A DNA stretch of 27,758 nucleotides from a virus (lineage: Duplodnaviria; Caudoviricetes), in IMG/VR virus record IMGVR_UViG_3300005805_006186, positions 1 through 27,758 of that record; one strand, given 5' to 3'. The notes under the pieces were generated by a model that saw only the letters and a list, made by a program, of their open reading frames with translations, searched no databases and was not told the DNA's origin. Positions 1 through 27,758 of the stretch are shown here, in pieces (position 1 is the first letter of the stretch; the number at the start of each line of letters is the position of its first letter). The translations under genes were made by a program, and so were the position numbers.

Positions 1-132
1 GTTGGTGAAGTTGGTGTGAAGGTCAAGGCAACCGATAAAGTTAGCGTAAATGCTAAAGTTACTGGTGAGTATGGCAACACTACCGAAATCTTTGATATGG
101 GTGGTGAACTGAAAGTTCGTTACTCCTTCTGA
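1..132 (+). CDS. C-terminal fragment of an outer-membrane beta-barrel/porin-like protein (5' end outside window)
   Basis: Frame 1 is open from base 1: VGEVGVKVKATDKVSVNAKVTGEYGNTTEIFDMGGELKVRYSF*. Alternating hydrophobic/polar beta-strands and a terminal Y-x-F are typical of BAM-inserted barrels. Confidence 0.6.
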   Translation, partial: VGEVGVKVKATDKVSVNAKVTGEYGNTTEIFDMGGELKVRYSF

Positions 133-136
133 TAAA

Positions 137-184
137 CCACTCATAAGTTGAGTGGAACCACCCCTTTCTGGGGTGGTTTTTTTT
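137..184 (+). terminator. Tandem hairpins ending in a rho-independent terminator
   Basis: CCACTCA-taagt-TGAGTGG (137-155), then AACCACCCC-tttct-GGGGTGGTT (156-178) and a T-run. Confidence 0.85.
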
Positions 185-197
185 ATGAATTCAAAAC

Positions 198-242
198 CTT
201 AACCAATCCTTAGTGGACTTTAAGGTTTCCTTCCAGTATTAT
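198..242 (+). promoter_or_regulatory. Pho-box-like repeats and -10 element upstream of pstS
   Basis: CTTAACCA (198-205), CTTAGTGG (209-216) and TTTAAGGT (219-226) at 10-11 bp spacing resemble the cyanobacterial YTTAAYYW Pho box. TATTAT at 237-242. Confidence 0.6.
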
Positions 243-276
243 TACTTACGAAGTCAATTCACTTCTAAAATTTTTT

Positions 277-1236
277 ATGAAACTCAAATACATTGCGGCA
301 CTTGGAGTCGCTCTTTCTCCTGTTGCTTCTTTTGCTGCTCCCGCTATTAATGGTGCTGGTGCTTCTTTCCCAGCACCCATTTATATGCGTTGGTTACAGG
401 ACTATAATAAGGAAACGGGCAACCGTGTAAACTATCAGTCAGTTGGTTCTGGTGCTGGTGTTCGCCAGTTTGTTGCTGGAACCGTAAACTTCGGTGCTTC
501 TGATGAACCTATTAAGGCATCTGAAGCAGCAAAAGTTAAGCGTGGTGTGGTTCAAATTCCTATGGTTGGTGGCACTATCGCAGTTGCCTATAATAAACCA
601 GGATGTAAACTGAAACTCACTCAGAAACAGACTGTTGATGTGTTTGCTGGACGCATTAAGGACTGGAAACAAGTTGGTTGTGCCGCTGGTGAAATCAAAG
701 TTGTTCATCGTTCTGACGGTTCTGGAACCACCTTTGCCTTCCTGAACTCTCTGGATGCCTTTGGTGGTTGGTCTTATGGTGTTGGTAAGTCAATCAAATG
801 GCCTACTGGTATCGGTGCCAAAGGTAATGAAGGTGTATCAGCACAAATCAAACAAACTTCTGGTGCGATTGGTTATGTGAATACTGGATTTATTCGCACA
901 GGCAAACTTCAAGCAGCAGTTCTTCAGAACAAGTCTGGTAAGTTTGTCGGTCCTTCTGCCGCAACTGGTTCTGCCGCACTGAATGGTATCACTCTTGATG
1001 CTAATCTTGCTGGCGAAAACCCCAACCCTGCTGGTGCTAATGCATATCCAATTTCTTCACTGACTTGGATCCTTGCTTATAAGACTGGTAATGGCGCGAA
1101 TGCTCCTGCCGTCCGTGAAGCACTCAAGTATATGTTGAGCACTAAGGCACAAATGATTGCTGATGATTTGGGTTATGTTCCTCTCTCTGGATCTATCCTG
1201 AACAAAGCACGTCTTGCTGTTGATCGTATTCAGTGA
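277..1236 (+). CDS. pstS: Phosphate ABC transporter substrate-binding protein PstS
   Basis: Signal peptide; motifs GAGASFPAPIY, YQSVGSGAG, FGASD, RSDGSGTT, GAKGNEGV, YPISSLTW. Confidence 0.97.
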   Translation: MKLKYIAALGVALSPVASFAAPAINGAGASFPAPIYMRWLQDYNKETGNRVNYQSVGSGAGVRQFVAGTVNFGASDEPIKASEAAKVKRGVVQIPMVGGTIAVAYNKPGCKLKLTQKQTVDVFAGRIKDWKQVGCAAGEIKVVHRSDGSGTTFAFLNSLDAFGGWSYGVGKSIKWPTGIGAKGNEGVSAQIKQTSGAIGYVNTGFIRTGKLQAAVLQNKSGKFVGPSAATGSAALNGITLDANLAGENPNPAGANAYPISSLTWILAYKTGNGANAPAVREALKYMLSTKAQMIADDLGYVPLSGSILNKARLAVDRIQ

Positions 1237-1260
1237 TACTTATATACATAATGTAAATCT

Positions 1261-1294
1261 GGGGGTTGACAAGACCCCTTTTTTATTGTATTAT
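1261..1294 (+). terminator. pstS terminator hairpin fused to a sigma70-type promoter
   Basis: GGGGT-tgacaag-ACCCC followed by a T-run. TTGACA 1266-1271, 17-bp spacer, TATTAT 1289-1294. Confidence 0.85.
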
Positions 1295-1315
1295 TTCTAA
1301 CGAAACGGAGTAGTA

Positions 1316-1480
1316 ATGAATATTAAACTCTGGTATTGTGCTGAAATGGGAATGTGGAGGTGGATCCTTACAGATGATCGCCGCCCGATTTCTAAGCAAG
1401 AGTCTGGACAGCAACCAGATCTTAGGGTAGCAATGAATGATGTTGCCAATACTGTAGAACATATGCTAGAATGTAAATAA
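1316..1480 (+). CDS. Small hypothetical protein (54 aa; not in ORF track)
   Basis: GGAG SD, then MNIKLWYCAEMGMWRWILTDDRRPISKQESGQQPDLRVAMNDVANTVEHMLECK*. Lies directly downstream of a promoter. Confidence 0.75.
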   Translation: MNIKLWYCAEMGMWRWILTDDRRPISKQESGQQPDLRVAMNDVANTVEHMLECK

Positions 1481-1498
1481 CCTGAATAAGGTTTTTTC

Positions 1499-1570
1499 GG
1501 GCGATTAGCGCAGCGGTAGCGCAGCTGCTTTACACGCAGTTGGTCATTGGTTCGAATCCGATATTGCCCA
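1499..1570 (+). tRNA. trnV: tRNA-Val(TAC)
   Basis: Acceptor stem GGGCGAT/ATTGCCC, anticodon arm GCTGC-tt-TAC-ac-GCAGT, GGTTCGAATCC T-arm. CCA not encoded. Confidence 0.95.
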
Positions 1571-1586
1571 TTCTTAAAAATTTAAT

Positions 1587-2177
1587 ATGAAAATCGTCAA
1601 TTATAAAGAACCGTTCTATCATAGTATAATTTATGATTTTTATGATGAAAATGAGCAGAAACTGATATGGCAAGAAATTGATTTTCTTAATCAACCAGGA
1701 AAACTTTTATCTCCAGATAAAACTGGAGATGAGAGTGCTTCATCAAATAAAGTTGGTTTGTTTCTGGATGACATATATCATCATAATGATTTTAGAAAAC
1801 TAAGTAATATTTTAACTTTAAATAGAAAGATATTTTTTATCGTTGACTTATTAGAAGAAAATATTTTTTCAAAATATTTAAAATTATGTAACCATGACAT
1901 AACTTTATTGAGTTACTATGGAAATAAAAGTTATTATAAAAGTCATTATGACAATTTTACACTTTCATCAGTTACTACTTTTTGGAAAACTCCTAAAAAA
2001 TTTCAAGGTGGAGATTTGATATTTACTGAGTATAATTATACTCCAGAATTAAAATATAATAGTACTATTATATTTCCTAGTTGTGAATGGCACTCTGTTT
2101 CTCCTATTCTTTTAGAAGATGATGATGGTATAAGTGGTAGATATAGTATCAATCAATTTTTCACTTTTAAACAGTGA
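1587..2177 (+). CDS. 2OG-Fe(II) oxygenase (prolyl-4-hydroxylase-like)
   Basis: H-x-D (SHYD), FQGGDLIF, IIFPS, distal His (WHSV) and Arg (GRYSI). Confidence 0.88.
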   Translation: MKIVNYKEPFYHSIIYDFYDENEQKLIWQEIDFLNQPGKLLSPDKTGDESASSNKVGLFLDDIYHHNDFRKLSNILTLNRKIFFIVDLLEENIFSKYLKLCNHDITLLSYYGNKSYYKSHYDNFTLSSVTTFWKTPKKFQGGDLIFTEYNYTPELKYNSTIIFPSCEWHSVSPILLEDDDGISGRYSINQFFTFKQ

Positions 2178-2183
2178 TAAATA
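2176..2183 (+). promoter_or_regulatory. Possible T4-like late promoter upstream of dps
   Basis: GATAAATA, matching the cyanophage late consensus NATAAATA, 15 nt before the dps ATG. Short motif in AT-rich DNA. Confidence 0.45.
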
Positions 2184-2198
2184 TTTTTAAAAAGTGTT

Positions 2199-2738
2199 AT
2201 GGAAAAACTATTTAAACAACTTAGTGATATTCAAGCAACTTTGTTTGTCTTGTTCCATAAAACTTGGATTTACCACTGGAATGTGGTTGGATCTGATTTC
2301 TATCAACTTCATGAACTTTTTGGAAAACAGTATGAAACTCTGTTTGAGGAAATTGATCGTCTCACAGAACATATGAGATTTTTGGGAATGAAACCAGTTA
2401 GCACTTTAACTAGAATTACAGAAGTAACTCATATTAATCAAGCATCAAATAGTGCTGAAGGTATTAATGCTAAAACAATGGTGAAGCAACTGTTGGGAGA
2501 TAATCAGGTCATCAGTGAAATGTTGATTGATGCTTCTAATTCTGCTGAAAGAGTTGAAAGTCTTGCCACAGCAAATATTCTTCAGGATATTTTAGAGACT
2601 CACGGCAAATTTGTTTGGATGTTGAGATCTATATCAGAAACCTCTAAGACATCATCAGTTGAAGATATTGCAGTAGAAGCAGAAGTTGAGCAACAACCAG
2701 AAGTAAAAGTTTCGGAACAAGTTGAAGTAGAAGAATAA
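2199..2738 (+). CDS. dps: Dps (mini-ferritin, DNA protection during starvation) with acidic C-terminal tail
   Basis: HWNVVGSDFYQLHELF...EIDRLTEH ferroxidase motif; H.K..WMLRS end of the four-helix bundle. Confidence 0.93.
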   Translation: MEKLFKQLSDIQATLFVLFHKTWIYHWNVVGSDFYQLHELFGKQYETLFEEIDRLTEHMRFLGMKPVSTLTRITEVTHINQASNSAEGINAKTMVKQLLGDNQVISEMLIDASNSAERVESLATANILQDILETHGKFVWMLRSISETSKTSSVEDIAVEAEVEQQPEVKVSEQVEVEE

Positions 2739-2767
2739 ATCCTGTTAAAATTATTTGAAAAATAACA

Positions 2768-3019
2768 ATGATTACAGTTAGATGTAAAGAGTGTGGTGTT
2801 GAGCTTTCAAGTCACCCATCAAAAACAAAGTGCTGCGGTTGTCCAAATATGACAACTGTTAGGGGAGAAACCATTACAGCTATCGATCTTTCAAAGGTTA
2901 TTATGGTTTCTAATGATAATCAATCTAAAAAATCAACAATCTTTTCTAATGAAGATCTGGCATATCAGAATGCTCGTAGGAATAGAAAAGTTCGTAAGTT
3001 GGATTTTGAAATTAGATAG
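2768..3019 (+). CDS. Small Cys-rich putative Zn-binding protein
   Basis: CKEC...CCGCPN; basic C-terminus. Confidence 0.75.
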   Translation: MITVRCKECGVELSSHPSKTKCCGCPNMTTVRGETITAIDLSKVIMVSNDNQSKKSTIFSNEDLAYQNARRNRKVRKLDFEIR

Positions 3020-3620
3020 GTCTTAAAATACAGTTTTCATCATATCGAGCATATTGAAATCCATCATCTTGTAATTGCCCAAATCCAAATTTGCTGGCAA
3101 CAAGTGATCTTTGTCTTTGTCCAATCATTAAAGAATATTCATTAAATCCTTCGTTAATTTTTGGACCATAAGGCTTTGCGACTAAAATATCTCCAGGTCT
3201 TGGTGAAAGTTTTACCATACCTTTTTCTAGATTTTCATAGGTATATTTCATAAAGTGGTAAAATATTTTTTTTCTATCTTCCAGTGAAAATTCATTTGGT
3301 TGCTTTGTGTATTTGACTTCGTAACCAACTTCAGCAACCCTGGTTTTTTCGTCAAAATGTATTCTTTCGGCAAGTGATTTAATTCTTTGTTCTAGATCTG
3401 GTGAATTATATTGATCTTCAAATTCCAAATATAGGTAACTCTTTTTTGTTTGATACAGTATAATAAAGGTATAAATTGCCATTGCTCCATCGGAGCATTT
3501 AAAATTTACTTGTTGATATCTCTTTTCTTCCTTTGGATATACTGGTAATCTATCTTTATACCCAAGTTTTTTAAGGAGTCTTTCAAAGGTAATTCTTTTT
3601 TCTGATGGGATTATATTCAC
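3012..3620 (-). CDS. Hypothetical protein (202 aa); the only convincing minus-strand gene
   Basis: Long ORF with no competing + strand ORF; GTG start; divergent from tRNA-Ser. Confidence 0.75.
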   Translation of the reverse strand: MNIIPSEKRITFERLLKKLGYKDRLPVYPKEEKRYQQVNFKCSDGAMAIYTFIILYQTKKSYLYLEFEDQYNSPDLEQRIKSLAERIHFDEKTRVAEVGYEVKYTKQPNEFSLEDRKKIFYHFMKYTYENLEKGMVKLSPRPGDILVAKPYGPKINEGFNEYSLMIGQRQRSLVASKFGFGQLQDDGFQYARYDENCILRPI

Positions 3621-3651
3621 TTGACAAAATCGAATACATATACTATATTAT
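3621..3651 (+). promoter_or_regulatory. sigma70-type promoter of tRNA-Ser (possibly bidirectional)
   Basis: TTGACA 3621-3626, 17 bp, TATATT 3644-3649. A TATAAT is also present on the minus strand facing the divergent ORF. Confidence 0.7.
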
Positions 3652-3660
3652 AACATATAA

Positions 3661-3747
3661 GGAAGGTCAATCCGATTGGCGACGGAACCTGTCTTGAAAA
3701 CAGTTGAGGTGTTAAAGCCCTTGGGAGTTCGACTCTCCCACCTTCCG
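3661..3747 (+). tRNA. trnS: tRNA-Ser(TGA)
   Basis: Acceptor GGAAGGT/ACCTTCC with G discriminator, anticodon arm CTGT-ct-TGA-aa-ACAG, long variable arm, GGGAG-TTCGACT-CTCCC T-arm. Confidence 0.92.
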
Positions 3748-3764
3748 TTACAGATAGTAAAAAA

Positions 3765-3840
3765 TTTAATAATCTCTTAAACACTTTCTTGAAATCAACA
3801 CATAGTTGACATTCTTTAGATGCTCACTAGCATAACTAGT
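3765..3840 (+). promoter_or_regulatory. Putative promoter of the talC-zwf-gnd-ptox operon
   Basis: TTGACA 3806-3811 with TAGCAT 3828-3833 (16 bp). Flanked by short inverted repeats and YTTAA-like direct repeats at 3765 and 3776. Confidence 0.5.
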
Positions 3841-3861
3841 AGTATCATAAGGAAAGAACCT

Positions 3862-4011
3862 ATGGATCAGCACACCTATGATAATTGGGTGAAGATCAAG
3901 GAGACCTTCGAACAGTCTGGCAATACAGATAATATGTTTTACAAAAGAGCAGTGGCAATTGTAAAAACAAGAAAAGATCCACTGGCAAAGTTTCTTGGAG
4001 ATGAGAAGTGA
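3862..4011 (+). CDS. Small hypothetical protein (49 aa; start revised to ATG 3862)
   Basis: AAGGAAAG SD before MDQHTYDNWVKIKETFEQSGNTDNMFYKRAVAIV... Resembles a small protein type seen in cyanophages and picocyanobacteria (recalled). Confidence 0.8.
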   Translation: MDQHTYDNWVKIKETFEQSGNTDNMFYKRAVAIVKTRKDPLAKFLGDEK

Positions 4012-4211
4012 TGGAACCTCAAGATGAGTTAGTAAGTCGTGCTGAAGTTCAGGAGATGATCGATGCAGCTATCAGAAAACACAACCGTAATGCTTCTATC
4101 ATTAGTATGTGCGTCGGTTGGGTGGTTCTTGCTTTATTTGCTGAGGGACTTTTAAGACTTATTGGAGTAATTCCTCCTGTACTACCATGGCTCAACATTA
4201 CCCTGAAATAA
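4008..4211 (+). CDS. Small membrane protein (67 aa)
   Basis: GTGA overlap with the previous gene; hydrophobic segment ASIISMCVGWVVLALFAEGLLRLIGVIPP. Confidence 0.8.
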   Translation: MMEPQDELVSRAEVQEMIDAAIRKHNRNASIISMCVGWVVLALFAEGLLRLIGVIPPVLPWLNITLK

Positions 4212-4366
4212 TAGGAATTGTTTTCCTGCTAGTATTTGCTGCTACGATGTTTTATCAAGGCACTTGTATTATGAGGGGTCAACGTGGTTATTCTCTTCGT
4301 GATTATTTAAAACAAGACAGTACAAATATGCGTAAAAGGGTAGAAGAACTACTCAAAGATAAATGA
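4187..4366 (+). CDS. Small single-TM protein (59 aa; not in ORF track)
   Basis: MAQHYPEIIGIVFLLVFAATMFYQGTCIMRGQRGYSLRDYLKQDSTNMRKRVEELLKDK*. Fills the gap and has an ATGA overlap with the next ORF. Confidence 0.7.
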   Translation: MAQHYPEIIGIVFLLVFAATMFYQGTCIMRGQRGYSLRDYLKQDSTNMRKRVEELLKDK

Positions 4367-4470
4367 TAACCGACCAAGATTTGCAACAACTACAAGAAAT
4401 GGTTTTACGTCAAAAAATGGATGAATTATTTGAAGAACCATCTACTTATGAGGACGAAGAAGATGACTAA
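4363..4470 (+). CDS. Small acidic protein (35 aa; not in ORF track)
   Basis: MITDQDLQQLQEMVLRQKMDELFEEPSTYEDEEDD*. Overlaps both neighbours. Confidence 0.65.
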   Translation: MITDQDLQQLQEMVLRQKMDELFEEPSTYEDEEDD

Positions 4471-4549
4471 AACATTTATATCATCAATTTTACTTTTTAG
4501 TTCAATCGGATCTTTTATTTACTGGGGATTACATAACGCATATCCATAA
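4463..4549 (+). CDS. ndhQ: 28-aa single-TM microprotein similar to NDH-1L subunit NdhQ
   Basis: MTKTFISSILLFSSIGSFIYWGLHNAYP* aligns without gaps to the TM/C-terminal part of T. elongatus NdhQ as recalled (ISAVLILGFIAGLIWWALHTAYA). GAGGA SD upstream. Confidence 0.6.
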   Translation: MTKTFISSILLFSSIGSFIYWGLHNAYP

Positions 4550-4561
4550 GGGGAGAGACAA

Positions 4562-5224
4562 ATGAAGATTTTTTTAGACACAGCCGATGTTTCTTTTATT
4601 CAACCAGCCTATGAGACGGGGTTAATTGATGGAGTCACTACAAACCCATCACTCATTCTCAAAAGCGGTAGACAACTTCTAGAAGTTATTCAAGAACTTT
4701 CTAAGTTTGAGAACTTACAAAGTATCTCTGCAGAAGTTGTTGCAGAAACCGCAGAAGAAATGCTTTCAGAAGCAAAGAAGTTTTATTCTATTACACCTGC
4801 AGTTACTATCAAGGTTCCTTGCACGGTAGAAGGACTTAAGGCTTGTAAGTTCCTTTCAGATAATGGAATTCAAACCAATGTAACTTTGGTGTTCTCGGTT
4901 GCACAAGCAATTCTTGCATCCAAAGCAGGTGCAACATTCATCTCTCCTTTTGTTGGAAGATGGATGGATAACTCAATTGATGGTGTTGAGATCGTCAAAA
5001 ACATTCGTAAAGCATTTGACTACTCTGGAACATCCACTCAGATTCTTGCGGCATCTATTCGTGATGTGAGACAAGTAGAACAATCCGCACTCAATGGTGC
5101 AGATGTTGTTACCATCCCACCAGTTGTTTTCTGGGGAATGTATAAGAATATTCTGACCGATAAGGGTCTGGATTTATTTCAGAAGGACTGGGAAGAAGTA
5201 TTGAATTCTGTTAAAGACAAGTGA
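4562..5224 (+). CDS. talC: Transaldolase TalC (MipB/FSA-type short form)
   Basis: FLDTAD, GVTTNPS, IKVP Schiff-base Lys, NVTLVFS, ISPFVGR, ILAASIR. Confidence 0.97.
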   Translation: MKIFLDTADVSFIQPAYETGLIDGVTTNPSLILKSGRQLLEVIQELSKFENLQSISAEVVAETAEEMLSEAKKFYSITPAVTIKVPCTVEGLKACKFLSDNGIQTNVTLVFSVAQAILASKAGATFISPFVGRWMDNSIDGVEIVKNIRKAFDYSGTSTQILAASIRDVRQVEQSALNGADVVTIPPVVFWGMYKNILTDKGLDLFQKDWEEVLNSVKDK

Positions 5225-6552
5225 AAAACATCGTAATCTTTGGTGCGACAGGAGATCTGTGCCGCAGAAAACTCATACCAGCACTCTATACTCTTCATAA
5301 GAAAACTCTTTTACCAAAGGACTTGAAGATTATCGGTGCGTCCAGGACTCAACACTCTAAGGAGAGTTGGGTAGAAGTTCTTGGTAGTTATTCCCAAGAA
5401 TTTATCAAACGACTTGAATATGTTCCTTGTGATTTGAGTGATTCTGAATCTCTTAAATTACTGGAATCTTATGAAGATACAACTTATTTTCTTTCTGTTC
5501 CACCAGAAAGATATGCTGATGCAATTACAAACCTCAAAGAAGCAGGTAAGTTAGATGATGCAGAAAAATCAAGAGTCATTATTGAGAAGCCTTTTGGCAC
5601 CGATCTTCAATCTGCTAATCATTTACAATCTGTGGTGGCTGGATATTTACGCGAGAAACAAGTATATCGCATTGACCATTATCTTGGTAAAGATACTGTT
5701 AATAACATCCTTGCCACCCGCTTTAGTAATATACTTCTGGAGCCACTCTGGAACAGAAACTTCATAGAAGAGATTCAGATTTTTGCTACCGAAACCATCG
5801 GTTGTGAAGGTCGTGCCCAGTATTATGACACCGCTGGTGCCGTGAGAGATATGCTTCAGAACCATATGCTTCAGGTGCTTGCACTGATTGCTATGGAACC
5901 ACCTTGCAAAAATGATGCTAAGGAGATTCGTAGAGAAAAAGTCAAAGTTCTTGCTGCGACAAGACTCGGTGATAATGTAGTTCTTGGACAATATGATGGA
6001 TATAAGAATGAAGATGGTGTAAATCCAGATTCACAAACACCAACTTTTGTTGCTGGTGAATTGTATGTTGATAACTGGAGATGGAAGGGTGTCCCATTTC
6101 ACTTTATGACTGGTAAGAAAATGCCAGTTGGTTGTGTAGAGGTTGTGATTAAATTTAAAGCACCACCACAACAACTTTTTGATGGTCACGATTGTAATGA
6201 CCGAATTGTAATGAGACTGCAACCAGATCCACATTTGGATATGCGTATTGATATTAAGTCTCCTGGACTTAATGATATGGTGGAACCAGCAATTCTTCAG
6301 TATCATTATCCAGTAGAGAAAGCGATTGATGGTTATGTGAAACTCTTTTATGATGCCATCAATGAAGATCAGTCACACTTTGTCCATGCAGATGAAGTGT
6401 TGGAGTCTTGGAGAATTGTTGATGATCTCCTTTGCACTGGGGATCAATGCCGCATTATGACCCTTCCGTATCGTTATGATGAAGGGGTTTGGGGACCACT
6501 AACTAAGACAGAACTGATTACAAAGTGGGATTACCCACTCAAACTTAAGTAG
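5221..6552 (+). CDS. zwf: Glucose-6-phosphate 1-dehydrogenase
   Basis: GATGDL, EKPFG, YRIDHYLGK, RDMLQNH, RWKGVPF. Confidence 0.98.
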   Translation: MKNIVIFGATGDLCRRKLIPALYTLHKKTLLPKDLKIIGASRTQHSKESWVEVLGSYSQEFIKRLEYVPCDLSDSESLKLLESYEDTTYFLSVPPERYADAITNLKEAGKLDDAEKSRVIIEKPFGTDLQSANHLQSVVAGYLREKQVYRIDHYLGKDTVNNILATRFSNILLEPLWNRNFIEEIQIFATETIGCEGRAQYYDTAGAVRDMLQNHMLQVLALIAMEPPCKNDAKEIRREKVKVLAATRLGDNVVLGQYDGYKNEDGVNPDSQTPTFVAGELYVDNWRWKGVPFHFMTGKKMPVGCVEVVIKFKAPPQQLFDGHDCNDRIVMRLQPDPHLDMRIDIKSPGLNDMVEPAILQYHYPVEKAIDGYVKLFYDAINEDQSHFVHADEVLESWRIVDDLLCTGDQCRIMTLPYRYDEGVWGPLTKTELITKWDYPLKLK

Positions 6553-6561
6553 GAGAAAGGT

Positions 6562-7599
6562 ATGAAAGTAGGACTTATCGGACTCGGAAGAATGGGCGAA
6601 GGGATGTCTCGCCGTATGAGAAAAAGGGGGGACATTGAAGTCTGGGGTTATCGGAGGAATTATGCAAAAGCACAGGAAGCATATGAAAAGGGATATGTGG
6701 ATGGAGTTGCAACTACTATTGAAAATCTTGTTAAAGTAGTTAAACAAAAGAAAAATGGTGGAACTGGTCCTGGTATTTTCCAGATGGTTGTACCTGCTGA
6801 AACCGTAGAGGAGACGATCAATGAGTTATTACGATATTGTGGTGAAGGAGATATTATTATTGATCATGGCAATAGCAATTTTAAAGACAGTCGGAAAAGG
6901 GCAGAGCGGTTGGCAAAACTTGGTATCCAATATATTGATTGCGGTACTAGCGGTGGCGTTTATGGTATGGATCGTGGATACTGTCTTATGGTTGGTGGCG
7001 GAGATACTGCGGTCGCCACTTGTTCGCGCATTTTTGATGCCCTCTCCCCAGGAATTGACGCTGCCCCCAGGACTCAATTTGACTCAGAGTTAACATCCGC
7101 AGAGTTTGGTTGGTTACATTGTGGTGGACCAGGAGCTGGTCACTTTGTAAAGATGGTTCACAATGGAATTGAGTATGGTATAATGCAGGCATATGCCGAA
7201 GGTTTTAACATTCTCCACGAAGCAAACGCTGGTGCCAAGTATGTCAAAGAAGGAGATGCTGAGGTTGCTCCAATGGCAGACCCAGAAAGTTATTGCTATG
7301 ATATTGACGTTGCTGAGGTGGCTGAGTTATGGCGTCGCGGTAGCGTTGTTGGGTCTTGGTTATTGGATCTTACTGCTGATGTGTTACGCGGGGATAGTGA
7401 GCTTAAACGCTTCTCTGGTGGGGTATCCGATAGTGGTGAGGGTCGTTGGACTGTTTCTGCCGCTGTGGATTTGGGTGTACCCGCTCCTGTTATTACTACT
7501 GCCCTTTATGAAAGATTTAATTCACGCGGTCTTGGTGCTTTCGCGTCCAAGGTGTTAAATGGTATGAGATTTATGTTTGGTGGACATCACGTTAGATAA
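6562..7599 (+). CDS. gnd: 6-phosphogluconate dehydrogenase (decarboxylating, short form)
   Basis: GLGRMG, IDHGNS, GTSGG, GAGHFVKMVHNGIEYG, DSGEGRW, MRFMFGGH. Confidence 0.98.
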   Translation: MKVGLIGLGRMGEGMSRRMRKRGDIEVWGYRRNYAKAQEAYEKGYVDGVATTIENLVKVVKQKKNGGTGPGIFQMVVPAETVEETINELLRYCGEGDIIIDHGNSNFKDSRKRAERLAKLGIQYIDCGTSGGVYGMDRGYCLMVGGGDTAVATCSRIFDALSPGIDAAPRTQFDSELTSAEFGWLHCGGPGAGHFVKMVHNGIEYGIMQAYAEGFNILHEANAGAKYVKEGDAEVAPMADPESYCYDIDVAEVAELWRRGSVVGSWLLDLTADVLRGDSELKRFSGGVSDSGEGRWTVSAAVDLGVPAPVITTALYERFNSRGLGAFASKVLNGMRFMFGGHHVR

Positions 7600-7610
7600 G
7601 GAGATTGACA

Positions 7611-7778
7611 ATGGAACGATTTAGAGGTTTTTCAGATTATGAACTGAAACTATTGGCAGATGCAGTATGGGTAAGACAAAGGCACCATATTGCTGGAGAT
7701 CGGAAGTTTAAAGATTATGGAGCAATTCTTGATGAGTTACAAAGACTAGTGGATTATCAACCAGGGGTATTCCTATGA
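7611..7778 (+). CDS. Small hypothetical protein (55 aa; not in ORF track)
   Basis: AGGAG SD; MERFRGFSDYELKLLADAVWVRQRHHIAGDRKFKDYGAILDELQRLVDYQPGVFL*; ATGA overlap with ptox. Confidence 0.75.
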   Translation: MERFRGFSDYELKLLADAVWVRQRHHIAGDRKFKDYGAILDELQRLVDYQPGVFL

Positions 7779-8275
7779 AAAAATTCAATGATGTGATGCT
7801 GTGGATTACGGTAGCAATCATTGACTTTCTTTATCAAAATGCACCAATACAACGTTTTTGGGTTCTGGAAACAATTGCCAGAGCACCATACTTTGCTTTC
7901 GTCAGTGTATTGCATCTCAAAGAATCACTAGGATTGCGAGACTTATCACACTACTACTTAATGAAAGAACACTTTGCACAAACACTCAATGAAACGGAAC
8001 ACCTTATTGAAATGGAGCATCGTGGCGGAGCAGATCGCTGGGTTGATCGCTTTTTCGCTTATCATTTGGTTCTCGTCTATTATTGGGTTCTGGTGGCTTA
8101 TTATTTTATTGATCCTATTTCTGCTTATCACTTGAATGCTTCTATTGAATACCATGCCACAGAAACTTATTTGGAATATCTTTGGGAGCATCCAGAAGAT
8201 AAAAAAATTTCAGAAATTGCCGTGGATGAAATGAATCACTATATAGAACTTACTAGAGCAATGGAGATGGTTTGA
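7775..8275 (+). CDS. ptoX: Plastoquinol terminal oxidase (AOX/PTOX di-iron family)
   Basis: RFWVLETIARAPY, NETEHL, IEYHA..TY and DEMNH di-iron ligand motifs. Confidence 0.95.
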   Translation: MKKFNDVMLWITVAIIDFLYQNAPIQRFWVLETIARAPYFAFVSVLHLKESLGLRDLSHYYLMKEHFAQTLNETEHLIEMEHRGGADRWVDRFFAYHLVLVYYWVLVAYYFIDPISAYHLNASIEYHATETYLEYLWEHPEDKKISEIAVDEMNHYIELTRAMEMV

Positions 8276-8397
8276 TGTTATTGGCAAAAATACTTTTATT
8301 TGTTTCAGTTCCTTTCGTATTAGCAACTCTATATTTTGGAACTCGTGGTGGATATTATGATTCGGAAGACTATAAAGGAAACGGAACTGCACACTAA
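8275..8397 (+). CDS. ndhP: NDH-1L small subunit NdhP homolog (40 aa; not in ORF track)
   Basis: MLLAKILLFVSVPFVLATLYFGTRGGYYDSEDYKGNGTAH*: a single TM followed by FGT-R-x-G-[FY]-YD...Y-x-GNG-[ST]-AH, the NdhP C-terminal signature. TGATG coupling to ptox. Confidence 0.88.
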   Translation: MLLAKILLFVSVPFVLATLYFGTRGGYYDSEDYKGNGTAH

Positions 8398-8549
8398 TGG
8401 GACATTTCGCACGATGGGTTTTAGAAAATCCTGTTACACTGGGTATTCTTGGATATGCTTTGATTGTTATACCTATTATGGGAATCTGGGCAATTCACAA
8501 ATATAATTGGCAACATTGGGAACCATTTGATAGGGGACATAAGGAGTAA
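8397..8549 (+). CDS. Small single-TM protein (50 aa; not in ORF track)
   Basis: MGHFARWVLENPVTLGILGYALIVIPIMGIWAIHKYNWQHWEPFDRGHKE*; TAATG coupling on both sides. Confidence 0.75.
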   Translation: MGHFARWVLENPVTLGILGYALIVIPIMGIWAIHKYNWQHWEPFDRGHKE

Positions 8550-9157
8550 TGTTTTTACCACTCTCAAAACTTATTGATAATCAAAAATTATATCAGTCTT
8601 ATGATTTAATTAAAAAAGATTATATAACTTTTAGAGATATGGGTTACTTTTTTGATTATTCGCATGATTATGAATTGACTTCGACAACTGATTTTAATAA
8701 AGTTGTATTGCCTAAAAGTACAGGATATTTTTGGCAAGTTTGCCCATTAATTTATAATAAACAAATATTGCCAATAGTTCCAGAAGATGTAAAAAATAGT
8801 TTTACTGCTAGTTTGATTATGTCTTTTCCCGTTTTACCAGTACTAGCAGTATTTTCAATATTGGAACCACATTCAGATATTGATCCGCATATCGATACTG
8901 ATGAACGTATCATAATGAATGAAAGTGCATCATATAGAAAAAATCAAATTGTAATGACTTCAGTCGTTAAATATCATTATTCTTTAGATATTCCAGAAGA
9001 TGGTGAATCTGCATTGATTGTTGGTGATGAAAAACGTATTTTAAGTAATGGTGATCTGAATCCTTTTGATGAAAGAACAACTCACTATGCATATAATCAT
9101 TCTTCTTCTAGAAGAGGAGTTTTAATCATCTCATATATAAGAAAGGATTTATATTGA
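8549..9157 (+). CDS. Aspartyl/asparaginyl beta-hydroxylase family 2OG-Fe(II) oxygenase
   Basis: FSILEP..DIDPHID, YHYSLDIP, FDE...HYAYN...R.VLII. Confidence 0.85.
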   Translation: MFLPLSKLIDNQKLYQSYDLIKKDYITFRDMGYFFDYSHDYELTSTTDFNKVVLPKSTGYFWQVCPLIYNKQILPIVPEDVKNSFTASLIMSFPVLPVLAVFSILEPHSDIDPHIDTDERIIMNESASYRKNQIVMTSVVKYHYSLDIPEDGESALIVGDEKRILSNGDLNPFDERTTHYAYNHSSSRRGVLIISYIRKDLY

Positions 9158-9182
9158 CGGGAGATCTCAAATCTGTTATAAT
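9154..9182 (+). promoter_or_regulatory. sigma70-type promoter of tRNA-Pro
   Basis: TTGACG 9154-9159, 17 bp, TG-n-TATAAT 9177-9182. Confidence 0.8.
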
Positions 9183-9196
9183 ATGATCATTCCCAA

Positions 9197-9270
9197 CGGA
9201 ATGTAGCTCAGTTTGGTAGAGCACTCGCTTTGGGAGCGAGATGTCGCAGGTTCGAATCCTGTCATTCCGA
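9197..9270 (+). tRNA. trnP: tRNA-Pro(TGG)
   Basis: Acceptor CGGAATG/CATTCCG, anticodon arm CTCGC-tt-TGG-ga-GCGAG, GGTTCGAATCC T-arm. Confidence 0.96.
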
Positions 9271-9271
9271 T

Positions 9272-9323
9272 TGCCAGTTACTTCACTGGCACACTTGACA
9301 CAAAGTCCCAAAAACCTTATAAT
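9272..9323 (+). promoter_or_regulatory. Consensus sigma70 (early) promoter with upstream inverted repeat
   Basis: TGCCAGT-tacttc-ACTGGCA (9272-9291); TTGACA 9295-9300, 17 bp, TATAAT 9318-9323. Confidence 0.88.
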
Positions 9324-9346
9324 ACTAGAGCAAACAAAACAAAACA

Positions 9347-9562
9347 ATGTCTCTGATCCAAAAATTCAAGAAAGATGTTAGCACTCTGCGTTCTGCTGCT
9401 AACGGTGAAATCTACCTTGATGTAAAGAATCCGAAACTTTATAAAAAGGTTCGTCGTTTTTATGAAAATGAGGGCGTCGTATTTTCTGGTGAACCTCTTG
9501 ACGATTATGAAATGCTTATCGATTACATCGCTCAAGATCTTGAATCTGTTGAGGTTGCATGA
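9347..9562 (+). CDS. Hypothetical protein (71 aa)
   Basis: First ORF after a perfect promoter; ATGA overlap with the next gene. Confidence 0.82.
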   Translation: MSLIQKFKKDVSTLRSAANGEIYLDVKNPKLYKKVRRFYENEGVVFSGEPLDDYEMLIDYIAQDLESVEVA

Positions 9563-9795
9563 AAACCAAAGTTCTTCTGGAACGTGAAGGATATCGCTTT
9601 ATTGAAGCAGGTATTCTTGAGATAAACGGCAAACCCGATTATCGTTTGCAAAAGCAAAATTACTATACCAAACGCTGGAATGACATTTATCTGTTTGATA
9701 ACAGTCTACAATGTTCTACTGCAATGGAAGATTTTGAATATGCAAAATGGTTAGATCCAGATCGTGTTCCTTGTTACATTAAAGAGGACAACTAA
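9559..9795 (+). CDS. Hypothetical protein (78 aa)
   Basis: GAGG SD; coupled to the previous ORF. Confidence 0.82.
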   Translation: MKTKVLLEREGYRFIEAGILEINGKPDYRLQKQNYYTKRWNDIYLFDNSLQCSTAMEDFEYAKWLDPDRVPCYIKEDN

Positions 9796-9800
9796 CAAAA

Positions 9801-10301
9801 TTGGATTTAGAAAAAAAGAAAATAATTATTCTTGATGATTTTTTAGAAGAATCTTTTATATTAAAAATTCGAAAAAGATTAAATCAGAATAATATTTCGG
9901 AAACTTGGTATAAAAAAGAAGAAAAACATTCTTACCATGACATCTGCCAAAAATTTTTGCAAGAGGTAAAAAATTACTATAATATAAGTAATTTTGTTGG
10001 TTATGAATTCTGGACCCAGAATAACACAAGACCATCAGATTGGCATTATGATAAAGATGAAAACTTCTTTGATTCTACTGGGAGCTACAAATTTCCAATA
10101 TGCTCTATAGTTTATTATCTCAATGTTAATAATCTAGTTGGAGGTCTTCTTCATTTAGAAGATTGTATCATTCTCCCAAAAGTAAATAGATTAGTTATTT
10201 TTCCTCCAGGAGTTATTCATTATGTTGAAGAATTTTCTGGAGAAAGAACATCTATTTTATTAAATCCTTGGGACTATAATTTAGTCTCGGAAAGACTTTA
10301 A
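9801..10301 (+). CDS. 2OG-Fe(II) oxygenase
   Basis: IIILDDFL, WHYD (HxD), SIVYYL, GGLL, PKVNRLVIF, HYV, ERTS. TTG start after AGAGGA. Confidence 0.85.
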   Translation: MDLEKKKIIILDDFLEESFILKIRKRLNQNNISETWYKKEEKHSYHDICQKFLQEVKNYYNISNFVGYEFWTQNNTRPSDWHYDKDENFFDSTGSYKFPICSIVYYLNVNNLVGGLLHLEDCIILPKVNRLVIFPPGVIHYVEEFSGERTSILLNPWDYNLVSERL

Positions 10302-10328
10302 ACCTGCCCTGGTCGGGAGCAAACCCCT
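10282..10328 (+). ncRNA. 5' segment of a manA-like structured RNA
   Basis: AGTCT-cggaa-AGACT hairpin, GCCCTGGTCGGG, GGG-agcaaa-CCC. Resembles the 5' end of the cyanophage manA RNA motif (recalled, not searched). Confidence 0.45.
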
Positions 10329-10329
10329 T

Positions 10330-10563
10330 ATGTCTAAAACAAGTATCCTGAGATATATCGGGAACTTTCTCCTTCTACTTGGTTATCAAATCATGTTGTG
10401 GGGAGATTTTAAAAATGGTTTGATTATAAAGTTTATCGGGGGATTACTCGGTATTCCTTTTGCCATCAAACTCAAACTCTGGGATGTGTTATTTTTGATA
10501 GCATTCTTTGGTATTACCGAGATATCAAAGTTAACCCAACTTTTCCTAGTTCAGACAAACTAG
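10330..10563 (+). CDS. Small multi-TM membrane protein (77 aa)
   Basis: Three hydrophobic segments (RYIGNFLLLLGY, IIKFIGGLLGIPFAI, LWDVLFLIAFFGI). Embedded between two RNA-motif segments. Confidence 0.75.
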   Translation: MSKTSILRYIGNFLLLLGYQIMLWGDFKNGLIIKFIGGLLGIPFAIKLKLWDVLFLIAFFGITEISKLTQLFLVQTN

Positions 10564-10685
10564 GTGGTGGAGTCAAATGACCCTCAATTTGGTTTCTTGC
10601 TTTCCCATTAAAGAGCAAGTGGTGCGGATGGGATAACTCCCGCCTGGTTTCCAATTTCCAGCCAAAGAATTGGTGGCGAGCCTGA
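10542..10685 (+). ncRNA. manA/wcaG-type structured RNA with three stem+UGGYG modules
   Basis: Three covarying 6-bp stems, each preceded by TTT and followed by TGGYG (10565, 10620, 10674). Upstream of a cluster containing fcl/wcaG. UGGYG motifs are a described feature of the wcaG RNA. Confidence 0.7.
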
Positions 10686-10692
10686 GTTACAT

Positions 10693-10729
10693 AAAGTGGG
10701 TTGCATAAACCCACTTTTTTTGTTATAAT
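10693..10729 (+). terminator. Terminator hairpin fused to the promoter of the glycan cluster
   Basis: AAAGTGGGTT-gcata-AACCCACTTT followed by a T-run. TTGCAT 10701-10706, 17 bp, TG-n-TATAAT 10724-10729. Confidence 0.82.
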
Positions 10730-10750
10730 AAAATTAAAATATTTTATTGT

Positions 10751-11521
10751 ATGTCTGAATCTATTACTGTAGTTCTTAACGGATATAAAAGACAAAATTT
10801 AAAAGAACAAGTTGAAGCAATTAAAAACCAAACAGTTCCAGTAAAAGAAATTTTTTACTGGCAAAATACTACTCCTGGTGTTACTTATGATGAAGACACT
10901 TATTGTGAACTGAATTCTGCTCTAAGTAATTATAATTATGGTGTTTGGGCAAGATTCGCATATGCTTTAAATGCAAAAAGTGATTATGTTTGTGTATTTG
11001 ATGATGATACAATTCCTGGAAATAGATGGTTAGAAAACTGTTTGCAAACATATAAAACTAATCCAGGACTTCTTGGTGGAATTGGTCTTAGGTTTAAGAA
11101 TGAAAATTATGAACTAGACCAACTTGCTGATGGAAAATATACAAGGTTCGGTTGGGAATCAAATCCAGAGTGTGCTGGAAATAATACTGAACCTGTTGAA
11201 GTTGATATTGTAGGACATTCTTGGTTCTTTTCTAGAGATCTTCTTTCGGTTTTTTGGAGGGAACTGCCAGAAGAAAAATGGTCAATGTTGTGTGGAGAAG
11301 ATATTCATTTCTCATATATGATTCAAAAGTATACTGATCTGAAAACATATGTTCCACCACACCCTTCTGATGACACTAGTATGTGGAGCAGTTTAAAAGC
11401 AATTCAATATGGTGCTGATCAACACGCAACTGCTCATATTACTTTGGGAACTGGTGAAATGAGAGAATATCTAAAATATTGTGTTGATAATGGATTTGTA
11501 CTTTACAAGGATAGAAACTGA
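10751..11521 (+). CDS. GT-A fold glycosyltransferase (GT2-like)
   Basis: ITVVLNGYKR, QAIKNQT-like N-terminus, CVFDDD (DxD), GEDIHFS. Confidence 0.8.
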   Translation: MSESITVVLNGYKRQNLKEQVEAIKNQTVPVKEIFYWQNTTPGVTYDEDTYCELNSALSNYNYGVWARFAYALNAKSDYVCVFDDDTIPGNRWLENCLQTYKTNPGLLGGIGLRFKNENYELDQLADGKYTRFGWESNPECAGNNTEPVEVDIVGHSWFFSRDLLSVFWRELPEEKWSMLCGEDIHFSYMIQKYTDLKTYVPPHPSDDTSMWSSLKAIQYGADQHATAHITLGTGEMREYLKYCVDNGFVLYKDRN

Positions 11522-12237
11522 TGAATTTGATGGAAGCCTCTCCCTTTAATCCTTATGTTGAGGAAACGGGAAATACTAAAAATAAATACGCAAAACTTAT
11601 TAAGAATGCTTTTGATAGAGCAGTTCAGGAAGAAACCAAGTTGCCTAGTTGGATTCTTGGATTATATGGAATGTCTGGTAAAAGATATAGAATTTTTATC
11701 AATAACTTAATTGAATCCGTTCAAGACGCACGATATCTTGAAGTTGGTTCTTGGTCTGGTTCTACTGCTTGCTCCGCAGTTTATGGAAATAAAGTTCATT
11801 CTGTTTGTATTGATAACTGGACTCAGTTTGGAGATGTTAGAACAGAATTTAGAAAGAATATTCAAAACACTTTAAAAGATGAAGATGAAAACAGTGTAGA
11901 ACTTCATGAGGAAGACTTTAGGAAAGTTGATTATACAGATATTGGTAAATTCAATGTTTATCTTTTTGATGGCCCTCATGAAGTTGAAGATCAATATGAT
12001 GGGTTAAAACTTGCTCTTCCTGCACTTGATGACACTTTTATTTTCCTTGTAGATGACTGGAATGATCCTCGCCCCCGTGAAGGCACTGAAAATGCAATTA
12101 AAGAACTAGGAGTTGAAGTTATCTACTCTATGCAAATTAGAACTAGTAATGGTGTAGATAGAGTTTATCCAGAAGTTGTGCTGCAAGATAGCCACTGGCA
12201 TAATGGATATTTCATTTCTGTCTGTAAGAAAAAATGA
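11521..12237 (+). CDS. Class I SAM-dependent methyltransferase (Methyltransf_24-like)
   Basis: YLEVGSWSGST motif I, CIDNW, YLFDGPH, FLVDDW. Confidence 0.85.
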   Translation: MNLMEASPFNPYVEETGNTKNKYAKLIKNAFDRAVQEETKLPSWILGLYGMSGKRYRIFINNLIESVQDARYLEVGSWSGSTACSAVYGNKVHSVCIDNWTQFGDVRTEFRKNIQNTLKDEDENSVELHEEDFRKVDYTDIGKFNVYLFDGPHEVEDQYDGLKLALPALDDTFIFLVDDWNDPRPREGTENAIKELGVEVIYSMQIRTSNGVDRVYPEVVLQDSHWHNGYFISVCKKK

Positions 12238-12932
12238 AAGATTATAAAAAAGAGATTGAGGTTTTTTATCATAAACTTCAATCCAATGAAAAATTCGCTC
12301 TAAGTAAATTTGCTGATGGTGAGTGGGGAGCTATTAAAGGAGATTCTTTTTTTCCTGCAAATGGTGAGTGGCAGGCAAATGGCAACCACCCCTTATTTGA
12401 ATTGGCAAGACAGGAACTTATCGAATCTCTTCAATATAAAGATCCAAATTATTATGTCGCTATTTGCCCCTGCTACAAAGATACAATTCTATTTTCTGGG
12501 CAGGAAGAATCTCAAATTACATATGCAAATATCTTTGTAAATTCCAATTATAATTTTTATAAAGAAAAGTATATTCCACTATATCAGGAAAGAGATATTC
12601 ATCTTGTAACACATATGAATACTAATCTTGATAATCTGCCTTTTAAAGTTGAAAAATTCTATCCAATTGATTATAATGCTTGGGTAATGAATAGGGACCT
12701 CCCTGAAATAATTTTGGAAGACGATCCTAAAGATAAACTATTTTTGTTTGCTGCTGGTTCTTTCGCTAACATCTTATCTTATAAACTGTGGAAAAACAAT
12801 AAAAACAATACTTATCTTGATGTTGGTTCTACCCTAAACATTTGGACTAAGATAGAGCGTTTGCCTAGAGATTATTACATGGGAAATCAAGAATTAGAAA
12901 ATCTGTGTTGCCCTTGCCCTAATTTTTCATAA
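12234..12932 (+). CDS. Putative GT-D fold (DUF1792-like) glycosyltransferase
   Basis: LSKFADGE resembles the GT-D RFGDGE motif; C-terminal [11 protein letters not shown]...YLDVGS. Confidence 0.55.
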
Positions 12933-12943
12933 TAAATTTTAAA

Positions 12944-13945
12944 ATGAAAGTCGCTTTAATTACAGGTATTACAGGACAAGATGGTTCTTACCTTGCTGAA
13001 CTTTTACTTGAAAAAGGATATGAAGTTCATGGTATTGTAAGGAGATCATCCCTAATCAATACTAGCCGTATTGATCACATTTATGGGCAAATTAAACTCC
13101 ATTATGGTGATCTTACGGATTCTACAAATCTTGTTAGGATTATCCAACAAACACAACCAGATGAAATATATAATCTTGGTGCTCAAAGTCATGTAAAAGT
13201 TTCTTTTGAGCTTCCAGAATATACTGGTATGGTTGATGGTCTGGGAACTCTTCGTATTCTTGAAGCAGTTCGTCTTTTGGAAATGGAAAAGAAAACTAGA
13301 ATTTACCAAGCATCTACTTCAGAGATGTTTGGTAAAGTTCAGGAGACCCCACAAAAAGAAACAACCCCTTTTTATCCACGTTCACCTTATGGAGTAGCAA
13401 AGGTTTATGGATATTGGATCGTCAAAAACTACAGAGAATCTTATGGATTACATGCAAATTCTGGAATACTTTTCAATCACGAATCCCCTCGCAGAGGAGA
13501 AACTTTTGTCACTAGAAAAATCACTCGCGGATTATCACGCATTTCAACTGGGCAACAGGACATACTATATCTCGGAAATTTAAATGCTAAAAGAGATTGG
13601 GGACACGCTAAGGACTTTGTAGAAGCAATGTGGTTGATGCTTCAGCAAGATCAACCAGATGATTATGTGATTGCTACTGGACAACAATACTCTGTTCGTG
13701 ATTTTATTAAAGAGTCTGCACCATATTTTGGTATGAGAATTGCTTGGGAAGGAACTGGTGTTGATGAAGTTGGTTATGATATGAGTACTATGAAACCAGT
13801 CATTAAGGTTGATCCTAAATATTTTCGACCTGCTGAAGTAGAGACTTTATTGGGTGATGCCACTAAGGCAAAGGAAAAACTAGGTTGGGAACCTAAGATT
13901 TCTTTTAAACAATTAGTTGAGGATATGTGCATTTATGGACAGTGA
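12944..13945 (+). CDS. gmd: GDP-mannose 4,6-dehydratase
   Basis: [55 protein letters not shown]. Confidence 0.98.
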
Positions 13946-14870
13946 TTCTAGAGTATTAGTTGCTGGTTCCAACGGGATGGTTGGTTCTGCGATTGTTAGA
14001 AATTTAAAGAAAAAGGGACATACCAATATAGTTCTTGGCACAAGATCTTGGGTAGATTTCACAAAAGAAAGAGAAACCAAAGCATTTATTCGGGAGGTTA
14101 AACCTGAGTATGTCTTTGTTGCCGCTGCTAAAGTTGGTGGCATTATGGCAAACAGCAACTATAAGGCAGACTTTCTGACTGAGAATCTCCAAATCCAAAC
14201 TAATCTTATTCAGCAATCTTATAACTTTGGTGTAAAGAAACTTCTATTTCTTGGTTCATCCTGCATCTATCCTAAGTTTGCAACTCAACCGATTACAGAA
14301 GATCAGTTGATGACTGGTGCTCTGGAACCTACAAATGATGCCTATGCGATTGCAAAAATTGCAGGCATTATGATGTGTCAGGCATATCGCCAGCAGCACG
14401 GGTTTAATGCCATCTCTCTGATGCCTACGAACCTTTATGGTCCCAATGATAACTTTGATCTGGAAACCTCACACGTTCTTCCAGCGATGATTGCTAAGTT
14501 TCACGCTGCTCTTGATCATAGTAAGTACTGGGAAGTGAAACTTTGGGGTGATGGTTCTGCAATGAGAGAGTTTCTACACGTTGATGATCTTGCAGAAGCG
14601 TGTTATACTTGTATGCAGAACTATAATGAAGCAGAACATATCAACGTTGGTACTGGCGAAGATGTAACCATTAAAGAACTTGCCGAAACTGTTGCTGATG
14701 TTGTTGGGTATGATCGGGATATTAACTGGGACACCACAAAACCCAATGGCACTCCACGTAAAGTTCTAAATGTAGATAAAATCAAATCACTTGGGTGGGA
14801 ACCGAAGATTGGTCTCCGTGAGGGTATTGAGTCAACTTATCAGTGGTATAAAGAAAATGCTATCGTTTAA
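13935..14870 (+). CDS. fcl: GDP-L-fucose synthase (start revised to ATG 13935)
   Basis: [59 protein letters not shown]. Confidence 0.97.
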
Positions 14871-15660
14871 TAATATTGGAAATCTTGGCAGACTCGCCAA
14901 TCAAATGTTTCAATATGCCTCATTAAAAGGTATTGCTAGGAATCGCGGATATGAATTTATGATTCCACCAAAAGATTTTTTTGGTAGAAATGATAAAAAT
15001 GTTAGGCAAGAGAGGTGTAATCTCTATAACGTTTTTAAAGTGGAGGAAAAAAATAATATTGGATTGCAACAGTATCCTATTCTTCAGGAAAGATTCCATG
15101 AATTTGATAAAGAATTGTTTATCAATTGCCCAGATAATGTAGATTTGTTTGGGTATTATCAAACTCAAAAATACTTTAAACATATTGAAGATGAAATTCG
15201 AGAAGATTTTACTTTTGATGAAGTTTTGAGTTATGATTGTAAGCAAACCTTTAGTAAGTTTCTAGGTGATGTTGATGCAATTTCTCTACATATTCGTAGA
15301 GGTGATTATATGGTAAACCCCAATCACCCAGTGCAACCAATTTCTTATTACGAGCAAGCTTTGGAGCAATTACCAAAAGATGCTCCAGTTCTTGTTTTTT
15401 CTGATGATCCTCTTTGGTGTCAAGATCAGGAAATATTTGAACCAGATAGATTCTTTATTTCTCAAGGAAATACTGCAGATGTTGATATGTGTTTAATGTC
15501 AATGTGTCGTTGGCATATCATTGCAAATTCTTCTTTTTCTTGGTGGGGTGCTTGGTTAGCAAATAGTGAAAAAATATTTGCACCTAAGAATTGGTTTGAT
15601 GCTGAGTGCAAAGATAAAAAGGTTAAAGATATGTCCTTCGGAGATTGGAGTTGGTTATGA
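14857..15660 (+). CDS. GT11 alpha-1,2-fucosyltransferase (start revised to ATG 14857)
   Basis: GRLANQMFQYA, GYYQ..KYF, HIRRGDY, VFSDD, IANSSFSWWGAWL. Confidence 0.93.
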   Translation: MLSFNNIGNLGRLANQMFQYASLKGIARNRGYEFMIPPKDFFGRNDKNVRQERCNLYNVFKVEEKNNIGLQQYPILQERFHEFDKELFINCPDNVDLFGYYQTQKYFKHIEDEIREDFTFDEVLSYDCKQTFSKFLGDVDAISLHIRRGDYMVNPNHPVQPISYYEQALEQLPKDAPVLVFSDDPLWCQDQEIFEPDRFFISQGNTADVDMCLMSMCRWHIIANSSFSWWGAWLANSEKIFAPKNWFDAECKDKKVKDMSFGDWSWL

Positions 15661-16517
15661 TTAATCTTTGGTATGAGGATTCTCATTTTCAGGGAAGAAT
15701 GACAGGTCCAGAAAAACTATTAAATAACTTAAAAGAATCTTTGGAGTTATCTAATATTCCTTATGCTATTAATGAGGATAAGTTTGATAAAAATTTTTTG
15801 GTTCATTATGATGCTAAAGGATATGAAAAGCACGAAAATTTAGATCACGAAACTTGTTTTATAGGACCTCAGTTTTGGCCTTTCGATAATTGGGGTCAAT
15901 TTTTAACTTCCAATCCAAACTATTATAATAAACTTATTGTTCCATCTGACTGGGTTAAAAATCTTTTAACTTCTAAGTTGAATGTATCTGATGATAAAGT
16001 ATCAGTTTGGCCTGTTGGTATTTCAGAATCTAACTTGAATCGGAATGTGAGGTATGACTGTTTGATCTACTACAAGAGAAGATCTGAAAAAGAACTGGAT
16101 ACTGTTTGTAATTTTCTTGCAAGTAAAAAATTAACTTACAATGTTATTTCATATGGAAATTATGTTGAATCTGATCTTGAACTTTTAGCAAGTCAATCCA
16201 GATTTTGTTTTCTTCTAAATGGAACAGAAAGTCAGGGGATTGCTGTTCAGGAGATAATGGATCAGAATGTTCCTTTATTTGTTTGGGATGTTAAAGATTG
16301 GTCTGATCTGGGTGATGATTATAGAGTAGATGCTACTTCTGTTCCATACTGGGATGATACTTGTGGTGAAAGATTCTTTGATGAATCTGAAATGAGTGAT
16401 ACCTTTTCAAGATTTTATGATAGAATTAATCAATACTGTCCCAAAGATTTTATTAGTAAAAACTTATCTTATGAGCAATCGGTTCAAAAGTTGTTGGAGA
16501 TTTTAAATGCTAATTAG
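15657..16517 (+). CDS. Putative GT-B (GT4-like) glycosyltransferase (start revised to ATG 15657)
   Basis: GPEKL near the N-terminus, IVPSDWV, WPVGI, and an E-x7-E motif (ESQGIAVQE). Confidence 0.6.
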   Translation: MINLWYEDSHFQGRMTGPEKLLNNLKESLELSNIPYAINEDKFDKNFLVHYDAKGYEKHENLDHETCFIGPQFWPFDNWGQFLTSNPNYYNKLIVPSDWVKNLLTSKLNVSDDKVSVWPVGISESNLNRNVRYDCLIYYKRRSEKELDTVCNFLASKKLTYNVISYGNYVESDLELLASQSRFCFLLNGTESQGIAVQEIMDQNVPLFVWDVKDWSDLGDDYRVDATSVPYWDDTCGERFFDESEMSDTFSRFYDRINQYCPKDFISKNLSYEQSVQKLLEILNAN

Positions 16518-17121
16518 TTTTACAAACTTAAAGAAAAAATATAATATGAATATTACGGGCATTATTCATATTGGTGGTCATTATGGTGAAGAATTGAATG
16601 AATATGTTTACAATGGAATTCAAGATATTGTCGTCTTTGAACCATTGGAAAGAAATTTTGAAGTTCTTTTTAAAAATGTTGAAAAGTTAAATGCAAATAT
16701 TCAGGGATATCAAGTTGCTCTTGGTGCAACAGAAGGTAACTTTGAAATGTATGTTAGCAGCAATGGTGCCTTAAGTAGTTCTTTGCTAAAACCAAAAAAA
16801 CATCTGGAACAATACAAAGACATTACCTTTGATGAGAAAGAGGATGTGGAAGTAAAAACCCTTGATAGTTTTGAGTTGAATGGATATAACTTTATTAATA
16901 TGGATGTTCAGGGTTATGAACTAGAAGTATTGAAAGGTGGAAAAAATACCCTGGACCAAATTGATTATGTTTACTGTGAAGTAAACCGCGATGAAGTTTA
17001 CGAAAATAATGTTTACATTGATGAGTTAGATGTCTTTCTTTCTGATTTTTCTAGAGTAGAAACGGAGTGGACTGGAGAAACCTGGGGAGATGCTCTTTAT
17101 ATTCGTAAGAGGATTCTATGA
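16507..17121 (+). CDS. FkbM-family methyltransferase
   Basis: IHIGGHYGEE, VFEP, VALG, TLD, MDVQGYELEVLKG. Confidence 0.92.
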   Translation: MLISFTNLKKKYNMNITGIIHIGGHYGEELNEYVYNGIQDIVVFEPLERNFEVLFKNVEKLNANIQGYQVALGATEGNFEMYVSSNGALSSSLLKPKKHLEQYKDITFDEKEDVEVKTLDSFELNGYNFINMDVQGYELEVLKGGKNTLDQIDYVYCEVNRDEVYENNVYIDELDVFLSDFSRVETEWTGETWGDALYIRKRIL

Positions 17122-17819
17122 AAGATCTAAAAATTTGTATTTTAACAATCGCAACTAACAAATATATTCAATTTGCTCAAAATTTATATGATACCATTGA
17201 TGAAAATTTTCTCACTGGAAATCATATAGAGGGTTTGTTGATAACTAATCACGATGTAGAATCTTCTGAAAATATCAAAGTCTCTACAATTGAGCACGAA
17301 CCGTGGCCAATGCCAACTCTTAAGAGATATAATTATTTTACTGACGAAGCAGATTACATTTCAAAGTTTGACTATTGTTTTTACTTTGACGTTGATATGA
17401 AAGTTGTCAGTGATATTAGAGAAGATGAAGTTGTAAGTGATCTAGTTGCTGTTCAACATCCTTACAAAATCAATGAGACTCCAGAGCAATTTTCTTATGA
17501 AAGGAGATCTAAATCTACAGCACACATTGGGTATCAAGAAGGTAAACATTATTATGCTGGTGGATTTAATGGTGGGAGCACCAAAGAATTTCTTAAAATG
17601 TCAGAAAAAATTGCAAGTAATGTAACTACTGATTTGAATAATGGAATCGTTGCTGTTTGGCACGATGAATCTCATATGAACCGCTATTTGATTGATAATC
17701 CACCAACTCTGAGTCTTACTCCTTCATACTGTTATGCTGAAGAGTTTTGGGGAACTGATTATCCATATGATCCTAAAATTGTAGCTTTAAAGAAGAATCA
17801 TAATGAACTTAGATCTTAG
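17118..17819 (+). CDS. GT6 family alpha-1,3-Gal/GalNAc transferase (ABO-like)
   Basis: IATNKY, WPMPTLKRY, FDVD (DxD), YERR..S.A, YYAGGFNGG, AVWHDESHMNRY, LTPSY, ALKKNH. Confidence 0.92.
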   Translation: MKDLKICILTIATNKYIQFAQNLYDTIDENFLTGNHIEGLLITNHDVESSENIKVSTIEHEPWPMPTLKRYNYFTDEADYISKFDYCFYFDVDMKVVSDIREDEVVSDLVAVQHPYKINETPEQFSYERRSKSTAHIGYQEGKHYYAGGFNGGSTKEFLKMSEKIASNVTTDLNNGIVAVWHDESHMNRYLIDNPPTLSLTPSYCYAEEFWGTDYPYDPKIVALKKNHNELRS

Positions 17820-18444
17820 AAAAATCCCAGCAATTTATATAAATCTTCAAAGAGATACTGAGAAGAATGAGTATATGCATAATATGCTCACAGAACTTGG
17901 ATTTGAAAATATCATTAGAGTTGAAGCAACGCAATTTCCAGCAGACAGGCATTTGTCTGGATGTTCTTTTTCTCACTTCAATGCACTCAATGAGGTTGAT
18001 GTTCCTTTTATTGTATTTGAAGATGATTGTAGGTTAAATGATTTTCAACCAGTCATTAAAATTCCAGATGATGCTGATGCCGTGTATCTTGGAATATCAT
18101 CTTGGGGGAGAATGAATTCACACTCTGGACCTTTTGTTCAGTATGAAAAAGTTGACGATAATCTTTTAAAGGTTTATAATATGCTTGGGGCACACTCTAT
18201 TCTCTATTTTTCTCAAGAGTATGCTTCTCTTTGTAGTAAGATTTCTATTCAGGCATCTCACATAGCAGATCATCAAGATATTGGATTTGCTGAAGTACAA
18301 AGATATTATAATGTATATGCGTTTGATAATCCTATGTTTTATCAAACAAGTTCTAACGGAACCGATCAAAAGTTAACTACATATCCTTCGGTTGAGGTAT
18401 TTCAACCAACTAAACAATTCTGGAAACCTACTGCATTATATTAA
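17803..18444 (+). CDS. GT25-like glycosyltransferase
   Basis: IYINL.R..E, GC..SH..AL, IVFEDD, AVYLG, GAHSILY. Confidence 0.75.
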   Translation: MNLDLRKIPAIYINLQRDTEKNEYMHNMLTELGFENIIRVEATQFPADRHLSGCSFSHFNALNEVDVPFIVFEDDCRLNDFQPVIKIPDDADAVYLGISSWGRMNSHSGPFVQYEKVDDNLLKVYNMLGAHSILYFSQEYASLCSKISIQASHIADHQDIGFAEVQRYYNVYAFDNPMFYQTSSNGTDQKLTTYPSVEVFQPTKQFWKPTALY

Positions 18445-19340
18445 TGAAATCACTAGTTACTGGCGGAGCTGGATTTATTGGGTCTAATCTCGTTGATCGT
18501 TTACTTCAAATGGGTCACGAGGTTATTGTAATTGATAATGAGCACTCTGATGCTCACGATCAATTTTATTGGAATGATAAAGCACAAAACTATAAGTATG
18601 ACATTCGTGATTATGAAAATACGCGACCTCTCTATGATGGTGTAGATTACGTCTTTCATATTGCAGCAGAAGCACGTATTCAACCTGCTATTGAAAATCC
18701 TATTGAGGCGGTTAGTATCAACTCTGTTGGCACAGTAACCGTTCTTCAGTGTGCTCGTGAAGCAGGTGTCAGGCGTGTAATATATTCTTCTACTTCCTCT
18801 GGATATGGAATGAATCAGACTCCTAACATTGAGACGCAATCCGATGATTGTTTGAATCCCTATTCAGTTTCAAAAGTTAATGGAGAAAAACTGTGTAAGA
18901 TGTATACAAACCTTTATGGTCTTCAAACAATCTGTTTTCGTTATTTTAACGTTTATGGTGAGCGTCAACCTCTTCGTGGACAATATGCTCCTGTAATTGG
19001 AATTTTCTTCCGTCAAAAATCTGCTGGTGAACCTTTGACAATTGTTGGGGATGGTAATCAGCGTCGTGACTTTACTTATGTTGGTGATGTTGTAAATGCT
19101 AATATTATGGCGGCAATTTCAAATCCAGATCCAGATGCCTTTGGTGAAGTTTATAATGTAGGGACTGGGACAAATTATTCTATTAATCAGATTGCTAGAA
19201 TGATTGATCATCCAACTGTAAACATTGCTCCCAGACCAGGTGAAGCAAGAGTTAGTCTTGCAAATAATCAAAAACTTCATAAAACTTTTGGTTGGGAACC
19301 AACTATGAAACTTGAAGATTGGATTTCTGCACATCTATGA
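18444..19340 (+). CDS. NAD-dependent nucleotide-sugar epimerase (UDP-Glc/GlcNAc 4-epimerase-like)
   Basis: TGGAGFIGS, SSTSS, YSVSK (YxxxK), RYFNVYG.RQ, GDGNQRRDFTYV. Confidence 0.9.
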   Translation: MKSLVTGGAGFIGSNLVDRLLQMGHEVIVIDNEHSDAHDQFYWNDKAQNYKYDIRDYENTRPLYDGVDYVFHIAAEARIQPAIENPIEAVSINSVGTVTVLQCAREAGVRRVIYSSTSSGYGMNQTPNIETQSDDCLNPYSVSKVNGEKLCKMYTNLYGLQTICFRYFNVYGERQPLRGQYAPVIGIFFRQKSAGEPLTIVGDGNQRRDFTYVGDVVNANIMAAISNPDPDAFGEVYNVGTGTNYSINQIARMIDHPTVNIAPRPGEARVSLANNQKLHKTFGWEPTMKLEDWISAHL

Positions 19341-20089
19341 TTAATATTTTTACATCTGTAGTTAATCGTCCAGATTTCATTCTTCTGCAGAAAAAGTTAT
19401 TTGATAAGTTTTTGGATAATGAATATCAATTTCATGTAGTTGATGATTCAGTAGATGCTGATATTTCAGAACAGTTTAAAAATATTTGTTCTGAAAATAA
19501 ACTTTATTATTATAAAAAACCATCTAGAACTATTCAAATGAATCCAGCACAAGCTTGTGCTGATACTGTTCAATGGACTTATGATAATATCATAAAAGTA
19601 CGTCATTCTGATGATATTGTATTTTTCTGTGATTCTGATTTGTTTTTAATTGATAACTTCAATATTGAAGAATATATGGAAGATGCCATTGTTTCAGGTC
19701 TTCCACAATATAGAGGATCAGTTACTTATATGTGGAATGGTATAATGTTTTTCAATATGCCAAAGATGACTGATTACGATATTGATTTTTCTGACGGTGT
19801 TGTAAATGGAGAACTGACCGATGTTGGTGGTCATACTTACAACTACTTTAAAAAGAATAACTTCTGGTTTAAAGAAACAGATGTTCAGTATCCAACTCAT
19901 TTCTATGATATAGAACTTCAAAATGAGGAAGTAACACGGGGATATAATTTTGAATTGCATTTAGATGGTAAGTTTCTCCATTATCGTGCTGCCACTAACT
20001 GGTATGCGAACTGGAGAGGTTCTGAAGATCCTCTTGTAAATAAAACAAAAATCTTTGAAAAAATTGTAGAAAGCGTCCTCTCAGAATAA
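19337..20089 (+). CDS. Putative GT-A fold glycosyltransferase (start revised to ATG 19337)
   Basis: VVDDS, FCDSDLF (DxD), YMWNGIMF, DVGG, FLHY; located in the glycan cluster. Confidence 0.55.
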   Translation: MINIFTSVVNRPDFILLQKKLFDKFLDNEYQFHVVDDSVDADISEQFKNICSENKLYYYKKPSRTIQMNPAQACADTVQWTYDNIIKVRHSDDIVFFCDSDLFLIDNFNIEEYMEDAIVSGLPQYRGSVTYMWNGIMFFNMPKMTDYDIDFSDGVVNGELTDVGGHTYNYFKKNNFWFKETDVQYPTHFYDIELQNEEVTRGYNFELHLDGKFLHYRAATNWYANWRGSEDPLVNKTKIFEKIVESVLSE

Positions 20090-20883
20090 TGGAAAAGAAT
20101 AAAGCAACTCATAAACTCAAGGGTCTTCCTCCCATATATTATATTAACTTGGATGATCAACCAGAAAGGGCACAGTGCTTAGAAGATCAATTTAAGTATT
20201 GGGAAATTGAAAATTACACCAGAATTTCTGCTTATGATGGTAGAGATGGAAAAGATCTTGGTGAAATCCTAAAAGGTAGATATCCAGATTTGATGACTTC
20301 TGGTGAGGTAGGGTGTGTAACTTCTCATCTTAAGGCAATGAATCACTGGTTAGAAACTTCTGATTCTCCGTGTGCTCTTATGATGGAAGATGACTGTGAT
20401 ATCGGAACAGTGGCGCACTGGCCATTTAGTTGGAAAGATTTTTATTCAAAAGTTCCATATGATTATGATGTAATTCAATTAGCAATTATTAATCCAGCTC
20501 AAGTACATGTTAGAATGCATCGTCGTTTTGTAAACGATTTTTCTACTGCTTGTTATTTGATTACTCGCCATCACGCACAAAAATTGGTGAATCTTCACGT
20601 TCGTGGTGATAAGTATAAACTTGATAATGGTGTCAAGCCACGTGCTGTAGCAGATGATTTGATTTATAATTCTGGAAATACTTTTGCAATTCCTTTATTT
20701 CTGTATAAAATTGAATTGGGATCTTCGATTCATACCGATCATCTTGATACATTTCATCGGAGTAGTTATGAAGGTCTCTGGCACTTTTGGAAAAATCAAG
20801 CAGTGGATGTACAAGACTGGGGACAAATTTTTGATTATGATCCTTACTTTGGCAGAATTCCTCCAGGGTACGAAGGAAAATAG
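20089..20883 (+). CDS. GT25 family glycosyltransferase
   Basis: YYINLD...ER, RISAYDG, SGEVGCVTSHL, MMEDD, STACYLIT, ADDL. Confidence 0.88.
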   Translation: MEKNKATHKLKGLPPIYYINLDDQPERAQCLEDQFKYWEIENYTRISAYDGRDGKDLGEILKGRYPDLMTSGEVGCVTSHLKAMNHWLETSDSPCALMMEDDCDIGTVAHWPFSWKDFYSKVPYDYDVIQLAIINPAQVHVRMHRRFVNDFSTACYLITRHHAQKLVNLHVRGDKYKLDNGVKPRAVADDLIYNSGNTFAIPLFLYKIELGSSIHTDHLDTFHRSSYEGLWHFWKNQAVDVQDWGQIFDYDPYFGRIPPGYEGK

Positions 20884-20922
20884 TAAGCATTTATACTTAA
20901 AATGTTACGATACGAACATAAT

Positions 20923-20957
20923 GGGGGCTTGACGCCCCTTTATTTTTACTATATAAT
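20923..20957 (+). terminator. Glycan-cluster terminator fused to the hli promoter
   Basis: GGGGC-ttgac-GCCCC followed by a T-rich tail. TTGACG 20929-20934, 17 bp, TATAAT 20952-20957. Confidence 0.85.
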
Positions 20958-20981
20958 GTTGTAAATCTTTACAAACAGATT

Positions 20982-21185
20982 ATGACTGTAACAACGAATG
21001 ATCGTGGTCAGCAGAATATGTGGGCCAAGGAACCTCAAATGGTTTACCAAGAATATAGTCGCAAGGGTCTTCTGACTCCTATGCAAACTACGGAGATGTA
21101 TAATGGACGCTGGGCAATGGTCGGCATTATCGCTGGTGCTATTTCTTATATTATCACTGGCAAACTCTTCTTCGGCATCTTCTGA
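20982..21185 (+). CDS. hli: High-light inducible protein (HLIP)
   Basis: EMYNGRWAMVG chlorophyll-binding ExxNxRxAM motif; N-terminal NMWAKEP; ends TGKLFFGIF. Confidence 0.93.
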   Translation: MTVTTNDRGQQNMWAKEPQMVYQEYSRKGLLTPMQTTEMYNGRWAMVGIIAGAISYIITGKLFFGIF

Positions 21186-21271
21186 TGACTGAAGTAATCT
21201 GGACCACCACTACAATTGCATTTTTTGTGATTTTGGGTTATGCTGTAGAACAACTTTCGGAAACTTACTAA
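21185..21271 (+). CDS. 28-aa single-TM microprotein (not in ORF track)
   Basis: MTEVIWTTTTIAFFVILGYAVEQLSETY*; TGATG and TAATG coupling on both sides. Confidence 0.65.
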   Translation: MTEVIWTTTTIAFFVILGYAVEQLSETY

Positions 21272-21546
21272 TGACATCTGGAATGCTTGGACAGTTTGCT
21301 CTTGCTCTTGAAAAACTTGGATGGGACGCTAATGATGAACTATCAGTTGAAATTGGTGGTGTAGCAGTTACAGGAACTGCAACTCATCCAGATGCAAATC
21401 CAAAATGGGCAAAACCATTTGGAACTGTAACCTATCAAAACGATGCCTTCATTGTAATCAAAAATAAATCTAGGAACCCAGTTGTTCCTTCTCAACCAAA
21501 TCCTGAACTTAAACAAAAACACATTTATCAAGGAGAAACAAAATGA
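21271..21546 (+). CDS. Hypothetical protein (91 aa)
   Basis: Coupled to both neighbours (TAATG, ATGA). Confidence 0.8.
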   Translation: MTSGMLGQFALALEKLGWDANDELSVEIGGVAVTGTATHPDANPKWAKPFGTVTYQNDAFIVIKNKSRNPVVPSQPNPELKQKHIYQGETK

Positions 21547-21662
21547 AATTTGGATTTACCCCTGAGGCTGAGATCCTCAATGCTCGCCTGGCAATGCTCG
21601 GTTTTGTTGCTGGTGTGGGTTCTTATCTGATCACTGGTCAAATTATCCCTGGTGTATTCTGA
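21543..21662 (+). CDS. hli: High-light inducible protein, short form (39 aa; not in ORF track)
   Basis: AGGAG SD; MKFGFTPEAEILNARLAMLGFVAGVGSYLITGQIIPGVF* with AExLNxRLAMLGF and TGQIIPG. Confidence 0.95.
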   Translation: MKFGFTPEAEILNARLAMLGFVAGVGSYLITGQIIPGVF

Positions 21663-22201
21663 TGGAAGTGAATATGCGTAGAGAAGGTTATACTATTCCT
21701 GAAGTTCAATTTCAGTTTCGTGAGAATGGTGAGTTTGTAAATCGTACAACTTCAGAACTCTTTAATGGAAAGCGTGTGGTCATTTTTAGTCTTCCTGGTG
21801 CTTTCACTCCTACTTGCAGTGCCTATCAGCTTCCTGGATTCGAAGAGAAATATGACGACTTTCTGGGTCTCGGCATCGACGATATTTACTGCATCTCTGT
21901 TAATGATGGGTTTGTGATGAATGCCTGGGCACAAGACCAAAATATCGAAAAGGTAACTCTTATCCCTGACGGTAATGCATATTTCACACGTTCTATGGGT
22001 ATGCTTGTCAATAAGTCTAACCTTGGTTTCGGTCTTAGGTCTTGGCGTTATGCTGCAGTCGTGGATAACGGAATCATCGAAAAACTATTCGTTGAAGATG
22101 GTCAACGGGATAATGCAGACACGGACCCATACGAAGTATCGACGCCTGAAAATGTTCTAGAGTATGTGTCGGCAAATGTAAAAATTGGTGCTACTGTTTG
22201 A
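21662..22201 (+). CDS. Type II peroxiredoxin (Prx5-like); alternative start ATG 21674
   Basis: FSLPGAFTPTCS peroxidatic motif, CISVND.FVM.AW, IPDGN..FT, RSWRYA. Confidence 0.95.
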   Translation: MEVNMRREGYTIPEVQFQFRENGEFVNRTTSELFNGKRVVIFSLPGAFTPTCSAYQLPGFEEKYDDFLGLGIDDIYCISVNDGFVMNAWAQDQNIEKVTLIPDGNAYFTRSMGMLVNKSNLGFGLRSWRYAAVVDNGIIEKLFVEDGQRDNADTDPYEVSTPENVLEYVSANVKIGATV

Positions 22202-22222
22202 TATATCTTTTAATAATACTCC

Positions 22223-22256
22223 ACTCTGCTCTAAATAATGGGCAGAGTTTTTTTTT
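22223..22256 (+). terminator. Rho-independent terminator after the peroxiredoxin, with TAAATA in its loop
   Basis: ACTCTGCTC-taaataat-GGGCAGAGT followed by a T-run. Confidence 0.8.
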
Positions 22257-22261
22257 GTATT

Positions 22262-22426
22262 ATGCCACGTGGTCAACTAACTAAGGATATTATTAAATAT
22301 GAAATTCTTAAACTTAAAAGAGATTTGGATAAAGAGTGGATGGTTAAATCTGGATATGATCCAAAATGGTTGGCACATCACTATTTGAATAAAATATTAG
22401 ACAAGATAGAAGAATATAGGGTATAA
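22262..22426 (+). CDS. Small hypothetical protein (54 aa; start revised to ATG 22262)
   Basis: MPRGQLTKDIIKYEILKLK...KILDKIEEYRV*. The upstream ATG lies inside the terminator. Confidence 0.72.
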   Translation: MPRGQLTKDIIKYEILKLKRDLDKEWMVKSGYDPKWLAHHYLNKILDKIEEYRV

Positions 22427-22432
22427 TAAATA
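22425..22432 (+). promoter_or_regulatory. T4-like late promoter upstream of the structural genes
   Basis: AATAAATA about 28 nt before the ATG of the 1294-aa gene. Confidence 0.6.
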
Positions 22433-22460
22433 TTATTAAAGGAAAATTGAAAAATAATTA

Positions 22461-25400
22461 ATGAGCATTTTTAAGAAGTCCATTAAGTACTCAAAACCTT
22501 CGAAAAATATAAATGAAAAAATTAAGAGTCTTGATGAGGGTTTAAAAAAGACTGGAGTTATTGCTGATCAGAATAACTCAGAATTTGTGTGTCTTCATGA
22601 GGAAGTAGAAGAAAATATTCCCAAAATTTATGATGAAGTAAGAGTTGAAAATAAAGAAGATCTTTTTGATTGGAGAAAATCTTTATTAGAAGAATATAGG
22701 ACGGAGTTAAACGAGAATACAACTGAAGAAGATGTTTCTGTTTTTAAATTAAACAGAGTTGAAGGTTATATATCTGAAAGTAATAAAGAATTAATTTTAC
22801 TTAGGGATCAGATTTTTAAAGAAATTTCCGAAGAAACTTTACTCGATCTTCCACAAATTAAGAGTAAAATTTCTAGAGTTCTTGAGATCTATGAGGAATT
22901 ACAAGAGGGATTATTAAATGAACCACCTGATGTAAAAAATGAAGATCCTTTAACACCATTGGATCAGAACTTTGTAACGGTTGAAGATTTAAACAAACAT
23001 TACACTTTATTCATTAATCGTCTTCAGGAACAGATTGCTACTATTGGTGGTGGTGGTGAAACCAAACTCAAGTATCTTGATGATATTGTAGGAATTGCTA
23101 CTAATCCTTCTGCTTATAATAATAAGTTTTTAAAGTATAATCACTCTATAGGTAAGTTTGAATTTGCTACTGTTTCTGGAGGTGGTGGTGGATCACAAAC
23201 CTTGGATGATACTTTAATTCTTGGTAATCAATCTTCTTTGGGAATTGATGTTGGATTATCAACATTTAATAATTCGGTTGTTGTTGGTGGAGGTCAAACA
23301 TCATTAGTTGTAAATGGTGACGTAAGAATTACTGGAATTCTTACAATAGGAACAAATACTGTAACAATCAATGGTAATAATAGCCAGATATCAGTCGGTG
23401 CAAGTATTTCATTAGATCCTTCTACTGGATATGTTACTGCAGAACGTTTTTATGGTGAACTCGCTGGAGTTGCATTTGATTCTTATACTGCACAATACGC
23501 ATACGTTGCTGAGACTGCATTAACTGCTGATGCTATTTCTCCAGGAAGTGATTTAACTGGAATTGGTAGTATAACTGCTACTGCATTTTTTGGTGATGGT
23601 TCTGGGTTAAGTGGTGTAGTTGCAAGTGAGGGAAATGCTTACTATGTAACTGTTGATGGTAGTGATAGTAATACTGGAAATTCTCTTGGTGACACTTTAT
23701 TAACAGTTAGGCAAGCACTATCTCTAGCATCTTCTGGTGATATTATTCGCATTGGTGTTGGTACTTTTACTGAAGAGTTTCCGCTGGAAATCCCCCAGGG
23801 AGTTACTGTTAGGGGGATGGGGCTTCGTGCTACGTTAATTCAACCTACAGAAAGCACTAAAACTGAAGATTGCTTCTTAATGAACGGTGAAACAACTGTT
23901 GAAGATCTCACAGTTGAAAATATGTATGAACCTGGATACGCATTTAAATTTGCTACAGGGATGAAAACAACATCTCGTTCACCATATATTCAGAGAGTAA
24001 CTGTATTAAACAGAGGGACAAACATTACTTCAACTGATCCTTATGGGTTTGATACTGTTCATAATCCACCAGTTTCATACAAATCTGGTAGAGGCATTTT
24101 GATTGATGGTTCTGTTGTTGATCCAACAACACTAGAACCTGCAATGCTTTTCAATGAGTGTACGTTTATTTGCCCAAATAATACTGCACTTGAAATGACT
24201 AATGGTGCAAGAACTGAATGGGTAAACTGCTTCTCATATTTTGCGGACAAGGGAATTTATGCATATTCGAGTGAGAATGGTTTAGGTGGAGTAGGTAAAA
24301 CAAGAATTAAAGTTACTGGAATTACAACTTCTACTGAACCTCAAGAAGATGATTTGCTGTATTATTTTGATGAGAACGTTAAAACATCATCTTATGATCG
24401 AGTTGGTAGTGCAGTAACTGTCACATACTCTGATCATAATCTAAGCAATAACGATCAGGTTTATATTAACTTTACTTCTGGTGGGGCAACCGATGATGAT
24501 ATTTACGTTATTTCTGGAGTAACTACAAACACGTTTAATCTTACTACCGTTGGATCTGGAGATACCACTGGAGATCTAACTTATAAAAAGGCACTAGGTA
24601 TTGGAACTATCAATACTTATTCTAATGGAACTTTTATTTTAAATGGTAAGGGAACAGGGGTTTTCCAGACAGCATCTTCTAGATCTGGTAAAACTGTTAC
24701 TCCATTCAATGAGGCAAGAATTTCAACAGTTCAATATCGATTTGGAACTGCTTCAGCAGTTTTTGATGGTACTGGAGATTATCTACAAGTAATTTCCGAT
24801 GCTGCTTTTGGATTTGGAACTGACGATTTTACTTTAGAATGTTTTATTAGATTAACTTCATCTGGAACAACAGAAACTGTAATTGATCTTAGAGATGGTG
24901 TTTTAGCTGATAATTCTCCAGTTCTTTATATTGCATCTGACGATACTCTAAGGTATTACGCAAACTCTTCAGATAGAGTTGTTGGTGTAACTACTTTATC
25001 CACTAATACTTGGTATCACGTTGCGGTTGCTCGTTCTTCTGGGCAGACTAGGTTATTCCTGAATGGTACGCAAGAAGGTTCTACTTATACGGATTCCAAT
25101 AACTATGGGGTATCAAAACCAGTTCGTATTGGTTCTGATGTAGTAGGTCTGAATGGATTTTCTGGATATATTGATGAGATTAGAATTTCTAATTCTTCAA
25201 GATATGAAACTAATTTTATAACTCCAAATCTTCCTTTTGTAAGTGATCAAACTACAAAACTTCTTCTTCACTGTGATGGTGATAATGATAGTGTAGTTTT
25301 CCTTGATAGTACACTTGTTACTCAGGATGTTCGAGTAGTAACTTCTGGTATTGGATCTGTAAGTTTACTCACCGCAACTACAATCACTCTTGCTGACTAC

Positions 25401-26345
25401 CAGCAATTTGGTGCTGAGATGCGTTCTATTGGATCTGCATCAGTTTTTGGTAATACTGGAGTTACTTGTGATGGTCTTGGAGTTAAACTCAGAATGTTTG
25501 GTTTTAACTTCGGTCATATTGGATCTGGTAAAGATTTTAGTCAAGATGAATCTTTAGTCAATCAGGAAGCAGAAGTTACTGAAACTAATGGTGGTAGATG
25601 CTTCTTTGTTTCTACAGATCAAAGTGGAAATTTCAGAGTTGGAAATTACTTCTATGTTAATGAAGAAAGAGGTGTAGTTGGATTTGGTGGGCAAACTTTT
25701 AATATTTCAAGTTTATCTAATCTTGATATTACTGATGGTTCTAATACAACTTCTTTAACACCAACCTCACTAAGTGTTGGTAATCTTCAATTATCTGGAA
25801 ATCAGATTACTAGTTCCTCTGGAAATATCATTATTAATCCATCTGGAATTAGTTCTACAACCATTGATGGTGCATTGAACTTGAATGGAAATCTTTATAC
25901 TTCTGGATCTCTTGCTTCTTTTGGCAGAGTTGAAACTGGTGAAGTAAGATTTGGATCCGTATCTGAGAAAACTACTTTAGTATCTGGACCAGACATTAAT
26001 ATTTCTTACGGAGCATCTGGAACAAATATCGCTATTTGCAATAATCCATCTACAGAATTAGTTTTAAATGTCAATAATATTCCTACAGATGCATCTTTCG
26101 ATAATCATAGTGTTTTATTCACTGTGATTGTAAACAGCAGTGGAGTTGCTTATGGTTGCACTGCTGTTAATCTGAATGGCGTCCAAAAACCAATTCTTTG
26201 GGCAGGTGGTTCAATTTATGCCGCAGGAATTACTACAACCAATGGATATAACATTTATAACTTTACTGGTATCAATACTGTTGGATCTGCAAGCACAACT
26301 GACAATTATATTGTTCTTGGAACTGTTGGTGGAGGATTTCATTAA
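22461..26345 (+). CDS. Large virion structural/tail-fibre-like protein with beta-helix-like and LamG/ConA domains
   Basis: Acidic helical N-terminus; G/S/T-rich body; YYVTVDGSDSNTG...GDIIRIGVGTFTE..PLEIPQGVTVRG (pectin-lyase-like start); FDGTGDYL...DFTLECF...WYHVAVAR...GYIDEIRIS (LamG). Confidence 0.8.
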   Translation: MSIFKKSIKYSKPSKNINEKIKSLDEGLKKTGVIADQNNSEFVCLHEEVEENIPKIYDEVRVENKEDLFDWRKSLLEEYRTELNENTTEEDVSVFKLNRVEGYISESNKELILLRDQIFKEISEETLLDLPQIKSKISRVLEIYEELQEGLLNEPPDVKNEDPLTPLDQNFVTVEDLNKHYTLFINRLQEQIATIGGGGETKLKYLDDIVGIATNPSAYNNKFLKYNHSIGKFEFATVSGGGGGSQTLDDTLILGNQSSLGIDVGLSTFNNSVVVGGGQTSLVVNGDVRITGILTIGTNTVTINGNNSQISVGASISLDPSTGYVTAERFYGELAGVAFDSYTAQYAYVAETALTADAISPGSDLTGIGSITATAFFGDGSGLSGVVASEGNAYYVTVDGSDSNTGNSLGDTLLTVRQALSLASSGDIIRIGVGTFTEEFPLEIPQGVTVRGMGLRATLIQPTESTKTEDCFLMNGETTVEDLTVENMYEPGYAFKFATGMKTTSRSPYIQRVTVLNRGTNITSTDPYGFDTVHNPPVSYKSGRGILIDGSVVDPTTLEPAMLFNECTFICPNNTALEMTNGARTEWVNCFSYFADKGIYAYSSENGLGGVGKTRIKVTGITTSTEPQEDDLLYYFDENVKTSSYDRVGSAVTVTYSDHNLSNNDQVYINFTSGGATDDDIYVISGVTTNTFNLTTVGSGDTTGDLTYKKALGIGTINTYSNGTFILNGKGTGVFQTASSRSGKTVTPFNEARISTVQYRFGTASAVFDGTGDYLQVISDAAFGFGTDDFTLECFIRLTSSGTTETVIDLRDGVLADNSPVLYIASDDTLRYYANSSDRVVGVTTLSTNTWYHVAVARSSGQTRLFLNGTQEGSTYTDSNNYGVSKPVRIGSDVVGLNGFSGYIDEIRISNSSRYETNFITPNLPFVSDQTTKLLLHCDGDNDSVVFLDSTLVTQDVRVVTSGIGSVSLLTATTITLADYQQFGAEMRSIGSASVFGNTGVTCDGLGVKLRMFGFNFGHIGSGKDFSQDESLVNQEAEVTETNGGRCFFVSTDQSGNFRVGNYFYVNEERGVVGFGGQTFNISSLSNLDITDGSNTTSLTPTSLSVGNLQLSGNQITSSSGNIIINPSGISSTTIDGALNLNGNLYTSGSLASFGRVETGEVRFGSVSEKTTLVSGPDINISYGASGTNIAICNNPSTELVLNVNNIPTDASFDNHSVLFTVIVNSSGVAYGCTAVNLNGVQKPILWAGGSIYAAGITTTNGYNIYNFTGINTVGSASTTDNYIVLGTVGGGFH

Positions 26346-27145
26346 TGCCAGTTATATCTAGAGTTGGGATTAGTAATGGATTTATAAAAACAAATTCATC
26401 CTTTACTCCAGTCATTCCAGATCCAACAGGATTTGTAATCCAAAATCTTATTACTCGTTATGAGGTTGGTGAAATCGATTCTTTTACTGGTATTGGAACA
26501 GTTATAAACGATACTACAGTCAATAATAATGATGCTTCCATTTACAATGGATTTTTGTTTACTTTTGATGATGGTGGGGCAGTATTGTTAGATGGAATTA
26601 ATCGATATATTGAAACTCCAGACTCTTCTCTGATGCGAGGAACAGTTGGTAATGCGATCACTGTTCAGGTTTGGATGAAAATAGAAGCAACATATTCTGA
26701 TGGCGATGGTTTATTCAGTAAGCAATATGGAGATTCTCAGAATAATGATGGGTATAGTTTGCTTCTGAAGAGTAATAACTCTATCGGGTTATATATGAAT
26801 GGTGATTCTGTAAATGGGCAATATATTAGTACATCGAATAATGTTTGGTCTACAGATACTTGGCATTTATTTACTGCTGTTGTTCGCTTTGGTGGGGGAT
26901 CATTGAATCCAAGTAAAGTTTATGTAGACACTACAGAAATTTCTTTAAGTAATGGTGGAGAGAATGCAGAGACGGCAATAACAAACAATACCGCACCTTT
27001 CAGAATAGCAAGCGGAATTCAAGAAACATCCGCTCAATATACACCTTGTAAATTTGCTGCTATGTATGTTTATGATCGTGCCTTATCTTCTTTAGATGTT
27101 TTTAGAAATTATCAGGCAACTAAAGACAGATATGGTTTACCTTGA
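26345..27145 (+). CDS. LamG/concanavalin A-like lectin-domain protein, probably virion-associated
   Basis: LDGINRYI, ITVQVWMK, DTWHLFTAV, KVYVD, YVYDRALS, NYQATKDRYGL; TAATG coupling. Confidence 0.82.
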   Translation: MPVISRVGISNGFIKTNSSFTPVIPDPTGFVIQNLITRYEVGEIDSFTGIGTVINDTTVNNNDASIYNGFLFTFDDGGAVLLDGINRYIETPDSSLMRGTVGNAITVQVWMKIEATYSDGDGLFSKQYGDSQNNDGYSLLLKSNNSIGLYMNGDSVNGQYISTSNNVWSTDTWHLFTAVVRFGGGSLNPSKVYVDTTEISLSNGGENAETAITNNTAPFRIASGIQETSAQYTPCKFAAMYVYDRALSSLDVFRNYQATKDRYGLP

Positions 27146-27151
27146 TCAAAA

Positions 27152-27210
27152 CCACTTTTCGAACTGGCACACCCTCTTGACGGGGGTGTTTTTTTGTGTT
27201 ATTATAAATA
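27152..27210 (+). terminator. Terminator fused to psbA early and late promoters
   Basis: ACACCCTC-ttgac-GGGGGTGT followed by a T-run. TTGACG 27177-27182, 17 bp, TATTAT 27200-27205, overlapping the late box TATAAATA 27203-27210. CCACTT-N5-ACTGGCAC lies upstream. Confidence 0.85.
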
Positions 27211-27264
27211 GGTAAACAAATGTTACGAACCTTAAAGGATTTGTAACATTGTTAAACACCCGTT

Positions 27265-27374
27265 AACCGAGACCTATGGGTGTATAAATTACGTCTCTCA
27301 TATCCCTGCTAAGGGTGCAGGGAGCATAGTATCTCCACCATTTCCCTGATGGTCTTACTATCCTTTTAATCAAA
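27265..27374 (+). ncRNA. PhotoRC-II-like structured 5' leader of psbA
   Basis: TCCCTGC-taagggt-GCAGGGA (27303-27323) and ATAGTA..ACCAT-ttccctg-ATGGT..TACTAT (27326-27361), with complementary loops AGGG/CCCT. Lies immediately 5' of phage psbA. Confidence 0.7.
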
Positions 27375-27758
27375 ATGACTGCTACAATTTCACGTCAACA
27401 ACAATCGAATACTTGGGAACAGTTTTGCAACTGGGTTACTTCAACCGACAATCGTCTTTATGTCGGCTGGTTCGGAGTCCTGATGATTCCTTGCCTTCTT
27501 GCTGCTACGACTTGTTTCATCATCGCATTCATCGGTGCTCCTCCAGTGGACATTGATGGTATCCGTGAACCCGTTGCTGGTTCACTCATGTACGGAAACA
27601 ACATCATCTCTGGTGCTGTTATTCCTTCGTCCAACGCAATTGGACTGCACTTTTATCCTATCTGGGAAGCTGCTTCCCTAGATGAGTGGCTCTACAACGG
27701 TGGTCCTTTCCAACTGGTTGTGTTCCACTTCCTGATTGGTATCTACGCCTATATGGGT
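27375..27758 (+). CDS. psbA: Photosystem II D1 protein, N-terminal 128 codons (runs off the window; not in ORF track)
   Basis: [39 protein letters not shown]...[73 protein letters not shown]. Confidence 0.99.

Follow-up and report, generated by a model that had tools for sequence, protein, structure and literature searches.

Does a 28-codon open reading frame lying directly upstream of talC in a viral genome encode a phage copy of NdhQ, a small subunit of the cyanobacterial NDH-1L complex, and, if so, would such a short copy serve the host complex or interfere with it? The question is raised by a virus record of 27,758 bases (hereafter the window, i.e. the whole stretch of DNA analyzed). A first-pass annotation, made from the letters alone, had aligned the peptide without gaps to a segment of T. 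elongatus NdhQ, noted that most of the host N-terminal extension is missing, and proposed either a minimal functional copy or a competitive modifier of NDH-1L.

Genomic context of the locus

The window contains what we take to be pstS, dps, tRNAs, talC, zwf, gnd, ptox, hli and sugar-nucleotide genes, partly named by recognition, and its closest cultured relatives over positions 3800-5300 are the Kyanoviridae DSL-LC03, S-SRM01 and DSL-LC02 from lake and reservoir water. This gene set and these relatives identify the virus as a T4-like cyanophage with freshwater picocyanobacteria as its likely hosts. The ndhQ-like gene shares one co-directional run with talC, zwf, gnd, ptox and ndhP (Table 1), and in 99 of 118 loci no marker on its upstream side is closer than the acidic ORF in front of it. 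Both sigma-70-like promoters listed are consensus matches only, from a search that returned 33 matches versus 18.8 expected from shuffles; for the T4 late promoter core, 22 matches were obtained versus 38.6 expected, which is uninformative. Three small membrane ORFs of the same run (phrog_1096, phrog_1953 and phrog_1184) are conserved and co-travel with the ndhQ-like gene.

Table 1. Coordinates of the features discussed; positions refer to the window unless a locus handle is given.
Feature	Position	Strand	Remarks
202-aa ORF	3012..3620	-	without family match; same position in 16/118 ndhQ-bearing loci
Sigma-70-like promoter match, second	3621..3649		11/12
Sigma-70-like promoter match	3806..3833	+	10/12; ahead of the gene run
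Small membrane ORF	4008..4211		phrog_1096
Small membrane ORF	4187..4366		phrog_1953
35-aa acidic ORF	4363..4470	+	phrog_2505, E 0.0019; usual marker upstream of the ndhQ-like gene
Shine-Dalgarno-like GAGGA	4450..4454	+	8 nt ahead of the ndhQ-like ATG
ndhQ-like gene, 28 aa	4463..4549	+	single hydrophobic helix and C-terminal W-G-L-x-[HN]-A-Y-P motif
talC, transaldolase	4562..5224	+	begins 12 nt past the ndhQ-like stop
zwf	5221..6552	+	presumably oxidative pentose phosphate, named by recognition of the translation; zwf and gnd span 5221..7599
gnd	6562..7599	+	presumably oxidative pentose phosphate, named by recognition of the translation
PTOX, plastoquinol terminal oxidase	7775..8275	+	phrog_4235, E 2.9e-76; Pfam AOX, E 9.9e-14
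ndhP, 40 aa, other one-helix NDH-1L subunit	8275..8397	+	PDB 6KHI_P, E 2.6e-9
Small membrane ORF	8397..8549		phrog_1184
Second NdhQ-like gene, picocyanobacterial	L289:1444-1575
Second NdhQ-like gene, picocyanobacterial	L305:948-1079
Second NdhQ-like gene, picocyanobacterial	L309:887-1012
Second NdhQ-like gene, picocyanobacterial	L306:955-1080
Second NdhQ-like gene, picocyanobacterial	L308:901-1026

A conserved 28-codon gene under purifying selection

The ORF encodes MTKTFISSILLFSSIGSFIYWGLHNAYP, followed by TAA. The ATG and the stop of the 35-aa ORF in front of it overlap by 8 nt, which likely reflects translational coupling, and 70 of 83 distinct family genes are preceded by a Shine-Dalgarno-like word (a count made without a shuffled control). 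A longer frame of 42 codons starting at position 4421 was rejected, since the frame is open for anything between 1 and 35 residues ahead of the family start, this stretch runs into the preceding gene, and the extra part is not conserved across the family.

Relatives were collected from 160 viral loci retrieved via two upstream neighbors, the peptide itself not being used, and from three cultured-phage regions; together with the window this gives 164 sources, some contigs being present twice. The gene was found in 119 of these sources as 80 distinct proteins of 28-33 aa, and in all 119 the ATG lies 19-22 residues ahead of an invariant Trp. When loci having an identical 400-nt stretch in common are grouped, 77 of the 100 neighbor-anchored groups carry the gene, some of the remaining loci stopping short of the slot. 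A direct scan detected relatives in 467 IMG/VR stretches. Relatives' contigs from three RNA runs (X2, X3 and X5) cover parts of the gene and are possibly of DNA origin; these runs contain only small shares of the window stretch.

Over 83 distinct 75-nt cores (pairs not independent) dN/dS is 0.31-0.39 overall; it is 0.49-0.70 for the N-terminal and 0.18-0.20 for the C-terminal half, and lowest, at 0.09-0.14, from W to Y. Each of the five alternative frames is interrupted by stops in 45-83 of the 83 sequences, and W, A and Y are invariant in 83/83 phage cores as well as in both host sets described below. The 28-codon ORF is a real, conserved protein-coding gene under purifying selection; conservation among related phages and dN/dS, both named by the first-pass annotation as tests of its proposal, speak in its favor.

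Homology to NdhQ

In a single-sequence search of the PDB, the best matches are the NdhQ chains 6KHI_Q (E 0.023) and 6L7O_Q (E 0.033), aligned without gaps between query residues 5-27 and chain residues 22-44, and the other three of five matches at E<=10 are reaction-centre L chains (E 0.17-0.18). Taken alone this match is marginal, and it is the family evidence that lifts the likeness to NdhQ above chance. A profile of 71 phage sequences run against the PDB returned three sequences at E<=10, all of them NdhQ. The same profile finds NdhQ in 141 of 301 genomes from the class of a picocyanobacterium (once in 136 and twice in 5) and has no match in 120 control genomes belonging to the same family as a MAG titled Polynucleobacter, a further genome being unscored. 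Among 51 host matches inspected, 25 are canonical NdhQ with a long arm, 21 are short picocyanobacterial forms and 5 are second copies. One canonical host copy equals the printed 6KHI_Q segment exactly, and the window peptide has 10 of 23 identities with the identical segment of this genome-derived NdhQ, so that the T. elongatus segment used in the first-pass annotation and its gap-free count proved correct. A short picocyanobacterial form in turn matches 6KHI_Q at E 2.6e-5.

The relation also holds in the reverse direction. A canonical profile built from 16 of the 25 copies has its best match at the locus also found by the phage profile in three of five picocyanobacterial genomes; in the other two nothing was found by either the canonical or the phage profile. 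Of 199 phage segments, 195 are picked up by host-only profiles at E<=0.01, no other segment passing that threshold (33,121 segments in all), and hhalign gives probabilities of 97.7% against canonical NdhQ, 98.3% against the short forms (17 of 21 used) and 0.4% for an NdhP control, figures that are partly circular since the host sets were first obtained via the phage profile. This circularity does not touch the PDB matches or the absence of false hits. Judged from these reciprocal and specific profile relations, the phage gene is a homolog of NdhQ, and the search against cyanobacterial NdhQ proposed as a check led to that family.

The alternative that a small membrane peptide of other origin resembles NdhQ by chance, or that the ORF is spurious, could appeal to the marginal single PDB match and to the lack of a Pfam, PHROG or NCBIfam family or an ESM Atlas NdhQ cluster (see below), and is very improbable and largely refuted in view of purifying selection, the fixed position of the start, the stops in all five alternative frames (45-83/83), reciprocal profile matches and clean controls.

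Two MAGs titled Salipiger and Sphingobacterium (L184, L170; G307, G309) have both ndhP and ndhQ matches. Both had been retrieved by ndhP; as they seem to be cyanobacterial or of mixed content and may carry wrong titles, they were excluded from the controls.

Annotation status

No matching family was found for the 28-aa peptide in Pfam and PHROGs, or for the 71 family members in NCBIfam and PHROGs. The ESM Atlas returned only sub-0.9 matches to unrelated small membrane proteins and no NdhQ cluster. One large protein search yielded 57 matches and another 44, mostly relatives of 27-37 aa, with no named NdhQ, and none of the 31 matches inspected is canonical NdhQ. Using tblastn, neither the 28-aa peptide nor host NdhQ found a match in cultured phages; the filter and the length defeat tblastn, while the profile finds five. 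In all five named phage records checked, no CDS is called for the gene.

The first-pass annotation knew of no listing of NdhQ among cyanophage auxiliary metabolic genes, and in agreement with this we found no phage NdhQ in the mostly open-access literature searched; the only mention of NdhQ found in cyanophage literature is a reference title, and the available part of the paper on phage S-SCSM2R (PMC12801897) contains no occurrence of ndhQ. The gene is a virus-borne homolog of a host-metabolism gene kept under selection (dN/dS <1), and it occurs in the IMG/VR stretches and in five named phages. Cyanophage ndhP, ndhI and ndhD are NDH-1 auxiliary metabolic genes already in print (PMC10452541, PMC12801897), and an unannotated cyanophage ndhQ is an addition to this known theme and not a new theme.

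N-terminal trimming and origin

Three forms of NdhQ can be compared. Canonical NdhQ, as in chain Q of Thermosynechococcus NDH-1L (6KHI, 6L7O, 6HUM), shares with the phage peptide one helix, the W-x-L-x-x-A-Y end and the pattern of conserved columns, and differs by its length of 45 aa and by an arm with the motif NRG[IL]M, present in 16/16 canonical, 0/17 picocyanobacterial and 0/72 phage copies. The picocyanobacterial form (~37-50 aa, e.g. in Synechococcus sp. ATX 2A4 and MIT S9451) resembles the phage peptide in its gap-free helix, its W-G-L-x-[NH]-A-Y-P end and the absence of the NRG[IL]M motif, with 14-16 identities to the window peptide in 24 positions for the three compared; WG occurs in 66/72 phage, 17/17 picocyanobacterial and 3/16 canonical copies, and Pro after AY in 65/72, 16/17 and 1/16, respectively. 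It differs in having an N-terminal stub of 8-10 residues or longer with a D/E-S-P/T cap (canonical 15/16, picocyanobacterial 15/17, phage 0/72), an invariant Gly-rich helix, and a GC-rich chromosomal gene. Its flanking genes, both present in 17/17 loci, are presumably thiE-like and ribF-like, as named by recognition.

The number of residues before the Trp is 36-37 in canonical, a median of 28 (27-40) in picocyanobacterial and a median of 20 (19-22) in phage copies. Since the picocyanobacterial orthologs are also without the arm, it does not characterize NdhQ in general; most of its loss took place in the host lineage, and the phage form is trimmed by ~8 residues further. The earlier statement that the phage peptide lacks most of the host N-terminal extension therefore applies to NdhQ of the Thermosynechococcus type only, and fails for the already armless NdhQ of the likely hosts. 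As most of the arm loss is a host-lineage trait, the idea of a competitive modifier is weakened and that of a minimal functional copy is favored.

Many picocyanobacterial loci (L266, L267, L275, L276 and others) have a second in-frame Met directly past the cap, which would give a product of 29-30 aa, the length of the phage form. In five proteins (P0039, P0042, P0043, P0057 and P0072; 56-74 aa), the N-terminal part of the 67-aa upstream gene (phrog_1096) is fused to the NdhQ-like helix as a replacement N-terminal extension.

By best score, 27 of 72 phage copies are nearer to canonical NdhQ and 44 to the picocyanobacterial form. A tree over 24 columns, too few to single out a donor of ndhQ, was built from 38 host sequences, 24 sampled phage copies and two marine ones; in it the picocyanobacterial clade (support 98) stands beside the phage copies, which are not nested inside it. 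Five picocyanobacterial genomes have a second NdhQ-like gene of one of two types away from the thiE/ribF locus (Table 1). In the short tree, one type falls among phage sequences (support 84), possibly as a return transfer from phage.

Helix face, topology and the predicted NdhD1 contact

The peptide has one hydrophobic stretch and is predicted to form a single transmembrane helix. Its best 19-residue mean hydropathy (KD19) is 1.62, compared with a phage family mean of 1.91 and values of 2.34 and 2.57 for the host sets. Helix conservation in the phage family peaks at 100 degrees, and the conserved face lies at 119 degrees in phage, 131 in picocyanobacterial and 74 in canonical NdhQ (canonical peak at 125). 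Column variability tracks that of canonical NdhQ (rho 0.61, p 0.002; 0.59 for the helix alone). Basic residues are found in the N-flank of 40/72 copies versus 4/72 for the C-flank, and because of this bias an N-in topology is suggested, in which the N-terminus would be cytoplasmic and the W-G-L-x-[HN]-A-Y-P end lumenal. We infer that the conserved helix face is the one that binds NdhD1.

The AlphaFold-Multimer type of check proposed in the first-pass annotation was carried out with a phage homolog of 30 aa (89% identity to the window peptide) and a construct from Synechococcus ATX 2A4, residues 1-500, called NdhD1 because its gene adjoins ndhF1. The support is weak, 0.50 versus 0.00 for the best of three controls, and may reflect likeness to the solved NDH-1L. 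Partner pLDDT is at least 79, and 100% of contacts are shared between runs. The mark used was reached by 116/157 solved and 2/215 mismatched pairs, and scores of 0.60 or less within these comprise 18/157 solved pairs and both mismatches.

Association with ndhP

In the window, ndhP begins in overlap with the ptox stop, 3.7 kb from the ndhQ-like gene. It is likewise a phage copy of a small NDH-1L subunit that co-occurs with ndhQ here, and differs from it by an unrelated sequence (hhalign 0.4%) and by being full length rather than trimmed. In seven locus groups, ndhP stands directly behind the ndhQ-like gene with a gap of 4-5 nt. An obligatory ndhQ-ndhP module was nevertheless rejected: among the 100 neighbor-anchored groups, whose flanks are limited, 28 have both genes, 49 ndhQ only, 13 ndhP only and 10 neither, and ndhP was not found in the complete ndhQ-bearing phages DSL-LC03, S-SRM01 and DSL-LC02. 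The profiles detect ndhQ in two of 14 ndhP-bearing cultured phages, S-SCSM2R and ACG-2014f, in a first pass that can miss distant short genes. In S-SCSM2R, which was cultured on WH7803, the ndhQ-like gene lies just before talC, as in the window.

Often a conserved membrane ORF of ~43 aa with a Gly-rich tail stands between phrog_2505 and the ndhQ-like gene (L009, L030, L064, L095 and others, also S-SCSM2R at L366:1364-1495); its last codons contain a strong Shine-Dalgarno sequence for ndhQ, and it is absent from the window. By tblastn, ndhP homologs occur in 384 cultured phage records, mostly hypothetical or uncalled among the 60 matches listed. The available text on S-SCSM2R (PMC12801897) names ndhD and ndhP and terms ndhP uncommon in cyanophages, against which these 384 records stand.

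Proposed role and alternatives

In the structural reports, NdhP and NdhQ lie on opposite sides of NdhD1, in contact with NdhF1, lipids and carotene (PMC6992706, PMC7021789); the literature describes them as sandwiching NdhD1 and stabilizing its link to NdhB, thereby preventing conversion of NDH-1L to NDH-1M. Loss of either subunit is reported to convert about half of NDH-1L to NDH-1M and to lower cyclic flow (PMC11794437), and both belong to NDH-1L/-1L' and not to the CO2-uptake forms (PMC9283085). For infection, PMC5082946 proposes that electrons arrive via NDH or go straight to plastoquinone, with PTOX as the outlet.

With a probability of roughly two in three, we interpret the phage peptide as a minimal working NdhQ that keeps NDH-1L assembled during infection. 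The trimmed homolog would insert into the host thylakoid, occupy the NdhQ site on NdhD1 with its helix and lumenal motif alone, as predicted, and top up host NdhQ while host expression fails. If NDH-1L were thus kept assembled, ferredoxin-to-plastoquinone flow and proton pumping could persist and provide ATP for phage replication, while PTOX would serve as outlet for electrons and the pentose phosphate genes as source of NADPH and ribose. Counted for this interpretation are the homology to NdhQ, the conserved C-terminal motif and helix face, the weak support from docking with NdhD1, the presence of ndhP in the window and the host role of NdhQ; counted against it are the missing cap, the loosely constrained N-terminal half, the lower hydrophobicity, the lack of an obligatory ndhP partner, the position of the phage copies outside the picocyanobacterial clade and the 27/72 copies nearer to canonical NdhQ.

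The other half of the original proposal, a competitive modifier, is now the less favored of the two, and we consider it unlikely. Here a capless peptide would bind the NdhQ site, displace host NdhQ and alter the complex, either loosening NDH-1L or moving the shared NDH-1M module between NDH-1L and the CO2-uptake forms. The cap is indeed absent from 72/72 phage copies and kept in most host copies, selection is concentrated in the C-terminal half, phages retain the ndhQ-like gene without ndhP, and the weak NdhD1 docking score fits equally. However, the canonical arm is already gone in the likely hosts, which leaves a phage loss of only ~8 residues, many picocyanobacterial copies have the second Met that would yield a phage-like product of 29-30 aa, and co-travel with ptox, pentose phosphate genes and an untrimmed ndhP agrees with a supporting role in electron flow. 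A more speculative scheme, to which we likewise assign a low probability, is a switch in which capless NdhQ would occupy the host NdhQ site on NdhD1 and, jointly with phage NdhP and PTOX, draw the shared NDH-1M core from the CO2-uptake complexes to an NDH-1L-plastoquinone-PTOX route; one of the extra NdhQ-like genes in marine Synechococcus would then have come back from phage. If true, carbon concentration would be traded for ATP.

It is highly unlikely that the gene is a repurposed NdhQ descendant with another membrane partner, such as NdhD2 or a phage membrane microprotein of the same cluster. Its setting among several small membrane ORFs, its independence of ndhP and the drifting N-terminal half of the helix would suit such a change of partner, but the host-invariant Trp, Ala and Tyr are the phage-invariant residues, the conserved helix face is the same, and docking with NdhD1 gives weak support.

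Implications

Missed by annotation pipelines, the gene is added to the cyanophage photosynthesis toolkit. The carriage of both one-helix NDH-1L subunits by some phages points to NDH-1L stability as a phage target, and the natural truncation series of 45, ~38 and 28 aa defines a minimal NdhQ. With a single 28-aa peptide, the infection model of cyclic flow to PTOX becomes testable.
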